A stretch of DNA of 64,000 nt. It comes from an uncultured Planctomycetales bacterium. Its GTDB lineage: Bacteria > Omnitrophota > Gorgyraeia > Gygaellales > Profunditerraquicolaceae. Below are positions 1 through 64,000 of this stretch, in pieces (the stretch's first letter is position 1; each line of letters begins with the position of its first letter). The translations under genes were made by a program, and so were the position numbers. Where the stretch lies: the NCBI GenBank assembly GCA_964542785.1, contig CAZIUK010000002.1, positions 155,416-219,415 on the forward strand, in the 5' to 3' direction. The notes beneath the pieces were generated by a model. That model made no database searches and had not been told where the DNA came from. It was given only the letters and a program-made list of their open reading frames with translations.

Positions 1-1259
1 TCCGCATCAGTAATTTTATCTTGTCCGTCCGAGCCAAAACCAAAACGGGATATCTCCATAGAGCGGATGCCTTTTTGAAATGCCTCTTTAAAATTCCTTC
101 CAATGGACATCGCCTCTCCCACAGCCTTCATTGAAGTATTCAAGAGGCGCTGGGCGTAGGGGAATTTTTCAAAGGTAAAACGGCACATCTTAAAAACGCA
201 ATAATCCAGCGTAGGCTCAAAAAACGCAGAAGTCTTGCCTGTAATCTGGTTTGTCACTTCAGGCAACGTATAACCAACAGCAAGTTTCGTAGCAACACGC
301 GCAATAGGAAATCCGGTCGCCTTAGAGGCTAAGGCAGAAGAACGCGAAAGCCTTGGATTAACCTCAATAACTACAATTCTGCCATCCTTAGGATTTTGGC
401 CAAACTGTATATTCGCACCCCCCCCGGTTATCCCAATGCGGCGGATAATCCTCTTAGAAAGATTAACAAAGTTTTTGTATTCTTCTGCGGTTAATGTCTG
501 GGCCGGGGCAACAACAATGCTATCTCCCGTATGCACCCCCATAGGATCAAAGTTCTCCATAGAGGTAACGATGATTACATTATCAGCACAATCACGTAAT
601 ATTTCAAATTCAATCTCCTTCCATCCTAAAACAGACTCCTCGATCAAAACCTGACGGACCGGACTTGACTCTAAACTCTTTGATAAGGATCTTTTTAGCT
701 CTTCATGATTATAAGCGACAGACCCACCACTGCCCCCTAATGTATAGGCAGGCCTTAATATAAGAGGAAACCCTATGGCGCGACCCACTCTCATCCCTTC
801 AGCCAATGAAGTAACTATGCTACTTTTAGGAAGGCCAACCCCTATCCCCTGCATCGCTCTTTTAAAAATCCCCCTATCCTCAGCGCAAGATATGGAACTT
901 ATTGAAGCTCCGATAGACTCAACCCCGTATTTCTTTAAAACCCCTTTTTTCATAAGAAAGAAGGCTAGGTTAAGCCCTGTCTGTCCTCCTAGTGTTGGCA
1001 AAATAGCATCTGGACGTTCTTTAGCAATAACCTTAGTTAACATCTCAACAGTCAGAGGTTCAATATAAGTAACATCCGCCATGCCCGGATCAGTCATTAT
1101 TGTCGCTGGGTTAGAATTTATAAGTATAGTAAAATAACCCTCCTCTTTTAAGGCCTTGCACGCCTGAGAGCCTGAGTAATCAAACTCACAAGCTTGGCCA
1201 ATGACAATGGGCCCGGAACCAATTATTAGAATCTTTTTAATATCTCTTCTACGGGGCAC
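1..1259 (-). CDS. carB: Carbamoyl-phosphate synthase large subunit, N-terminal part (gene continues beyond window start)
   Basis: Minus-strand translation from GTG at 1257-1259 gives [42 protein letters not shown]..., the typical CarB N-terminus with ATP-grasp motifs. It lies 3 nt after the carA stop. Confidence 0.9.
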
Positions 1260-1262
1260 AGG

Positions 1263-2339
1263 CTAACTTCCTTTCAAGATACCCTTAAACCTTAGGATAT
1301 CCGCATTAACTTCATTACATCCCGGCGAATAAGGAATATATTGTACTGCTATTATTTTTAACCGTCTACTTTCAAATCTTTCTACTGTCCTATCATTTAG
1401 ATTATACCCGGTAATCTTTACCCCTCGCACCTTAAGTAAAGAAATAGGGTCTATGGCATAAGTATGGTTTTGAATAGTAATCTCTCCCTTAGAAGAAGCG
1501 GGGTTTTGCACCGGATAATTCATCCCCCTATGCCCTATTTTCAACCTATGAAGCTTAGCTGCCAAACCTAAAGCCAAAACTAAACTCCCAGAAGATATTC
1601 CTAAAATAGGCATCCTTCCTAGTAAAGGTTTGATATTTTCAGCAACCTTCTCCAATTCAATAATATTCTCAGGGCCTCCGGCAATAACTAAGCCCTTGGG
1701 TTTTAACTTTATTACCTCTGAAACAGTAGTATTATACGGTAAGAGGATTATTGAAAACCCTAAACGCTCAATCTGCCTTATAATACTCCTTGTCGCCCCC
1801 AAATCTAATATTACTATCTTCTTGCCCCTTGACTTGTCTAACCTTTTTAACTTATTCACTGAGACCTCTTTAAGCATATCTAAAAAAGGGCTTTGACGGA
1901 ATGCGCGAATCTTCTCAACAAGATTCTTGGTATCAAAAGATTCTGTAGAAATTACCCCATATAAAGGCCCTCTTTGCCTTAAGTGTATCGCAAGCATGCG
2001 CGTATCAAGAGAATGTAATACAAATAATTTATTTTTCTGCGCAAAACTCTTCAAGCTCTCTTTAGCCTGCCAGTTTGAATATACCTGAGATTCCTCTTTA
2101 ACAACAAGCCCGGCAACCCTAACTTTATCAGACTCGCTAAACTTAGGCGCACAACCATAATTACCTATAATAGGATAAGTTAAAACTAATATTTTCCCCA
2201 AGTTTGCAGGATCAGTTATCATCTCCTGATATCCGACAACTCCGGTATTTACAATAATCTCCCCAACCCTCTCTATCCTTATCCCGTTAGATTCGCCTAT
2301 AAAGCTCTTTCCGTCCTCAAGAACCAAAATAGCCTGCAT
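1263..2339 (-). CDS. carA: Carbamoyl-phosphate synthase small subunit (glutamine amidotransferase)
   Basis: The 358-aa ORF has the CarA N-domain and class-I GATase motifs (GISSGSLVLALG, HRG). It is followed directly by carB. Confidence 0.92.
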   Translation of the reverse strand: MQAILVLEDGKSFIGESNGIRIERVGEIIVNTGVVGYQEMITDPANLGKILVLTYPIIGNYGCAPKFSESDKVRVAGLVVKEESQVYSNWQAKESLKSFAQKNKLFVLHSLDTRMLAIHLRQRGPLYGVISTESFDTKNLVEKIRAFRQSPFLDMLKEVSVNKLKRLDKSRGKKIVILDLGATRSIIRQIERLGFSIILLPYNTTVSEVIKLKPKGLVIAGGPENIIELEKVAENIKPLLGRMPILGISSGSLVLALGLAAKLHRLKIGHRGMNYPVQNPASSKGEITIQNHTYAIDPISLLKVRGVKITGYNLNDRTVERFESRRLKIIAVQYIPYSPGCNEVNADILRFKGILKGS

Positions 2340-2809
2340 TACTCATCCTCCAAAACTACTTTAGATAGAATATCTTTGACTATCTTCACTACCTTATCAA
2401 TCTCATCTACCCGGATAACTCCAGATATATTCCAATACTTAAACCCTATTACCGGAATATTAAACTGCAGACAATAGGCTATCTCTGATAAAGTTCCTGC
2501 CCTTCCCGGAAAAGCAACAACAACATCTGCACTCTTAACTACTAAAACATTTCTTGCTAATCCCATACCACTAGGAATAACAATATCTACATACTTATTT
2601 GCAGCAGATTTATTATAACCCGGAATAATACCTATTGTAACCCCGCCTCCTTGCCTAAAGCCCTTACAAGCATGGTTCATTACCCCACTAAGCCCTCCAC
2701 ATACAAGATAATCTCCCACTTTAGCAAGTTTAACACCTAATTTATAGGCTAAATCCTCCACTTTATTACTACATATATGACCGCCTATCACCCCTATAAT
2801 TTTTTTCAT
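2339..2809 (-). CDS. TIGR00725/LOG-family Rossmann-fold protein (putative nucleotide N-glycosidase-like)
   Basis: The 156-aa ORF has a Gly-rich VCGGLSGVM stretch and a PGRAGTLSEI motif (LOG PGGxGTxxE-like). It overlaps the carA start by 1 nt. Confidence 0.6.
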   Translation of the reverse strand: MKKIIGVIGGHICSNKVEDLAYKLGVKLAKVGDYLVCGGLSGVMNHACKGFRQGGGVTIGIIPGYNKSAANKYVDIVIPSGMGLARNVLVVKSADVVVAFPGRAGTLSEIAYCLQFNIPVIGFKYWNISGVIRVDEIDKVVKIVKDILSKVVLEDE

Positions 2810-2861
2810 TATATCTTTCTGTTTATAACCTCAACATAGGCATATTACAGTATATACTAAT

Positions 2862-2933
2862 TGCGCCTGGACAGAATCGAACTGTCACATTTAGCTCCGG
2901 AGGCTAACGCCCTATCCATTAGGCTACAGGCGC
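2862..2933 (-). tRNA. tRNA-Arg (anticodon CCG)
   Basis: The reverse complement folds as a 72-nt cloverleaf: acceptor GCGCCTG/CAGGCGC, anticodon stem TTAGC/GCTAA with loop CTCCGGA, T-arm GACAG-TTCGATT-CTGTC. No CCA is encoded. Confidence 0.85.
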
Positions 2934-2978
2934 ATTAATAAGCTGCCTGCTATCTAAAAATAAAACTAGAACTCCCTC

Positions 2979-4211
2979 TTAAAACAGCCTTAACTGCTCT
3001 TCCCCTCTTGTCTCTTTATCTTCAAATATAGAAATCTTTCCGTATTCTCCATCAAAACCAGCCTTTATATCTACCTTACCTTCCCGAACTCTTAAAATAC
3101 CTTCGGCTATTCTTACAGCTGTCCCTTTTAACAACTCTTCCTTTGGCACCCGCGTTAATATCTCAAATTCCGTGCCAAATTTAGCAATCATGCTACGGTA
3201 ATCACGCCCCACGGCAACACTCGCCTTACCAATACCTTTAGCATCAGCAATTATCTCATCTAAAGGAATTAAATTTATAAACGGTATGGCGTCAACGGGC
3301 TTAAAACCATCCGGCCTATCCGCTAAAGACTCTACCCTATTTAAAACTCCTACGGTAACCTGCTTCCCACATTTAGGACATTTACCACTATATTTTTTAG
3401 TCTCCTGCGGAGACCACCTTATCCCACAAAGCCTATGTCCGTCAAAATGATACTTTCCTTCTTCCGGGAAAAACTCTATCGTATAAAGAAACTTATCCTT
3501 ATCCTTTGTTTTTAGCACTTGCCGAATCTCATTATAATCGAGCGCGCAATTAAAAACATTCGCCTCCCTTCCTATCTTCTGCGGAGAATGAGAATCGCTA
3601 TTTGAAATCAGAGTAAATTTATCTAAAGCGCTTAGTCTCCAATTCATCGCCGGATCCGAAGAAAGTCCTGTTTCAAGCGCAAATATCTTTGGGGTTTGTT
3701 TCTCAAAACAATCTTCTATCCTATCAAATCCAGACATAGAGCCAAATAAAGAAAACCAGGGAGTCCAGATGTGCCCGGGGATAATCATACAATTCTCATC
3801 TATATCAAAAACAATACGAGCAAGTTCTGCGGCATCAAGCCCTAAAATCGGTCTTCCATCCGAGGATAAATTGCCAATTCTACCTAAAATATCATTTATC
3901 TGGTCTACAATCTTAAATGAAGGGGCAAATATTAAGTTGTGTATCCTATAAGTCTTGCCTTTCTTTGAGTAGATACTGCTGACTTCCGCAGTTAATATAA
4001 AACTTACTCCATTGTATGCATAAAGCCCATTACCACAATCCTCTAAGTTCGCCTTAAGCTCCTCAAGCCATAAATGATGGGTAAAATCTCCTGTTCCCAT
4101 AAGGGCTATGCCTTTAAACTTTGCCCATTCTGCTAAATTCTTAATATCCATATTTCGGCTCGTAGCCCGGGAATACTTTGAGTGAATATGAAAGTCGGCT
4201 ATGAATTCCAC
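2979..4211 (-). CDS. EndoQ-like PHP-domain endonuclease (TIGR00375 family) with C-terminal Zn ribbon
   Basis: The 410-aa ORF starts MEFIADFHIHSKYSRATS (PHP His motif) and has a CPKCGKQ...C zinc ribbon. It overlaps the pyrC stop by 13 nt. Confidence 0.6.
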   Translation of the reverse strand: MEFIADFHIHSKYSRATSRNMDIKNLAEWAKFKGIALMGTGDFTHHLWLEELKANLEDCGNGLYAYNGVSFILTAEVSSIYSKKGKTYRIHNLIFAPSFKIVDQINDILGRIGNLSSDGRPILGLDAAELARIVFDIDENCMIIPGHIWTPWFSLFGSMSGFDRIEDCFEKQTPKIFALETGLSSDPAMNWRLSALDKFTLISNSDSHSPQKIGREANVFNCALDYNEIRQVLKTKDKDKFLYTIEFFPEEGKYHFDGHRLCGIRWSPQETKKYSGKCPKCGKQVTVGVLNRVESLADRPDGFKPVDAIPFINLIPLDEIIADAKGIGKASVAVGRDYRSMIAKFGTEFEILTRVPKEELLKGTAVRIAEGILRVREGKVDIKAGFDGEYGKISIFEDKETRGEEQLRLF

Positions 4212-5476
4212 TTATGCACCTTACCTAAACAAATAGTATATTCTACGCAACCTTTAAGTGAGCCGCCTATAAACGGAGAATTCTTAGATTTAGACAAAAA
4301 ATACTCTTTAGTAATCCTGCGTTCTTTAATAGGGTCAATTATGGCGATGTCCGCATCAGCGCCCACAGAAAGACTCCCTTTATTTATACCCAAGATGCGT
4401 GCAGGATTTAATGACATTCTTTTAACTAAATCAGCCCATCCTAAAATACCCTTACCTACTAACTCTGTTACGGCGGCTAAGAACGCAGTCTCTAAACCAA
4501 TCACTCCGAATTCTGCACGCTCAAACTCTATATCTTTTTCATTTTCAGTATGAGGCGCATGGTCTGAGGCAATCACGTCAATTATCCCGGAAGATATAGC
4601 GTCCTTAAGCGCCTGAGAATCTGCCGCGCTTCTTAATGGCGGATTCATTTTAAAATTAGTATCATAAGTTAATACCGCTTCCTCTGTCAGACTAAAATAA
4701 TGAGGACAGGTCTCTGCCGTAACTCTTATGCCTTCTTGCTTTGCCTTAAATACCGCATCAACCGATTCAAGGCAACTTAGATGCGCTATATGAACCTTTG
4801 CCTTTGCCTCTTTAGCTAATTCAATATCCCGCAAGACCCTTTTATACTCGGATTCTTTGGATATACCCCTTAGGCCTAACCGGGTAGAGGTAAAACCCAA
4901 ATTAACCACCCCGGCACAAGAAGCAGACTTATCTTCAGAGTGACAAATAACAAGTACCCCTTCTTTAACTGCTTCTTTGAAAGCCGCGAGCATAAGACTA
5001 TCCGAATCAACGGATGCTCCATCATCAGAAATTGCAATAGCACCTTCTCTTTTCAGGGCTTCTATATCTACAAGGTTTTTACCTGCCCTCTCTTTTGTGA
5101 TTGTTCCACAAATAAAAACATTTGCCTGAGCGTCTGCGCTTATTCTATCTTTTAAAATCTTAATATTATCAACGGAGTCCATAGCAGGAGTAGTATTAGG
5201 CATGGCTAAGACACTAGTTACACCTCCAGCAAGCGCGGCTATTGTGCCCGAGTAAATGGTCTCTTTATCCTCCCTGCCTGGCTCTCTTAAATGCACGTGC
5301 ATATCTACCAAACCGGGAATTACTATCTTCCCGCTCGCCTCAATTATTTCAACTGCCACATCCTTAATGCTAGATGAAACCTTAATAATCTTACTATCCT
5401 CGATTAAAAGATCGAGAACGCTATCTATATTATTGTACGGGTCAACAACTCTACCGCCTCTAATCAATATCGCCAT
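4199..5476 (-). CDS. pyrC: Dihydroorotase
   Basis: The 425-aa ORF has DMHVHLREPG and the SDHAPH metal-binding motifs. Confidence 0.9.
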   Translation of the reverse strand: MAILIRGGRVVDPYNNIDSVLDLLIEDSKIIKVSSSIKDVAVEIIEASGKIVIPGLVDMHVHLREPGREDKETIYSGTIAALAGGVTSVLAMPNTTPAMDSVDNIKILKDRISADAQANVFICGTITKERAGKNLVDIEALKREGAIAISDDGASVDSDSLMLAAFKEAVKEGVLVICHSEDKSASCAGVVNLGFTSTRLGLRGISKESEYKRVLRDIELAKEAKAKVHIAHLSCLESVDAVFKAKQEGIRVTAETCPHYFSLTEEAVLTYDTNFKMNPPLRSAADSQALKDAISSGIIDVIASDHAPHTENEKDIEFERAEFGVIGLETAFLAAVTELVGKGILGWADLVKRMSLNPARILGINKGSLSVGADADIAIIDPIKERRITKEYFLSKSKNSPFIGGSLKGCVEYTICLGKVHKWNS

Positions 5477-6407
5477 TTTTTATTCTTTCGTTAGCCTGCG
5501 AGACTAAATACAAAACTGCCATGCGCACGGCTATCCCATTAATAACCTGTTCTAAAATCACAGAGTTTTCTCCATCCGCAACTTGGCTTGATATCTCTAT
5601 CCCGCGGTTAATCGGCCCGGGGTGCATAACAACTATTCCCCTTTTTGCCCTCTTTATCCTCTCTTCGGTAATCCCAAAATTCTTAAAGTATTCTAACTGC
5701 TCAGGAAAAGCTGCTCCTCCATCCCTCTCAAACTGCATCCGTAAAACATTAACAGCATCAGCATCTTTTAAAGCCTCCTCTATATTGTCGGTAACTTCAA
5801 CACCAAACCCTTCAACACCTGCAGGGACAAGCATTTTCGGAGCACAAAAAGTAACCTTAGCCCCCAACTTAACTAAACCCCATGCATTTGAACGGGCTAC
5901 ACGAGAATGGGCAATATCTCCTACTATAGTTACTTTTAACCCCTGCAACCTCCCTAGCGTTTCCTTTAAGGTAAAAATATCCAATAAGGCTTGCGTAGGA
6001 TGCTCATGCCAACCATCCCCAGCATTTACTACACTTATATTAAGATGCCGGGCAAGTATAGCCGCTGCCCCGGATGCATTGTGACGTACAACAACAATAT
6101 CCGCCTTAAGGGCTTCAATATTACGCCCGGTATCAATTAAGGTCTCCCCTTTTTTAACACTTGAGGTCTCGGTAGCTATATTAATCACATCTGCCGATAA
6201 CCTCTTTGCCGCTACCTCAAATGATACGCGGGTACGCGTAGATGGCTCATAAAATAAGTTAACTACGGTCTTGCCGCGCAAAGCAGGAACTTTTTTTATC
6301 TCTCGGGTAGAAACCTCTTTAAAAGATTCAGCAGTAGATAAAATGAGCTCAATCTCTTCTTTACTTAAATATTCCAGCCCTAATAAATCTTTTTTAACCC
6401 AACTCAT
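5460..6407 (-). CDS. pyrB: Aspartate carbamoyltransferase catalytic subunit
   Basis: The 315-aa ORF has the STRTRVSFE and HPTQAL motifs. Confidence 0.93.
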
Positions 6408-6940
6408 TCTTCTAAAATTACAACTTCTTCTTCCCCATCCGCTTCCAATAACCGAACCTGGATTGTTTCATGCTTTGCAGTAGGGATATTCTTACCTACA
6501 TAATCGGCCCTTATAGGCAACTCCCGATGACCGCGGTCAATTAGAACTGCTAACTGTATTGACTCAGGTCTGCCAAAATCAGTTAAGGCGTCTAATGCTG
6601 CACGTATAGTCCTACCGGTATATAAGACATCATCAACAAGGACGAGTAATTTATTGTTAATATCAAAACCTATCTCTGTCTTGCGCACAATAGGCTGCCC
6701 AGAGGCTAGCGCAAGATCATCGCGATAAAGGGTAATATCTAAGACCCCAAATAATACATCGCCTCCTTCAATTTTTTTAATCTGCTCTGCCAAGCGCCTA
6801 GCTAAAAAAACTCCGCGATTCCTTATCCCTATAAGGCATAGATTCTGCGTCCCTTTATTCTTCTCAACTATCTCATGGGCAATGCGCATTAAAGCACGGC
6901 TTATAGCCTCTTTGTCTAATATCCTAGCCTTCTCTTTCAT
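6404..6940 (-). CDS. pyrR: Bifunctional pyrimidine operon regulatory protein / uracil phosphoribosyltransferase PyrR
   Basis: The 178-aa ORF starts [30 protein letters not shown] and has the PRPP-binding [12 protein letters not shown] motif. Confidence 0.9.
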
Positions 6941-6942
6941 CT

Positions 6943-6982
6943 TTCAAAATAAAAAAAATACCCTAGGCCTTTATGCCTAGGG
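6943..6982 (-). terminator. Rho-independent terminator / attenuator hairpin immediately upstream of pyrR
   Basis: A perfect 8-bp stem CCCTAGGC/GCCTAGGG with a 6-nt loop at 6961-6982 is followed on the minus strand by TATTTTTTTTATTTTG. It also ends the rsmI transcript. Confidence 0.6.
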
Positions 6983-7010
6983 TATCTAATATGCAGGTTA
7001 TAAACTCCAT

Positions 7011-7060
7011 TACTCTCTCCGCCTTGCCTGCCTCTCCGGGCAAGCCTTAAAGGTCTTTTT
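7011..7060 (-). promoter_or_regulatory. Putative PyrR-binding anti-antiterminator RNA element
   Basis: The minus-strand RNA reads GGCUUGCCCGGAGAGGCAGGCAAGGCGGAGAGAGU, which contains CCGGAGAGGC resembling the PyrR binding-loop consensus (CCAGAGAGGC) inside a stem. Confidence 0.4.
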
Positions 7061-7133
7061 AATTTAAGGTAAGTATACCACGATCAAATCCTTTGTCAAG
7101 GCTAAAAATTAAAATGTCCAAATAATAATGCCC

Positions 7134-7787
7134 TTATAAGACAACTACAAATTCACCGCGAGGCTTTTCTTTAAGAAACTTCGTTAAAATCTCTTGCGGC
7201 ACACCACGGATAACTTCTTCAAATCTTTTAGTCAACTCCCGCGCTACGACTATATTTCTCTGAGGAGATGCTTCTGTAAGGGCTTTTAATGTAAATAGAA
7301 TCCTATGGGAAGACTCATAAAAAACTACCGTAGAGCGTACTTTAACCAAGTCTTTTAATTTATTTTCCCGGGCAATTTTTTTATTCGGCAAAAACCCCGC
7401 AAAATAAAATTCATGAGTCGGCTTTCCAGATAATACAAGGGCATTAATAAAAGCGCTAGCACCCGGTATAAACGTAAAGGAAATATTGTTTTTTACAGCT
7501 AAATTGATTAAATTATACCCCGGGTCAAGTATTCCTGGAGTCCCTGCGTCAGAGACAAGCGCAACATCCTTACCTCTCTTAAGAAAAGAGATTAAATACT
7601 CTCCCTTAATAACCCTATTATGCTGAAAAAAACTAGTAGTAGGTTTATCAATATTATATTCTCTGAGCAAAATTTTTGTATGGCGGGTATCTTCACATGC
7701 AATAAGGTCAACTGATTTTAAAACCTCTATTGCTCGAAGGGTAATGTCTTTTAAGTTTCCTATCGGCGTTGCTACTATATACAACAT
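7134..7787 (-). CDS. rsmI: 16S rRNA (cytidine1402-2'-O)-methyltransferase
   Basis: The 217-aa ORF is tetrapyrrole-methylase-like, with LYIVATPIGNLKDIT, ACEDTRHT and GTPGISDPG-like motifs. Confidence 0.85.
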   Translation of the reverse strand: MLYIVATPIGNLKDITLRAIEVLKSVDLIACEDTRHTKILLREYNIDKPTTSFFQHNRVIKGEYLISFLKRGKDVALVSDAGTPGILDPGYNLINLAVKNNISFTFIPGASAFINALVLSGKPTHEFYFAGFLPNKKIARENKLKDLVKVRSTVVFYESSHRILFTLKALTEASPQRNIVVARELTKRFEEVIRGVPQEILTKFLKEKPRGEFVVVL

Positions 7788-7793
7788 ATTAGG

Positions 7794-8978
7794 TTATTCA
7801 ACAGTAACCGCTTTAGTAAGGTTACGTGGTTGGTCAACATTATAACCTCTTTTGGCTGCGATATGATAAGCTAATAGTTGCAAGGGTATTACTACTAAAA
7901 GGGGAGAGAAGAATTCATTGATTCTTGGTAGAACAATTCTCTCGCAAGTTAACCTTTCTACTAAGCTATCTCCTTTACTAACGACAGCAATAATCTTCCC
8001 CTTGCGCAAGCGAATCTCCCGAATACTAGAAACCATCTTCTCGTAGACTTTTGATTGCGGGGCAATACAAACTGCTACACAATGTTCATCTATCAAAGCA
8101 ACCGGTCCATGCTTTAACTCTCCGCCTGCATATCCTTCTGCCGGTATATAAGAAACCTCCTTCAATTTTAATGCCCCTTCCAAAGCAGAGGGATAATTAA
8201 TATTGCGCCCTAAATAAAGAAAAACCCCAAAGTTAGAATACCTACGGGCAATAGTAGCTATCTTCTTTTGATCTTTTAAAATATCTTCTATGCATTTGGG
8301 CGCCTTGCACAACTCTTTTGTCAACTTTTTAACCTTGCCAGATGGTATAATTTTTCTTACCTTCGCTAAATACAAGGCGAAAAGATACAACGCAGCAAGC
8401 TGGGTAGTATAAGTCTTTGTGGCGGCTATGCCTACTTCAAGTCCAGCATTCGTATGGATAGTTCCGTCGGAATTAAGGGTTAACGCAGAACCTAACACAT
8501 TACAAATAGTAAGCACCCTTGCACCTCTTAGCCTTGCCAAACGTACTCCGGATAAAGTATCCGCGGTCTCCCCTGACTGGCTTATTGCAATAACCAAAGT
8601 ATTAGGACCGATCAACGGATCACGATAATGAAATTCGCTTGAGACCTCTACATTCACAGGAATGCGGCATAAAGATTCTATAATATACTTGCCTACTAAC
8701 CCAGCATGATAGGATGTCCCACAGGCTATAATAAAAATGTCTTTTACTCTACCTAAGACTTCTTTTGGAATTTCTCCTTCTTGAAATTCTATCTTTTGGG
8801 TTTTTTTATTTATCCTGCTACTTAAAAAATTTTCTAAGGTTTTTGACTGCTCATTAATCTCTTTTAACATAAAATGAGCAAAGTCATTTTCTTGGGCCTG
8901 CGGTATATTCTTGTGGATACGATTATTTTTTTTACCTACCTGGCGGGTTGCATAATCCATAACTTTTGAGTGCTTCAT
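7794..8978 (-). CDS. SIS-domain sugar-phosphate isomerase homologous to the GlmS C-terminal half (no glutaminase domain)
   Basis: The ORF runs to 9071. I place the start at M32 (MKHSKV, 8976-8978), which has an AAGAGAGAGG Shine-Dalgarno upstream. It contains HFMLKEINEQ, two SIS motifs and the GlmS-like C-terminal tail KAVTVE. There is no Cys2 and no Ntn glutaminase domain. Confidence 0.6.
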   Translation of the reverse strand: MKHSKVMDYATRQVGKKNNRIHKNIPQAQENDFAHFMLKEINEQSKTLENFLSSRINKKTQKIEFQEGEIPKEVLGRVKDIFIIACGTSYHAGLVGKYIIESLCRIPVNVEVSSEFHYRDPLIGPNTLVIAISQSGETADTLSGVRLARLRGARVLTICNVLGSALTLNSDGTIHTNAGLEVGIAATKTYTTQLAALYLFALYLAKVRKIIPSGKVKKLTKELCKAPKCIEDILKDQKKIATIARRYSNFGVFLYLGRNINYPSALEGALKLKEVSYIPAEGYAGGELKHGPVALIDEHCVAVCIAPQSKVYEKMVSSIREIRLRKGKIIAVVSKGDSLVERLTCERIVLPRINEFFSPLLVVIPLQLLAYHIAAKRGYNVDQPRNLTKAVTVE

Positions 8979-9182
8979 ATAAATACCTCTCTCTTTAAGG
9001 GTTGCGCTAGTCCGTTTATATTCCCGTATTTTCCTTGAACACCGAAGGTGCTTTAGGACTTTATAAAGCAATTCCGCTTTTGTTATACCCGCGGCACCTA
9101 AGCGTTTTAACCCTATCAGAAAAAGGTATTCTGTGTTGGATTTACACTTGTATACTTAACTATTCCGCACATAAAAATAAAG

Positions 9183-9257
9183 TGACCCTGACGGGATTTG
9201 AACCCGTGCCGAGAGCTTGAAAAGCTCTTGTCCTAGACCAGGCTAGACGACAGGGTC
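9183..9257 (-). tRNA. tRNA-Glu (anticodon UUC)
   Basis: The reverse complement is GACCCTGTCGTCTAGCCTGGTCTAGGACAAGAGCTTTTCAAGCTCT...CGGGTTCAAATCCCGTCAGGGTCA. The anticodon loop TTTTCAA gives UUC. No CCA is encoded. Confidence 0.85.
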
Positions 9258-9263
9258 TAGAAT

Positions 9264-11693
9264 CTATTCCTCTTCTGCTATAACCGGGGCAATGCAAGAA
9301 ACCCGATCTTTATCCTGTAGTTTAATTAATTTCACGCCCTGGGCAGAGCGTCCGGTCTCCCTAATATCTTTAACCGCACAACGCAAAAATATGCCATTTT
9401 GAGTAATGACCATCAACTCGTCTTCATCGCTAACGGTCTTCAAATTTACCGCTTCGCCGTTTTTATCCGTAACCTTAATATTAATTATCCCCTTACCTCC
9501 ACGAGAAGTCAACCTATATTCATCTACTGTGGTACGCTTTGCAAACCCCAAAGAGGTAACCGTTAGTATCGCCGCATCTTTTTGTGGGAGAACTAAATCT
9601 ATCACTTCATCTTTTTTTGCTAAAGATACTGCCCTTACCCCCCTGGCAGTACGCCCCATATCCCTAACTTTAGTTTCGGAAAAACGTATTGCCTTGCCTT
9701 GACGGGTGCCTATTAAAAGCTCTTGCTTTCCGTCCGTCATCTCTACGCTTATTAACTCATCTCCTTTATCTAGAGTAATACCTATAATCCCTCCTTTACG
9801 CGGGTTACCATAAGCATCAAGTTTAGTCTTTTTAATTAAACCTAATTTAGTAACCATTACTAAATATTGGTCAGCAGAAAACTCTTTAACAGGAACAGTA
9901 GAGCTTATCTTAGAGCCCTGCTCCATCTGCACTAAATTAATAATAGCCTTGCCCTTAGAAGTACGGCTTGCCTGCGGAATCTCATAAACCTTAAGCCAAT
10001 GAACTTGCCCCTTATCCGTAAAAATCAAGAGGTAGTCCTTGGTAGATGCGACAAAGAGGTGCTCTATAAAATCCTCATCTTTAACCTCTGCACCGGTTAC
10101 CCCTCGCCCCCCCCGTTTCTGCCTACGGTAAGAGCTTACAGGAAGCCTTTTTATATAGCCGCTATGGCTAATAGTAACTACAACATCTTCTTCTGCTATC
10201 AAATCCTCTATTTCCAGCTCCTCCACTTCGCCAACTATATCAGTCCTACGTGCATCCCCATATCTCTCTTTAAGGTCTTTCAACTCATTTTTAATAATAC
10301 CCTCTATTTTTCTCTCGGAGGCCAATATAGCCCTGCATAGCTCTATCTTCTTTAGTAGTTCGGCATATTCAGCCTCAATCTTATCCTGCTCAAGAGCGGT
10401 TAAACGCTGTAACTGCATCTCTAATATTGCCTGCGCTTGCGCCTCTGAAAGGTCAAACTCTTTCATTAAATTAACCCGCGCTACATCCACGCTTTTAGAT
10501 GTCTTAATCACCTTGATAATTCGGTCAATAAATTTAAGGGCTATCTTTAGCCCTTCTAAAATATGCGCCCTCTTCAAGGCCTTGTCCAGCTCAAATTGTG
10601 TCCTACGACGAATAATAACCTTGCGGTGCTCTATATAACAATCCAATACTTGACGCAGATTTAAAACCTTTGGTCTATTCTCTACAAGCGCAAGAGTAAT
10701 AATACCAAAGGTGGTCTCCAGCTGTGTATGTTTAAAAAGCTGGTTGAGGATAATCTGCGGCTCAGTATCCCTCTTAAGCTCAACTACTATACGCATGCCA
10801 TCCTTATCAGATTCATCACGTATATCAGAGATACCTTCTACCTTTTTCTCATCTACAAGCCCGGCGATAGCCTCAATTAATGATGATTTTTGCACCTGAT
10901 ACGGAATCTCTGTTATAATAATCAAATCTTTTCCGTTTTTTTGATGCTCAATAGTTGCCCGAGCGCGCACAGTAAGTTTACCCCGACCAGTTGTATAAGC
11001 CTCTTTAATCCCGCCTTTACCGCATATAACCCCTCCCGTAGGAAAATCCGGCCCTTTTATATAACGCATCAAGTCCTTAATCTCTGCTAAAGGATTGTCC
11101 AAAAGGTAAATAATCGCATCTGCTACTTCATTTAAATTATGCGGCGGGATATTTGTAGCCATGCCTACAGCAATACCGCTTGATCCATTTACGAGTAGAT
11201 TCGGCAGAGCTGCGGGCAAAAGTAAAGGCTCTTTTAATGAAGCATCAAAATTAGGCCCAAAATTTACTGTATCTTTATCTATATCCCCCAGAATAACATC
11301 GGCTATGGAGGCAAGACGCGCCTCAGTATAACGCATGGCTGCAGCCGCATCTCCATCCACAGAACCAAAGTTACCTTGTCCATCTACCAAGGGATAGCGT
11401 AAAGAAAAATCCTGCGCTAACCTCACCAAAGCATCGTAAACCGCTACATCCCCATGCGGATGATATTTTCCCAAAACCTCTCCAACGATACGCGCACATT
11501 TTTTATACGGCTTCGAATGCCCTAGGCTTAATTCCTGCATAGCATAGAGTATTCTTCTATGCACTGGCTTTAAACCATCACGTATATCAGGTAGAGCACG
11601 CCCAACAATTACGCTCATCGCATAATTTAAATAAGCGTCTTTAACTTCCTCTTCAATACAAACGGGAACTACTTTTCCATTACGAGCATACAT
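9264..11693 (-). CDS. gyrA: DNA gyrase subunit A
   Basis: The 809-aa ORF has the active-site Tyr region [11 protein letters not shown] and a C-terminal beta-pinwheel repeat region. Confidence 0.95.
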
Positions 11694-12489
11694 TGGTCTC
11701 TACAGCCTCTTTTATTTTTTTATACATAACAACCATTGCTACGACAATAAACGGCGTTACTATAGAATTAATAATAATATTATTAACGGCGCCGACAACC
11801 ATACTCACTTCCGTCATGTAATTATGCCTGTTAAAAATATCATTCCACACAACATAAGGAATAGACGTAAGCAGTATAGTAGCCGCAATTAAAGCATACT
11901 CTCCAACAACCGGTGTAACATAATTCTTTATAAGAACGGCACTACGCCTTAATGACTTAATAGGCCCTAAATCCTCTGCTATACAAACTACCCCTGCAAG
12001 TGCCCAACGAATCCCAAAATAAACAAAGGAAGAAATTACTATAATAACTGGGATAATCTGCACAGCAAATACAGATAAGATACTACCTCTACCAAGCATA
12101 GCATACAAAACCACTACAACCGCAAATCCAACAAAAACTATACTGCTGAAAAACAAAACAATTAATAAATTTAACGCTATATACCGCACCAAGTACTTTT
12201 TTATCCCTAATAAAATACTCTCTACGATATTTACTCCCTCTCCCTGCGCCACTTTACAAGTAGCAAATATTAATGGGACCGAAACCAATGAGCTTAATAT
12301 CATTAAAATTAGATTTAATATTTTAGACTGATCCCCTACTACTACTAAAGACAATAAGGTAAACAAAAGATATGGCACAAATAAAGCGAGATATATACCG
12401 CTTAGCTTCTTGAAATCTTTAAGGTACAACCCCCAAGCTTCTTTAAAAATCAAAACCGGATAAATCGCTTTTTTCACACAATTCGCCAT
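11680..12489 (-). CDS. Hypothetical polytopic integral membrane protein (about 6-7 TM helices)
   Basis: The 269-aa ORF is very hydrophobic. Its stop overlaps the gyrA start by 14 nt and it lies 13 nt after gyrB. I do not recognise a motif. Confidence 0.55.
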
Positions 12490-12502
12490 ACCCTTCCCCT
12501 TG

Positions 12503-15249
<2,747 letters not shown>

Positions 15250-15252
15250 AAA

Positions 15253-16344
15253 CTAACCTAACCGCATCGGTAAGACTATATAAGTATAACCATTATTGCG
15301 TATAACTCCAGGCTTTTCTGTATCAGTAAGCTCTAAATCCACAAATTCAACATTTAGGTTTTTTAAAACATCTACTAAATAAAAAGGATTAAACCCCACC
15401 ACCAATTCTTTTCCTGTATAAACTATAGACATCTCCTCTCTAGATTCTCCAATATCAGGAGTAGATTTTGAGAGAACCAACTTGTTTTTAAAAACCTCCA
15501 GCTTTACCGCTTGATAATCAGGAGTAGAAAGAAGTGCGGCTCGTTTAACCGCTAAGAGAAACTCCCCCCTATTAAGGCGTAACTTATTACTTGTAGATAA
15601 GGGTATAACTTGCTTATAGTCAGGAAATTCCCCTTCAATAAGCCGTGATACAATAGATATAAAACCTAACTCAAACAGCGCTTGATTAAGACCCAAAACC
15701 AAAGATACGTTTCCTTCCTCTTTAAGATTACGACCTAACTCTTGCACTGTTTTTTGTGGAACAATAATACTAGCTTCAACATTGGAGGGTGTATTAAGTT
15801 TTTTTTCTACCACTGCAAGCCTCTTGCCATCTGTAGCTACCACAGTAAGGGTATTTTTGTGAAACCTAAAAAGTACTCCGTTTAAAATATAGCGGTGCTC
15901 GTCTGTAGATGCCGCAAAAGAGGTAACTTGCAACATCTCCCTTAAATCCTTCTGCTCTAAACTAATCACCTCTTTATCTTTAAACTCGGGTAATTTAGGA
16001 AACTCCTCGCGAGCTAACCCCATTACCCTAAACTGACAAGATGAAGCCTCGATATTCATCTGGTTGTTTTTTTTAGCCATTAACTGAATTTTACCCTCAG
16101 GCAGCTCTTTAACAATATCACTAAACCTTTTAGCGGGAATAGTAATAGCTCCTACCTCGCGCACATCAACAGGAATTACACAAGTTATACCTATATCTAA
16201 ATCTGTTGCTGTTAACCGTAATTGCTCATTCTGGGCTTCTAATAAAACGTTGGAAAGTATTGGTAGACTAGTTTTAGTAACAATAACATTTTGTACAGCT
16301 TGCAACCCAGATAATAAAACACTTTTGTTAACACTAAGCCTCAT
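15253..16344 (-). CDS. dnaN: DNA polymerase III beta sliding clamp
   Basis: The 363-aa ORF has a three-domain clamp pattern and starts MRLSVNKSVLLSGLQAVQNVI. Confidence 0.9.
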   Translation of the reverse strand: MRLSVNKSVLLSGLQAVQNVIVTKTSLPILSNVLLEAQNEQLRLTATDLDIGITCVIPVDVREVGAITIPAKRFSDIVKELPEGKIQLMAKKNNQMNIEASSCQFRVMGLAREEFPKLPEFKDKEVISLEQKDLREMLQVTSFAASTDEHRYILNGVLFRFHKNTLTVVATDGKRLAVVEKKLNTPSNVEASIIVPQKTVQELGRNLKEEGNVSLVLGLNQALFELGFISIVSRLIEGEFPDYKQVIPLSTSNKLRLNRGEFLLAVKRAALLSTPDYQAVKLEVFKNKLVLSKSTPDIGESREEMSIVYTGKELVVGFNPFYLVDVLKNLNVEFVDLELTDTEKPGVIRNNGYTYIVLPMRLG

Positions 16345-16483
16345 TTTATCTCCTTTACTATTAATATTAATATATTAAATAAAAATAGTCGTAATAGTAG
16401 TGGTAAGTTTTTTTGTTGAAAACTACTTAACATAATATTATATTAAAAGTTAGAATAAAAAATATATTGGATAACCTTAGGAT
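16345..16483. other. AT-rich dnaN-dnaA intergenic region, candidate DNA unwinding element
   Basis: 139 bp of mostly A/T (ATTAATATTAATATATTAAATAAAAATAG...) with a weak DnaA-box-like GGTTATCCAAT. Confidence 0.3.
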
Positions 16484-17824
16484 TTATTGTTTAATAACGC
16501 TTATAATTCGGGTTATCTTGTCGTTTAAAAGATAATCTGTGTTAATGCTCTCTTTAATTTTGTTGTATGCGTGCAATACTGTGGTGTGGTCTTTACCTCC
16601 AAAACACCCTCCTATTTCGGGCAAAGATAAATCCGTTAGTTCTCTACTTAAATACATAGCTACCTGTCGTGGTAAGACTATGGTTTTATTTCTCCTACGG
16701 GTTTTCATGTCTCCCATAGAGATACCAAACTCTTCTGCAGTGCAACGCATTATAAAATCTACAGTAATAAGTTTTTTGGGTTCTCTTATGAGGTCTTTTA
16801 AAACCTCTTTTGTCAAACTTACGGTAATAGGCTCCTCTTCCATTAAAGAATAGGCCATTGTTCGGACAAGGGCACCTTCTAATTCGCGGATATTTGTTTT
16901 GATTAGTTGAGCTATAAAGAAAATAACATCATCAGGGACCACTACAGGTTCTCGTTCAACCTTCTTTTTTAAAATAGCTACTCTTGTTTCTAAGTCCGGC
17001 GGTTGTATGTCGGTTGTTAAACCCCAACCAAAACGGGAAATCAGTCGTTCTTGTAAATCGGCGATCTCTTTGGGAGGGCGGTCTGATGAAAGGATGATTT
17101 GTTTGTGAGCATCATATAACGCATTAAAAGTATGAAAAAATTCCTCTTGAGTGGAATCTTTGCCCCCAAAAAAATGGACGTCATCAATAACAAGGATATC
17201 AACGCTCCTATATTTTTGTCTGAAATTAGCAGTAGCGTGGCGTTGTATTGCGTTGATTAGTTCGTTGGTAAATTGTTCCGAGGGTAGATAAGCTATTTTT
17301 AAGTTATTTTTTACGCCCTCTTTAATTTTATGGCATATAGCTTGTATAAGATGCGTTTTTCCCAACCCAACCCCCCCGTATACAAAAAGCGGATTATAGG
17401 TTTTTGCCGGAGCTTCTGCTACGGCGACGGAATAGGCATGTGCGTGGCGGTTGGATGAACCGACGACAAAATTATCAAAAGTATATCTATTATTCAACCC
17501 TATACCGTACTGCTTTTCCTTTTCTTGTATGGTTATAGTGGAATGAGTTGGGGTTAATTTAGTAGGCTGTTGTGGCGCTACCCCTATTTCAATATTAACA
17601 ATATCAGGATAAGATTTTTTAACGGCATTTTCAATAATCGGCCCATAGTTTTTTTGCACCCATTCTTTAAAGAAACTATCCGGAGCCTCTAAAATTAAAG
17701 AATTAGGGGCTCCTGATTTAATTTGTAATGGCACTATCCAAGTCTCAAAAGCAGTATTCTCTATTGTTTGTTGAAGCTCTTGACAAGCGTGATTCCAAAT
17801 TAACGTTAAGTCTTGTGAGTTCAT
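16484..17824 (-). CDS. dnaA: Chromosomal replication initiator protein DnaA
   Basis: The 446-aa ORF has AAA+ Walker A GGVGLGKTHL, Walker B ILVIDDVHF, and a C-terminal DNA-binding helix region. Confidence 0.95.
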   Translation of the reverse strand: MNSQDLTLIWNHACQELQQTIENTAFETWIVPLQIKSGAPNSLILEAPDSFFKEWVQKNYGPIIENAVKKSYPDIVNIEIGVAPQQPTKLTPTHSTITIQEKEKQYGIGLNNRYTFDNFVVGSSNRHAHAYSVAVAEAPAKTYNPLFVYGGVGLGKTHLIQAICHKIKEGVKNNLKIAYLPSEQFTNELINAIQRHATANFRQKYRSVDILVIDDVHFFGGKDSTQEEFFHTFNALYDAHKQIILSSDRPPKEIADLQERLISRFGWGLTTDIQPPDLETRVAILKKKVEREPVVVPDDVIFFIAQLIKTNIRELEGALVRTMAYSLMEEEPITVSLTKEVLKDLIREPKKLITVDFIMRCTAEEFGISMGDMKTRRRNKTIVLPRQVAMYLSRELTDLSLPEIGGCFGGKDHTTVLHAYNKIKESINTDYLLNDKITRIISVIKQ

Positions 17825-18205
17825 TCTATTAACAGTTTATCCACATCTTGTATAAATCTGTGGAGAAATTCTTGTTTATTATTATAAGAGCCCTTTCCTC
17901 TAAAATCATAAAAATTGGTGAAAAGTACAATCCATATCAGAATATTTTAGATAGTGTGCAATAATTATAACAGAAATTAAAGTAGTTGCAAGCGAAAAAG
18001 TTAAACGTCAGTTATTATACGCTTTTTTCTCCTTGCGTCAATATAAATTAGATATAAGCTGCATTGTTTTATGCTTTGGCGTTCTTTAAATTCTTCGATC
18101 GTATTATAGTAGCGTAAGAGAAAGACCGTAGGGATGATAATACCGACGGAGTTGTTAATATCCAGTGGGAATTAGAATTCTTTTATATTAATATATAAAT
18201 TACCC
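17825..18205. other. Candidate oriC / dnaA promoter region with DnaA boxes
   Basis: There is a perfect TTATCCACA at about 17837-17845 and a convergent TGTGGAGAA (one mismatch) at about 17859-17867, followed by an AT-rich tract. The region sits between divergent dnaA and rpmH at the window's strand-bias switch. Confidence 0.6.
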
Positions 18206-18206
18206 A

Positions 18207-18233
18207 TTGACGGAGTGCGCTTTTGTGCTATAA
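18207..18233 (+). promoter_or_regulatory. Putative sigma70-type promoter for rpmH
   Basis: TTGACG, 16-nt spacer, then TGcTATAAT (extended -10), about 45 nt upstream of the rpmH ATG. Coordinates are approximate. Confidence 0.4.
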
Positions 18234-18276
18234 TTAGCAACCATCATAATCAATTTTAATTGAGAGGAATAAGAAG

Positions 18277-18414
18277 ATGAAAAAGAATTTGAAAACTCCG
18301 ACTAATATCGTTGGCAAAAGAAAGCAGGGCTTTCGAAAAAAGATGTCAACCCGCAAGGGACGTAAACTCTTAGCCCGGCGCAGGAAAAAAGGCAGAAAGC
18401 GGCTTTGTTTCTAA
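18277..18414 (+). CDS. rpmH: 50S ribosomal protein L34
   Basis: The 45-aa ORF MKKNLKTPTNIVGKRKQGFRKKMSTRKGRKLLARRRKKGRKRLCF is absent from the ORF track because it is shorter than 60 aa. Confidence 0.9.
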   Translation: MKKNLKTPTNIVGKRKQGFRKKMSTRKGRKLLARRRKKGRKRLCF

Positions 18415-18629
18415 TGTTGCAAAAGTTTGCTGTTAGGATTATAGATTGCTATCAAAAGTATATAAGGCTTATTTTACCCCCTACCTGTCGTTTTATTCCA
18501 AGCTGCTCCGAATATACAAAAGAGGCAATTCAAAGATATGGGGTATTAAGGGGCTCCTTAAAAGGAGTTAAGAGGATATTTTCATGTCATCCATTTTCAG
18601 TTAAAGGGGTATATGATCCGTTAGATTAA
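18405..18629 (+). CDS. yidD: Membrane protein insertion efficiency factor YidD
   Basis: The 74-aa ORF has the conserved YQKYISP...CRFIPSCSEY motif. Its start is probably the ATG at 18414. It overlaps the rpmH stop. Confidence 0.8.
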   Translation: MFLMLQKFAVRIIDCYQKYIRLILPPTCRFIPSCSEYTKEAIQRYGVLRGSLKGVKRIFSCHPFSVKGVYDPLD

Positions 18630-18633
18630 TAAG

Positions 18634-20160
18634 ATGGAAAAGCGTTTAGTTATAGCGATTGGATTGTCATTATTAGTGCTATTAACTTGGTCTGTTTTAA
18701 TACCAAAGTCGCAACCTGTTGTAATGCAAAGAGTTAATAAGTTATCGGCGGATGCGTCTGCGCCCCTCTCTGTAAATAATATTGACTTGCCGCAGGTTAT
18801 TGCAAGAGAAGATAAGCCTCTAGTTTATGAACAGGAGAACCTAAAGGCTATTTTTAATGAGTCGCAAGCAACTTTGCAAAAAGTAATATTTACTCATTAT
18901 AATGATGATGAACTCTCTCTTAAATATGGGTTTTTGCTTGGAGATACCTCTTTGGTTTTTAAAAAAGGAGAGGTTACAGATAATAGTGTTAGTTTTTATG
19001 CTACAACCCCTACTCACAAGATAATTAAGAGATTTATTTTTCATAAGTTTAATTATACCATTATATTAGAAATAATAATTAAAAATAATTCTACTACCTC
19101 TCTCTCTATGGCTATTCCGATTTCATTAGGAATATTAGATTTTTCTCATAATAATCCACAGGTTCGATATCAAGATTTAACTGTAGGCTTGCAAGAAAAG
19201 GTCTTTCATGTAAATGGGAGAAAGGACGCACAATTTTTAGATATCAAATTTTTTGGATTACGAGATCAATATTTTGCAGCAATAATTGAACCTAACTTTG
19301 AACAAGCTAATGCTTTTATTAAAAAATTGAATAATCAAGAATCTGAAGTAGGAATTAATGTCCAAACTATTAATATTCCTCCTAATCAACAGATTGGACA
19401 TTTATATAAAATTTATCTTGGTCCACAAGATTTAACTATTATTAATAAAGTTAATCCTCTTTGGGGGAATATAATTCATTTTGGAAAATTTGATTTTATT
19501 TCACAAGTTTTATTACAAATTCTTAATTTTTTATATAAAATTTTACACAATTGGGGTTTGGCTATAATCTTTCTGAGTTTATTAGTATATATGACATTAT
19601 ATCCATTATCTTTAAAGCAAATGCGTTCTATGAAAGAGATGCAAACCTTACAACCTAAGATAGAAATATTACGACAAACTTATAAAGATAATCCACAAAA
19701 ACTCAATAAAGAGATTATGGATCTTTATAAAGAACATAATGTAAATCCTTTAGGTGGTTGTTTACCTCTTTTATTGCAAATGCCAATATTTTTTGCGCTT
19801 TATAATGCATTAATACGTTCAATCGCTTTAAAAGGTGCACGTTTTCTTTGGATTCAAGATTTATCAAAACCAGACAATTTATGGACCTTTCCTCATTCTT
19901 GGCCTAAGTTACCAATAATTGGTAATGAATTAAATATTTTGCCTATTGTAATGGCTATAGGTATGTTTTTTCAGCAGAAAATTTCATCTACCTCCTCCAC
20001 CAGTATAGCTACTGAACAACAAAGAGTAATGCTAATTATCATGCCAATAATGTTTTGTTTAATTTTTTATCGTATGCCTTCTGGTTTAGTCCTCTATTGG
20101 TTTGTTAATAGCACATTAATGCTCTTTTTTCAATTACGTTTAAATAAGGCAAAAGCATGA
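18634..20160 (+). CDS. yidC: Membrane protein insertase YidC
   Basis: The 508-aa ORF has an N-terminal TM helix, a periplasmic domain, and a C-terminal five-TM 60-kDa-IMP core (GGCLPLLLQMPIFFALY). Confidence 0.9.
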   Translation: MEKRLVIAIGLSLLVLLTWSVLIPKSQPVVMQRVNKLSADASAPLSVNNIDLPQVIAREDKPLVYEQENLKAIFNESQATLQKVIFTHYNDDELSLKYGFLLGDTSLVFKKGEVTDNSVSFYATTPTHKIIKRFIFHKFNYTIILEIIIKNNSTTSLSMAIPISLGILDFSHNNPQVRYQDLTVGLQEKVFHVNGRKDAQFLDIKFFGLRDQYFAAIIEPNFEQANAFIKKLNNQESEVGINVQTINIPPNQQIGHLYKIYLGPQDLTIINKVNPLWGNIIHFGKFDFISQVLLQILNFLYKILHNWGLAIIFLSLLVYMTLYPLSLKQMRSMKEMQTLQPKIEILRQTYKDNPQKLNKEIMDLYKEHNVNPLGGCLPLLLQMPIFFALYNALIRSIALKGARFLWIQDLSKPDNLWTFPHSWPKLPIIGNELNILPIVMAIGMFFQQKISSTSSTSIATEQQRVMLIIMPIMFCLIFYRMPSGLVLYWFVNSTLMLFFQLRLNKAKA

Positions 20161-20354
20161 CTAATAGATTTATAGAAGTAGAGGGGAAGACAGTAAGCGC
20201 AGCTATAAAAGAAGCCTTACATAAACTGCAGTTACCTCGTAAACAAGTTAAGATAGAAGTTTTATCTGAAGAAGCAAAAGGGCTTTTTGGTATGGCAGGA
20301 GCTAAATTAGCAAGGATACGTGCTATTGTTATAAAAGAGGCAAAAAAGGCTTGA
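20157..20354 (+). CDS. Jag/KhpB N-terminal-domain-only small protein
   Basis: The 65-aa ORF lies downstream of yidC at the canonical jag position, but neither KH nor R3H domains follow it. Confidence 0.45.
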   Translation: MTNRFIEVEGKTVSAAIKEALHKLQLPRKQVKIEVLSEEAKGLFGMAGAKLARIRAIVIKEAKKA

Positions 20355-20413
20355 CAATATCTCTGTATATAAGATAATATTTATATTCAATTTGGTATGT
20401 TCCGCGTGGAACA
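20351..20413 (+). promoter_or_regulatory. Putative parAB promoter plus parS-like palindrome
   Basis: TTGACA, 16-nt spacer, GATAAT, then TGTTCCGCGTGGAACA at 20398-20413, which matches 13 of 16 positions of the parS consensus TGTTTCACGTGAAACA. It is 22 nt upstream of the parA ATG. Confidence 0.35.
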
Positions 20414-20435
20414 GTTTGTAACTATATGAATATCA

Positions 20436-21233
20436 ATGAGTAAAGTAATCACAATCTGTAATCAAAAGGGTGGAGTAGGTAAAACTACATCTGCAATTAA
20501 TATTTCCACATATTTAGCTGCGCATGAAAAAAAGGTTATGCTTATTGACTTGGACCCCCAAGCAAATGCTACAAGTGGTATTGGTTTAAACAAGCATAAT
20601 ATTACAAAGAGTACATATCATGTATTATTGGAAGAATTAGATATTAAGGATATTCTGCATGCCGTTAATATACCTAATCTTATTATTGCTCCTTCTAATT
20701 TAGACTTAACCGGGGCAGAGGTAGAGCTTGTTGGCTCTTTAGGTAGAGAATATCGGCTTAAAAGAGCCCTAGATAAGATAAAAGCAGAATACGACTTTAT
20801 TATTATTGATTCTCCACCTTCATTAGGCTTGTTGACAATAAATGGGCTATGTGCAGCTGATTCAGTATTAATTCCAGTGCAATGTGAGTATTATGCCTTA
20901 GAGGGATTAACACAGCTTAACAATACTATTCGACTTGTAAGAGATAATATTAACCCAAATTTAGCTATAGAAGGAGTCTTGTTGACTATGGCAGACTTTA
21001 GAACGAATTTAACTAAAGAGGTTATTCAAGAGGCGCGTAATCATTTTCAAGATAAAGTTTACCGCACAGTAATACCACGAAATATACGCTTGACTGAAGC
21101 CCCTAGTTTTGGCAAGCCAATTTTGCTTTATGATAAAGATTCTTTAGGCGCGCATAAATACGCAGAATTGTGCCGTGAGATTCTAGGGTTGCCTTTAGAC
21201 CCCGAAATTATTAAAAAAGAAGGAGAGCTGTAA
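20436..21233 (+). CDS. parA: Chromosome partitioning ATPase ParA/Soj
   Basis: The 265-aa ORF has the deviant Walker A KGGVGKTT. Confidence 0.9.
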   Translation: MSKVITICNQKGGVGKTTSAINISTYLAAHEKKVMLIDLDPQANATSGIGLNKHNITKSTYHVLLEELDIKDILHAVNIPNLIIAPSNLDLTGAEVELVGSLGREYRLKRALDKIKAEYDFIIIDSPPSLGLLTINGLCAADSVLIPVQCEYYALEGLTQLNNTIRLVRDNINPNLAIEGVLLTMADFRTNLTKEVIQEARNHFQDKVYRTVIPRNIRLTEAPSFGKPILLYDKDSLGAHKYAELCREILGLPLDPEIIKKEGEL

Positions 21234-22087
21234 TGGAAAGAAAAGCATTAGGAAAAGGAATAGAAGCATTAATTCCGGGGAAAGAGCGTATCAAGAAAAA
21301 CGAAATTATTTATGCTCAAGCTACACAGATACGTCCTAACCCTTTTCAGCCTAGGGAAGAATTTGATATTGATGCCATTGAAGAGTTAGCCCAATCTATA
21401 AAAGAGAAAGGAATAATTCAGCCGCTTTTGGTTAGACAGAAGGGTGATTATTATGAATTAATTGCAGGAGAGAGAAGGTTGCGTGCATGTAACTCATTGG
21501 GCATCAATGAGATACCAATAATAATAAAAGATGTAAATGATCAAGACTCTTTAGAGTATGCGTTGATTGAGAATATCCAAAGGCAGGGGTTAAACCCTAT
21601 CGAAGAGGCACATGCTTACCAACACCTCATTGATAAGTTTCAGGTAACGCAAGAAAAGATAAGTGAAAGCTTAGGAAAGGCCCGTACAACCATAGTAAAT
21701 ACATTAAGGCTTTTAAAGCTTCCTCATGAAATTCAAGAGGAGTTAAAAAAAGGCCGTCTTTCTTTTGCCCATGGGCGGACGCTATTAGAGGTGGAGGGAG
21801 AGAATCGTCAGCGTGTCCTTGCGCAAGAAGTAATATCTCGAGGTTTATCCGTTAGGGAGTTAGAAAATTTAATCAAGGCAAGTAGGCCGCAGGTAAAAAA
21901 GGCTAAAGGTATCCGCACGCTCCGGGAGCCTTATGTTGCTCTTTTAGAAGAGGAGTTACAGAGGTGTCTATCCACGAAGGTAAGGATTAATAAAAGGAAG
22001 AAGCGTGGGAATATAAATATTGAATTTTACTCTCAGGAAGATCTTGAGAGGATTGTAGAGATAATAAAGGGAGGCAGAAAGGAATGA
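21233..22087 (+). CDS. parB: Chromosome partitioning protein ParB/Spo0J
   Basis: The 284-aa ORF has the ParB box GERRLRA and an HTH. Confidence 0.9.
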   Translation: MERKALGKGIEALIPGKERIKKNEIIYAQATQIRPNPFQPREEFDIDAIEELAQSIKEKGIIQPLLVRQKGDYYELIAGERRLRACNSLGINEIPIIIKDVNDQDSLEYALIENIQRQGLNPIEEAHAYQHLIDKFQVTQEKISESLGKARTTIVNTLRLLKLPHEIQEELKKGRLSFAHGRTLLEVEGENRQRVLAQEVISRGLSVRELENLIKASRPQVKKAKGIRTLREPYVALLEEELQRCLSTKVRINKRKKRGNINIEFYSQEDLERIVEIIKGGRKE

Positions 22088-22587
22088 ACCAGGCTGTGCT
22101 TATTCTTATAAAACCTGATGGGCTTAAAAAATCTTTGACTGGCAATATTTTAACCCGCCTTTCCGAGGCCAAATTAGAGATAGTAGCTGCTAAGATGGTT
22201 AGAGTCTCTAAGCAGCTTGCGGAGGATCACTACTTTCATCTTAAGGATAAGCAATTTTTTAACGACCTTATTAAATATTTGCAAGGGGACTTGCATAACC
22301 GCAAGAAGGTTATGGCTTTAGTATATTGGGGGGAGGGAGCAATTACAAAATGCCGGGGACTTGCTGGGTCAACTAATCCGGAAGAGGCAGACCCTACATC
22401 TATACGAGGTTCTTACGGCCGAATTACCACAACCGGAGTTTATGAAAATGTAATACACGTCTCTTCCAATGAATTAGAGGCAGAGAGGGAAATTAAATTA
22501 TGGTTTCAACCTGATGAGATCATTGTAAAGCTTTATCCTGCTAAAGAAGCCATAGAGAAAGAAGTCAAGGTAAATATTTGGGCTTAA
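22084..22587 (+). CDS. ndk: Nucleoside diphosphate kinase (divergent)
   Basis: The 167-aa ORF has NDK-fold motifs (ILIKPDG, LAEDHY, active-site His in NVIHVSS) and a short C-terminal extension. Confidence 0.7.
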   Translation: MNQAVLILIKPDGLKKSLTGNILTRLSEAKLEIVAAKMVRVSKQLAEDHYFHLKDKQFFNDLIKYLQGDLHNRKKVMALVYWGEGAITKCRGLAGSTNPEEADPTSIRGSYGRITTTGVYENVIHVSSNELEAEREIKLWFQPDEIIVKLYPAKEAIEKEVKVNIWA

Positions 22588-22603
22588 GAAGAAAGAAAAA
22601 CGG

Positions 22604-23431
22604 ATGATTAAAAGCATGACCGGTTTTGGGGGCTTTGAGCTAAGTCTAAAAGGCCGTGGAAAGATAACCATAGAGTTAAGAAGCACAAACCATAAATTTT
22701 TAGAGATATCTTTGCACCTTCCGGAGGGATCTCTTGCGTTGGAAGAGAAAATTAAAAAGATTATTGAGGGTAAGATTAAAAGAGGCAGGGTTACGTGTGT
22801 AGTAAATGTCTTCGGGAGAAATCCAGGCAGTGTGGAGATTAATACCCTTTTGTTAAAGAGGTATATTGATAAGATAAATAAGGCAAAAAAAGAGCTAGGG
22901 ATTAAAGACTCAATTAGTCTTGATTCTTTAATCCGCCTACCGGGAATATTGGCCTTAGAAGAAAAGAGCTTATCTGTGGTAGGGATTTGGCCGGCTTTAA
23001 AAGTTGCCTTAATGGCGGCGCTTAACAATTTATCTAAGTCGCGTAAGAAAGAAGGTATTGCCCTGCAAGGTTATTTAAAGGGGCAGGCAGAAGAGTTAAA
23101 AAAGAGGTTAACTTTAATTAAAAGTATATTAAGAGTCTCTCTAAGAGAGAGGCTTAAAAGGTTTGCTACCGATGAGGAGAGGGGGGCTTTTCTAAAAGAT
23201 ACGGATACTACAGAGGAGATAGATAGACTGAGTTTTCATATTCGTAATTTGCAAAGTAAGATAAAAGTTAATACTTCGGTAGGCAAGGAGATTGATTTTA
23301 TTGCACAGGAACTACAGAGGGAAGCAAATACCTTGGCTGCGAAGACTTTTGATAAGGCAGTTTCTGCGCAAGTCCTTAAGGTAAAAAGCATAATTGAAAA
23401 AATTCGTGAGCAGGCACAGAATATAGAATGA
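22604..23431 (+). CDS. yicC: YicC/YloC family stress-induced protein
   Basis: The 275-aa ORF starts MIKSMTGFGG and has the YicC N-terminal and DUF1732 pattern. Confidence 0.8.
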   Translation: MIKSMTGFGGFELSLKGRGKITIELRSTNHKFLEISLHLPEGSLALEEKIKKIIEGKIKRGRVTCVVNVFGRNPGSVEINTLLLKRYIDKINKAKKELGIKDSISLDSLIRLPGILALEEKSLSVVGIWPALKVALMAALNNLSKSRKKEGIALQGYLKGQAEELKKRLTLIKSILRVSLRERLKRFATDEERGAFLKDTDTTEEIDRLSFHIRNLQSKIKVNTSVGKEIDFIAQELQREANTLAAKTFDKAVSAQVLKVKSIIEKIREQAQNIE

Positions 23432-23991
23432 TTTTTATACTTTCTGGACCGTCTGGCTCGGGGAAGACAACTCTGCGTAATCTTTTACTTAAAGACCCGG
23501 GGCTTAAAAAAAAACTAGTTAAATCTGTATCAATAACTACCCGCATGAAACGGTTACGGGAAGTAGAGGGGAGGGATTATTTTTTCGTAGATAAGGAGAC
23601 ATTTAACCTACTTAAGAAAAAGCGGAAAATACTTGAGTGGACAAAATATTTAGGGTATTATTACGGGACGAAAAAAGATATAGTAGAGGCTGCTTTAAGG
23701 GCTAAAAAAGGTATTCTCCTCTGTTTGGATTTTAAGGGTACCCAAAGGATAAAAAGGCTTTACTCAAAAGAAACAGTTTCTATCTTTGTTCTTCCTCCTT
23801 CGATAAAAGAGTTACACAAGAGGATATATGGGCGCTCATGCAAAACAGGGGAAAAAGAGCTGTTATGCCGCATCAAAATTGCTAAGAAAGAGTTATTGAA
23901 TGCCGCGTATTACGACTATACTCTACGGAATAGAAATTTAGATCAGGCGCTTAAGAGGCTGAAGACGATTATCCTAAACAAGTTAAAATAA
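23428..23991 (+). CDS. gmk: Guanylate kinase
   Basis: The 187-aa ORF has the P-loop SGPSGSGKTT. Confidence 0.88.
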   Translation: MIFILSGPSGSGKTTLRNLLLKDPGLKKKLVKSVSITTRMKRLREVEGRDYFFVDKETFNLLKKKRKILEWTKYLGYYYGTKKDIVEAALRAKKGILLCLDFKGTQRIKRLYSKETVSIFVLPPSIKELHKRIYGRSCKTGEKELLCRIKIAKKELLNAAYYDYTLRNRNLDQALKRLKTIILNKLK

Positions 23992-23996
23992 AAGGG

Positions 23997-24221
23997 GTGT
24001 GTTTTATGGGTTATATCGAGAGAGAGAAATTATTATCAAAGAGTGAAGGTTCTATTTATAAACTGGTTAACCTTGTTGCAAAAAGGGCGTTAGAAATTAC
24101 AGAAGGTCAGCCTAAGCTTATAGAGACTAATCCTGCAGTTAAGCCGTCAACTATAGCCTTGTATGAGGTTGAAGATGGTAAAGTTCAGGCTAAAAAATTA
24201 AATAAAAATATTAATCGGTGA
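23997..24221 (+). CDS. rpoZ: DNA-directed RNA polymerase subunit omega
   Basis: The 74-aa ORF has the RpoZ motif SIYKLVNLVAKRALEI. Confidence 0.75.
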   Translation: MCFMGYIEREKLLSKSEGSIYKLVNLVAKRALEITEGQPKLIETNPAVKPSTIALYEVEDGKVQAKKLNKNINR

Positions 24222-24760
24222 AAAATAGAGAGATTGTCTTAGGGGTTACTGCTAGTATTGCCATTTATAAGGCATGTGCATTAGTTCGGGCTTTAAAGAA
24301 AGAAGGTTTTTCTGTAACCGTTATACAGACAAAGGAATCTAAAGAGTTTGTTAGTCCGTTAGTTTTTCAAAGCCTCTCCGGTAGGAAGGTTTATCAAGGA
24401 TTATTTGAGGTTTTTCAAGAGGAAGATGTAGCACATATCTCATTAGCTAAAAGGGCAAGTATAATTTTAATAGCCCCTGCTACCGCAAATATTATTGCTA
24501 AGATTGCTCACGGAATATGCGATGATATGTTAACCTGCGTTGTTGCGGCAACAAAGGCCCCTGTTTTAATTGCACCAGCGATGAATGAGAATATGTATGT
24601 GAACAAAATTACACAGAGTAACATTGAAAAGCTTAAAAAGTTTGGGTTTAGATTCGTCGCTCCTAAAAAAGGAGCATTGGCTTGTGGTTTATCAGGCATT
24701 GGGTGTTTAGCGGATGAGGAAGATATTTTAAAGGTTGTAAAAGGCTTATTGAAAAGATAA
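24218..24760 (+). CDS. coaC: Phosphopantothenoylcysteine decarboxylase flavoprotein (CoaC domain only)
   Basis: The 180-aa ORF starts with the flavoprotein motif ILGVTASIAIYKA. No CoaB domain follows; tRNA genes come next. Confidence 0.75.
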   Translation: MKNREIVLGVTASIAIYKACALVRALKKEGFSVTVIQTKESKEFVSPLVFQSLSGRKVYQGLFEVFQEEDVAHISLAKRASIILIAPATANIIAKIAHGICDDMLTCVVAATKAPVLIAPAMNENMYVNKITQSNIEKLKKFGFRFVAPKKGALACGLSGIGCLADEEDILKVVKGLLKR

Positions 24761-24769
24761 TTTGTAGTC

Positions 24770-24841
24770 GGCGTGGTAGCCAAGTGGTAAGGCAACGGTC
24801 TGCAAAACCGTTATTCACCGGTTCGAATCCGGTCCACGCCT
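24770..24841 (+). tRNA. tRNA-Cys (anticodon GCA)
   Basis: GGCGTGGTAGCCAAGTGGTAAGGCAACGGTCTGCAAAACCGTTATTCACCGGTTCGAATCCGGTCCACGCCT, with anticodon loop CTGCAAA. No CCA is encoded. Confidence 0.85.
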
Positions 24842-24866
24842 TAAATCAGGTAAGTTTTTATATTTA

Positions 24867-24949
24867 GGGCAAGTGGTGGAAAGGCATACACGACAGACTT
24901 AAAATCTGTTGGCCGCAAGGTCGTAAGGGTTCGACTCCCTTCTTGCCCA
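24867..24949 (+). tRNA. tRNA-Leu (anticodon UAA)
   Basis: An 83-nt tRNA with a long variable arm: acceptor GGGCAAG/CTTGCCC, anticodon stem ACAGA/TCTGT with loop CTTAAAA, T-arm AAGGG-TTCGACT-CCCTT. Confidence 0.85.
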
Positions 24950-25056
24950 TATATTATAGAGGATCTTTGCCCTTTATTCGGTAATCTACTATATAGGCAG
25001 AGGTCAGATTGTAAGTGAGGGTGGGTTAGTTTTTGATTAGGCAGAAAGATAATTAA

Positions 25057-25130
25057 GGGCTCATAGCTCAGTTGGTTAGAGCGTTGCGTTGACATCGCAA
25101 AGGTCAGAGGTTCGAGTCCTCTTGGGCCCA
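25057..25130 (+). tRNA. tRNA-Val (anticodon GAC)
   Basis: GGGCTCATAGCTCAGTTGGTTAGAGCGTTGCGTTGACATCGCAAAGGTCAGAGGTTCGAGTCCTCTTGGGCCCA, with anticodon loop TTGACAT. Confidence 0.85.
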
Positions 25131-25138
25131 CTATAAAT

Positions 25139-26866
25139 ATGGATATAGAAACCTTAAGGCACTCTTGTTCGCACATTTTAGCTTCCGCGGTAAAAGAACT
25201 GTGGCCGGATGTTAAATTAGGCATTGGCCCTGCGGTTGAAGATGGGTTTTATTATGATTTTGATAAAAAAGAACCCTTTACCGAAGAAGATCTATTAGTT
25301 ATAGATAAAAAGATGCGGGAGATAATTTCACGAAACGAGCCTTTTCAAAGAGAAGAGCTGAAGCGTCAAGACGCCCTTAAGTTATTTCAAGAACGTAAAG
25401 AAGATTATAAGGTAGAATTGATAAATGCTATTACCGATGAGGTAGTCTCTCTTTATAGAACAGGAGAAAGTTTTGTAGATTTATGCCGCGGCCCACACAT
25501 TCATTCAACCGGTGAAATTAAAGCATTTAAGCTTTTATCTTTAGCCGGGGCATATTGGCATGGAATAGAGACAAACCCTATGCTGCAGAGGGTTTACGGG
25601 ACAGCTTTTTTTACTCAGCAAGAGTTAGAAGATTATTTAAGAAACCTTGATGAGGCGAAATTACGCGACCATCGTAAGATAGCCCCGGCGCTAGAGCTCT
25701 TTGATATTTTTCATGAAGAAGCCGGAGCAGGGTTAGTATTCTATTACCCTAAAGGAGCTATCCTGCGTAAGATAATTGAAGACTATGAAAAAGAGGAGCA
25801 TATAAAGCGTGGATATCAAATGGTTGTTACCCCACATATAATGCATTCTAATTTATGGAGGACCAGTGGGCACTACGATTATTATAAAGATAATATGTAC
25901 GTCTTTGAGGCAGATAATGCTGAATATGTATTAAAGCCGATGAATTGCCCGGGGCATATCTTAATTTATAAATCTAAAACGAGAAGCTACAAAGAACTTC
26001 CTATAAGGCTCTTTGAATTAGGGACCGTTTATCGGCATGAAAAGGCAGGCGTCTTGCATGGTTTATTGCGTGTGCGAGGGTTTACTCAGGATGATGCACA
26101 TATATTTTGTCTTCCACAGCAACTATGCGAAGAGATAAAAGGCGTGATAGATTTTGTGTTTGATACTATGAAGGCATTTGGTTTTAAGGAATGGACAATA
26201 GAACTAAGCACCCAGCCTAAAGACTATATCGGTTCTGATGAAGATTGGGGTATGGCAACTAGTGCTCTTAAGGGGGCATTGGAAGACAAGGGCTTACAAT
26301 ATAATATTAATCACGGGGAGGGGGCTTTTTATGGGCCAAAGATCGATATAAAACTTAAGGATGCTTTAAAGAGGCAATGGCAATGCGCTACAATACAATG
26401 TGATTTTGCCTTGCCTAAAAGATTCGGGCTTTCATATATTGATAAAGAAGGTAAGGAGTCATTGCCTATAATGGTGCATAGGGCCTTACTTGGGAGCATT
26501 GAGCGTTTTATCGGAGCGTTGGTAGAGCACTACAACGGGGATTTTCCTCTTTGGCTTGCCCCAGTACAGGTTTTAATAATACCTATAAGAGAAAGGGTTT
26601 TTGAATATAGTAACAGAATAGAAAGAGTCCTAAGGGATGAGGGATTTAGGGTAGAGATAGACATGCGCAATGAGACTTTGGATAAGAAGATACGCAATTC
26701 TGAGATGGAGAAGATACCTTACGTTTTAGTTATAGGCGATAGGGAAGAGAGTTCAGGGTTGGTTGCGGTAAGAAGAAAAGGGAAAGGCGATTTAGGCATG
26801 CTTAGCCTGCAAGATTTTATAAAAAAGGTAAAAGGCGAAATTAAGGAAAAGGGCGCTTTGAGATAA
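25139..26866 (+). CDS. thrS: Threonine--tRNA ligase (lacks the N-terminal TGS domain)
   Basis: The 575-aa ORF starts at the editing-domain motif LRHSCSHILA and has class II motifs and a C-terminal anticodon-binding domain. The start is 9 nt after tRNA-Val. Confidence 0.92.
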   Translation: MDIETLRHSCSHILASAVKELWPDVKLGIGPAVEDGFYYDFDKKEPFTEEDLLVIDKKMREIISRNEPFQREELKRQDALKLFQERKEDYKVELINAITDEVVSLYRTGESFVDLCRGPHIHSTGEIKAFKLLSLAGAYWHGIETNPMLQRVYGTAFFTQQELEDYLRNLDEAKLRDHRKIAPALELFDIFHEEAGAGLVFYYPKGAILRKIIEDYEKEEHIKRGYQMVVTPHIMHSNLWRTSGHYDYYKDNMYVFEADNAEYVLKPMNCPGHILIYKSKTRSYKELPIRLFELGTVYRHEKAGVLHGLLRVRGFTQDDAHIFCLPQQLCEEIKGVIDFVFDTMKAFGFKEWTIELSTQPKDYIGSDEDWGMATSALKGALEDKGLQYNINHGEGAFYGPKIDIKLKDALKRQWQCATIQCDFALPKRFGLSYIDKEGKESLPIMVHRALLGSIERFIGALVEHYNGDFPLWLAPVQVLIIPIRERVFEYSNRIERVLRDEGFRVEIDMRNETLDKKIRNSEMEKIPYVLVIGDREESSGLVAVRRKGKGDLGMLSLQDFIKKVKGEIKEKGALR

Positions 26867-26896
26867 GGTGCTCTAAATTAAAAAAAGAAAGGTAAG

Positions 26897-27412
26897 GTGG
26901 TTGAGATAAAAAAGTTTATCCGCGTTAATGAAAGGATTCGCGTCCCCCATGTAAGACTTATTGGCCCGGATTCAAAACAATTAGGCATAGTATCTATACA
27001 AAAGGCATTAGAGTTAGCTGGTCAATATGAGTTAGATTTGGTTGAGGTTGCGCCTACGGCTAATCCTCCGGTATGTAGGATTATTGATTTTAGCAAATTT
27101 AAATATGATATAGAGAAAAAGGAGCGAGAAGCTAAAAAGCATCAAAAACAGGGACGGTTGAAACAGATTCGCCTAAAACCTAATATTGACGACCATGATT
27201 ATTCAACAAAACTTAAACAGGCAGCATCTTTTTTAAAGAAGAAGGACAAAGTAAAGGTCAGTCTTTTTTTCCGCGGCAGACAAATGGAGCATTTAGATTT
27301 AGGGAAGAAAGTCTTAGACCGCTTTATTGAGGATTTATCAACAGCAGGGCAATTAGAGAAAGCGCCGGCATTAGAAGGCAGGGTAATGCATTTTGTAGTG
27401 GCACCTAAATAA
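26897..27412 (+). CDS. infC: Translation initiation factor IF-3
   Basis: The 171-aa ORF has N- and C-domains (VCRIIDFSKFKY). It has a non-ATG start (GTG or ATA), as is typical for infC. Confidence 0.9.
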   Translation: MVEIKKFIRVNERIRVPHVRLIGPDSKQLGIVSIQKALELAGQYELDLVEVAPTANPPVCRIIDFSKFKYDIEKKEREAKKHQKQGRLKQIRLKPNIDDHDYSTKLKQAASFLKKKDKVKVSLFFRGRQMEHLDLGKKVLDRFIEDLSTAGQLEKAPALEGRVMHFVVAPK

Positions 27413-27423
27413 GGAAGGTAGAG

Positions 27424-27624
27424 ATGGGAAAATTAAAGACTAAAAGAGGGGTAGCAAAAAGGTTTAAGTTAACTAAGAAAGGGAAGATTAAATATTCTCC
27501 CGGGGGCAAGAGCCATCTTGCTTCAAGTAAAACAGCTAAGAGGATAAGGTCGTTAAAGAAGAAGCGCACATTGAATAATAAGAAGGAAGTTAAGTATCTT
27601 AAAAGGATGCTTCCGTATGGTTAA
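27424..27624 (+). CDS. rpmI: 50S ribosomal protein L35
   Basis: The 66-aa basic protein starts MGKLKTKRGVAKRFK. Confidence 0.9.
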   Translation: MGKLKTKRGVAKRFKLTKKGKIKYSPGGKSHLASSKTAKRIRSLKKKRTLNNKKEVKYLKRMLPYG

Positions 27625-27642
27625 ATAAAGGAAGGGAGTATT

Positions 27643-27990
27643 ATGGCAAAGGTTAAACATAGTGTTGCTACGCGTAGGAGGAAGAAGAGGGTCTTAAAGG
27701 AGGCGAAAGGGTTTTTTTCTGATAGGAGTAAGCAGTTTCAGCAGGCGCAGAGGGCGCTTATGCATGCTTTAAAATATGCATACCGCGATAGGCGTAATAA
27801 GAAGCGAGAAATTCGTGCTCTATGGATTGTACGCATTAATGCCGCTTGCCGTGAATGTGGTATTACCTACAGCGCCTTTATCAATGGTTTAAAGAAATCT
27901 AATATCGCATTGGATCGTAAAATCTTAGCGGATTTGGCTGTGCAGGATAGTGCGGCTTTTAAGAAGATAGCCGGTATGATAAAAAAATAA
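27643..27990 (+). CDS. rplT: 50S ribosomal protein L20
   Basis: The 115-aa ORF starts [19 protein letters not shown]. Confidence 0.92.
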
Positions 27991-27999
27991 GAGGATTAG

Positions 28000-28647
28000 A
28001 TGTATATTATAATAGTCGGTTGTGGCAGAGTCGGGGCAGAACTGGCTAAGATTCTTGTTAACGAAGGGCATGACCTTGTTGTTATTGATAAGGCACAGGA
28101 TGCCTTCGTGCGCCTCGGCAGTACTTTTAATGGCTTGACTATGACCGGCAGCGGATTTGACCTTAATCTTTTAAGGCAGGTAGGTATTAAAAAGGCAGAT
28201 GCCTTTTGCGCTCTTACAGACGGGGATAATACCAATTTGATTTCAGCTCAAGTTGCCAAAAAGATTTATAAGGTTCCTAAGGTAATTGCTCGCGTATATG
28301 ACCCGCAACGCGCGCATATTTATGCTGCATTAGGGCTTGATATAATCAGTGGAACAACGTTATTTGCCTCTATGTTGAGGGATAAGATTATTGAAAGCCG
28401 ATTCTCCAGTTACCTTATTGAAACTAAGGATTTAGCTGTATTTGAAATAGAAGTAAAAGACGGACTTATAGGTAAAACCCCCGCGGATATTAATATTCCT
28501 CAGGAGTTTATGGTTGTTGCTATAAGGAGGCTTACAGGGATTATAATTCCTGATAGCAATACTCTCTTTAAGGCAAAAGATATTCTTATGGCAGTAGTTA
28601 GGGTCTGTAGTTTAGAGAAGATAAAAGAGGATCTTAAAATACTTTAA
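28000..28647 (+). CDS. trkA: TrkA/KtrA-type K+ transport regulatory subunit (RCK N and C domains), copy 1
   Basis: The 215-aa ORF has the Rossmann motif IIVGCGRVG followed by a TrkA-C domain. Confidence 0.8.
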   Translation: MYIIIVGCGRVGAELAKILVNEGHDLVVIDKAQDAFVRLGSTFNGLTMTGSGFDLNLLRQVGIKKADAFCALTDGDNTNLISAQVAKKIYKVPKVIARVYDPQRAHIYAALGLDIISGTTLFASMLRDKIIESRFSSYLIETKDLAVFEIEVKDGLIGKTPADINIPQEFMVVAIRRLTGIIIPDSNTLFKAKDILMAVVRVCSLEKIKEDLKIL

Positions 28648-28668
28648 ATTTTTTTAAAAGGGCAGGTA

Positions 28669-29331
28669 ATGTATATTTTAATTGTAGGCGCAGGGAAGGT
28701 AGGATATTTTTTAGCAAAGAGGCTTATGGCCAATAAGCATACTGTGAGTATAGTTGACAAGAATAAGTCTATCTGCGAAAAGATAGCCAAAGAGACAGGG
28801 GCTTTGGTTATCAATGGTGATGGATGTGAACCTAAAATATTAGAAGAGGCAGGAATTACGCGTGCTGATGTGTTGGCTGCGGTTACTGGTGATGATGAAG
28901 ATAACCTTATTCTTTGCCAACTGGCTAAAGAGAGGTTTAATGTGGGACGAACAGTAGGGCGTGTGAATAACCCGGATAATGAATATACCTTTAGCCAGCT
29001 GGGTGTTGATGTTCCGGTGGATGCTACTAGGATAATCTCTCAGATTATAGAAGAGGAGGTCTCTTTCTCTGACCTTGTTACCCTTATGAGCTTTAAGCGT
29101 GGCAAGCTTGCTATTGTACGGGTGGATTTACCTGAGGATTCGCCTGTGATTAATAAGGAGGTAAAGGATATTCTTCTCCCTGAGGATTCGGTCTTAGTCT
29201 CCATTTTACGTGGGGATGATGTTATCGTCCCTAAAGGAAATACAACACTTTTATCCGGGGATGACGTGGTAGCATTAACAGCTATAGGCAATGAACCGCA
29301 GCTTTTAAGTCTCTTAGTAGGAAAACTATGA
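28669..29331 (+). CDS. trkA: TrkA/KtrA-type K+ transport regulatory subunit, copy 2
   Basis: The 220-aa ORF has ILIVGAGKVG followed by a TrkA-C domain. It is a tandem paralog of the preceding gene. Confidence 0.8.
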   Translation: MYILIVGAGKVGYFLAKRLMANKHTVSIVDKNKSICEKIAKETGALVINGDGCEPKILEEAGITRADVLAAVTGDDEDNLILCQLAKERFNVGRTVGRVNNPDNEYTFSQLGVDVPVDATRIISQIIEEEVSFSDLVTLMSFKRGKLAIVRVDLPEDSPVINKEVKDILLPEDSVLVSILRGDDVIVPKGNTTLLSGDDVVALTAIGNEPQLLSLLVGKL

Positions 29332-29443
29332 TTAAGAAGAGACAGTTATTAAACGCCATTTTTGGCATAGCTATAGAGATATTTTATTCCCTCTGTATAA
29401 TTTTTGCCGCACTTTTTGGAGCCTTTCTTATAAATTTTAAAAA

Positions 29444-30946
29444 ATGATCTTAAAGCCAAACATACAAGACATAAAAGCCATAGGTTATTATTTAGGAAAG
29501 ATAATAATAGGGCTCTCCCTTGTTATGTTAGTGCCTATTATAGTAGGTATATTCTCTAGAGAGATAAGCCCTGTCTTGGATTTTATTATCGGTTTAGAAG
29601 TAGGGTTGATTTCCGGGTTTGTGCTTATTTTTTTCTGTCTGACAGAACGCGAGATTAACTGGATGCAAGGGATGGTGGTTGTTTCTTTGGCATGGATAAC
29701 TGCGATGTTTTTAGGTGCAATCCCTATGTATTTAAGCGGGCATTGGGGGTCTTTCCTTGATGCCTGTTTTGATTCTATGTCTGGATTTGCTACCACAGGG
29801 CTTACCTTAGTGCAAAATTTAGACCATATGTCTTTAACGCATAACCTCTGGCGGCACATGACTATGTTTATAGGAGGACAAGGGATTGTGATTATCGCCC
29901 TTTCTTTTTTTGTAAAAGGGGCCTCAGGTATTTTTAAGCTCTATGTGGGAGAGGGACGTGAAGAGAGGATTATGCCCAATGTAATTCATAGTGCGCGGTT
30001 TATATGGATGGTGAGTTTCGTTTATATGGTTATAGGAACATTAGCGCTTTTTCTAATTGGGGTCTTAGAGGGGATGAAACCATTTAATGCTTTTTTTCAC
30101 GGGTTGTGTATATTTATGGCTGCTTTTGATACCGGAGGATTTACCCCGCAGTCCCAAAGTATTTTGTATTACCGGTCTTTTGCCTTTGAAATTGTAGTCA
30201 TTGTATTGATGATTATAGGCGCCCTTAATTTTAAACTCCATTATCATATTTGGACCGGAGACCGAAAAGAGATAGTGAAGAATATAGAATCAGCTACTTT
30301 TTTTGTATCCGTCATGGCTATATTCTCTATTGTTGCCATAGGCTTGAAGCGTTCCGGAGCTTATCTTCAAACAGGCCTGATTTTTCGTAATGGTTTTTTT
30401 CAATTAATATCCGGGCATTCGGGGAGCGGGTTTCAAACGTTGTATCCGGCTCAGTTGATAGGAGAATGGAATAATTTAAGCTTAGTAGGTTTAATTGTAG
30501 CAATGGGCTTAGGAGGGTCTATCTGCTCTACGACTGGAGCAATCAAGATGCTTAGGGTAGGTATAATTTTTAAGGCCTTTATTGAAGATATAAAAAAGAT
30601 TATGTTACCGGAGAGGGCTATTTTGATAGAGAAGATGCATCATATCAAGGAGGTGTTTCTGCAGGATGCCCAAGTGCGCAGTGCTTTCCTTATTACAGCA
30701 TCTTATATTATCCTATATTTTTTTGGCGCATGTGTAGGGATGCTTTATGGGCATCCTTTTTTGAGCGCTTTATTTGAATCTACCTCTGCAGCAGGGAACG
30801 TAGGGTTGTCATGTGGTATAACCTCTTTGTCTATGCCTGCTCTTTTAAAGATAACATACATCTTGCAGATGTGGGCAGGGCGACTAGAGTTTTTATCTGT
30901 ATTTACCTTAGCCGGGTTTTTTATAGCTTTGATAAAAGGAAAATAG
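29444..30946 (+). CDS. trkH: TrkH/KtrB family K+ uptake membrane protein
   Basis: The 500-aa polytopic ORF has repeated M-P-M pore modules (GFATTG, GNVGLS). Confidence 0.85.
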   Translation: MILKPNIQDIKAIGYYLGKIIIGLSLVMLVPIIVGIFSREISPVLDFIIGLEVGLISGFVLIFFCLTEREINWMQGMVVVSLAWITAMFLGAIPMYLSGHWGSFLDACFDSMSGFATTGLTLVQNLDHMSLTHNLWRHMTMFIGGQGIVIIALSFFVKGASGIFKLYVGEGREERIMPNVIHSARFIWMVSFVYMVIGTLALFLIGVLEGMKPFNAFFHGLCIFMAAFDTGGFTPQSQSILYYRSFAFEIVVIVLMIIGALNFKLHYHIWTGDRKEIVKNIESATFFVSVMAIFSIVAIGLKRSGAYLQTGLIFRNGFFQLISGHSGSGFQTLYPAQLIGEWNNLSLVGLIVAMGLGGSICSTTGAIKMLRVGIIFKAFIEDIKKIMLPERAILIEKMHHIKEVFLQDAQVRSAFLITASYIILYFFGACVGMLYGHPFLSALFESTSAAGNVGLSCGITSLSMPALLKITYILQMWAGRLEFLSVFTLAGFFIALIKGK

Positions 30947-30947
30947 G

Positions 30948-31442
30948 ATGCGAAAAAAAATTGCTGTTATCTGCGTAATTTCTGCTATATTATTAGTATT
31001 TGCAGTAAGATTAAAGCTTGCGCTTGCCTTAGATAGCCCATCAAGCTCTATTTTAATAGAGAAGGCAAAAGAGTATGATGGGAAAGATATAAAATACAAA
31101 GGGGAAGTTGTTGGAGAAGTTATGAGGCGCGGTAATTTTGCTTGGGTTAACTTGCACGACGGAGAAAACGCCATAGGTGTATGGGTTCCTGTAGGTTTGG
31201 TCAAAAATATTGTTTATACCGGAAGTTATAAAGATAAGGGGGATATTTTTGAGGTTTATGGTGTGTTTAACCGTTCTTGCACTAAGCACGGAGGGGGTTT
31301 AGATATACATGCGCAAACCTTTACTAAGGTTTCTTCCGGCAGAAGTGTTGATGAGTATATAGGGGCGGGTAAAAAAAATAAGGCTTTAATATTATTTGGG
31401 GTTTTGTTGCTATGGATATTGATAGTATTATTACGCAAGTAG
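30948..31442 (+). CDS. Hypothetical membrane-anchored protein (N- and C-terminal TM helices, central beta-rich domain)
   Basis: The 164-aa ORF starts 2 nt after the trkH stop, and its 3' end overlaps the pheS start. Confidence 0.45.
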   Translation: MRKKIAVICVISAILLVFAVRLKLALALDSPSSSILIEKAKEYDGKDIKYKGEVVGEVMRRGNFAWVNLHDGENAIGVWVPVGLVKNIVYTGSYKDKGDIFEVYGVFNRSCTKHGGGLDIHAQTFTKVSSGRSVDEYIGAGKKNKALILFGVLLLWILIVLLRK

Positions 31443-32425
31443 AGATAGAGTCTAAAGGTATAGATTCTTTTCAAGGTTTAGAAGAGTTTCGCCTTAAATA
31501 TCTAGGAAGGAAGGGTGTTTTATCTCAGCTTACCGCCATTATACCTACATTGCCTTTACAGGAACGTTCTGCTTTTGGGCAAAAAGTTAACAGCCTGAAG
31601 AAGAAGGTCTTTGAATTTTTAGAGGAAGCGCAAAAGGATTGGGCATCTTTAACAAGCGATAGAGTTTCTCCTTCTTTTGATTTAGGTATGCCGGGGGTTG
31701 TTCAGGATTTAGGGAGTTTGCATCCTTTAACCCAGATTAATGACCAGATATGCGCTATTTTTAACTCTATGGGGTTTTCTACCATAGAAGGCCCTGAAGT
31801 AGAGAGTGAGTATAATAACTTTACCGGCTTAAATATCCCTTTGGAGCATCCTTCACGGGAGGCATTTGATACATTTTACTTAAAAGGCTATCCTAAGATG
31901 TTGTTGCGTAGTCATACATCCCCGGCACAGGTGCGTGTGATGAGAAAGCATAAGGTCCCGTTGGCAGTAATAGTTCCGGGGAAGGTTTACCGTCCGGATG
32001 CGGTAGACGCCTCGCACTCTTTTATGTTTCATCAGATAGAAGGTTTTATGGTTGATAAGGGAGTAAGGTTTTCAGATTTAAAAGGAACGCTTGAATTATT
32101 CGCCAAAAGAATATTCCAAGACGATATAAAGATGCGTTTTCGTCCCCACTTCTTTCCTTTTACCGAGCCATCAGCTGAAGTGGATATATCGTGTATTATC
32201 TGTAAAGGGAAAGGTTGTTCGGTCTGTGGCAAAAAAGGCTGGCTTGAGATTTTAGGCGCCGGGATGATACATCCGAATGTTTTAAAAGGCGTGGGGATAG
32301 ATTATAAAAAATATACCGGATTTGCCTTTGGCATGGGCTTAGAAAGAATAGCGATGCTTAAGTATGGAATAAATGATATAAGGGTATTCTTTGAGAACGA
32401 CCTAAGGTTTTTAAAACAATTTTAA
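31412..32425 (+). CDS. pheS: Phenylalanine--tRNA ligase alpha subunit
   Basis: The 337-aa ORF has class II motifs (FRPHFFPFTEPS, GFAFGMGLERIAML). Confidence 0.92.
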   Translation: MDIDSIITQVEIESKGIDSFQGLEEFRLKYLGRKGVLSQLTAIIPTLPLQERSAFGQKVNSLKKKVFEFLEEAQKDWASLTSDRVSPSFDLGMPGVVQDLGSLHPLTQINDQICAIFNSMGFSTIEGPEVESEYNNFTGLNIPLEHPSREAFDTFYLKGYPKMLLRSHTSPAQVRVMRKHKVPLAVIVPGKVYRPDAVDASHSFMFHQIEGFMVDKGVRFSDLKGTLELFAKRIFQDDIKMRFRPHFFPFTEPSAEVDISCIICKGKGCSVCGKKGWLEILGAGMIHPNVLKGVGIDYKKYTGFAFGMGLERIAMLKYGINDIRVFFENDLRFLKQF

Positions 32426-32428
32426 AAG

Positions 32429-34453
32429 ATGAAATTTACTTATAACTGGCTAAAAGATTATACTGATATTAGGATATCTCCGGTAAAACTTGCAGAGAAA
32501 CTTACTATGGCAGGATTAGAGGTTGTCTCTCTGCAGTCTAGGGAAGGGGATTATATATTTGAGGTAGAGGTTACTTCTAACCGTCCTGATTGGTTAAGCA
32601 TCGTTGGTATAGCCAGAGAGGTATCCGCAATAACCGGAGCAAGCTTAAAGCCTTTAAAGTTTAAGCAGAATAAAGTCAAGAAAGATTCTGCGGGGATAAA
32701 GATAACTATTGAGAACAAAAAAGACTGTCTTCTGTATAGTGCAAGGGTTATTAGTGGGATTAAGGTTGGGCCTTCCGTGGGTTGGTTGAGGAAAAGGCTT
32801 GAGCTTATTGGTTGCCGTAGCGTAAATAATGTTGTAGATATAACTAATTATTGTCTCTTTGAATTAGGAGAACCGTTGCACGCATTTGATTTAGATAAGA
32901 TAAACTCAAATAAGATTTTTGTACGACGCGGCAGAAGAGGAGAGAGACTTATAACCATTGACGGATTAACAAGGGATATTAATGAAGGGTCTTTGGTTAT
33001 CGCTGATGAAGAGAAGCCTTTAGCATTAGCCGGTATTATGGGAGGGCAGGAGTCCGAAGTCTCTTATTCTACAACCAGTATTTTATTAGAATCAGCGGTT
33101 TTTAACCCCGTGGTGATTCGCAGGCAGAGGCAATTACTGGGGATGCAGAGTGAATCTAGTTATAGGTTTGAAAGAGGGGTAGATTTAGCAGGAGTAGTTA
33201 AGGCATCTGAGAGGGCGGCTCAGTTGATTATTGAGCTTTGTTCCGGAGAAGATAAAGGATTTTATTCTTTAGGTTTAGCAGAGCCTAAAAAAAGGGTAGT
33301 TGTATTTAATCCAACTAATTTAGAGAAGATCTCGGGCCTTAAGATTAAAACTGCGCGTATTAAAAGTATTTTATCCGGGTTAGGGTTTAAGGTTAAGGCA
33401 AAAGAAAGAGGGTTATTAGATGTAATTCTTCCTTCATTCAGGCAGGATATCTTTTTGGAAGAGGATTTAATAGAAGAGATTATCCGCATTTATGGCTATG
33501 AACATATTCCGGTAACTCTACCTAAGGTTTTGCCTTCTATAATCATTGAAGAAGAAGGGGTCTTAGCATCAAAGATAAAGGATATACTTGTAGGATTAGG
33601 ATTAAATGAAGCGGTTACATATAGTCTTACCAATATAAAATATTTAAATAGCGTTAATACCTTATCAAGCCCGATAGAGCTGTTAAACCCTTTAAGCCAG
33701 GAGCAAGGGGTATTAAGGACAACGCTTATCCCCGGGTTAGTTTGTGCAGTAGCCCATAATTTAAATCAGAAACAGGATTGCATAGTCCTTTTTGAATGTG
33801 CTAAAGTATTCTTTGAAAAAGAGGGATCTATCTATCAAGAACTTAGGTTAGGGTTAGCCCTAAGCGGGATAAAAAAGACATTTTTTAATGATCTTGTTGT
33901 TAAGGATGAGATGGGGATGCTTAACTTAAAAGGAATCATTGAAACGCTTTTAAGAAGGCTTTACGTAAAGGAGTATGATTTTGTAAGTGATGCGCGTGAA
34001 TTAAGAGCAGATGTTTATATTAATAATGAAAAAGCTGGATTAATGCAAGTTTTAAGCCAAAAGGCGCTTGGTACCTTTGGTATTAAGGGTAAGGATGTTT
34101 TTGTTGCGGAGTTGTTTTTAAACAAAATACCTTTGTCTTCTTCGGCAAAAAAAAGGTATGTTCCGCTCTCTAAATACCCCGGATCCTTTCGGGATATAAG
34201 TCTTATTCTAAAAAAAGAGGAATCTATTAAAAATATCCTGCTTGCTATAGAAGAAAAAGGTAGGTCTCTTTTACGAAGCCTAAAGGTATCGGATTACTAT
34301 AAGGGCAGGCAAATACCGGAAGGTTACCGTGGGTTGACTTTGGAGTTAGTTTATGCTTCCGACGAACGTACCTTAACAGAAGAGGATGTTGCCCCGCTTC
34401 ATGAGAGTATTTGTCTTTTGTTAAAGAGCCGATTTGATATTCAGATAAGGTAG
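32429..34453 (+). CDS. pheT: Phenylalanine--tRNA ligase beta subunit (short form lacking the N-terminal tRNA-binding OB domain)
   Basis: The 674-aa ORF starts MKFTYNWLKDY and has B3/B4, B5 and FDX-ACB domains. It is 120-130 aa shorter than typical bacterial PheT. Confidence 0.88.
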   Translation: MKFTYNWLKDYTDIRISPVKLAEKLTMAGLEVVSLQSREGDYIFEVEVTSNRPDWLSIVGIAREVSAITGASLKPLKFKQNKVKKDSAGIKITIENKKDCLLYSARVISGIKVGPSVGWLRKRLELIGCRSVNNVVDITNYCLFELGEPLHAFDLDKINSNKIFVRRGRRGERLITIDGLTRDINEGSLVIADEEKPLALAGIMGGQESEVSYSTTSILLESAVFNPVVIRRQRQLLGMQSESSYRFERGVDLAGVVKASERAAQLIIELCSGEDKGFYSLGLAEPKKRVVVFNPTNLEKISGLKIKTARIKSILSGLGFKVKAKERGLLDVILPSFRQDIFLEEDLIEEIIRIYGYEHIPVTLPKVLPSIIIEEEGVLASKIKDILVGLGLNEAVTYSLTNIKYLNSVNTLSSPIELLNPLSQEQGVLRTTLIPGLVCAVAHNLNQKQDCIVLFECAKVFFEKEGSIYQELRLGLALSGIKKTFFNDLVVKDEMGMLNLKGIIETLLRRLYVKEYDFVSDARELRADVYINNEKAGLMQVLSQKALGTFGIKGKDVFVAELFLNKIPLSSSAKKRYVPLSKYPGSFRDISLILKKEESIKNILLAIEEKGRSLLRSLKVSDYYKGRQIPEGYRGLTLELVYASDERTLTEEDVAPLHESICLLLKSRFDIQIR

Positions 34454-34456
34454 GGT

Positions 34457-34490
34457 TGACTTTGCTAAAATATGTGCTATACTTTTTTTA
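34457..34490 (+). promoter_or_regulatory. Putative sigma70-type promoter for the rarA/EF-G-paralog transcript
   Basis: TTGACT, 17-nt spacer, TATACT. It is followed by a roughly 135-nt leader containing the imperfect hairpin GTTGGAAAATTGATAATTTTTGAACCAAC. Confidence 0.35.
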
Positions 34491-34630
34491 GAAAAAGAGT
34501 TCTTTTAAAATCCCTGCTGTGCGCGTTGGAAAATTGATAATTTTTGAACCAACAAAAATATCAAGGGAGCCTGTATTCTACGGCGCTTTTGCACCATAGA
34601 GAAGGCACCCACCTAAAAAGATAGGTTCAA

Positions 34631-35983
34631 TTGAATCAGTCTAACGGCACAAAGCGGGGATTTTTTTATGCTATGGATTTATTCCCTAAAGAAAAAACAG
34701 AAGAGCTTACAAATCTTCCCTTGGCAGTCCGTATGCGACCGGTTTCTTTAGATGATTTTATTGGCCAAGAGGATATTGTAGGCAAGGGAAAGCTTTTGCG
34801 TCGGGCAATAGAGGCTGACCGGTTAAATTCTCTTATCCTATTTGGCCCTCCTGGGGTAGGCAAGACTTCTTTGGCGTGGTGTATAGCAAATATCACAAAA
34901 GCCCACTATTCTTCTATTAATGCTACAATTTCTAATGTAGAAGAGTTGCGTAAAATAATATCCTCTGCGAAACAAAAATATACTAATACCGGAAAAAAGA
35001 CGATACTTTTTATAGATGAAATTCACCGCTTTAATAAAGCACAGCAAGATGCTTTGCTTCCGGATGTCGAGGGCGGGAATCCCATCTTAATTGGGGCAAC
35101 AGTACATAACCCGTATTTTTCTATTATCCCTCCATTGATCTCCCGCTCCCTTGTTTGCGAGCTTAAAAGCCTTAAAAGCTCAGATATCGCTGCAATTTTA
35201 TCTCGCGCCTTGAAAGATAAATCTTTAGGGTTTGGTGCATTAAAGGTTAAAATAGATAAAGAAGCGCTTAAGTTTTTAACGCATACATGTGAAGGGGATG
35301 CGCGCAGGGCGCTTAATGCCCTTGAGATAGCGGTTCTTACTACCCCGGAAGGAAAAGATGCAAGTATAAATATTAATTTAGAAATTGTCGTAGAATCTAT
35401 CCAAAAAAAGCCGGTTGTCTATGATAAGAGCGAAGACGGGCATTACGATACTGCTTCTGCCTTTATCAAATCTATGCGCGGAAGCGATCCTGATGCCGCG
35501 CTCTACTGGATGGCGAAGATGCTTTATGCCGGAGAAGACCCTAGGTTTATTGCGCGTAGAATTTGTATCTTAGCAGCGGAGGATGTTGGCAATGCTGATC
35601 CGTTAGCTTTAGTTTTGGCGAATGCCGCTTTACAGGTATCAGAGTTTGTTGGGATGCCTGAGGCGCGTATACCTTTAGCGCAGGCGGTAATCTATCTTTC
35701 TTGTGCCCCTAAATCCAATGCCAGCTATTTAGCTATTGATAAAGCAATGCAGGATATCAAGAGTTATAAAGTTCAGGAGGTTCCAGATTATTTAAAGGAT
35801 GCTACCTTAGACAAAGAAGATCTTGGTCATGGAAGAGGGTATAAATATGCTCATGATTATAAGGGGCATTATGTAAAACAAAAATATACACGTAAAAGGG
35901 TGCGTTACTATGAACCTACAAATATGGGGTATGAGTTAAAGATAAAAGAACGGATGCAGAAGATAAAAAAGATAGATAAATGA
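34631..35983 (+). CDS. rarA: Replication-associated recombination protein A (AAA+ ATPase)
   Basis: The 450-aa ORF has Walker A GPPGVGKTSLA, Walker B ILFIDEIHRFNK, and the MgsA C-terminal domain. Confidence 0.9.
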   Translation: MNQSNGTKRGFFYAMDLFPKEKTEELTNLPLAVRMRPVSLDDFIGQEDIVGKGKLLRRAIEADRLNSLILFGPPGVGKTSLAWCIANITKAHYSSINATISNVEELRKIISSAKQKYTNTGKKTILFIDEIHRFNKAQQDALLPDVEGGNPILIGATVHNPYFSIIPPLISRSLVCELKSLKSSDIAAILSRALKDKSLGFGALKVKIDKEALKFLTHTCEGDARRALNALEIAVLTTPEGKDASININLEIVVESIQKKPVVYDKSEDGHYDTASAFIKSMRGSDPDAALYWMAKMLYAGEDPRFIARRICILAAEDVGNADPLALVLANAALQVSEFVGMPEARIPLAQAVIYLSCAPKSNASYLAIDKAMQDIKSYKVQEVPDYLKDATLDKEDLGHGRGYKYAHDYKGHYVKQKYTRKRVRYYEPTNMGYELKIKERMQKIKKIDK

Positions 35984-35986
35984 TGT

Positions 35987-38900
35987 ATGAATAACCTGAC
36001 TTTAATAGTATTAGTCCCTGCGGTAGGTATGGTTCTCTACGCCTTATATGCGGTTTTCTTTTCGTCTTCTTGCCCAAAAGAAAAGAAGCTGAAGAAAAAA
36101 ATAAGCGATCTTACCCTGCCTGACTTCCGCGACCAGAAGATATCCCGACTTGAGGAGGAGTTAAAAAAATTAGAAGCAGAACTTGAAAAACAACGTCTTA
36201 TATATAATACTGAAAAAGCAAGTTTTCAGGAGGCGACAAGTAAATATAATGAGCTAAAAGAAGAGTTAAGCCGCAGGCAGGCGTGGGTTACGGCTTCTGA
36301 AGGGATGCTTGATAAGGTAAAAGCAGAAAATTTAGAACTTAAGAACCGGTTTATAGAAAAGGAGAAGGAATCTCAGGAAGAGTTTACCAAAAATGTAAAC
36401 TTAAAAAAAGAGATAGGCAAGCTTAAAATAAAAATAGGCGAGTTAGAAAAGATTAGCAAGGACAAGGAAGAGCAGATTGAGATACAGAGGCATAGGATAG
36501 AAAAAAATGAGCGGGATACAAAAGTTTATTTAAAGACTATAGATGAGTTTAAGAATAAAGAGAAGATAAGCGAATGGATTCCTAAGGTAGAGTTTAACAA
36601 ACTTAATGAAGAGTACACTGAATTAGAAAAAGAATTAGAGGAGAAAGAGGAACGCCTTAAAGGTTTTGCCGAAGAAATAGTTAGTTTAAGGAAGCAGGTC
36701 CGGGAGGGTTCTTCTTTAGATGTGCTTACAAAAGGCGAGGATAAAGACGAACGTAAACTCCTTAAAAAAGAAGATATGATAGAGTCGTCTGTAGATAAAG
36801 AAGAGCTAAAGAAGACGGCAGCGAAAAGTAATGATGAAGCCTTTCCTATAGGGACTAAAGAGGGGGATCTTAAGGAAGAAAAAGAGGAGAAAGAAGTTGT
36901 AAGCCAATCAGCAGAGATTAAGGATAAGGAAAAATTTATTCCCCAACTAAAATACTCTTTAGATAAAACTCGCAATATAGGGATTATGGCGCATATTGAT
37001 GCCGGCAAGACCACAACTACGGAACGGATATTATTTTACACCGGGAAATCCCATAAGATAGGAGAGGTACACGAGGGGGCTGCGGCTATGGATTGGATGA
37101 AACAGGAGCAGGAGCGGGGGATAACGATTACCTCTGCTGCGACAACTTGTTTTTGGAAAGATTACCGTATTAATGTAATTGATACTCCTGGGCATGTAGA
37201 TTTTACAGTAGAAGTAGAGCGCTCTTTGCGTATCTTAGACGGAGCTGTGGCTGTTTTTTGCGCAGTAGGAGGCGTTGAGCCACAATCAGAGACAGTATGG
37301 CATCAATCAAATAAGTATAACGTCCCTAAGATTGGGTTTGTTAATAAGATGGATAGGGTTGGCGCGGATTTTTATGCGGTTTTAAAGGGGATAGAGGAGG
37401 ATTTAGGGGGAAATCCTATCCCCATAGAGATACCTTTATTAAAAGAGGAAGGAGATTTTCAGGGGGTAGTAGATTTGTTAGAGATGAAGGCTTATATTTA
37501 TGAAGATGAGTCTTTAGGCAAAGGATACCGTATTGAAGATATCCCTCAGGATTATTTAGAAAAGGCAAAAGAGTACCGGCACATTATGGTTGAGAAAGCA
37601 GCAGCATTTGACGAGGGGTTAATGAAGAAGTATTTAGAGCAGGGGGAATCTGCTATTAGCGTAGAGGAATTATCCTCGGTGATAAGAAAAGGGACAATAA
37701 GCAACAAGGTTGTTCCTCTTCTCTGCGGCTCGGCATTTAAAAATAAAGGATTGCAGAAGTTGTTAGATGCAGTAGTAGCGTATCTGCCCTCTCCTTTAGA
37801 TGTTCCGGCAGTTGAGGGGCATGATTTAAAAGATCCTGATAATATACTTTTGCGTAAACCCGGGATAAAAGAACCTTTTGCCGGGCTTGCTTTTAAGGTT
37901 CAGGCAGATCCGCATATGGGGAAATTAGTCTACACCCGCATTTATTCTGGTTGCCTTCAAACAGGTACCTATATTTTAAACTCAACTAAAAATAAAAAGG
38001 AGAGAATAGCGCGCATAGTCCAGATGCACGCAAACCAGAGGGAGAATACTGAGAATGCCTTTGCCGGGGATATAGTGGCAGTAGTTGGTTTAGGTAATAC
38101 AACTACTGGGGACACTCTTTGCGATCCGGACAATCCTCTTTTGTTAGAGGCGATACAATTTCCTACGCCGGTTGTCTCTTTAAGCATTGCCCCAAAGAGC
38201 AGGTCAGATCAGGATAAGTTAGGAAAGGGTCTGTCAAGGCTTGCTGAAGAAGACCCGACTTTTATTGTTAATACAGACGATGAGACTAAAGAGGTTATTT
38301 TAACCGGGATGGGAGAGTTACATCTTGAAGTTATCGTTGATAGATTAAAAGAAGAGTTTGGGGTAGAGGCAATAGTAGGTCAGCCAAAAGTAGCTTACCG
38401 AGAGACGATTACTATAGAATCAGAAGGTGAGGGTAAGTATATTAAACAATCCGGAGGTCGCGGGCAATATGGGCATTGTAATTTAAGGATTGTTCCGGCA
38501 AAGCCCGGAGAGGGGTTTGAGTTTATTGATTCTATAAAAGGAGGAGCTATCCCGCGTTCGTTTATTCCTGCGATAGAAAAAGGCGTAATTGAGGCGATGC
38601 GAAAAGGGGTGTATGTAGGATACCCGGTTGTAGATATTAAGGTAGAGTTATATGATGGTTCTTTTCACGAAGTAGATTCTTCAGAGCTTGCTTTTAAGAT
38701 GGCAGGGATCTTTGGATTTAAAGATGCCTTTTTGAAGGCTAAGCCTATTTTATTAGAGCCGTATATGTCTTTGGAAGTATCTACTATAGAAGAATATGCT
38801 AATGCCTGTATCGGGTACATTTGTTCCCGACGAGGAAAGATTTTAAATACCGAACCAAAAGGCAAGCAGAAGATAATCTCTGCAGAAGTTCCCTTAGCAG

Positions 38901-39037
38901 AGATGTTTGGTTATGCTACGGCTTTCCGCTCCCTCTCTTCCGGACGCGCAAATGCCTCTATGGAGTTTTCTAAATACTTACAAGTCCCGCAGGAGATTAC
39001 CCAAAAACTCATTAAAGAAAAACAAAAAAAAGAATAG
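35987..39037 (+). CDS. EF-G paralog with an N-terminal transmembrane anchor and about 300-aa coiled-coil extension (membrane-tethered translocase-like GTPase)
   Basis: A single 1016-codon ORF. Residues 5-26 are hydrophobic ([22 protein letters not shown]) and residues 35-320 are K/E-rich heptad coiled coil. From about residue 325 (about nt 36960) it is a complete EF-G: [35 protein letters not shown], domains II-V. It starts 4 nt after the rarA stop. Confidence 0.8.
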
Positions 39038-40704
39038 GGATACCCAACCTGCTAAAGCTGTCTGTAGAATAACATTACAGATAGCGTCATTAATGGCTTG
39101 TTGATACCGTTTGAATATCGAAGACCTCAATAATCCTTCTCTTAAGCGGGGGGCAATTTGCTCTATAGGGCTAAATACAGAATCAAGATTACACTGGTAA
39201 CCTTCCCCAACGATGGATTAAAGTATTAAGTGCTTGATTCCTGGGTGTATCCTTTTTGAGTATAGTATCTTGTTATTGATAATGTAAAATATCTTTCGCG
39301 CTTTTAATATTGTCTTTAGTATAAAAAAGGCATATCCTCTTAGGTTGATAACGTAAATTATTAACCTAATTGAGGCTTTAGGCCTCAGCAAAAGGAGGAT
39401 ACGCCTTATGAGCAGGCCGGTTGATTTTTCTACCAGTAATCTACCAAAGCAATGGCAATATGTAAAGCGTAATTTAAAAGAGATGGGGATATTGAATCAG
39501 ACAGAAGCAGATAATATAGAGGTTAAAGCACGGTTGATAGTGGAAGCGTTCTTCCAGCGCGGAATATTTACTGAGTTTAGAGAACAGCTAAAAGCGGATG
39601 TATATGAGCACGCAGAAGAACGAACCGATATCCGTTCAGGTACTTATCCGCGTATATTTACTACTACCTTTGGCAAGACTAAGCTATTAATTCCAAAGGT
39701 CAGGAAGAAAAGCAAAGAATACGTATATAAACTATTTGCCAAATACCAGAGAAGACAAAAGAAGTTTGACGATATGATAGTATTATCGCTGATATTGGGT
39801 TTTTCAACCCGCAAGCAGCAAAGGTTTTTCCAGGCCTTTATCGGTGATTCAGTAAGCCATCAGACAGCATCACTTCTATTGCAGAATCTTAGCGATGATC
39901 TAAGGCAGTATCAATCCATGCCTATAGAAGATAAGTATAGGTTTATCTTCATTGATGGACTCTGGGTGCATATTAAAGAAGTTGACATCAAAAAGAGGCC
40001 AATTCTTTTTGCCTTAGGGATAACCCAAGACGGCAATCAGGAGATTATCGCCTTTAAATTAGCTAAAGGCGAGACAGAAGAGGAATATACAAGTTTTTTA
40101 AATGACCTCTACCGCAGAGGTTTAAAAGGCAAATCTTTAGAGCTTATTATCCAGGACGGTTCAGAAGCAATTACTTCTGCGGTAAATATGGTTTATCCGT
40201 ATACTCCAAGACAACGTTGCTATACGCATAAGTTAAGGAACTTACTGCAGAATATCCGGCATAAAGTTAAACATAGGCCTAAAATGGCAAGAGAGGCAAG
40301 CAGAATCTACAAGGCCGCATCCCGGCATGAAGCAATTAGGCGATTTAGGGTGTTTGTCAACAAGTGGCGCTATAAAGAACCTAAAGCAGTTAAATGCTTC
40401 CAGGATGAATTTTACCATACGCTTAACTTTTATGATTTTCCAAAGGAAGTGCGTTCTGCCATATCCACCACTAATCATTTAGAGCGCTTCCTTGAAGAAA
40501 TTAGAAGGCGTATTAAGATACAAGGTTACTTTAAGAACAAACGCAGCCTTAACCTTTGGATATTCGGCCTTATAAAACATATAAACTTAAACCCAATTAA
40601 GCAGCCTAAAGGGTATGTCTTAAAGCAAAAGCGCGAAACATTGCTTGCTTAACTTTGTTATTATTTTTCTTGAGAATTATATATATTAATGTTAAAATTC
40701 ATTT
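39038..40704 (+). mobile_element. IS256-family insertion sequence (boundaries approximate; inverted repeats not resolved by eye)
   Basis: A 370-bp non-coding stretch plus the transposase gene lies between the EF-G paralog and the MetV-like gene. A hairpin TGAGGCTTTAGGCCTCA overlaps the transposase RBS. Confidence 0.4.
39408..40652 (+). CDS. IS256-family (Mutator-type) transposase
   Basis: The 414-aa ORF has a DDE region (FIDGLWVHIKE, IQDGSEAI) and the QRCYTHKLRNLL motif (family consensus QRCWVHKMRN). Confidence 0.85.
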   Translation: MSRPVDFSTSNLPKQWQYVKRNLKEMGILNQTEADNIEVKARLIVEAFFQRGIFTEFREQLKADVYEHAEERTDIRSGTYPRIFTTTFGKTKLLIPKVRKKSKEYVYKLFAKYQRRQKKFDDMIVLSLILGFSTRKQQRFFQAFIGDSVSHQTASLLLQNLSDDLRQYQSMPIEDKYRFIFIDGLWVHIKEVDIKKRPILFALGITQDGNQEIIAFKLAKGETEEEYTSFLNDLYRRGLKGKSLELIIQDGSEAITSAVNMVYPYTPRQRCYTHKLRNLLQNIRHKVKHRPKMAREASRIYKAASRHEAIRRFRVFVNKWRYKEPKAVKCFQDEFYHTLNFYDFPKEVRSAISTTNHLERFLEEIRRRIKIQGYFKNKRSLNLWIFGLIKHINLNPIKQPKGYVLKQKRETLLA

Positions 40705-41358
40705 ATGATTATAACAGAGAGAAAACCTATTCAGGCTATTATAGATAGCTTAAAAGATTACTCTAAGATTTTTATTCTTGGTTGTGGAGAGTGTGCTACT
40801 GCCTGTAAGACCGGGGGAGAAGTAGAGGTAATTAAGATGAAAAAAGACTTAGAGTCTATCGGCAAGATTATTACTGGAAGCTGCATCCCTTCTGCGCCAT
40901 GCGTGGCGGCAAAATTGAAAAGCGAAATAGCAAAAAATATAAAAGCGCTGCAAGAGGCAGATGCGGTTTTGGTTTTAGCCTGTGGTTTAGGGGTTCAGTC
41001 TTTTAGGGATAATGACCGTCTTGGTTTGTCGGTTTTTCCTGCGCTTAATACTACCTTTGGCGCGGTAATGGATTCCAAAGGTAATTTTTATGAGAAGTGC
41101 TCTATGTGTGGAGAGTGTGTATTAGATAGGACCGGCGGGATATGTCCAGTAACACTTTGCCCAAAAGGGCTTCTTAATGGCCCTTGTGGAGGGATGAAAA
41201 GAGGGAAGTGTGAAGTGGACAATGAGCAGGATTGCGCTTGGGTTTTGATTTATAGAGAATTAGAAAAGACTAAAAGACTCTCTTTTTTAAAGGAATTCCA
41301 TCCGGCAAAAGATTTTAAGAAGTCAGGCAAGCCGCATAAACTGATATTTGCAAAATAG
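40705..41358 (+). CDS. Cys-rich protein resembling the methylenetetrahydrofolate reductase C-terminal domain (MetV-like)
   Basis: The 217-aa ORF has multiple CxxC pairs (GCGECATAC, CSMCGEC) and a CPKGLLNGPCGG motif of the kind found in MTHFR_C/MetV proteins. No metF is adjacent. Confidence 0.45.
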   Translation: MIITERKPIQAIIDSLKDYSKIFILGCGECATACKTGGEVEVIKMKKDLESIGKIITGSCIPSAPCVAAKLKSEIAKNIKALQEADAVLVLACGLGVQSFRDNDRLGLSVFPALNTTFGAVMDSKGNFYEKCSMCGECVLDRTGGICPVTLCPKGLLNGPCGGMKRGKCEVDNEQDCAWVLIYRELEKTKRLSFLKEFHPAKDFKKSGKPHKLIFAK

Positions 41359-41381
41359 TAAAATTACAACAAGAGGCATAA

Positions 41382-41819
41382 ATGAATAAACAATTTCCTT
41401 ATAATGAAAAAGTCATGGATCATTTTGCTAATCCCAGGAACGTCGGGGAGATCCCTGATGCCAGCGGTATTGGAGTCGTAGGAAATCCTGTTTGTGGAGA
41501 TGTAATGAAGATGTTTTTAAAGATAGAGGGTAATACCATTGTGGATATTAAATTTAAGACCTTTGGTTGTGGCGCAGCCTTAGCTACAAGCTCTATGGTT
41601 ACAGAGATGGTTAAGGGAAAAACTATAGCTGATGCCTTAAAAATAACTAACAAGGAAGTTGTAGATGCCTTAGGGGGATTGCCATCAGTTAAAATGCATT
41701 GTTCAGTTTTAGCTGAGGAGGCATTGCGTTCAGCCTTAAAAGATTATTATCAAAGACAAGGCAAGCCTGTGCCTTTTGATGAAAAAGAGCATTTAGATGA
41801 GAGTAAAAAGCATTTGTAG
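41382..41819 (+). CDS. iscU: NifU/IscU-like Fe-S cluster assembly scaffold
   Basis: The 145-aa ORF has three conserved Cys motifs (NPVCGD, GCGAALA, HCSVLA). Confidence 0.8.
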   Translation: MNKQFPYNEKVMDHFANPRNVGEIPDASGIGVVGNPVCGDVMKMFLKIEGNTIVDIKFKTFGCGAALATSSMVTEMVKGKTIADALKITNKEVVDALGGLPSVKMHCSVLAEEALRSALKDYYQRQGKPVPFDEKEHLDESKKHL

Positions 41820-42378
41820 CGCAGAAGTCAGGTTGACAAAAAATAAAATACGTAGTAAAATCCTACTTAAGTTAAAAAAACAGAAGGAGGAAGACCGTAG
41901 CAAGAAGAGCTGTTTAATTAAAGAAAAACTTTTTAAAGAACCGATATTTAAGAAAGCAAAGAGAGTAATGTTTTATATCGCCTTTAATGGCGAGGTAGAG
42001 ACCAAAGAGATGATTAAGGGAGCTAAAAATTTAGGTAAGATTATCGCTGTGCCAGCCTGTATAAAAAATAGAAGATCTTTATTGCCGGTTTTGTTGCAGC
42101 CTCATAGCCGGCTAAAAAAGGGTCCTTACGGAATATCCGAGCCGGTTACAAGTCGCTATATTGATTTAAAAGATTTGGATTTAGTTATCGTCCCGGGTTT
42201 AGCATTTGATAAAAAAGGTAATCGATTAGGACGCGGCAAAGGTTATTATGACCGTTTCTTAAAGAAGATTACTAATAAAGAGACTCCTTCTATTGGTTTG
42301 GCATTTAGCATGCAAATCTTACCAAAAGTTCCCACTACTTCTTCCGATGTTCGTGTAACAAAAGTCCTCTTTGCTTAA
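41797..42378 (+). CDS. 5-formyltetrahydrofolate cyclo-ligase
   Basis: The 193-aa ORF has motifs of the MTHFS family (DKKGNRLGRGKGYYDRFL). It overlaps the iscU end, and an alternative TTG start at about 41833 is possible. Confidence 0.8.
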   Translation: MRVKSICSAEVRLTKNKIRSKILLKLKKQKEEDRSKKSCLIKEKLFKEPIFKKAKRVMFYIAFNGEVETKEMIKGAKNLGKIIAVPACIKNRRSLLPVLLQPHSRLKKGPYGISEPVTSRYIDLKDLDLVIVPGLAFDKKGNRLGRGKGYYDRFLKKITNKETPSIGLAFSMQILPKVPTTSSDVRVTKVLFA

Positions 42379-42420
42379 AATTAGTTGAAAACCTTGTAAT
42401 TCTATTCTAAGGAGGAACTG

Positions 42421-43977
42421 ATGTTAAATACCCTGATTATAACTATGCCGGTAGCATTTTTAGCCGTTTTCCTAGGTTATGCATTGAGGAAGCGTGTGGC
42501 TGAGAAGAAAGTTCAGGATGCTGAATCGCAGGCAGAGCATATCCTAAAACAAGCTGAAAAAGAAGTCCTTGATAAACGCAGAGAGGTTGAGTTAGAAGCA
42601 AAGGATCTTCTTTATCGCATTCGTCAGGATTTTGAACGCGAAAATAAAGATAGGCGTCTTGAGATATCCAACATGGAGAAGCGCCTTACCCAGAAAGAAG
42701 AGAACATTGACCGTAGACTTGATCTTTTAGAGAAGAAAGAGAAAGGCCTAGATGCAAAGTATGAAGGGCTTAAGAAGCAGGAGGAGGGGTTAAAATTTAA
42801 AGACAACCAGCTATGTTTATTAATAGCAGAGGAGAAGGAGAGGTTGCAGAAGATCTCTTCTCTCTCAGCCGAAGAGGCAAAACAGATTCTTTTAAGCAGG
42901 CTTAATGAAGAGCTGAATAGTGAGAAGGCGGCGTTAATTAAAAGAGAAGAGGAGGATCTTCGTGCCGCTTCTAATAAAAAGGCTAGAGAGATAATAAGTC
43001 TTGCTATACAGAAATGCGCGGCAGAGCATACAGTTGAATCTACTGTAAGCGTAGTGGCTTTGCCCAACGATGAGATGAAAGGTAGGGTTATCGGTAGGGA
43101 GGGGAGGAATATTCGTGCTTTAGAGATGGCTACAGGAGTAGATGTTATTATTGATGATACCCCTGAGGCAGTTACCATTTCTGCCTTTGACACAGTGCGG
43201 CGTGAGATAGCCCGTTTAAGTTTAGAGAAGCTTCTCTCCGATGGTAGGATTCATCCTGGGAGGATTGAAGAAATAGTTGAAAAGACAAAAAAAGAGATGG
43301 ACGAGAAGATACGTGAAGAAGGGGAGCGGGCGGCATTTGAAGCACAGGTTAATGGGTTGCATCCTGAGATAATAAAACTTTTAGGGAGGCTTAAATACCG
43401 CACAAGTTATGGACAAAATGCTCTACAGCATTCTAAGGAAGCATCTTTCCTCTTGGCTGCTATGGCTTCAGAGTTGGGGCTTGATTTTAAGCTTGCGCGT
43501 AGAATAGGCTTGTTGCATGATATCGGCAAGGCAGTTGATCATCAGGTAGAAGGGACGCACGCAAGGATAGGAGCAGAGTTAGTTAAGAAATATGGGGAAT
43601 CCGTCGAGGTTGTATCGGCTATTGAATCCCATCATGAAGAAGCACCCATACAGAATATTTTTGGGGTTTTGGCGATAGCCGCAGATGCGATAAGCGCTTC
43701 CCGTCCAGGAGCGCGGCGAGAGACGCTAGAGACTTATATTAAAAGGCTTGAAAAGTTAGAGTCCATTGCTAATTTATTTAAAGGAGTTGATAAATCTTTT
43801 GCTATTCAGGCCGGTAGAGAGATACGTGTTATTGTCCAGCCAGATAAGATAACCGATAGCGAGGCTACGGTTATGGCAAGGGATATCCGTAAGAAAATAG
43901 AAGAAGGCATGGAGTATCCGGGGCAAATTAAAGTTACGGTTATTAGAGAGACAAGAGCAATTGAATACGCAAAATAA
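42421..43977 (+). CDS. rny: Ribonuclease Y
   Basis: The 518-aa ORF has an N-terminal TM helix, a coiled coil, a KH domain (GRVIGREGRNIRALE) and an HD domain (HDIGKA). Confidence 0.9.
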   Translation: MLNTLIITMPVAFLAVFLGYALRKRVAEKKVQDAESQAEHILKQAEKEVLDKRREVELEAKDLLYRIRQDFERENKDRRLEISNMEKRLTQKEENIDRRLDLLEKKEKGLDAKYEGLKKQEEGLKFKDNQLCLLIAEEKERLQKISSLSAEEAKQILLSRLNEELNSEKAALIKREEEDLRAASNKKAREIISLAIQKCAAEHTVESTVSVVALPNDEMKGRVIGREGRNIRALEMATGVDVIIDDTPEAVTISAFDTVRREIARLSLEKLLSDGRIHPGRIEEIVEKTKKEMDEKIREEGERAAFEAQVNGLHPEIIKLLGRLKYRTSYGQNALQHSKEASFLLAAMASELGLDFKLARRIGLLHDIGKAVDHQVEGTHARIGAELVKKYGESVEVVSAIESHHEEAPIQNIFGVLAIAADAISASRPGARRETLETYIKRLEKLESIANLFKGVDKSFAIQAGREIRVIVQPDKITDSEATVMARDIRKKIEEGMEYPGQIKVTVIRETRAIEYAK

Positions 43978-44048
43978 TATTTTTAATAGAAGGTTAACGA
44001 AGCAAGTATCCTTTGGCAGTATAATTTGTTTTTAGAGAAAGGAAATTT

Positions 44049-44834
44049 ATGAAGATACTCTTTATTGGTGATATAGTAGGCAAGCCCGGCAGAGAGGCTG
44101 TGAGAATCCTGTTGCCTAAATTAAAGGAGAAATATTCCCTTGATTTTGTGATTGCCAATGCCGAGAACGCTTCAGGGGGGTCAGGTATTACCCAAAAAGT
44201 ATCCGAAGAGTTATTTGGATATGGAGTAGATGTTTTAACTTCCGGAGACCATATCTGGAAGAAGAAAGAGACATTTGAGTTGGTTAATTATGAAGAGAGG
44301 GTATTAAGGCCGTTGAATTATCCTTTAGGAGCTCCTGGGAGCGGTAAGCGTATATTTAAAACAAAAGGGCAAGAGAGGATAGGGGTGATTAATGTTAATG
44401 GTAGGGTATTCATGGATGCATTAGAATGCCCGTTTAAAACATCGCAAGCTGCTTATGAAGAGTTGTCCAAGGAGGCCAATATCATAATCGTAGATATTCA
44501 CGCTGAAGCAACCTCAGAGAAAGTTGCTTTAGGGTGGTATCTTAATGGTAAGGTATCAGCGGTATTAGGCACTCATACCCATATACAGACCGCGGATGAA
44601 AAGATACTTTCTTTAGGTACTGGGTATATTACTGATGTGGGCATGTGCGGAGCGTATGATTCGGTTATCGGTAGGAAAGTAGATGATGTCTTAACGCGTT
44701 TTCTTACACTAATCCCGGTTAGGTTTGAGGTAGCCGAAGAGAATGTTCAACTGCACGCAGTAGTTTTAGATATAGATAGTAATAGCGGTAAGGCCCGTTC
44801 TATTATAAGAATACAGGAAAAACTTTATGTTTAA
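44049..44834 (+). CDS. ymdB: YmdB-family metallophosphoesterase (TIGR00282; 2',3'-cyclic-nucleotide phosphodiesterase)
   Basis: The 261-aa ORF starts MKILFIGDIVGKPGR and has GDH and GTHTH motifs. It sits immediately downstream of rny as in the conserved rny-ymdB pair. Confidence 0.85.
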   Translation: MKILFIGDIVGKPGREAVRILLPKLKEKYSLDFVIANAENASGGSGITQKVSEELFGYGVDVLTSGDHIWKKKETFELVNYEERVLRPLNYPLGAPGSGKRIFKTKGQERIGVINVNGRVFMDALECPFKTSQAAYEELSKEANIIIVDIHAEATSEKVALGWYLNGKVSAVLGTHTHIQTADEKILSLGTGYITDVGMCGAYDSVIGRKVDDVLTRFLTLIPVRFEVAEENVQLHAVVLDIDSNSGKARSIIRIQEKLYV

Positions 44835-46533
44835 CCTCCGCAGGATATTAATTTTAATTTTGCTTGTTGTTTTTTCTTTTCTTCCCTTAGTATACTCTCA
44901 AAATGATACTGTTATAGAGTTATCATTAGATACCTCTTTAAGCACTCTTCCTACTCCGGCTATATTCCGTCCTAATATCGATTTAGGCGGGAGGGGATTT
45001 CATAAAGATGATACTTGGCCGCAGAATATGGCTGCCAAAGAGGTTTTAGAGGCTTGGGGTAGGGATATAGGTTTTTCAGGCATTTATCGTATTCAATATA
45101 ATCTTTGGGAGATTAGTCAGTTGGCTAAAAATAAAGAAGCGCAGGATAAGCTTTTAGCTAACTACGAGGCGACTATTAAGGCTGTATCTGATGCTAAGGG
45201 TATAGTTTTGTTGAATCTTTATGGTACTCCTTTGGGGTTAGGAAAGGCATTGGACAAAAAGAGCGCGCCGCTTAATTTAGAGGCTTTTAAAGCCTTGACT
45301 AAAGAGGTGGTGAGGTATTTAAGCTGTGAAAAAAAATATAATATATGGTATGAAGTTTGGTCCTCCCCTGATTCAGACGACTTTTTTATTGGCAGTAAGC
45401 AGGATTATTTTAATATGTACAAGGCAATTGCAGAGAATGTTAAAGAGTTAAGCGCGCAATTTAAGATTAATATACCTGTTGGCGCCCCAAGCTCAAGCAA
45501 CTGGTTTCATAATTTAGAGAATAACAATATCCTAACTCCGGAAAAAAGTTTAATCTATGACCTGATAAAGTTTGTTTCTGTAAATTCCCTACCGCTTAAT
45601 TTTATTACCTGGCATTCCTTCTCCTCTGATCCAAAGATAGAAAAGGAAGTTACTATATATAATAAGAATGCTGTTGAGTTAGTCCGTGATTGGCTCTCTT
45701 ATTTTAATTTTAAGCGTGATATTCCTTTAATAGTAGATGAATGGAACTTTGATCGCGATGTTAATATTTTGCCTGCTAGAAGAAAAAAATCTTATATTGC
45801 AGGAAGTTATATACCTGCGCGGATAAAGAATATGTACGAGGCAGGGTTGGATAATCAAGTTTATTTTTCGCTTGAAGATTTTCAAGACAATCCAGAGAAG
45901 GTTACTCGAAATGTTGGGGCGTTTTATATTGATTCATCCTTGTCGCAATATAAAGAAACCCCAAAATCAATATACAATGTTTTTAGGATGATGGGCATGC
46001 TTGGCCCAGAAATGTATAAGGTTTCTTCCTTTGATGAGTTTTGTGGGGTCATCGCTACAAAGTCTCTTGATGGGATAGCTTTACTTATCTATAATTATAT
46101 TGATCCTGATATTGTAAAGAGTTTTCTTGCCCATAGTATTTGTGGGCTCAATAACTCCGAGCGGCGATATTTGCTTCAGATAATAAAAAGTGATCAGTTA
46201 GAAAAGTTTATCAGCCATCAAATAGATCTTCGCTTATTGCGTGCGAACGAAAAGGTAAGGTCAATCTTAACAAAGGCACGTAATCTGGAGGACAAGGCAA
46301 GAGAGGCAGAAAATACCTCTAAAACTATTAAATTAACAATTAAGAATATTAAGGGTGAATATACCTATAGCCGTTTTACGGTTGATTCTTCCTGTGGTTT
46401 AGGGTGTGAATTTAATCCGGTAGAAGAGAAAAATATTTCTGTGCAAGGGGAGTATCAGGAAGAATTAAAAATTAGCCCTTATTCAGTTAATCTTATTATA
46501 TTTAAAAAGCAGAATAATGCTCCTAAAGAATAA
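44827..46533 (+). CDS. Secreted TIM-barrel glycoside-hydrolase-like protein (family uncertain, catalytic motif divergent)
   Basis: The 568-aa ORF has a signal peptide (MFNLRRILILILLVVFSFLPLVYS). EVWSSPD sits where GH clan A enzymes have WNEPD, and IVDEWNFD resembles a nucleophile motif. Confidence 0.35.
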   Translation: MFNLRRILILILLVVFSFLPLVYSQNDTVIELSLDTSLSTLPTPAIFRPNIDLGGRGFHKDDTWPQNMAAKEVLEAWGRDIGFSGIYRIQYNLWEISQLAKNKEAQDKLLANYEATIKAVSDAKGIVLLNLYGTPLGLGKALDKKSAPLNLEAFKALTKEVVRYLSCEKKYNIWYEVWSSPDSDDFFIGSKQDYFNMYKAIAENVKELSAQFKINIPVGAPSSSNWFHNLENNNILTPEKSLIYDLIKFVSVNSLPLNFITWHSFSSDPKIEKEVTIYNKNAVELVRDWLSYFNFKRDIPLIVDEWNFDRDVNILPARRKKSYIAGSYIPARIKNMYEAGLDNQVYFSLEDFQDNPEKVTRNVGAFYIDSSLSQYKETPKSIYNVFRMMGMLGPEMYKVSSFDEFCGVIATKSLDGIALLIYNYIDPDIVKSFLAHSICGLNNSERRYLLQIIKSDQLEKFISHQIDLRLLRANEKVRSILTKARNLEDKAREAENTSKTIKLTIKNIKGEYTYSRFTVDSSCGLGCEFNPVEEKNISVQGEYQEELKISPYSVNLIIFKKQNNAPKE

Positions 46534-47719
46534 ACATATATATACCGTATCGGATATTACTCAGGAGATCAAGGTGATCTTTGAAAATTCCTTTGGTATG
46601 GGGGTGTGGGTAGAAGGGGAGGTATCTAATTTTAAGCTGGCTGCCTCTGGGCACTTTTATTTTTCCCTAAAAGATGAAAAAGCTGTTTTAACAGCGGCGA
46701 TGTTTTTAAATATAAACCGTCAATTAAAATTTAAACCTGAAGATGGACTAAAGGTTATATGTTTTGGTAGGATAGATCTTTATGCTCCGCGTGGGCAGTA
46801 TCAGCTTATCGTTGAAAGGATGGAGCCCAAAGGAATAGGCGCAAGGCAGTTGGCTTTTGAACAGCTAAAAGCAAAACTTCTTAAAGAAGGGATTTTTGCC
46901 TTAGAGCGTAAAAGAACATTGCCTTTGATGCCCTTTAATATCGGGATAGTTACCTCATCTGCAGGCGCTGCCATACGCGATATACTTGAGATACTTAAAA
47001 AAGGCGCTCCTGGGGTTGGCATTGTAATCCGTTCGGTGCGTGTTCAGGGGGAAGGTGCAAGTCTTGAAATTGCCCAAGGGATAAAAGAACTTAATGAATT
47101 TGGCAGGATAGACCTTATTATTGTAAGCCGTGGGGGAGGAAGTACTGAGGACCTTTGGGCGTTTAATGAAGAGCCGTGCGTGAGGGCAGTATATAATTCT
47201 GCGATACCGGTTGTGTCTGCAGTTGGGCATCAGATAAATACAAGCCTCTGTGATTTAGCAGCAGACTTTTTTGTTGAGACCCCTACTGCCGCCGCTAAAA
47301 TTATAGTAGATAAGAAGATTAAGCTTTTAAACGAGATAAGCGAGTTAAGATATGGCATGGAGTTTTCTTTTCTGGAAAAAATAAATTTCTTTAAAAATGA
47401 ATTAACTAGGCTAAAACATAGCTTAAAGAGCCCTTTAGATAAGCTGCAGGAGAAAATACAGCTCTTAGATGAATTCGTATCTTCTTTAAATAATAACATA
47501 CGCCAAATAATAAATATAACTAAAGAGAGGCTAAAGTTATCTATCGGTAGGCTTGATGCTTTAAGCCCTTTAAAAGTATTATCTCGCGGTTATAGTTTAA
47601 GCATTACGCATCCGCAAGGAGTTGTTATTAAAGAAGCGGTTAAGATCCAAAAGGGGGATAAGGTAAAGACTATTCTTAACAAGGGTTTTTTTATAAGCAG
47701 GGTTGAAGAGGTAAATTAA
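46517..47719 (+). CDS. xseA: Exodeoxyribonuclease VII large subunit
   Basis: The 400-aa ORF has an N-terminal OB fold (GVWVEGEVSNF...GHFYFSLKD) followed by the catalytic domain. Confidence 0.9.
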   Translation: MLLKNKHIYTVSDITQEIKVIFENSFGMGVWVEGEVSNFKLAASGHFYFSLKDEKAVLTAAMFLNINRQLKFKPEDGLKVICFGRIDLYAPRGQYQLIVERMEPKGIGARQLAFEQLKAKLLKEGIFALERKRTLPLMPFNIGIVTSSAGAAIRDILEILKKGAPGVGIVIRSVRVQGEGASLEIAQGIKELNEFGRIDLIIVSRGGGSTEDLWAFNEEPCVRAVYNSAIPVVSAVGHQINTSLCDLAADFFVETPTAAAKIIVDKKIKLLNEISELRYGMEFSFLEKINFFKNELTRLKHSLKSPLDKLQEKIQLLDEFVSSLNNNIRQIINITKERLKLSIGRLDALSPLKVLSRGYSLSITHPQGVVIKEAVKIQKGDKVKTILNKGFFISRVEEVN

Positions 47720-47729
47720 GGAGAATGAG

Positions 47730-47963
47730 ATGAAAGAGAAAGAGTCGTTCGAAGGCGATTTAAAGAAATTACAGAAAATAGTAGAAGAGCTTTCTTCCGG
47801 TAAGCTTACTTTAGGAGAGTCATTAAAAAAATACGAAGAGGGGATTAAGCTTGCGCAGGGCTGCTCTTTGCTTCTTGAGGATGCTCAAAGGAGAGTAGAG
47901 TCTTTAATGAAAAAAGATGGCAAGTTTACATTAGAGAAGTTTAAGGAAGAGGAAGATCAATAA
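47730..47963 (+). CDS. xseB: Exodeoxyribonuclease VII small subunit
   Basis: The 77-aa helical protein has FEGDLKKLQKIVEELSSGKLTLGESLKKYEEG. Confidence 0.85.
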   Translation: MKEKESFEGDLKKLQKIVEELSSGKLTLGESLKKYEEGIKLAQGCSLLLEDAQRRVESLMKKDGKFTLEKFKEEEDQ

Positions 47964-49825
47964 TGTTCCTTGAAAAGATACGTTCTCCGGGGGATTTAAG
48001 GAAGTTAAAGATTGAGGAGTTGGCAGTATTAGCAACTGAGATACGCCAGAGGATGATAGAGGTTGTATCCATAAGCGGAGGACACCTCGCTTCAAGTTTG
48101 GGGGCAGTAGAGGTGATTATTGCTTTACACTACTCTTTGGATACTCCCCTTGATAAGATAATTTTTGATGTTGGCCATCAGGCTTACGCGCATAAGATAA
48201 TTACCGGTAGAGCCTTAGAGTTTTCAACTATAAGGCAATATAAAGGATTAAGTGGATTTCCATCAAGGGTTGAATCTCCAGAATATGATATCTTTACTAC
48301 CGGGCATTCTTCTAATGCCGTATCTTTAGCACTTGGATTAGCCTGTGGCAGGGATATTCTTCCCGAACAAAAGCATTTTAAAGTAGTAGCCCTTATCGGT
48401 GATGGGTCATTAAGTGGAGGCTTATGCTTTGAAGGACTTAACAACTCCGGACACTTAAAGAAAGATATTCTTGTTGTTTTAAATACTAATGAGTTAAGCA
48501 TCGCTCCTAATGTCGGAGCAATAAGCAATTATCTTAATAAGATAATATCTCTTCCTGTCTATAATCATTTCCGGGATTCTTTAGTAAATTTTTTGTCCTC
48601 CCGCGGTAATAGGGGGAAAAGGCTTTTAAGGCTTGCCAATAAATTTGAAGAAGGGCTAAAAGGTTTTTTTATACCCGGGGTTTTATTTGAAGAGCTTGGT
48701 TTTAGGTATTTTGGTCCGTTAGATGGGCATAACATTGATCTTCTAGTGCGTTCTTTTAAAAATATCTTAAATATAAAAGGTCCGCGTATAGTGCATGTAG
48801 TAACTAAGAAGGGGAAAGGGTATTCTTCTGCAGAGTCTGAGCCAATAAGATTTCATGGCATAGGTCCATTTGATATACAGACAGGCTCTATCCTGCAAAA
48901 GCAAAGCGGGCAAAAAAGTTATACTGATATATTTTCGGAAAAATTATTAGAGTTGGCTAAAGAAGATAATAAGATTGTGGCAGTTACAGCTGCTATGCCG
49001 GAAGGGACAGGATTAGATAAGTTTCATAAGTCTTTTCCCGAAAGATTTTTTGATGTGGGGATTGCTGAGGGGCATGCAGTGACATTCTCTGCCGGGTTAT
49101 CAAGGAGCGGGCTAAAGCCAGTAATTGCAATTTATTCTACCTTTTTGCAGAGAGCTTATGACCAGATAATTGAGGACGTAGCTTTACAGGATTTAGCAGT
49201 CGTTTTTTGTATTGATCGCGCCGGGATAGTAGGAGAGGATGGAGTTACTCATCAGGGTATATTTGATATAGGTTTTTTAAATACTGTCCCTAATTTAGTA
49301 AATATGGCGCCAAAAGATTCTCTTGAGCTTGAAGATATGTTAAAATTTGCGTTGAAGCTTGGTAAACCGGTAACGATAAGATACCCTAGAGGCTACGCGC
49401 CTTTAGGAGAAAATAGCCGGAAAAGAGAGATTGAGCTTGGAAAATTTGAAATCCTGCGCCCAGGAGAAGATCTTGCTATTATTGCTTTAGGGAGTATGGT
49501 GTCTTTATCTATGGAGGCAGCAGATATTGTTTTAAAGAGCGGTTTATCAACAGAGGTGATAAATGCCCGTTTTATAAACCCTTTAGATATTGAGGCCTTG
49601 AGGATATTAAATAAAAGATTTAAATTTATTTTTACTATTGAAGAGGGGATAATAGATACAGGGTTTGGTTCTATGGTAGAAGGAGTTATTGGAAAATCAA
49701 TAGTTAAAATAGGGCTTCCGCGTAAGTTTATACCTCACGGCAAGAGGGATCTATTGTTGGAGAAATATGGGTTGTCTGCAGTTGGTATCGCAGATAAGGT
49801 AGTTAAAACAGTATGCCGAAAATAA
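47963..49825 (+). CDS. dxs: 1-deoxy-D-xylulose-5-phosphate synthase
   Basis: The 620-aa ORF has a TPP-binding motif (GDGSLSGGLCFEGLNN) and the transketolase-like HSS motif. Confidence 0.92.
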   Translation: MFLEKIRSPGDLRKLKIEELAVLATEIRQRMIEVVSISGGHLASSLGAVEVIIALHYSLDTPLDKIIFDVGHQAYAHKIITGRALEFSTIRQYKGLSGFPSRVESPEYDIFTTGHSSNAVSLALGLACGRDILPEQKHFKVVALIGDGSLSGGLCFEGLNNSGHLKKDILVVLNTNELSIAPNVGAISNYLNKIISLPVYNHFRDSLVNFLSSRGNRGKRLLRLANKFEEGLKGFFIPGVLFEELGFRYFGPLDGHNIDLLVRSFKNILNIKGPRIVHVVTKKGKGYSSAESEPIRFHGIGPFDIQTGSILQKQSGQKSYTDIFSEKLLELAKEDNKIVAVTAAMPEGTGLDKFHKSFPERFFDVGIAEGHAVTFSAGLSRSGLKPVIAIYSTFLQRAYDQIIEDVALQDLAVVFCIDRAGIVGEDGVTHQGIFDIGFLNTVPNLVNMAPKDSLELEDMLKFALKLGKPVTIRYPRGYAPLGENSRKREIELGKFEILRPGEDLAIIALGSMVSLSMEAADIVLKSGLSTEVINARFINPLDIEALRILNKRFKFIFTIEEGIIDTGFGSMVEGVIGKSIVKIGLPRKFIPHGKRDLLLEKYGLSAVGIADKVVKTVCRK

Positions 49826-50040
49826 CTATAAATAAGGATAAATGTAAGGGGTGTTATTTGTGTATTGAGGCGTGCCCTAAGAAATTAATCAATAAGGGCG
49901 AGGGTCTCAATATAAATGGCTACCAACCGGTTAAGTTTAGGGATAATGGAGAGTGCATAGGATGCGCTTTATGCGCAATTATCTGTCCAGATTCTTGTAT
50001 AGAGGTATGGCAAGAAAAAAGTCACACAAAAAAGTATTGA
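49813..50040 (+). CDS. 2-oxoacid:ferredoxin oxidoreductase delta subunit (2x[4Fe-4S] ferredoxin)
   Basis: The 75-aa ORF has two CxxCxxCxxxCP motifs (CKGCYLCIEACP, CIGCALCAIICP). Confidence 0.8.
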   Translation: MPKITINKDKCKGCYLCIEACPKKLINKGEGLNINGYQPVKFRDNGECIGCALCAIICPDSCIEVWQEKSHTKKY

Positions 50041-51089
50041 TTTCAGGTAATGAGGCTATAGCCAAAGGTGCAATAGATGCCGGTTGTAAGTTTTATGCCG
50101 GGTATCCTATAACGCCGCAGAACGAGCTTATTGGTTATATGTCCGAACATATGCCTGATGGTGGGGTTTTTATACAAGCAGAGTCTGAGATTGCCGCGAT
50201 AAATATGGTTTATGGGGCTTCTGCCGCGGGGGTTGCTGCGATGACCTCTTCTTCAAGCCCAGGTATAAGCTTAAAACAAGAGGGGATATCATACCTTGCC
50301 GGTTCAGAGCTTCCTGCGGTAATTGTAAATATTATGCGCGCAGGTCCAGGTCTAGGTAATATCTGGCCAGCACAATCTGATTATTTCCAGGCAACGCGTG
50401 GCGGAGGAAATGGAGAATACCGTTGCATAGTCTTAGCGCCTTCTTCTGTGCAAGAGTCATTTGATATTATGAAGATTGCTTTTGGTCTTGCGGATAGATA
50501 CCGAAGTCCGGTAATTATCCTAGGGGATGGGATGTTAGGCCAGATGATGGAGCCTGTTATTCTCCCTTTAGATTCTAATAGCAATAGGCAAAAACCGATA
50601 GATAAGCCGTGGGCGCTTACAGGTTGTAAGGGAAGAAGGCAGAATATTATAAAATCCTTTTATATGCGTGAAGGAGATTTAGAGGAATTTAATCTTAAGC
50701 TACAAAAAAAATATGCGCAGATTATCAAAGATGAAGAGCGTTATGAAGAGATAAATGTATCTGATGCTAAGGTTATCTTGGTTGCTTATGGGACAATGGC
50801 AAGGATTGCTAAGTCTGTGCTAAAGCATTTAAGAAGAATAGGGATAAAGGCAGGATTAATACGTCCCATAACCCTTTGGCCTTTTCCGGTTGGGGCATTT
50901 AATAGGATAAATACAAGAGTAAAGAGTAAGAAACGTTATTTAGTCCTCGAGATGTCCTATGGACAGATGGTTGAAGATGTTAGACTTGCCTTGAAAGGAA
51001 AGGCAGAGGTTGATTTTTTAGGCAGGGCAGGAGGAGGGATCTTGTCAGAAGAAGAGATTATCAAAAGGGTAATTAAATTATATGGATAA
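50007..51089 (+). CDS. 2-oxoacid:ferredoxin oxidoreductase alpha subunit
   Basis: The ORF track begins at 49953. I choose the internal Met at 50007 (MARKKSHKKVLISGNEAIAKG) because the KorA/PorA-type N-terminus begins there and the earlier part overlaps the ferredoxin gene. Confidence 0.8.
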   Translation: MARKKSHKKVLISGNEAIAKGAIDAGCKFYAGYPITPQNELIGYMSEHMPDGGVFIQAESEIAAINMVYGASAAGVAAMTSSSSPGISLKQEGISYLAGSELPAVIVNIMRAGPGLGNIWPAQSDYFQATRGGGNGEYRCIVLAPSSVQESFDIMKIAFGLADRYRSPVIILGDGMLGQMMEPVILPLDSNSNRQKPIDKPWALTGCKGRRQNIIKSFYMREGDLEEFNLKLQKKYAQIIKDEERYEEINVSDAKVILVAYGTMARIAKSVLKHLRRIGIKAGLIRPITLWPFPVGAFNRINTRVKSKKRYLVLEMSYGQMVEDVRLALKGKAEVDFLGRAGGGILSEEEIIKRVIKLYG

Positions 51090-51810
51090 GATATATACTC
51101 ATCCTAAATCTTTACGCAATATTCCTACTCACTATTGCCCCGGGTGCGGGCATGGCATAGTGCATAGGATTATCGCTGAGATTATAGATGAGTTAAGAAT
51201 AAGAGAGAAGGTAATTGCTGTTGCTCCGGTAGGTTGTGCGGTAATTGCTTATGATTATTGGGATTTTGATTGTTCAGAGTCTGCGCATGGTAGGGCTTTA
51301 GCAGTTGCTACAGCGATAAAAAGGGTGAGGCCTAAAAATATAGTTTTTACTTATCAAGGAGATGGAGACTTAGCTGCAATAGGAGCTAATGAGACAATAC
51401 ACGCTGCTAACCGCTCGGAAAACCTCACTGCAATTTTTATTAATAACGGAGTCTATGGGATGACCGGAGGTCAGATGGCTCCAACTACCCTGATTAATCA
51501 AAAAACAGCGACTACAGTATTAGGCAGGGAAGTAAACGTTCACGGATTTCCTTTAAAGATATCAGAAATGCTTGCTTTGTTACCTGGGGTAAAATATATT
51601 GAGAGAGTTTCATTGCACTCTTCGCAGGAGGTTATAAAAGCTAAAAGGGCGGTAAAACAGGCTTTTTTAAATCAGATAGAAGGGGTTGGTTTCTCTATGG
51701 TTGAGATACTCTCTCCCTGTCCAACTTATTGGAGGCTATCTGCGGTTGAGGCATTAAAGAGAATTAAAGAAGAGGTAATAAAAGAGTTTCCTTTGGGTAG
51801 GATAAAATGA
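51082..51810 (+). CDS. 2-oxoacid:ferredoxin oxidoreductase beta subunit (TPP-binding)
   Basis: The 242-aa ORF has the TPP motif GDGDLAAIGANE and an N-terminal Cys cluster. Confidence 0.85.
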   Translation: MDKIYTHPKSLRNIPTHYCPGCGHGIVHRIIAEIIDELRIREKVIAVAPVGCAVIAYDYWDFDCSESAHGRALAVATAIKRVRPKNIVFTYQGDGDLAAIGANETIHAANRSENLTAIFINNGVYGMTGGQMAPTTLINQKTATTVLGREVNVHGFPLKISEMLALLPGVKYIERVSLHSSQEVIKAKRAVKQAFLNQIEGVGFSMVEILSPCPTYWRLSAVEALKRIKEEVIKEFPLGRIK

Positions 51811-52328
51811 CAGAGAAGATAATTATAGCCGGAAGTGGAGGACAAGGTATTATGCTTTTAGGTAAGGTTATGGCAGAGGCGGCTATGGATGGAGGGAAAT
51901 TTGTTACTTGGCTTCCTGCTTATGGTGCTGAGGTTAGGGGAGGTACTGCGCATTGTATGTTAGTTATCTCGGATAATGAAATCGGCTCTCCTTATGTTGA
52001 TAAGGCAGATATCTTGATTATTATGAATAATCTTTCTTACGAGAAATTTAGGTTGAGAGTGAATAAAAATGGTAGGGTAATTGTTAATAGTTCTTTGGTT
52101 AGCTTGGGAAAAAATAAACAAATAAAGCAAGCTCCGTTTACTGATATTGCGTTAAAATTAGGCAATGTGAAAGTAGCGAATATGGTGGTATTAGGCAGTT
52201 ATTTAAAGTTTAGTAAAACTCTTCAAGAAAAGAACGTATTAAGGGCGATACGTAAAATGGCTCCCGCAGATAAAAAAGGTCTTATAAAGATAAATGAGAA
52301 GGCTTTACAGGCAGGGAGGGCTTTATAG
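51807..52328 (+). CDS. 2-oxoacid:ferredoxin oxidoreductase gamma subunit
   Basis: The 173-aa ORF has the PorC/KorC-like IIIAGSGGQGIM motif. Gene order is delta-alpha-beta-gamma. Confidence 0.8.
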   Translation: MTEKIIIAGSGGQGIMLLGKVMAEAAMDGGKFVTWLPAYGAEVRGGTAHCMLVISDNEIGSPYVDKADILIIMNNLSYEKFRLRVNKNGRVIVNSSLVSLGKNKQIKQAPFTDIALKLGNVKVANMVVLGSYLKFSKTLQEKNVLRAIRKMAPADKKGLIKINEKALQAGRAL

Positions 52329-53623
52329 TGGTTAGGGTAAGGTTTGCTCCAAGCCCGACGGGCAATTTACATATAGGCGGCGGACGGACTGCGCTTTTTA
52401 ATTGGCTTTATGCAAAGGCGAGGGCAGGCAAGTTTATTTTAAGGATAGAAGATACGGATAAATTACGTTCTAAACAGGAGTTCGTAGATGAGATATTAGA
52501 TAGCTTGCAGTGGCTTGGGTTTAGCTGGGATGAGATATACTATCAGAGTCAGCACCCGGATACCTACAATGATTTTGCCCAAAAACTTCTTAAGTTAGGT
52601 AAGGCATATATAGAGAAGTCCCCAGAGAAAAAGGGCGAAGCGATAATATTTAAAGTAACCCCGCAGAAGATAAAGGTTTGTGATTTAATTCGCGGAGAGA
52701 TTGAATTTGACTCAGAGGTGATAAAAGATCAGGTCTTGATAAAGTCAGACGGAACTCCTACCTATAACTTTGCTTGTGTTGTAGATGATGCGACAACTGA
52801 TATAACCCATGTAATCCGCGGAGATGACCATATATCTAATACACCTAAACAATTACTCTTGTATCAAGCATTAGGTTTTAAGCCTCCTCTCTTTGCTCAC
52901 CTTCCGTTGATTTTAGGCATGGAAGGAGGTAGGCTTTCTAAGAGGACAGGGGCGACTGCGATAAGCGATTATCGGACAATGGGGTATTTACCAAAAGCCT
53001 TGGTTAATTACCTTCTGCTTTTAAGTTGGGCTCCAGGAGAGAACCGAGAGATTATTGATATAGATGAAGCTGTAAAGTTATTTGATTTATCCTGCGTAAA
53101 TAAAACCGCAGCTACATTTGATTTAAAAAAATTAGGATGGGTAAATAATCAGTATATTAAAAATGAGAACAGTGTTAAACTCCTTGAACAACTAATCCCT
53201 CTATTGAAAGAAAGGGGGTATATTAAAGAAGGTGATTTTGATAGGAATTATCTTCTCTCTTTGATAGAATTATTTAAGCCGAGGCTTGGACTGGTTAATG
53301 ATTTTTGCGATTGGGCAGATTTCTTCTTTTTAGAAGAGATTAGTATTGAGCCTAAGGCAAAAGAGAAGTATTTAAATAAGGATTTTTCGCATGAATTTTC
53401 TCTTTTCTCTGAACGGCTTAAGGCATTAAAGAAAATTGATATTGTTAGTATTGAGGAGAGTTTCCGTAGCCTGGTAGGCGAGTTGGGGATTGAAGCAAGA
53501 GTCTTGATACACCCGGTAAGGGTTGCGCTTACCGGAAAGACTATAGGTCCGGGGTTATTTGAGGTGATATATTATTTAGGCATTGATAGAACAATTAAGA
53601 GGTTAACAAGGTTTATAAAATAA
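52328..53623 (+). CDS. gltX: Glutamate--tRNA ligase (short form)
   Basis: The 431-aa ORF has class I motifs HIGG (APSPTGNLHIGGGRTALFNW) and KLSKR-like (RLSKRTG). Confidence 0.82.
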   Translation: MVRVRFAPSPTGNLHIGGGRTALFNWLYAKARAGKFILRIEDTDKLRSKQEFVDEILDSLQWLGFSWDEIYYQSQHPDTYNDFAQKLLKLGKAYIEKSPEKKGEAIIFKVTPQKIKVCDLIRGEIEFDSEVIKDQVLIKSDGTPTYNFACVVDDATTDITHVIRGDDHISNTPKQLLLYQALGFKPPLFAHLPLILGMEGGRLSKRTGATAISDYRTMGYLPKALVNYLLLLSWAPGENREIIDIDEAVKLFDLSCVNKTAATFDLKKLGWVNNQYIKNENSVKLLEQLIPLLKERGYIKEGDFDRNYLLSLIELFKPRLGLVNDFCDWADFFFLEEISIEPKAKEKYLNKDFSHEFSLFSERLKALKKIDIVSIEESFRSLVGELGIEARVLIHPVRVALTGKTIGPGLFEVIYYLGIDRTIKRLTRFIK

Positions 53624-53637
53624 AAAGGCAGGTACAC

Positions 53638-54261
53638 ATGAAAAAAATAACTATCTTTATTTTAATAAACCTGTTTTTTATACCTTATCTTTTTGCGGAG
53701 ACAATTTTACTTAAAACCGGCCAAAGCATAGAGGGTAATATTACAGAAAGGGCAGACGAGTATATAAAAGTAAGTTTTCAAGGAGTGGATTTAATCTACT
53801 ACAATGATGAGATTGAGAGTATTTCTAAAAAAGAGGTAAGTTTAATCTCTCCAGGGAAAGGGCTTGGTTTTAAGCCGGCGTATTCTCTTATTGATTTTTC
53901 TGCTCTTGCAGAGCACTATCCTGTTGAAGCCGGGAAGGAATTATCCGAAGATAATGCCTATACGGGGGATACTATTGTTAAAAGCCCACTGAGCGTTCCA
54001 TCCGTTATGCCCTTAGAAGCAAATGACGCCGCCAAACAAGCATTATCGGAGAATTTAGACGCACCTTCTATAACATCTGGGCTTCCTCTTGAATATCAGC
54101 AGATAATTAAATCTATCCAGAGTAATCCTGATAATTTATCCACCATGCTTTCTAATTTGCCGAATGAGTATCGTATCGCTATTGAAACAACTATGAAAAA
54201 TATACCACAAACGCAAGCGCATGGCGTAGATGTAGAAGAGGTTGAAGTAGAAAAAGAGTAA
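53638..54261 (+). CDS. Hypothetical secreted protein (signal peptide, acidic C-terminus)
   Basis: The 207-aa ORF has the signal peptide MKKITIFILINLFFIPYLFA. I do not recognise a domain. Confidence 0.4.
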   Translation: MKKITIFILINLFFIPYLFAETILLKTGQSIEGNITERADEYIKVSFQGVDLIYYNDEIESISKKEVSLISPGKGLGFKPAYSLIDFSALAEHYPVEAGKELSEDNAYTGDTIVKSPLSVPSVMPLEANDAAKQALSENLDAPSITSGLPLEYQQIIKSIQSNPDNLSTMLSNLPNEYRIAIETTMKNIPQTQAHGVDVEEVEVEKE

Positions 54262-54268
54262 TTGTTTT

Positions 54269-54340
54269 TGCCCTGTCGTCTAATCGGTAGGACTTCAGAT
54301 TCTGGATCTGACTATCATGGTTCGAGTCCATGCGGGGCAG
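54269..54340 (+). tRNA. tRNA-Gln (anticodon CUG)
   Basis: TGCCCTGTCGTCTAATCGGTAGGACTTCAGATTCTGGATCTGACTATCATGGTTCGAGTCCATGCGGGGCAG. It has a U1-A72 pair, which is typical of bacterial tRNA-Gln. The anticodon loop is TTCTGGA. Confidence 0.8.
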
Positions 54341-54372
54341 TTAACTATTTGATAAAAAATAAGGAAGATTTT

Positions 54373-55821
54373 ATGGGATTAGAGACGATATTGCTTTGGG
54401 TTGCGGTTTTAATATTCGTAAGCGCTATTTCAAGCAAACTTTCGGATAGGTTTGCCATACCTGCTTTGCTACTTTTTTTAGTTATTGGGATGCTCGTTGG
54501 TTCTGAAGGGTTAGGGAAGATTTATTTTGACAATGCGCATCTAGCAAAATCCATTGGGATTGTTGCGCTTATCTTTATTATCTTTTCTGGTGGGCTTGAT
54601 ACTAATTGGAGAGAGACTAAACCCGTTCTTTGGCAGGGGGTAATCCTCTCTACCGCAGGAGTATTGTTGACCGCGCTTATAACAGGTATCTTTGCCGTTT
54701 ATATCTTTAGATTCTCTCTCTTAGAAGGGCTACTCTTAGGCTCTATAGTCTCCTCTACCGATGCTGCGGCAGTATTTAGTATCTTGCGCTCTAAACGTAT
54801 AAGCTTAAAACAGCCTTTAAAACCTTTGCTTGAATTTGAATCTGGAAGCAACGATCCGATGGCAGTATTTTTGACCGCAGGTTTTCTTAGTATTATAATT
54901 GCAAGGGATGCGAATATTTTTTCTTTGGTCCCTAGGTTTTTTATGGATATGGGGATGGGTGCAGCTATAGGATATCTAATGGCTAAGATTACCGTATTTT
55001 CTATCAGTCGGCTTAAGTTGTATTATGAAGGGCTTTATCCTGCAGTGATGATATCTTTAGTCCTTTTAACTTATGTAGTCGCCGTATCTTTAAAAGGCAA
55101 TGGGATATTAGCTGTCTATGTCGCTGGTTTAATGCTTGGCCGGGCAGAATTCCCGAATAAAAGAATGATTTTAAAATTCCATGATGGTTTAGCTTGGTTG
55201 ATGCAGATTACGATGTTTGTGACTTTGGGGCTGCTTGTTTTTCCTTCACAAATCTTGCCATTGATAAAACCGGGGCTTTTGTTGGCATCTCTTCTTATGG
55301 TAGTTGCCCGGCCCGTAAGCGTATTACTTTGCCTTTTGCCATTTAAGATGAAGATGCGTAAGAAGATTATGGTTGCTTGGGTAGGGCTCAGAGGGTCGGT
55401 CCCCATTATTTTAGCGACCTTTCCTTTTATGGCTGGGATTGCACAGGCAGGGGTTATTTTTAATATCGTTTTTTTTATTGTTATCGCTTCAGTTCTTATC
55501 CAAGGAACATCGATTCCTATTGTTTCTAAAATGTTAAAGGTAGCTGCTCCGTGGATTGATAAAGCACGTTATCCCATTGAATTTGAAAAAACAAAGAACA
55601 TTGACGCAGAGTTAACTGATATAATAGTTCCGTATAATTCAATTTCTGTAGGTAAGATGATTCGTGATTTAAAGGTTCCTGAGAAATGCCTTATTATGCT
55701 TATCTCAAGAAATGATAGATTTATTATTCCTGCCGGACCTACGGTTATAGAAGGCGGGGATGTTTTGTTGGTACTTGCTAATAAAGATGATCTTGCTGTT
55801 TTTCAAAGGACTTTAGCATAA
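54373..55821 (+). CDS. NhaP-type (CPA1) K+/Na+:H+ antiporter with a C-terminal TrkA-C domain
   Basis: The real start is the ATG at 54373 with an AAGGAAG RBS; the ORF-track start at 54262 would read through tRNA-Gln. The protein has 12-13 TM helices plus an RCK_C domain. Confidence 0.8.
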   Translation: MGLETILLWVAVLIFVSAISSKLSDRFAIPALLLFLVIGMLVGSEGLGKIYFDNAHLAKSIGIVALIFIIFSGGLDTNWRETKPVLWQGVILSTAGVLLTALITGIFAVYIFRFSLLEGLLLGSIVSSTDAAAVFSILRSKRISLKQPLKPLLEFESGSNDPMAVFLTAGFLSIIIARDANIFSLVPRFFMDMGMGAAIGYLMAKITVFSISRLKLYYEGLYPAVMISLVLLTYVVAVSLKGNGILAVYVAGLMLGRAEFPNKRMILKFHDGLAWLMQITMFVTLGLLVFPSQILPLIKPGLLLASLLMVVARPVSVLLCLLPFKMKMRKKIMVAWVGLRGSVPIILATFPFMAGIAQAGVIFNIVFFIVIASVLIQGTSIPIVSKMLKVAAPWIDKARYPIEFEKTKNIDAELTDIIVPYNSISVGKMIRDLKVPEKCLIMLISRNDRFIIPAGPTVIEGGDVLLVLANKDDLAVFQRTLA

Positions 55822-55845
55822 AATGCTAAAAAGAAAAAAGTAAAA

Positions 55846-56514
55846 ATGCGTATTCTCTTAGTTGAAGATGAGATTAAGATGGCAAATTTTATTGCTCGCG
55901 GCTTAAAAGAAGAAGATTATGTGGTTGATATAGCCTGCGATGGACAAGAGGCATTATTTCAAGCTGAGATAAATCCGTATGACCTTATTATACTTGATGT
56001 TATGCTTCCACTTAAAGATGGTATTTCTGTTTGTCGTGAGCTTAGAAGTAAAGGAATAAATGTGCCTATCCTGATGCTTACCTCTAAAGATAGGGTGAGG
56101 GATAAAGTTTTAGGGTTAAATTCGGGAGCCGATGATTATTTAGCAAAGCCTTTTGCTTTTGAAGAGTTGTTAGCTAGGATTAGCGCGTTATTGCGCCGTG
56201 AAAATAAAGATAAAACCGGTATTATTAGAGTCGGAGATTTAGAGATGGATAAGCTTAAGCACAAAGTTACTAGGGCAGGAAAAGAAATTAAATTAACCAG
56301 TAAGGAATTTGCACTTTTAGAATACCTTATGCTTAACGCTTCTTGTGTTGTTACGAGGACGATGATATCCGAGCATGTATGGCACGAAGATTTTGATAGT
56401 TTTACTAATGTAATTGATGTCTACATGAATTTTTTACGCAAAAAGATTGATAAGGGATACAAAAAAAAGTTAATCCATACTATCCATGGTAAGGGTTATC
56501 TTTTAAAAGAGTAG
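55846..56514 (+). CDS. OmpR-family response regulator (REC plus winged-helix)
   Basis: The 222-aa ORF has the Asp pocket motifs DEIK and ILDVMLP. Confidence 0.85.
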
Positions 56515-56516
56515 CC

Positions 56517-57545
56517 ATGCGTACTAAAACGATAAAATTTAAAGTTTGTCTGTTATATGTATTCATCTTAGGAGTTGTCTTATCAATCTATATCGGAATA
56601 TTTTTTCTTTTACCTGGGAGGATTTTACAGGGTAATAAACTCCCTTTTATACTATTGCCTATACCTTTAACTTTGTTATTTGGTTATTTTATCGGGTATC
56701 TAATAATATCACGGATATTAAAACCGATTAAAATAATGACTGATACGGTAAAGAATATTACCCATGAAGATTTAAGCCTAAGGCTAAAAACTGAAAATGT
56801 AGACGAGGAGTTGGGGCGCTTGATTGAGGCTTTTAATGATATGATTCTTCGCCTGAGTGAATCTTTTGAGTATATAACTGATTCAAGTTCATACATTGCC
56901 CATGAGCTTAAAACACCGATAGCTATAATTAGGGGGGAATCAGAGTTTGCCTTAAAAAAAGAACGGGAGAAAGAAGAGTATAAAAGGGTTATCAGCGTAA
57001 GCTTAGAAGAGACTAAGAGGATGCTTAAAATTATTGAGGATTTGCTTCTTTTAACTAGAATGAACTACCAGCCCGATGTTTTAAAGTTTGAGCCGGTTGA
57101 TTTAACAGAGTTTATCCGCGTTATCTATGAGCAGGCAAAGGTCTTAGCATTGAAAAAGGATATAGTGGTAAAATTAGCCGTTCCGCAAGAATCCCGTATG
57201 GTAAATGCCGATGAACTACATTTAAGGCGACTATTTTTTAACTTAATAGACAATGCGATTAAATTTACTTTTACAGGCGGGAGTATAACGATGCAATTAA
57301 TATATGAAGGGCAAAAAGCCTTTGTTTCTATAATTGATACGGGAATTGGGATTAAGGAAGAGAATCTACCAAAGCTTTTTGATAAATTTTTCCGTATCGA
57401 TACAATTATTAAAGATACTTCTCCGAGTAGTGGGTTAGGTTTAAGCATTGCCCAATCAATAGCTCAACTACATAAGGGAGAGATAGCAGTTACCGGTTCC
57501 TCTGAGCAGGGAACAAATTTTACTGTTTCCCTTCCTATTTTTTAG
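56517..57545 (+). CDS. Sensor histidine kinase (2 TM, HAMP, HisKA, HATPase_c)
   Basis: The 342-aa ORF has the H-box AHELKTPIA, the N-box IDNAIKFT and the G-boxes DTGIGI and GLGLSIA. Confidence 0.85.
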   Translation: MRTKTIKFKVCLLYVFILGVVLSIYIGIFFLLPGRILQGNKLPFILLPIPLTLLFGYFIGYLIISRILKPIKIMTDTVKNITHEDLSLRLKTENVDEELGRLIEAFNDMILRLSESFEYITDSSSYIAHELKTPIAIIRGESEFALKKEREKEEYKRVISVSLEETKRMLKIIEDLLLLTRMNYQPDVLKFEPVDLTEFIRVIYEQAKVLALKKDIVVKLAVPQESRMVNADELHLRRLFFNLIDNAIKFTFTGGSITMQLIYEGQKAFVSIIDTGIGIKEENLPKLFDKFFRIDTIIKDTSPSSGLGLSIAQSIAQLHKGEIAVTGSSEQGTNFTVSLPIF

Positions 57546-57745
57546 CGGGATTTTTATTCATTTATATTTGCTTTAACTTTCTTAAATTATTAATTTTTTT
57601 AATTTATTTTTAACTTTTTTTTAATTGAGGTTGTGTTATATTTTTATAGTTTAAAAAAGTAAAATGGATAGTTATAAAAAATACCTTAAGCGCAGGTGGA
57701 GGTAGAGGTTAATTTTGTGGTTACACGTTAAATTAAGGAGAGAAA

Positions 57746-58474
57746 ATGACAAGAATCCTTATTGTTGAAGACGAAGAAAGAGTAAGAAAAATGTATAGCG
57801 CCATGCTTAAAAATGAAGGGTTTGATGTTATAGAAGCACCCGATGCCATAGAGGCTTCCAATATACTTAATAAAGAGCCGATAGATATAATGCTTTTGGA
57901 TATCAATATGCCACAGGTTTATGGGAGTGTTTTTTTTGAAGTAGCGCAGAATTTTCATAAAAAAGTTAAAGTTATTGTTGCTAGTGTTTATTCTGTTGAT
58001 GAGCAGAAGAAGATGATTAAAGGAGCCGAGGATTATTATGATAAGTCGCAAGGACTTGATTTGTTGTTGGAGAAAATCAAAAGGCTTCAGTTTAGCCTTA
58101 TCCGGCAGACAAGCATACTTGTAATTGATGATGAACCTAGGATTAGAAAGATTTACCGCCACTATTTACAGGAAAACGGCTATCGTATAATTGAGGCTCA
58201 TAACGGAAACGTTGGGTTGGATATATTAAGAAGGAGTAAAGAGGTAGCTTTAGTAATCCTTGATCTTGCTATGCCGCAGAAAAGCGGGCTTGAAATTTAC
58301 GAACAGATGAAAAAAGAATTTCCGGGGATAAAAATAATTATTTCTAGCGTATTTAGCCAAGATGACCAGAAGCAGTTATTACCTGGTGCTGATGGGTATT
58401 ATGATAAATCAGAGAATGCAGCCGGATTAATAGAAAAGATTAAAATCTTGATAGGAACAAATAGCCCTGCTTAA
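57746..58474 (+). CDS. Tandem receiver-domain protein (REC-REC, no output domain)
   Basis: The 242-aa ORF has two REC modules, each with an acidic pocket (VEDEE and LLDINMP; IDDEP and ILDLAMP). Confidence 0.75.
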   Translation: MTRILIVEDEERVRKMYSAMLKNEGFDVIEAPDAIEASNILNKEPIDIMLLDINMPQVYGSVFFEVAQNFHKKVKVIVASVYSVDEQKKMIKGAEDYYDKSQGLDLLLEKIKRLQFSLIRQTSILVIDDEPRIRKIYRHYLQENGYRIIEAHNGNVGLDILRRSKEVALVILDLAMPQKSGLEIYEQMKKEFPGIKIIISSVFSQDDQKQLLPGADGYYDKSENAAGLIEKIKILIGTNSPA

Positions 58475-58524
58475 TTAAAATTATCGCTGCTGGAGAGTTT
58501 TGAGAACAAAGAGGAGAGTAGTTT

Positions 58525-59061
58525 ATGCAATTATATATAACGCAAAGTCTTTATCTTCAAATAGCTATTCCTTTTTTGATTTTTATTCTTCGGGCGGCGG
58601 ATGTGAGTATGTCAGCGATGAGGATTATCTTTGTTACCCGGGGAGTAAGGTTTTTGGCTGCTGTAGTAGGGTTCTTTGAGATGTTGATTTGGCTTGTAGG
58701 GATTACCCAGATAATGCAAAACTTAAATAACCCAGTTAATTATATTGCTTTTGCCTCCGGATTTAGTTTAGGAACCTTTGTGGGTATAACTATAGAAAAA
58801 AAGATAGCCATAGGTAACATATCCGTTCAGTTTATTACGGATAAAGACCCTTCTGAATTATTAAGGCATTTTCGCGATAATGGGTATGGTTTGACAACAA
58901 TAGATGCGCAGGGAGCATTTGGTCCGGTAAAAATAATTTTTATTATAGTCAGGCGTAAATTATTAGAGAAAGCATTATGCGCAATAAAAAAGTTTGACTC
59001 AAATGCTTTCTATGCTATTGGAGATGTGCGGGCATCAGCACGTCCGGGGTCTTTTATCTAA
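58525..59061 (+). CDS. DUF2179-domain membrane protein (UPF0316-like)
   Basis: The 178-aa ORF has three N-terminal TM helices followed by a soluble C-terminal domain. The family call is tentative. Confidence 0.45.
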   Translation: MQLYITQSLYLQIAIPFLIFILRAADVSMSAMRIIFVTRGVRFLAAVVGFFEMLIWLVGITQIMQNLNNPVNYIAFASGFSLGTFVGITIEKKIAIGNISVQFITDKDPSELLRHFRDNGYGLTTIDAQGAFGPVKIIFIIVRRKLLEKALCAIKKFDSNAFYAIGDVRASARPGSFI

Positions 59062-59101
59062 TTTAAATTATACTAGAGACAGGATTTAAGGAGAAAGAGG
59101 A

Positions 59102-59620
59102 ATGAAGGACAAGAAGATTTTTATAACAAAGCAGGATTACGTCCGCCTTAAAGAAGTAATTAAAAATATGATATCCCGCCAAGGAGTTGACCAGCGTTCT
59201 CTTGATGAATTGGAAGATAGCTTTTGTAAGAGAGACGAGCAGGAGTTGGTTAAAGAGTTAAGAAGAGCAAAAAACCCTAAAAGCAACGCAGAGTGGGAGC
59301 GACTTAAAGAGCTTGAGGCTGAGCTTGAGAGGGCGGTCATAGTAGATATTAATAAAATTCCCAAAGATGTGGTTACTATGAATTCAAAGGTTTGCCTTAA
59401 GGATATGGATACAGGCAAAGATGAATCTTATCATTTAGTCTATCCTGAGGATGCGGATATAGAACAAAATAAAATTTCTATTTTAGCCCCTATCGGCACA
59501 GCGATAATGGGGTATAAGGTGGGGGATATTATTGAATGGCAAGTACCGGCAGGATTAAGAAGGCTTAAGATTAAAAAGATATTATATCAGCCAGAGGCAG
59601 AAAAAGAGTACCATCTTTAA
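59102..59620 (+). CDS. GreA/GreB-family transcription elongation factor-like protein
   Basis: The 172-aa ORF has an N-terminal coiled coil and a C-terminal FKBP-like domain (ISILAPIGTAIMGYKVGDIIEWQVPAG). Confidence 0.6.
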   Translation: MKDKKIFITKQDYVRLKEVIKNMISRQGVDQRSLDELEDSFCKRDEQELVKELRRAKNPKSNAEWERLKELEAELERAVIVDINKIPKDVVTMNSKVCLKDMDTGKDESYHLVYPEDADIEQNKISILAPIGTAIMGYKVGDIIEWQVPAGLRRLKIKKILYQPEAEKEYHL

Positions 59621-59633
59621 ATATGTTTAAATT

Positions 59634-60986
59634 ATGGATAAGAACATTATAAAAAAGGCAGAAAAGTTAATAATCCAAAGAAGGTTTTCTAGCCTTAAAG
59701 AAGTTATCCCGCAGCATCCGGAAGATATAGCTTTTCTTATCTCTGGTATTTCTAATCCCTCTTGGAAGATGATTGTCTTCCGGATGATTCCCCCTGAAAT
59801 AGCCGTAGAGGTTTTTATGGATTTTCCTGTAGAAAAGCAGGAAGAGATGCTTAAGGATTTGACGTCTTCTGAAATCAAGGCTATTTTAAATGAGATGTCG
59901 GTTGACGATAGGACTGAGCTATTTGAAGAGATGCCCGCGGAGTTAGTTAAAAAATTTATGAGTTACCTATATTATGAAGAGCGGGAGATAACCCGTCAAA
60001 TACTTAATTATCCTGAAAACTCCGTAGGAAGGTTGATGACCCCGGATTTTGTCCAGCTTTACGAAGATATGACGGTCGAAGAGGCGTTAGAACACATAAA
60101 GCAGATAGGGTTAAAAAAAGAGACAATCTATCATGCCTATGTTTTGACTTCTGCTAAGAAGCTGATAGGGGTAGCGTCGCTTAAAAAGATAGTCTTGGCC
60201 CAAAGAGGGACATTGATAAAAGAAATTATGTTCAAAGATGTAAAAAAGATTAATGTATATCAGGACCAAGAAGAAGCGATAAGTATCTTTAAAAAATATG
60301 ACCTCTTAGCTTTACCGGTTATAGATAGTAATGATAAATTGTTAGGGATAATCACCTTTGATGACTTAATAGATATTATTGATGAGGAGGCTACGGAGGA
60401 TTTCCAAAGGATTGCTGCAGTTGTCCCTATAGAGAAGCCCTATCTTCGGGATGATTTGCTTAATATACTCTGGAAGAGGAGTTTTTGGCTTGTCTTGTTG
60501 GTGGTTTTAGGCTCTGCTTCAGGATTTATTCTTCAGAAATTCCAGTTTGCTATGCAAAGATGCATTGCCTTAAGTTTTTTTCTTCCTATGCTTGTTGATA
60601 CAGGAGGTAACGCAGGGACCCAGTCTTCAACGATAGTTATCAGGAGTTTAGCGGTAGGAGAGATAAGGGTAGGTGATTTTCTCAAAGTAGTTTTAAGGGA
60701 GTCAATGTTGGGGATATTTCTTGGCGCTATTTTAGCCTTGGCGTCTATACTGAGGGTATTCTTTCAGGAGTTTAATTGGAGTTTAAGCTTTTCTGTGGGG
60801 ATATCTATGGGGCTGACTGTGACTATTTCCGCAATAATAGGCGCCGGTTTACCTATATTATTAAAAAGGATTAAATTAGATCCTGCGTTAATGAGTGGGC
60901 CTCTACTTACGACAATAATAGATATTTTAGGCATTATTATATACTTCTGGATTGCAAACAGGTTTTTATTTTTACTTAACGCCTAA
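59634..60986 (+). CDS. mgtE: Magnesium transporter MgtE
   Basis: The 450-aa ORF has the MgtE_N domain, a CBS pair and a five-TM MgtE domain (DTGGNAGTQSST). Confidence 0.9.
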   Translation: MDKNIIKKAEKLIIQRRFSSLKEVIPQHPEDIAFLISGISNPSWKMIVFRMIPPEIAVEVFMDFPVEKQEEMLKDLTSSEIKAILNEMSVDDRTELFEEMPAELVKKFMSYLYYEEREITRQILNYPENSVGRLMTPDFVQLYEDMTVEEALEHIKQIGLKKETIYHAYVLTSAKKLIGVASLKKIVLAQRGTLIKEIMFKDVKKINVYQDQEEAISIFKKYDLLALPVIDSNDKLLGIITFDDLIDIIDEEATEDFQRIAAVVPIEKPYLRDDLLNILWKRSFWLVLLVVLGSASGFILQKFQFAMQRCIALSFFLPMLVDTGGNAGTQSSTIVIRSLAVGEIRVGDFLKVVLRESMLGIFLGAILALASILRVFFQEFNWSLSFSVGISMGLTVTISAIIGAGLPILLKRIKLDPALMSGPLLTTIIDILGIIIYFWIANRFLFLLNA

Positions 60987-61038
60987 AAAACAAGGAGGGT
61001 AATAAAACCCTTAAAAGATAAGTATAAGATTAAGAGTA

Positions 61039-61356
61039 ATGACGGAAAATAAGATGCTGAAAGTTTTTAAATTAATTGTTGCTATCCTCCCGAAAGGAAA
61101 AGTAAAGAGATTGATGCCTATTATTAAGAACGCCGGTATTTTCGGTGCTACTAAGTTTTCTGGTAAGGGGATGTGTACGCCAGAGGGAAGGCGTCTGCTT
61201 AAACTGCGCGTAGATTCATCAAGGGATATTCTTCTTATTCTTACTTTGGAGGCTAATAAAGATAAGCTTATTAAATTACTGGAAGAGCACGGAAATTTGA
61301 AAGATCCAGGCGAAGGGATAGTCTTTGTAGTGGATATATCCGAAGTAGTTGGATAG
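61039..61356 (+). CDS. P-II-like (GlnB-fold) small signalling protein, putative
   Basis: The 105-aa ORF shows a beta-alpha-beta pattern, KLIVAILPKGKVKRLMPIIKNAGIFGATKFSGKG, resembling P-II. The call is tentative. Confidence 0.4.
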   Translation: MTENKMLKVFKLIVAILPKGKVKRLMPIIKNAGIFGATKFSGKGMCTPEGRRLLKLRVDSSRDILLILTLEANKDKLIKLLEEHGNLKDPGEGIVFVVDISEVVG

Positions 61357-61515
61357 AAAAGAGCTTGTTTTAACCTTCATATTGGTTTTTCTAAGGTATT
61401 TCCTTCTTGAGTATAGTGAAATGAGTGATAAAATATACTAAGCTGATAAATAGCTTATAGGGAAAGGTAGTATTTGGTTAGGGGGGTAGTTATTTAAAAA
61501 TAGTTACTTTAGAAA

Positions 61516-61860
61516 ATGGTAAGAATGGTTAAGAATAAATTATTGGCAAGGGCTTTACCTTTAGCAGGTTTACTTAAATATCAGGGTAATTCAATTGTTA
61601 GCCAAGAGATTGTTAAGAAAAATACCGGGAATGTAACTTTATTTGCTTTTGATAAAGGCCAAGGGTTAAGTGAGCATACTGTATCTTTTGATGCCTTAGT
61701 TTATATTATAGATGGGCGCGCTGAGGTTAGAATTTCTCGCATAAGACATATTTTAAAAAAAGGAGAGATGATTATTATGCCTGCTAATAAACCGCATGCT
61801 CTAAAAGCGGTAGATAAATTTAAGATGCTTTTAATTATGATTAAAGGAAAAAATAGATAA
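61516..61860 (+). CDS. Cupin-domain protein
   Basis: The 114-aa ORF has the cupin_2 motifs G...HTV...YIIDG and MPANKPHAL. Confidence 0.5.
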   Translation: MVRMVKNKLLARALPLAGLLKYQGNSIVSQEIVKKNTGNVTLFAFDKGQGLSEHTVSFDALVYIIDGRAEVRISRIRHILKKGEMIIMPANKPHALKAVDKFKMLLIMIKGKNR

Positions 61861-61904
61861 TAAATATAATAATGCGTTCTTTAGCATATTTTAATCCATA
61901 GGGT

Positions 61905-63119
61905 ATGGGTATTTGGGAAAAAATATCCTTTCTTCTTTTCTTAAGTATATTTTCTGTTTTTAGTATATTTTTATATTCTGCAGAGTCATCACCTAGGCCG
62001 GTTGAAATAACTGAACAAGAAGGAATTCTCTTACCTTCCAAAATACAATTAACTAACTTTAATAAATATAAAGAAACTCTTCTGCAAAAGTATAGAACGG
62101 AGTTTAACATACTTTTTAATTATACCCAACAGGGTATTCTGCGTGCTTCTGAAAATAAAGGAAAGAATCGGAGAGTAGGGTACTTAAACTTTGAGGTTAA
62201 GCAGAAGTTATGGCAGGGAGGAGCATTATTTTTAGAATTTGAATCTGATAATGGAATGGGAGTAGATAAATTAATTACTACATACTCTCAATTTAATAAT
62301 AATTTTGGCGATAAGATACCTATATATATCCCGGAACTTTATTTAGAACAAAGCTTATTTTCAGATAAAGTATTGCTTGTCGTCGGTAAGCTTGGTTTAT
62401 CCGACTGGTTTGATGCTAATAATGCCGCAGAATCTGCTGATACACAATTTTTATCTAGCGCATTGGTTAATAACTTAGCCGTACCTTTTCCAGCAAAAGG
62501 ATTAGGCGCTTTAATTTCTTTTGTGCCTTATGATTGGGTTTATTTTCAGGCTGGGGCAGGGACTGCTCGGGCTATTTCTTCTAAAACAGGGTTAAGCGAC
62601 GGTTTTAATAGTACTTTATTTATAAATGAACTTGGTTTTTCTTTTAAGATAAAAGAGCTTGAAGGGAATTATCGGCTGATTTTTTATCTAGATCATGAAA
62701 AACTTGAACGCATAGATAGAAAAGGAGAGAGGAGGGATACTCTAGGGTATGCCTTAAGTTTTGATCAGGAGGTAACCAAGAGGATTGTTTTGTTTTTACG
62801 TTATGGCTACGCTGATGAGAAGATATGGGATATAAAGCGTTTTTGGTCATTTGGAGTAGAGGTTAAAGAGCCTATTCCGGGGCGTAAGGATGATTATTTT
62901 GCTGTTGGCGTGGCGCGCTCAATCATGGGGGATGACTTTCGCAGCATAAATGAAGATACTGCTGCAAGGTCAGAGACCATATATGAGATTTATTATAGTT
63001 ACAGCTTAAATAGTTTTATTGCTTTAACACCGAGTCTTCAAATAATAGCTCATCCTAATGCTGATAAGACTTCTAAATCTGCTTTAGTTTTAGGTTGTAG
63101 GTTTCTATTGAGTTTTTAA
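61905..63119 (+). CDS. Putative outer-membrane beta-barrel porin-like protein
   Basis: The 404-aa ORF has a signal peptide, an alternating amphipathic pattern and a C-terminal Phe. Carbohydrate-porin-like is only a guess. Confidence 0.4.
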   Translation: MGIWEKISFLLFLSIFSVFSIFLYSAESSPRPVEITEQEGILLPSKIQLTNFNKYKETLLQKYRTEFNILFNYTQQGILRASENKGKNRRVGYLNFEVKQKLWQGGALFLEFESDNGMGVDKLITTYSQFNNNFGDKIPIYIPELYLEQSLFSDKVLLVVGKLGLSDWFDANNAAESADTQFLSSALVNNLAVPFPAKGLGALISFVPYDWVYFQAGAGTARAISSKTGLSDGFNSTLFINELGFSFKIKELEGNYRLIFYLDHEKLERIDRKGERRDTLGYALSFDQEVTKRIVLFLRYGYADEKIWDIKRFWSFGVEVKEPIPGRKDDYFAVGVARSIMGDDFRSINEDTAARSETIYEIYYSYSLNSFIALTPSLQIIAHPNADKTSKSALVLGCRFLLSF

Positions 63120-63155
63120 AAATGGCGTTATATAATAATTTAAATTTAGGTTATC

Positions 63156-63236
63156 GCGCGGGTGGTGGAATGGCAGACACGCTACTTTGAGGGGGTAGTG
63201 GGGCAACCTGTGAGGGTTCAACTCCCTCCCCGCGCA
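63156..63236 (+). tRNA. tRNA-Leu (anticodon GAG)
   Basis: An 81-nt tRNA with a long variable arm: acceptor GCGCGGG/CCCGCGC, anticodon stem CTACT/GGTAG with loop TTGAGGG, T-arm GAGGG-TTCAACT-CCCTC. Confidence 0.8.
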
Positions 63237-63246
63237 AAATACTAAT

Positions 63247-64000
63247 CTATTTGCGGTGGTCTTTAACGTAGTTACTTCTTTCAAGGCTTTTAGCGTAAGC
63301 TTTTAATTCTGCCCCAATCTCTCCAATTTGTGCTACGTGGGTTATGGTGCGGTGTTCATTGGTTACTACTCCTATAGATATTGAAATAAGCGGAATTTTT
63401 TCCTCTTCTCCTTTACGGTTTTTAGCAAGGATAAAGCCGTTATTCCTATCCTTTTCATTGTAAAAAGAGGGGACGAGCTCTTCAAAGTTGGTAATTATCT
63501 TTTGGCATAAAAGATCTGTTTTATCAAGTGTTGTTACAGTAACAAAATCATCCCCTCCTATATGTCCGATAAAATCATCAGGATTTCCGAATTCTTTTAT
63601 TATTTTGATTAAAAGCCGGGCAGTCTCCCGGATTACTTCATCTCCATGCTCAAAACCGTATTTATCGTTATAAGATTTGAATTTATCTAAATCAAGGTAA
63701 CATACTGCAAATAGGGTTTTTGCTTCTAGTCTGCGGGAGAGCTCTTTTAATATAGAGACATTTCCTGGAAGGCGTGTTAGTGGGTTCGCCTCAAGGTCGC
63801 GTTCAGTATGTCTTAGGATCATGCGTATTCGCGCTAAAAGTTCTTTTGGTTCAAAAGGTTTAACTACATAATCATCCGCTCCGGCGTCAATTCCTCCAAC
63901 CTTATCATTGATATCTCCTTTTCCGGTAACCATTATTATCGGTAAGTGCCGTAATAAGATATCTTTTTTTATTCTTCTACACACTTCCCTTCCGTCAATC
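63247..64000 (-). CDS. Response regulator with GGDEF-type domain (degenerate GGDDF motif), N-terminus beyond window end
   Basis: The C-terminal half of a REC domain (IIMVTGKGD...DDYVVKPF) is followed by a diguanylate-cyclase-like domain ([13 protein letters not shown]). The ORF is open to the window edge. Confidence 0.75.

Follow-up and report, generated by a model that had tools for sequence, protein, structure and literature searches.

In the Bacillus subtilis pyr operon (pyrR-pyrP-pyrB-pyrC-pyrAA-pyrAB-pyrK-pyrD-pyrF-pyrE), expression is controlled by PyrR attenuation at three attenuators. When UMP/UTP is high, PyrR attenuation causes transcription to be terminated or lowered. Own promoters are common among tRNA genes, and tRNA genes co-transcribed with a protein gene are known from the thrU-tyrU-glyT-thrT-tufB operon of Escherichia coli. 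PHP domains, in turn, include nucleotide and RNA phosphoesterases as well as DNA repair nucleases such as endonuclease Q (EndoQ). The substrates of EndoQ include deoxyuridine (dU) (PMC5961232; PMC6202378), and a clamp motif was previously noted for bacterial EndoQ homologues (PMC4858679).

Here, a pyr operon containing endoQ, a tRNA-Arg gene, and a SLOG gene was analyzed. The arrangement is real and conserved and is apparently an undescribed operon variant, although all of its parts are of known kinds. The first-pass annotation had not seen it described, and no description was found in the searchable literature.

Gene organization of the operon

The window is the whole stretch of DNA analyzed (64,000 nucleotides). 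The interval of interest makes up the 5' half of an Omnitrophota pyrimidine operon that is of the Firmicutes type. The gene order on the minus strand is promoter, PyrR attenuator, and pyrR-pyrB-pyrC-endoQ-tRNA-Arg(CCG)-SLOG-carA-carB, with the following features.

7072..7099, minus strand: sigma-70-type promoter, TTGACA-16-TGgTATACT (promoter scan, 11/12 matches, extended -10)
6951..7057, minus strand: PyrR binding loop, terminator hairpin, and U-run, forming a transcription attenuator (Rfam RF00515, 56.4 bits, gathering score 54)
6404..6940, minus strand: pyrR, 178 aa, attenuation regulator/UPRTase (NF003549, 257.8 bits, cut-off 138)
5460..6407, minus strand: pyrB, 315 aa, aspartate carbamoyltransferase (NF002032, 410.3 bits, cut-off 263)
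4199..5476, minus strand: pyrC, 425 aa, dihydroorotase (TIGR00857, 398.3 bits, cut-off 279)
2979..4211, minus strand: endoQ, 410 aa, homologue of the PHP-domain lesion-specific endonuclease Q, GTG start, C-terminal QLRLF
2861..2934, minus strand: tRNA-Arg(CCG) (ARAGORN; Rfam, 69.3 bits)
2339..2809, minus strand: SLOG cluster-4/TIGR00725 gene, 156 aa (TIGR00725, 118.1 bits, cut-off 106.9; PF18306, 136 bits)
1263..2339, minus strand: carA, 358 aa, carbamoyl-phosphate synthase small subunit (TIGR01368, 313.8 bits, cut-off 307.35)
1..1259, minus strand: 5' part of carB, GTG at 1259, continuing past the window edge (read from the sequence)

In the profile search, PyrR, aspartate carbamoyltransferase, dihydroorotase, and CarA passed their curated family cut-offs. 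The overlaps given in the first-pass annotation were reproduced exactly, with 4 nt between pyrR and pyrB, 17 nt between pyrB and pyrC, 13 nt between pyrC and endoQ, and 1 nt between the SLOG stop and the carA start (TAATG), and all of the features it had described were found in position, on the minus strand. The EndoQ-like gene is embedded in the operon, as it had described, and is start/stop-coupled to it through the 13-nt overlap; a Shine-Dalgarno sequence (AAGGTG) lies 5 nt upstream of the endoQ GTG. ARAGORN and Rfam agreed on the tRNA-Arg(CCG) that it had noticed inside the operon, 44 nt past the endoQ stop and 51 nt ahead of the SLOG start.

On a 99.99% identical contig (L086), the operon extends past the window, with a complete carB (1,095 aa) followed by fpg (mutM), pyrK, and pyrD. 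When the window and this contig were combined with a 93% identical relative (L001), in which the operon is about 12 kb, the composite order was pyrR-pyrB-pyrC-endoQ-tRNAArg(CCG)-SLOG-carA-carB-fpg-pyrK-pyrD-pyrF.

Promoter, attenuator, and probable transcription unit

Transcription most likely starts at one strong promoter and passes through one PyrR/UMP-sensing attenuator; neither element appears in the first-pass annotation. An equivalent promoter was present at an equal position in 8 of 10 relatives, and the PyrR leader element was kept in all 13 aligned relatives, with covariation in the stem. The terminator hairpin of the attenuator (6956..6987) has 13 pairs followed by a T-run. Each operon has exactly one PyrR loop, and no internal PyrR site was found in the operon. 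In the window and the relatives compared, no conserved promoter was found ahead of endoQ or the tRNA; the best matches there reached 7 to 10 of 12 at positions that were not conserved, against 11 of 12 plus TG for the pyrR promoter. On the minus strand from 4211 to 1263, including the region after endoQ, the terminator scan gave no convincing intrinsic terminator. The first-pass annotation had asked whether independent promoters or terminators separate endoQ from the pyr genes; the scans found no conserved or convincing signal of this kind. In several relatives, a TAGAAT -10-like box lies 58 to 72 nt upstream of endoQ, where it overlies conserved PyrC codons.

We infer a single transcript for the operon, within whose coding sequence promoters are possible. 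Alternatively, internal promoters or processing by RNase P/Z might uncouple endoQ, the SLOG-carAB-fpg part, or both from PyrR, so that the cluster would not be one transcription unit. Candidate promoter sites are the 3' end of pyrC and the region ahead of the tRNA-Arg, with weak matches within pyrC and endoQ. In five relatives (L004, L010, L012, L016, and L018), the endoQ-tRNA interval holds extra genes, with gaps of 0.5 to 1.1 kb, and cleavage at the tRNA would physically split the mRNA into two halves. However, besides the lack of any signal that is conserved or of pyrR-promoter quality and of a terminator after endoQ, there is too little room for a promoter, with only 28 nt between endoQ and the tRNA in L009 (44 nt in the window) and tRNA-to-SLOG gaps down to about 12 to 15 nt (L006 and L010). 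The gaps flanking endoQ are also very small in layout B, where its neighbors are pyrC and pyrK; several of these relatives have about 20 nt or less on each side of it. Such uncoupling is therefore considered rather unlikely. With a single transcription unit, endoQ synthesis would be tied to pyr-operon read-through, start/stop-coupled to pyrC, and presumably subject to PyrR control.

The tRNA-Arg-SLOG module

The SLOG gene partners the tRNA-Arg and carA/carB, not EndoQ. The tRNA-Arg(CCG) was immediately 5' of SLOG in 10 of 10 layout-A relatives, and SLOG was always located after the tRNA and just ahead of carA or carB, with stop and start codons that in many cases overlap or nearly do so. It was absent from layouts B and C. 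The gene belongs to a separate conserved module, tRNA-Arg-SLOG-carA/carB. Probably, the tRNA is cut out of the polycistronic RNA. In L016, the 3' end of the tRNA is duplicated in an att-like manner.

The first-pass annotation had assigned this gene to TIGR00725, which was upheld by a score above the cut-off, and had described it as LOG-like with N-glycosidic hydrolysis, which was not. The protein scored 46.5 with TIGR00730 (cut-off 96.35) and 26.9 with PF03641 (cut-off 27). LOG enzyme identity was rejected, as the curated LOG thresholds failed and the closest structures were carriers of the molybdenum cofactor (Moco). The best fold match of the AF2 model (pLDDT 91.6) was the Moco-binding protein 6y01 (TM 0.88; E 1.9e-18, 36% identity), and the match to 2iz5 had a TM of 0.87. 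Since the gene belongs to SLOG cluster 4, closest to Moco carriers, N-glycosidase or salvage activity is not implied. It is best explained as a Rossmannoid protein that would bind a small ligand or a nucleotide, and not as a demonstrated LOG hydrolase.

The protein might instead be a Moco (pterin) carrier-type or other ligand carrier with no link to pyrimidines, positioned by an accident of tRNA-Arg-linked insertion. Its top sequence and fold matches are in keeping with this, and the duplication in L016 suggests integration events at tRNA-Arg. However, the protein retains an invariant LOG-like signature (GGLxGxM, GxGLARN, and PGxxGTLSE, including Arg86 and Glu109), and the fact that its gene always directly precedes carA or carB hints at a connection with carbamoyl-phosphate synthase. 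The vicinity of SLOG showed no Moco genes. We regard this reading of an unconnected carrier as improbable.

Conservation of the linkage and the proposed uracil rationale

Comparison with related genomes showed that the operon arrangement, the conservation of which had been left to be checked by the first-pass annotation, recurs throughout one deep Omnitrophota clade. Of 25 Omnitrophota-type loci, about 23 had pyrC and endoQ side by side, in three operon layouts; none of about 55 loci of other phyla did. Across the linked loci, identity was 55 to 93% for EndoQ and 41 to 91% for PyrC. In a neighbor-joining tree, the linked EndoQs formed one clade; therefore, the linkage arose once, and conservation alone is no proof of a functional link. 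Its persistence could be neutral inheritance, and the neighboring rsmI-pyrR synteny is partly conserved as well. In addition, relatives' operons accept unrelated inserts (Mut7-C, flavodoxin, YjbQ, PEMT, and glycosyltransferase); a gene can thus sit in the operon without sharing its function. The base composition is homogeneous and thus gives no sign of recent transfer. Most probably, endoQ was inserted once downstream of pyrC in the ancestor of this clade and was retained there while the remaining operon was rearranged.

The first-pass annotation had proposed co-regulation of a uracil-in-DNA or salvage function with UMP synthesis. In such a uracil-specific adaptive coupling, PyrR control would extend to EndoQ, and maybe to SLOG acting as a nucleotide N-glycosidase, because UMP synthesis changes the dUTP/dTTP supply. 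This would fit the activity of characterized EndoQ on dU, the position of endoQ inside a PyrR-attenuated operon, the retention of the linkage over deep divergence, and an unrelated locus (L037) with EndoQ downstream of a 2-thiouracil desulfurase and a HIT protein. However, PyrR logic would run in the opposite direction: since PyrR represses at high UMP/UTP, EndoQ would be lowest when the dUTP supply is likely highest. Moreover, the other embedded repair gene, fpg (mutM), targets oxidized purines and not uracil, the SLOG protein falls below the LOG thresholds and is missing from two of the layouts, and the linkage does not occur in the approximately 55 loci of other phyla. A special uracil or salvage logic of this kind appears unlikely.

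EndoQ identity and a possible growth-matched repair dose

TIGR00375 was the sole family match of the EndoQ-like protein, covering positions 2 to 374 of the 374-position model (E 3e-61), at a score of 207.9 bits against a curated, equivalog-level cut-off of 326.6. Measured by the score threshold that it had itself named, the first-pass assignment to this family thus formally fell short, but it stood by its full-length match and by all other EndoQ membership tests, which were passed. The alignment with Pyrococcus furiosus EndoQ (PDB 5zb8/7k30) also spanned the full length (E 3.6e-60), and 5zb8 was the best fold match of the AF2 model (TM 0.71; moderate pLDDT of 68). The PHP metal ligands, which the same annotation had singled out for checking, were intact (H8, H10, E76, H91, H147, D206, and H208), and the lesion-pocket residues were all conserved. 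The C-terminal QLRLF is a beta-clamp motif; QLxLF ended 115 of 120 close homologues, and among 74 standalone homologues drawn from many phyla, 60 ended in Qxx[LF]F. UvrD helicase fusions and inteins among the close homologues point to a DNA role. Judged by these features, the ORF encodes a real homologue of endonuclease Q with an intact catalytic site. Homology predicts that it nicks DNA on the 5' side of dU, dI, or an abasic site, and QLRLF may serve to recruit it to the beta sliding clamp.

Recruitment to a non-DNA role, e.g., as a PHP phosphoesterase with nucleotide or RNA substrates, would explain the metabolic neighborhood. In its favor are the score below the equivalog cut-off and the weak fold matches to RNase AM and BAD_1165, which rank below EndoQ. 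Such a role is nevertheless highly improbable given the lesion pocket, the clamp motif, the UvrD fusions, a full-length EndoQ match that includes the Zn finger and C-terminal domain, and a fold match to EndoQ that surpasses those to other PHP proteins by more than 20 orders of magnitude.

With moderate confidence, we therefore favor a PyrR-attenuated pyr operon into which an intact, clamp-recruited EndoQ was inserted once and in which it is co-dosed, together with a separate SLOG module. Through pyr read-through, clamp-tethered base-damage repair (EndoQ, and MutM/Fpg after carB) would be dosed with pyrimidine supply, which here stands for growth and the replication demand to which repair would be matched.

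Comparison with known systems

Compared with endonuclease Q of Pyrococcus furiosus (PF1551, PDB 5ZB8/7K30) and Bacillus pumilus, the window protein has the same three-domain architecture over its full length at 34% identity. The PHP Zn ligands and the residues of the lesion pocket are identical, and the proteins have in common a Zn-binding module and, at the extreme C-terminus, a sliding-clamp motif. Unlike the characterized enzymes, it comes from a bacterial, mesophilic, uncultivated phylum, is encoded in a pyr operon, and has a predicted activity. The first ligand of its Zn finger is His rather than Cys (HxxC...CxxC), in place of a PIP box it has a clamp motif of the bacterial type, QLxLF, and its score is below the NCBIfam TIGR00375 cut-off.

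The window SLOG protein shares the Rossmannoid SLOG fold with the Moco carriers (Chlamydomonas MCP, 2IZ5; Rippkaea orientalis, 6Y01; TM 0.85 to 0.88, 31 to 36% identity) and with the SLOG superfamily (LOG, PpnN, and DprA); the glycine-rich loops for ligand binding are conserved, as is a motif resembling PGxxGTxxE. Unlike the LOG family, it fails the TIGR00730 and PF03641 thresholds. No report of a context with tRNA-Arg upstream and carA/carB downstream was found in the literature for MCPs or LOGs.

As in the E. coli thrU-tyrU-glyT-thrT-tufB operon, the tRNA lies on the same strand as the flanking ORFs with very short spacers, which implies that it is co-transcribed with them and released by RNase P and 3' processing. 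Here, however, the tRNA is located mid-operon between two protein genes instead of at the 5' end, and its processing is predicted.

With the B. subtilis pyr operon, this locus shares the biosynthetic order pyrR-B-C-carA-carB-pyrK-D-F, the PyrR protein, and an RF00515 binding-loop/terminator leader upstream of pyrR. In contrast to B. subtilis, one attenuator was found instead of three, pyrP and pyrE are absent, and the operon has taken up three unrelated protein genes (endoQ, SLOG, and fpg) as well as a tRNA gene, with more inserts carried by relatives.

Organization of the expanded pyr operon

The genes at the start of the window represent a real, conserved, and new form of PyrR-controlled pyr operon in which every component is of a known kind. 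They are read from the minus strand behind a single leader, in the following arrangement.

Features of the pyr operon in the window
7099..7072, minus strand: promoter with an extended -10 element, near-consensus TTGACA-16-TGgTATACT (promoter scan)
7057..6951, minus strand: PyrR binding site RF00515 (Rfam, 56.4 bits; gathering score, 54)
6987..6956, minus strand: terminator hairpin of 13 pairs plus a U-run, corresponding to the 3' part of the RF00515 match, with 11 nt between its end and the pyrR ATG
6404..6940, minus strand: pyrR (PyrR passes the curated NCBIfam cut-off)
5460..6407, minus strand: pyrB (ATCase passes the curated NCBIfam cut-off)
4199..5476, minus strand: pyrC (DHOase passes the curated NCBIfam cut-off)
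2979..4211, minus strand: endoQ, ORF of 410 aa with a GTG start and the Shine-Dalgarno sequence AAGGTG
2861..2934, minus strand: tRNA-Arg(CCG)
2339..2809, minus strand: SLOG, ORF of 156 aa
1263..2339, minus strand: carA (CarA passes the curated NCBIfam cut-off)
GTG at 1259, minus strand: carB, which runs off the window

The first-pass annotation had described this anatomy correctly, all features lying on the minus strand at these positions, and its overlaps of 4, 17, 13, and 1 nt were matched exactly in the sequence. The continuation of the operon was read from L086, a homologous locus with 99.99% identity to window positions 1..9239 and 4.35 kb of extra sequence beyond the window. There, the full 1,095-aa carB is followed by fpg (8-nt overlap with carB), pyrK (13-nt overlap with fpg), and pyrD. 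The fpg/mutM gene (L086 11261-12064) therefore lies directly beyond window position 1, on the minus strand of the window genome. Its product scored 282.7 bits against TIGR00577 (cut-off, 203.3) and has the N-terminus PELPEVE. In L001, a relative with 93% identity, pyrF comes next, followed by V-type ATPase genes. Across the window, L086, and L001, the Firmicutes-type order pyrR-pyrB-pyrC-carA-carB-pyrK-pyrD-pyrF is present on one strand, with endoQ, tRNA-Arg, SLOG, and fpg interposed. Recent horizontal acquisition was rejected, as base composition was homogeneous across the region. Judged by the names of its homologues, the organism belongs to Candidatus Omnitrophota.

Conservation of the linkage in related genomes

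When one genome per species was scanned for EndoQ, at least 586 encoding stretches were found, and the best 80 loci were mapped by tblastn for operon genes. Directly after pyrC came endoQ in about 23 of the 25 Omnitrophota-type loci with enough flanking sequence (exceptions, L018 and L037), so that the arrangement is conserved in related genomes; this count includes some loci with a 150-aa Mut7-C gene between the two, and L038 and L048 with one or two extra ORFs. The identities at linked loci were 55 to 93% for EndoQ and 41 to 91% for PyrC. Outside Omnitrophota, pyr genes within 10 kb of endoQ were found in none of about 55 loci among the best 80 of the at least 586 genomic hits. In a neighbor-joining tree, all of the pyr-linked EndoQs together with that of L018 formed one clade, and the EndoQ of L037, which is labeled Omnitrophota, fell outside it. 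The single clade indicates that the linkage arose once and was then inherited, and the layout was probably fixed early in this Omnitrophota clade. Three gene orders were distinguished.

Layouts of the pyr operon among Omnitrophota-type loci
Layout A: pyrR-B-C-endoQ-tRNAArg-SLOG-(carA)-carB-fpg-pyrK-D-F
Layout B: pyrR-B-C-endoQ-pyrK-D-F, with endoQ flanked on both sides by gaps of a few nt
Layout C: pyrR-B-C-...-endoQ-carA-carB-pyrK-D-F

In all of the layout-A relatives, fpg occupies the position between carB and pyrK. The tRNA-Arg(CCG) gene stands immediately upstream of SLOG in 10 of 10 layout-A loci, even where endoQ lies farther off, separated from the tRNA by a flavodoxin-like gene or by some 1 kb. 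SLOG in turn always directly precedes carA or carB. Two of the three layouts lack SLOG. Given its constant place between the tRNA and carA or carB, SLOG is a member of a tRNA-Arg-SLOG-carAB(-fpg) module rather than a gene tied to endoQ. Unrelated inserts in the operons of relatives (YjbQ, PEMT, and a glycosyltransferase) show that the operon is permissive to insertions.

Several other elements vary among these loci. In many relatives, deep branches included, endoQ is directly preceded by a gene for a 150-aa PIN-like nuclease, Mut7-C (PF01927, 153 bits), a gene that is missing from the window lineage; the Mut7-C-endoQ pair may be of older date. Relatives also have one or two flavodoxin-like genes, absent from the window, directly 3' of endoQ and before tRNA-Arg. 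Just upstream of tRNA-Arg, a GC-rich hairpin shares its opening GCGCCTGT with the tRNA 5' end; a repeat element, a tRNA remnant, and a processing signal are candidate explanations.

Variable elements in related loci
Mut7-C genes: L004 9511-9975; L009 9065-9523; L016 9549-9998; L048 9549-10004; L018 ~9587-9994
Flavodoxin-like genes: L004 11241-11735; L010 10019-10504 and 10628-11113; L012 11239-11724; L016 11553-12059; L018 11190-11732
GC-rich hairpin: L007 ~7170-7250; L008 ~11240-11300; L016 ~11990-12050

In L016 (~12069-12340), a 27-nt copy of the tRNA-Arg(CCG) 3' end occurs about 190 nt downstream of the tRNA, and this att-like duplication suggests past integration at tRNA-Arg. In L004 (12346-13962), as well as in L006, L008, L009, and L010, the gene after SLOG encodes the C-terminal half of CarB only (model positions 551-1056), and the locus lacks carA, which suggests that carbamoyl-phosphate synthase is split or of half size there. 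In L037 (4431-5407), endoQ is preceded, in overlapping frames, by genes for a 2-thiouracil desulfurase (PF04463, 158.6 bits) and a HIT-family protein, another nucleotide-metabolism neighborhood that was seen only once.

Two further genes of the window were noted. The GlmS-like gene (7794-9071, minus strand) encodes only the SIS/isomerase half (GlmS model positions 219-601), and the 110 nt between it and tRNA-Glu (9182-9257) leaves no room for a glutaminase domain. In L004 the equivalent position holds a complete GlmS of 612 aa, so the short gene looks like the result of a clean loss of the N-terminal domain in the species-level lineage of the window. A 269-aa ORF (11680-12489, minus strand) is wedged between gyrB and gyrA, overlaps both, and is conserved in L001 (93%); it has no Pfam match.

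The EndoQ-like protein

The first-pass annotation had called the 410-aa product EndoQ-like on the basis of TIGR00375. This call was right in substance but fell below the curated cut-off of that hypothetical-equivalog model (207.9 against 326.6 bits). TIGR00375 was nevertheless the sole NCBIfam hit, covering model positions 2-374 of 374 (E = 3e-61), and proteins 80 to 93% identical are named "endonuclease Q family protein" by NCBI. In a phmmer search of the PDB, the best solved matches were Pyrococcus furiosus EndoQ (5ZB8) and its DNA complexes (7K30-33), with query residues 5-398 aligned on residues 5-385 of chain 5zb8_A (E = 3.6e-60). The AlphaFold2 model was of moderate confidence (pLDDT 68, pTM 0.71), and its top Foldseek matches were 5zb8 (E = 3e-27, TM 0.71) and 7k30, the next family following at an E value of about 1e-3.

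Mutagenesis of P. furiosus EndoQ has shown that the Zn ligands H8, H10, E76, H84, H139, and D193, plus H195, are needed (PMC5961232). The PHP Zn ligands are intact in the window protein (H8, H10, E76, H91, H147, D206, and H208) and are invariant in the cross-phylum alignment A1 and in alignment A4. The lesion pocket of the P. furiosus enzyme consists of H139, T142, E167, L168, G169, L170, N191, and D193 (PMC5961232); the equivalents here are H147, T150, E180, T181, G182, L183, N204, and D206, with 7 of 8 identical, and the single change, L168 to T, falls at a position that contributes main-chain atoms only. A Zn module of four ligands (H259-x2-C262 ... C278-x2-C281) is likewise invariant in alignment A1; its first ligand is His in the window protein, whereas it is Cys in P. 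furiosus EndoQ.

The protein ends in QLRLF, a putative beta-clamp-binding motif that matches the consensus. The C-terminus is QLxLF in 115 of 120 close homologues and Qxx[LF]F in 60 of 74 standalone homologues from Omnitrophota, Patescibacteria, Thermodesulfobacteriota, WOR-3, Nitrospirota, and others. A beta-clamp motif in bacterial EndoQ homologues has already been noted alongside the archaeal PIP-box/PCNA interaction (PMC4858679). Of the 150 best cluster representatives at 50% identity, about 120 are at least 900 aa long, and all 5 of that length that were scanned carry a C-terminal UvrD/PcrA helicase domain; among species-genome loci, only about 4 of 78 encode such a fusion. We therefore did not uphold UvrD fusion as the prevailing EndoQ architecture and claim only that fusions are common. 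UvrD/PcrA was often fused or adjacent among proteins P0121-P0270 and loci L057, L072, and L075-L077, and some homologues (P0121 and P0156) have intein/LAGLIDADG insertions. Taken together, the homology, Zn ligands, pocket, fold, clamp motif, and UvrD fusions support the view that the endoQ product is a predicted DNA repair endonuclease rather than a metabolic PHP hydrolase.

The SLOG protein

The gene upstream of carA had been described as LOG-like. Its product passed the TIGR00725 threshold (118.1 against 106.9) and matched PF18306 (SLOG cluster 4) with 136 bits against 26.3, but by the curated LOG models it is not a LOG enzyme, since it missed the thresholds of TIGR00730 (46.5 against 96.35), PF03641 (26.9 against 27), and NF058542 (29.6 against 300). 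The closest solved relatives are the Moco binding/carrier proteins 6Y01 (E = 1.9e-18) and 2IZ5 (E = 2.8e-16), followed by TM1055; LOG enzymes reached only E values of 1e-6 to 1e-7. A confident AlphaFold2 model (pLDDT 91.6) gave the same picture and was nearest to the MCP/TM1055 type, with TM scores of 0.88 for 6y01, 0.87 for 2iz5, and 0.82 for 1rcu, against 0.77 to 0.81 for LOG proteins (0.70 to 0.83 for LOG, PpnN, and DprA together).

Among SLOG orthologues, GGLxGxM, GxGLARN, and PGxxGTLSE are invariant, which is a LOG-like ligand-site signature that is largely common to MCPs as well. The LOG signature is PGGxGTxxE with a catalytic Glu, plus a catalytic Arg. In the window protein the corresponding motif is PGRAGTLSE, in which the second Gly, variable among orthologues, is replaced, while E109 and R86 (in GLARN) are invariant. 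With TIGR00725- and MCP-type matches, failed LOG models, and shared motifs, the SLOG fold and a ligand-binding character are supported; N-glycosidase activity is not.

Promoter, attenuator, and transcript

Promoter, PyrR loop, and terminator upstream of pyrR were kept in 13 of 13 aligned relatives. RF00515 scored 56.7 bits in L001 and fell below the gathering score in more distant relatives. The loop has the form CCTTTAA-stem-GAGAGG-stem-AAGG, and its stems differ among relatives yet stay complementary through compensatory changes. The pyrR promoter showed 11 of 12 matches plus TG in 8 of 10 loci. By upstream alignment and a promoter scoring scan, no conserved promoter was found for the tRNA or endoQ, the best candidates having 7 to 10 of 12 matches at positions that are not kept. 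The spacers before the tRNA (44 nt in the window, 28 nt in L009) and between the tRNA and SLOG (about 12 to 15 nt in L006 and L010) leave too little room for promoters. Immediately ahead of the SLOG ATG, a perfect TATAAT was ruled out as a SLOG promoter because it overlaps the start codon. No credible minus-strand terminator was found between 4211 and 1263. These features are read most simply as a single polycistronic message gated by PyrR, with the tRNA presumably cut out of it.

Possible roles and significance

In the reading that we favor, EndoQ would be a clamp-recruited lesion endonuclease. Membership in the operon and start/stop coupling would tie its expression to read-through of the pyrimidine operon and, by that route, to the demands of growth and replication.

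The first-pass annotation had instead proposed a uracil-in-DNA or nucleotide-salvage function coregulated with UMP synthesis. This rationale is weak: repression by PyrR sets in at high UMP/UTP; uracil is not a target of MutM, the other repair enzyme encoded within the operon; SLOG falls outside the LOG enzymes and does not occur in two of the layouts; and the linkage has a single origin. A six-frame motif scan of the 64-kb window gave nothing credible for UDG or dUTPase signatures.

A more elaborate scheme is a selected superoperon in which a UMP-sensing PyrR attenuator doses clamp-tethered EndoQ and MutM along with pyrimidine synthesis, and the tRNA-Arg/SLOG module regulates or processes the carbamoyl-phosphate synthase segment, e.g., if SLOG were to sense nucleotides as a partner of CarAB and RNA processing at the tRNA were to work as a switch that splits the message halves. 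Taken as a whole, we consider this scheme improbable. An antiphage defense role for SLOG, EndoQ, Mut7-C, and flavodoxin was rejected, with only insignificant PADLOC hits.

The picture as a whole leaves current understanding in place; the parts are of known kinds, and their linkage is of a single evolutionary origin. What is added is the conservation across a clade, a second repair gene (fpg) just past the window, and the invariant tRNA-Arg-SLOG-carAB module, which provides a concrete context for the uncharacterized TIGR00725 family. The first-pass annotation had noted the arrangement as one that it had not seen described, and our literature search likewise turned up no account of EndoQ, Fpg, or TIGR00725 within pyr operons, of EndoQ in connection with Omnitrophota, or of the SLOG cluster 4 context; in the main Omnitrophota genomics paper, too, the search brought up no treatment of the matter. 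The literature places EndoQ in a "limited number of bacteria"; here, with 3,765 clusters at 50% identity and at least 586 species-level genomes, it was widespread in uncultivated bacterial phyla, usually with a C-terminal beta-clamp motif and in many cases with a UvrD helicase fusion.

If cotranscription is real, the operon would be a natural case of lesion-specific repair (EndoQ and MutM) placed under a nucleotide-sensing RNA attenuator and would tie genome maintenance to the supply of precursors in an uncultivated phylum whose members are often ultra-small celled. The only PyrR site detected was the leader site, both by Rfam (E-value mode for window 1..12000; gathering threshold for 7 relatives) and by a loop pattern scan of all loci, in which the operons of 17 loci and of the window each showed exactly one binding loop. 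The pyr operon of Bacillus subtilis, in contrast, has three PyrR attenuators.

Follow-up and report, generated by a model that had tools for sequence, protein, structure and literature searches.

Elongation factor G (EF-G) is generally regarded as a freely diffusing cytosolic factor, and the question raised by the locus described here is whether a bacterial lineage carries a version of it that is built into a membrane protein and, if so, what kind of EF-G that version is and what it might do. The window (the whole stretch of 64,000 nucleotides that was analysed) contains, at 35987..39037 of the forward (+) strand, on which the features given below with start and end coordinates lie, a single reading frame with an ATG start that encodes 1016 aa plus stop, exactly as the sequence-only reading of this DNA had described it. 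This long ORF is one gene, which encodes a complete EF-G behind an N-terminal transmembrane (TM) anchor, a coiled-coil stalk and a linker; we call its product the long EF-G and the part ahead of the EF-G the N-module. Homologue searches recovered the same fusion, at 61-90% identity and 99-100% of the length, in more than 110 independent protein clusters, and the fused form is found at 56 of 80 GTDB species loci, where complete ORFs measure 997-1062 aa. All of the carriers are Omnitrophota and, where classified, members of the order Gygaellales. A TM helix together with an EF-G boundary at aa 300-364 occurs in 111 of 121 homologues, the N-module and the EF-G part diverge together (r = 0.82), and the continuous frame recurs in independent assemblies (JGI, ENA, NCBI and Logan), among them a separate JGI metagenome with a 100% identical fragment of the long ORF (P0004). 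A very divergent fused N-module (P0198), used as a query, returned two matches only, one of them from TARA Oceans. The recurrence of the fusion is far above chance, and what had been noticed in a single sequence is conserved across many species.

A literature search found no paper on a membrane-anchored coiled-coil EF-G fusion, in keeping with the earlier impression that it was undescribed. The database entries for homologues read simply "elongation factor G" and some are cut at internal Met codons, as in the NCBI annotation of P0015 and P0032; labels and starts of this kind hide the fusion from annotation-based surveys.

The EF-G part

The C-terminal part of the protein (aa 322-1016; 36950..39034) has the features of a complete canonical-type EF-G in profile searches, alignments and motifs. 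Pfam domains I-V are laid out over aa 327-1007 (PF00009, PF22042/PF03144, PF14492, PF03764 and PF00679), with the G domain at 36965-37792, domain II at 37874-38125, domain III at 38159-38380, domain IV at 38384-38743 and domain V at 38750-39007. The canonical EF-G equivalog TIGR00484 scores 1025.6 bits against a cutoff of 659.4, with model positions 5-690 of 691 matching aa 323-1013, and AlphaFold predicts a confident EF-G fold from aa 325, the point at which a complete EF-G had been said to begin. The sequence aligns end to end with EF-G of T. thermophilus at 879 bits and with EF-G2 of the same species at 396 bits. Models for EF-G2 and EF-G-like proteins remain below their cutoffs (504 vs 890 for NF009377, the EF-G2 model, 487 vs 1000 for NF058620 and 194 vs 640 for NF009892), as does the model for the tetracycline ribosomal protection family (370.8 vs 775, NF012153), and the earlier suggestion of a repurposed EF-G2-like factor has to be given up in favor of the canonical type.

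The GTPase motifs G1-G5 are all present, including the catalytic His of DTPGH. Counted over 62 homologues, the P-loop AHIDAGKTT and NKMD are invariant, as are D399, T400, P401, G402, H403, D405 and F406 of DTPGHVDF (V404 is kept in at least 90%) and G823, G824, G826, Q827, Y828, G829 and H830 of the domain IV loop GGRGQYGH (R825, likewise in at least 90%). The median identity of the EF-G part (76%) equals that of L20, L35 and RarA of the same loci. To judge from its sequence, the EF-G part is of the canonical type and is predicted to be a catalytically competent ribosome-dependent GTPase. A canonical FusA is a soluble protein of ~700 aa whose N-terminus lies ~8-10 residues before the G1 strand, whereas the long EF-G has a 321-residue extension with a TM helix.

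The N-module: anchor, stalk and linker

The extension begins with a predicted N-terminal TM helix at aa 2-25 (35990..36061), which bears out the hydrophobic helix proposed at the outset: the best 19-residue Kyte-Doolittle window begins at aa 6 with a mean of 2.43, and AlphaFold models aa 2-25 as helical. A basic n-region is missing ahead of this helix, where the net charge is 0 or -1, and in 91 of 111 homologues the 20 residues that follow it have a positive net charge (+1 to +6), a distribution that supports the N-out/C-in topology predicted for this signal anchor. A cleavable signal peptide or a lipoprotein was considered and rejected on account of the missing basic n-region, the ~22-residue hydrophobic stretch and the positively charged segment that follows it; homologues do not share the Cys at aa 29, which also counts against a lipoprotein. 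The helix is followed by a basic juxtamembrane segment with the run KEKKLKKK (aa 26-46; 36062..36124), predicted to be disordered (pLDDT <50).

The stalk proper consists of two helices. Helix 1 (aa 47-196; 36125..36574), about 22 nm long, carries the conserved blocks RRxEWV, KVKxENLxLKNKF, [15 protein letters not shown] and EQIEIQKHxIEK, in which W100 and H169 are invariant. It ends at a W-(V/I)-P motif that breaks the helix at aa 197-199 (36575..36583; WIP in the window copy), where W197 is invariant and P199 is kept in at least 90% of the sequences, and helix 2 (aa 200-239; 36584..36703) follows with its [19 protein letters not shown] block. The AlphaFold model, a monomer with low pTM (0.39), shows continuous helices at aa 47-196 and about 200-240, with pLDDT 91-98 over most of the first. 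Heptad periodicity (period 3.50, with 23 times the median power, reached by 0 of 500 shuffles) is limited to aa 47-239. The heptad repeats that the sequence-only reading had drawn over aa 35-320 therefore stand for this interval; aa 240-321 (36704..36949) are instead a disordered acidic linker (pLDDT 26-31; 28% column conservation), which in the window copy is rich in K, E and D and lacks heptads, and which in relatives measures 46-111 aa, is rich in E, P, K and A and has a net charge of about -0.17 per residue. A P-x-P-(K/R) motif is conserved just ahead of the EF-G core. The coiled coil (~190 residues, ~28 nm) is probably parallel and dimeric, the oligomeric state being our own reading of these features.

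The N-module was at first taken for a generic spacer, an idea that does not survive comparison with relatives, in which it is conserved and, in 24 species, occurs as a standalone gene with a synteny identical to that of the fused form. Members share the N-terminal TM helix, the basic patch and the ~190-residue heptad coiled coil, with EW(V/I)(A/P)K motifs spaced ~97 residues apart; W100 and W197 are invariant in all fused and standalone forms examined, and a distant family of ~230 aa has equivalent invariant residues in W101 and W198. Searches of the N-module against Pfam and NCBIfam gave no match above cutoff, only sub-threshold coiled-coil noise, a Foldseek search of the PDB had no match with E below 5, and the one precomputed match, a weak one to PF28533 (DUF8429), is on a distant member of the module family. 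By its sequence the N-module represents a separate protein family of the Omnitrophota that had not been characterised.

In neighbour-joining trees built from the coiled coil or from three markers (PheT+PheS+RarA), the standalone forms nest within the fused forms, two of the standalone loci (L037 and L060) being placed differently in the two trees, and the fused or standalone state varies within one GTDB genus. This nesting indicates that the EF-G part has been lost at least three times, and repeated loss implies that these genomes encode a second EF-G and that the fused copy is dispensable.

Gene neighbourhood and the number of EF-G genes

The conserved context of the module gene is 6S RNA-rarA-gene-PPIase-uvrD. 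In the window, the 6S (SsrS) RNA gene (34508..34664; RF00013, 77.4 bits vs a gathering score of 46.4) lies directly 5' of rarA, and it directly follows pheT in all 7 relatives tested; one relative (L009) has an insertion between the 6S RNA gene and rarA. Just 3' of the pheT stop there is a promoter-like site (34456..34483) that reads TTGACT, 16 nt, TG-TATACT, with 10 of 12 matches and an extended -10. As the promoter and terminator scan returned site counts equal to the shuffled expectation, this site is only a hint of a promoter for 6S RNA-rarA-long EF-G. The rarA/mgsA gene for an AAA+ ATPase (34673..35983; MgsA_C, AAA_assoc_2, RuvB_N and AAA domains) more likely starts at ATG 34673 than at TTG 34631, the start in the ORF list, which falls within the 6S RNA gene; the RarA proteins of relatives align from 34673. 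The tight linkage to rarA that had been noted holds (in 59 of 84 loci the module gene lies no more than 100 nt from the end of rarA), with a gap of 3 nt (35984-35986) rather than 4. An IS256-family transposase is encoded just downstream of the long ORF and RNase Y 3.4 kb downstream.

A tblastn search with the E. coli proteins found no S12, S7 or EF-Tu gene, and hence no str operon, in the window or in 83 related loci; the initial observation that this gene lies outside the str operon extends to all of them. We consider it most likely that the fused EF-G is a second copy, beside a normal fusA in the str operon. S12-S7-EF-G-EF-Tu-S10-L3 operons have been reported in chromosomes of the class Gorgyraeia (preprint 10.64898/2026.06.07.730766), the supplement of which does not list the chromosomes concerned. 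A DNA-pattern scan of metagenomes for the MDWMKQE signature of an EF-G start behind an S7 stop yielded 26 str operons, whose EF-Gs are only 50-60% identical to the EF-G part of the long EF-G. None of the 10 that were looked up is named as Omnitrophota; they belong to or cluster with other phyla where named, and the named matches point to Oscillospiraceae, Acidobacteriota, Selenomonadaceae, Myxococcota and Bacillota. In the KO tables of the supplement of Seymour 2023, K02355 has the value 1 among the rows listed, which are not tied to genomes.

It is improbable, in our estimation, that the long form is instead the only EF-G of the fused-type genomes, with the standalone-module lineages having regained a free EF-G by fission and relocation. 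The canonical type, with its very high equivalog score, and a pace of evolution as slow as that of ribosomal proteins would fit a sole housekeeping EF-G too, and stalk and linker together would reach about 55 nm, a large part of a cell that is reportedly 200-300 nm across. No other EF-G, and no second fusA of any fused-type genome, was found in the loci examined, an absence that says little since no more than 20 kb was covered in each genome. With a redundant fusA at hand, however, it would be far easier for the EF-G part to have been cleanly deleted three or more times independently while the synteny stayed unchanged, and the str operons reported in the class speak for such a copy.

A second alternative is that the fusion exists at the level of the gene or precursor only, with soluble EF-G being freed by internal initiation or by proteolysis of the linker and the stalk acting separately. 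A protease could plausibly cut the linker, which is long, disordered and little conserved, the P-x-P-(K/R) motif is conserved right before the EF-G core, and the occurrence of the module alone in 24 species shows that it can do without the EF-G. In the window there is also an in-frame ATT at 36938 downstream of an AAGGA, which is not conserved. Ahead of the EF-G boundary, GTG 36722 and ATG 36776 are the in-frame ATG, GTG or TTG codons, and none follows until ATG 36986 inside the G1 region, which confirms what had been said of the start codons. Among 58 fused loci, just 8 have an ATG, GTG or TTG at the expected start of a canonical EF-G, 3 of these 8 with a Shine-Dalgarno-like motif, and no Met near the boundary is conserved among homologues. 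With no conserved site in the window and the 58 fused loci, a mis-called start or internal initiation was rejected as the source of the main product, and the long ORF is, as originally argued, not a fusA with a mis-annotated start. The in-frame fusion has been kept across dozens of species in which the variable linker never gains a stop codon, which argues that the covalent link is selected, and we therefore regard release of a soluble EF-G as doubtful.

Proposed action near the membrane and comparison with known systems

Our preferred reading is that the long EF-G is a membrane-anchored, stalked second EF-G that acts near the membrane, and as a whole we give this proposal about an even chance of being right. 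The signal-anchor helix would insert in the cytoplasmic membrane with the remainder of the chain on the cytoplasmic side, where the coiled-coil stalk would project ~28 nm from the membrane and continue into the disordered, acidic, Pro/Glu-rich linker, with the complete canonical-type EF-G at the C-terminal end of the tethered polypeptide. The stalk module may be an older Omnitrophota membrane protein with a function of its own, to the 3' end of whose gene an EF-G gene copy would have been joined, downstream of 6S RNA and rarA, in the ancestor of the Gygaellales-type lineage. The tethered EF-G is envisaged as an ordinary ribosome-dependent GTPase with a reach of ~30-55 nm from the inner membrane, and the tether might give membrane-bound ribosomes, while these insert membrane proteins, more translocase or recycling activity. 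That the protein enters the membrane, dimerises and is active is predicted here, and a part of the translation machinery may in this way be held close to the membrane.

Gygaellales is the largest order of Gorgyraeia and hosts giant membrane-anchored proteins (10.64898/2026.06.07.730766). A link of the long EF-G to such proteins or to membrane-bound ribosomes comes from taxonomic co-occurrence and is circumstantial. A separate membrane-proximal elongation system, in which dimeric stalks would hold the translocase by translocon-docked ribosomes and so sustain the hours-long insertion of giant (10,000-147,000 aa) membrane-anchored proteins, is a speculative extension that we think unlikely to hold; in its extreme version, with the long form as the only EF-G, translation in these nanobacteria would be membrane-tethered throughout.

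We hold it to be quite unlikely that the tether serves to sequester EF-G as an inactive membrane reserve or regulator, as has been proposed for LepA/EF4, or to anchor ribosomes to the membrane. The architecture is compatible with such a role, the gene lies downstream of that for 6S RNA, a growth-phase regulator, and some lineages do without the fused copy; yet the catalytic and tRNA-mimicry motifs, all of them strongly conserved, suggest ordinary catalytic turnover, a 28 nm stalk with a flexible linker suits reach more than occlusion, and profile searches detected no regulatory domain in the long EF-G. An artefact of assembly, frameshift or annotation that merged a coiled-coil gene with fusA, for which the adjacent transposase and the homologues annotated from an internal Met might be cited, is almost inconceivable given the same frame in independent assemblies of more than 110 clusters and 56 GTDB species and the identical fragment from a separate metagenome.

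An anchored canonical EF-G kept in dozens of species would mean that elongation or recycling is confined in space by a naturally occurring protein, and the fusion offers a handle on the membrane organisation of translation in ultra-small, host-dependent bacteria whose genomes code for very large membrane proteins. With it comes a family of membrane coiled-coil proteins that had no name before, and in which closely related lineages with and without the fusion lend themselves to comparison.

Among known systems, the long EF-G stands closest to canonical EF-G (T. thermophilus 1DAR and E. coli; 879 and 844 bits), with which aa 322-1016 share the five domains, the G' insert, the GTPase motifs and the domain IV loops, and the same biochemistry (translocation and recycling) is expected of it. 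It differs in its 321 extra N-terminal residues, in the position of its gene after 6S RNA and rarA instead of within rpsL-rpsG-fusA-tuf, and in being probably a second copy that some lineages have lost. Genomes with two EF-G genes are well known, e.g., EF-G1A/1B of P. aeruginosa, EF-G2 of T. thermophilus, spdEFG1/2 of spirochaetes and planctomycetes, and mtEF-G1 with RRF2mt, and such pairs sometimes split translocation and recycling between them. Both members of the P. aeruginosa pair (6n0i and 4fn5) are of the canonical type, as is the long EF-G, which matches EF-G1 much better than it does EF-G2 (396 bits) or RRF2mt (468 bits); unlike the long EF-G, none of these paralogues is known to be membrane-anchored or extended by a coiled coil.

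As a tether, the N-terminal part recalls ZipA, TonB and RNase Y, in which a signal-anchor helix, a charged segment and a long Pro/Glu- or Pro/Gln-rich spacer likewise precede a C-terminal globular domain. The resemblance is architectural only, without homology of sequence or fold to their N-terminal regions; the spacer of TonB is periplasmic, and the cargo here is a translation GTPase. The RNase Y of relatives has at its N-terminus an RNase_Y_N region, a membrane anchor with a coiled coil. Translational GTPases whose activity is linked to the membrane, as proposed for the long EF-G, include FtsY, the SRP receptor, and membrane-stored LepA/EF4, but these associate peripherally or through an A domain and are not translocases, whereas the long EF-G would place a canonical EF-G behind a covalent TM helix. 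That the N-terminus of EF-G accepts a fusion is evident from the L9-EF-G chimeras (PDB 4WPO and others), reportedly solved bound to ribosomes; those are artificial constructs made for crystallography, and the long EF-G would be a natural membrane tether.

The reading frame and its EF-G part

In the ORF listing of the window, the long EF-G gene (35987..39037, + strand) is one ORF of 1016 codons with an ATG start; opposite-strand ORFs near it are short and of the shadow type, and the gap from the rarA stop codon measures 3 nt, not 4 nt as first read. The sequence-only reading had correctly described the in-frame start codons near the EF-G boundary: GTG 36722 and ATG 36776 lie 5' of it, and the following in-frame ATG (36986) is already within the G1 region. 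The same fusion, which that reading had suggested looking for in relatives, was recovered in a search of 5.8 billion proteins, with at least 120 clusters matched among the matches listed, almost all of them 990-1047 aa long and with 61-90% identity over 99-100% of the query; the few named matches bear the title "elongation factor G [Candidatus Omnitrophica bacterium]". In 111 of 121 sequences there is a strong TM helix at the N-terminus (median hydropathy 2.48) and an EF-G core starting at aa 300-364, the exceptions being fragments or gene calls from an internal Met within or beyond the helix. Three homologues from the protein searches, P0015 and P0032 (NCBI) and P0033 (JGI), are gene calls of this kind (MLNKVKAEN...), by which the TM helix is hidden. 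The homologue alignment has no conserved Met near the EF-G boundary, and an ATG, GTG or TTG stands at the canonical EF-G start position in only 8 of 58 fused loci (with a Shine-Dalgarno-like motif in only 3 of the 8), which upholds the view that the gene is not simply fusA with a mis-called start. Divergence of the N-terminal and EF-G parts is correlated (r = 0.82), which argues that both halves have been inherited together; their median identities are 47% and 76%, respectively, the latter equal to the values for L20, L35 and RarA in these loci. Since the fusion is conserved, its halves co-diverge and there is no conserved internal start, artefacts of assembly or annotation are excluded, and it is very likely that the fusion and its predicted architecture are real.

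The EF-G part is complete, as first proposed: all five Pfam EF-G domains fall within aa 327-1007, the P-loop and NKMD are invariant in 62 homologues, and so are DTPGHVDF and the domain [10 protein letters not shown] loop at almost all positions (V404 and R825 at least 90%). The NCBIfam equivalog TIGR00484 scores 1025.6 bits (cutoff 659.4) over aa 323-1013, with the EF-G2, Tet protection, RF3, LepA and BipA models all far under their cutoffs in the same scan. End-to-end alignments gave 879 bits with T. thermophilus EF-G, 844 with E. coli EF-G and 835 with S. aureus EF-G, as compared to 562 for mitochondrial EF-G1, 468 for RRF2mt and 396 for T. thermophilus EF-G2, so the earlier suggestion of an EF-G2-like factor is abandoned. 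By every sequence-based criterion the C-terminal 695 residues are a canonical EF-G; the departures are contextual, namely the position of the N-terminus and the location relative to the str operon. That the N-terminus of EF-G accepts a fused protein is indicated by engineered L9-EF-G chimeras in the PDB, reportedly solved in the ribosome-bound state.

The N-terminal module

No Pfam domain was found in aa 1-325. The strongest hydrophobic segment of the whole protein lies at its N-terminus (19-residue Kyte-Doolittle mean of 2.43 from aa 6), and an AlphaFold2 model of the module, with a 38-sequence alignment as input, places a TM helix at aa 2-25, in keeping with the hydrophobic helix first seen at aa 5-26. 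This is followed by a disordered basic segment (aa 27-45), a single unbroken helix (aa 47-196; pLDDT 91-98 over most of it), a break at a W-V-P motif (aa 197-199) and a second helix (aa 200-240). A full-length model agrees and adds a confident EF-G fold, with the linker (aa 240-315) predicted to be disordered (pLDDT 26-31). Alignment-averaged hydrophobicity over aa 47-240 has a sharp peak at a period of 3.50 residues, 23 times the median power and matched by none of 500 shuffles; this stretch is a true heptad coiled coil, ~28 nm long. The heptads originally assigned to aa 35-320 thus hold for aa 47-240 and give way to the disordered linker beyond. In relatives the linker is 46-111 aa long (median 78), with 27% E, 14% P, 12% K and 11% A and a net charge of about -0.17 per residue.

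Residues ahead of the TM helix have a net charge of 0 or -1, and those beyond it one of +1 to +6 in 91 of 111 homologues. This pattern, together with the absence of a basic n-region, predicts an N-out signal anchor that leaves most of the protein, including EF-G, in the cytoplasm; a cleaved signal peptide was rejected on the same grounds.

In the alignment, the N-terminal 321 residues consist of strongly conserved blocks (RRxEWV; KVKxENLxLKNKF; [15 protein letters not shown]; EQIEIQKHxIEK; [28 protein letters not shown]) with variable stretches between them. W100, H169, W197, K200, F203, L206 and N207 are invariant, and P199 is present in at least 90%. Module identity (48.5%) is close to that of PheT (50%) and XseA (48%) from the same loci, i.e., the rates of divergence are about equal, and the module is a protein under its own constraints, not a low-complexity spacer. 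The motif EW(V/I)(A/P)K.E occurs twice, at 36284-36304 (aa 100-106) and 36575-36595 (aa 197-203), 97 residues or ~14 heptads apart, each copy with its invariant Trp just ahead of a core position, suggestive of internal duplication and of a pair of equivalent sites for binding or packing within the stalk.

Distribution, gene neighbourhood and standalone modules

The module alignment was scanned against one genome per GTDB species; 116 species matched and 80 loci of relatives (L-numbers; module gene near position 10000) were kept, with titles almost all Omnitrophota. L008, L012, L020 and L079 have the Omnitrophota-type locus under MAG titles of "uncultured Planctomycetales" or "Margulisiibacteriota"; synteny is unchanged in L079, the sole differently labelled locus checked. 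Three genomes are classified as Koll11 (now Gorgyraeia) / GIF10 = Gygaellales / Profunditerraquicolaceae / Amyimicrobium. Gene order is highly conserved: infC-rpmI-rplT-trkH-pheS-pheT-[6S RNA]-rarA-[module(-EF-G)]-PPIase-uvrD-DUF5981-nifU-5-FTHF cyclo-ligase-rny-ymdB-GH39-xseA. Genes for S12, S7 and EF-Tu are absent from the window and from all of 83 loci, placing the gene outside the str operon, as first stated. An IS256/Mutator-family transposase gene (39408-40652, +; Pfam Transposase_mut, E = 1e-70; no convincing terminal inverted repeats) separates the long EF-G gene from DUF5981, where most relatives have PPIase and uvrD and the closest, L004, has nothing. Some lineages have one or two small genes inserted between rarA and the module gene (L001/L071 9080-9987; L049, L061, L063 and L080 ~9100-10000), with a glycine-zipper (Rick_17kDa_Anti-like) gene in all five inserts and an additional 136-aa coiled-coil gene in L001/L071. 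Elsewhere in the window, a PyrR binding-site RNA (RF00515; 6951-7057, -) scores 56.4 bits (gathering score 54), and a tRNA-Gln gene (54268-54341, +) overlaps the TTG start of ORF 54262-55821 (519 aa, membrane transporter-like), a start that was therefore mis-called by the mechanical ORF listing.

A 6S (SsrS) RNA gene (34508..34664, +; 77.4 bits) lies between pheT and rarA, with a promoter-like site just 5' of it (34456-34483). It is right behind pheT in 7 of 7 relatives tested (L004 8522-8678, L009 5748-5907, L021 8511-8670, L040 8505-8664, L046 8445-8602, L055 8352-8513 and L071 7436-7595) and directly 5' of rarA in most loci, with an insertion between them in L009. Because the mechanically called TTG start of rarA falls within the RNA gene, rarA probably starts at ATG 34673; 6S RNA, rarA and long EF-G may form one unit. 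The 5-formyl-THF cyclo-ligase gene (ygfA), the classical neighbour of 6S RNA, is found at 41797-42378, on the same strand and 7 kb further downstream, an arrangement that looks like an ssrS-ygfA pair driven apart by gene insertion.

The 80 loci comprise 56 fused genes (53 complete ORFs, 3 cut by contig ends) and 24 with the module only (L027, L034, L037, L039, L040, L043, L044, L047, L048, L050, L052-L056, L058-L060, L064-L067, L069 and L075). Standalone proteins consist of TM helix, coiled coil and acidic tail (248-412 aa); loci with available flanks share the neighbourhood of the fused genes except that the EF-G part is cleanly missing, and most have PPIase and uvrD directly after the module gene and no EF-G within 10 kb. 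In L064 an N run (assembly gap, ~10700-10900) falls in the repetitive, KEET-coding sequence of the acidic tail. A profile search of 1.84 billion representatives returned more standalone modules and a distant ~230-aa family (P0217, P0224, P0233, P0245, P0256 and others; L084-L087, gene at 10001-10699) with TM helix, coiled coil and two invariant Trp (W101, W198) as in the module. This family is found in other Omnitrophota, where an aminotransferase gene follows it in place of the rarA-linked genes, and only a weak precomputed Pfam match (DUF8429) is recorded for it. Two ~720-aa proteins, P0226 and P0247, resemble the module in having an N-terminal TM helix and repeated coiled coil (module profile E ~1e-14 to 1e-16), which may be coiled-coil similarity only; on reading, the C-terminal region of P0226 looks like MshEN/T2SSE_N plus PilZ.

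In a module tree rooted on the distant family the deepest branches are all fused, and standalone forms are nested within them at three separate points (a clade of 21, L053/L054, and L065). In a PheT+PheS+RarA tree, too, the main standalone clade branches from within fused lineages, and the GTDB genus UBA6249 contains both states. The module tree puts the standalone loci L037 and L060 in the main standalone clade and the PheT+PheS+RarA tree puts them with the fused lineages L015 and L046, a conflict that could reflect tree artefact, mis-binning or recombination.

Possible function and comparison with known systems

EF-G is essential, and its repeated, clean deletion from this locus implies another EF-G in standalone-type genomes and, by parsimony, in fused-type relatives too. 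Scanning metagenomes for the pattern of an S7-EF-G junction yielded 26 str operons, and none of the 10 looked up by name carried an Omnitrophota label. Canonical S12-S7-EF-G-EF-Tu-S10-L3 operons are described in class Gorgyraeia in a 2026 preprint covering 176 complete genomes of Omnitrophota, of which Gygaellales is the largest order with 64 (10.64898/2026.06.07.730766).

As modelled, one TM helix would anchor the protein in the membrane, the 28 nm coiled coil would probably dimerise it, and EF-G would hang from a flexible acidic linker of ~28 nm contour length, which would give the GTPase a reach of up to ~55 nm from the inner membrane. On a translocon-docked ribosome the factor-binding site is 10-20 nm above the membrane, and the geometry thus fits the serving of membrane-bound ribosomes. 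The lineage encodes giant membrane-anchored proteins of up to 147,155 aa (10.64898/2026.06.07.730766), which makes a locally enriched translocase attractive, the link being co-occurrence only. We hold with moderate confidence that the tethered EF-G would serve membrane-bound ribosomes. Alternatively, it may be a sequestered reserve, or soluble EF-G may be released from it by proteolysis; it may also be the sole EF-G, a reading against which the loss pattern and the str operons of Gorgyraeia speak.

Full-text literature searches found no description of a membrane-anchored coiled-coil EF-G, so that the earlier "undescribed" stands. Sequence and fold searches detected no homology of the tether to ZipA, TonB or RNase Y, which it resembles in design only. 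Precedents for a second EF-G copy are P. aeruginosa EF-G1A/1B, EF-G2, spdEFG1/2 and the mitochondrial pairs; unlike long EF-G, none of these is membrane-anchored.
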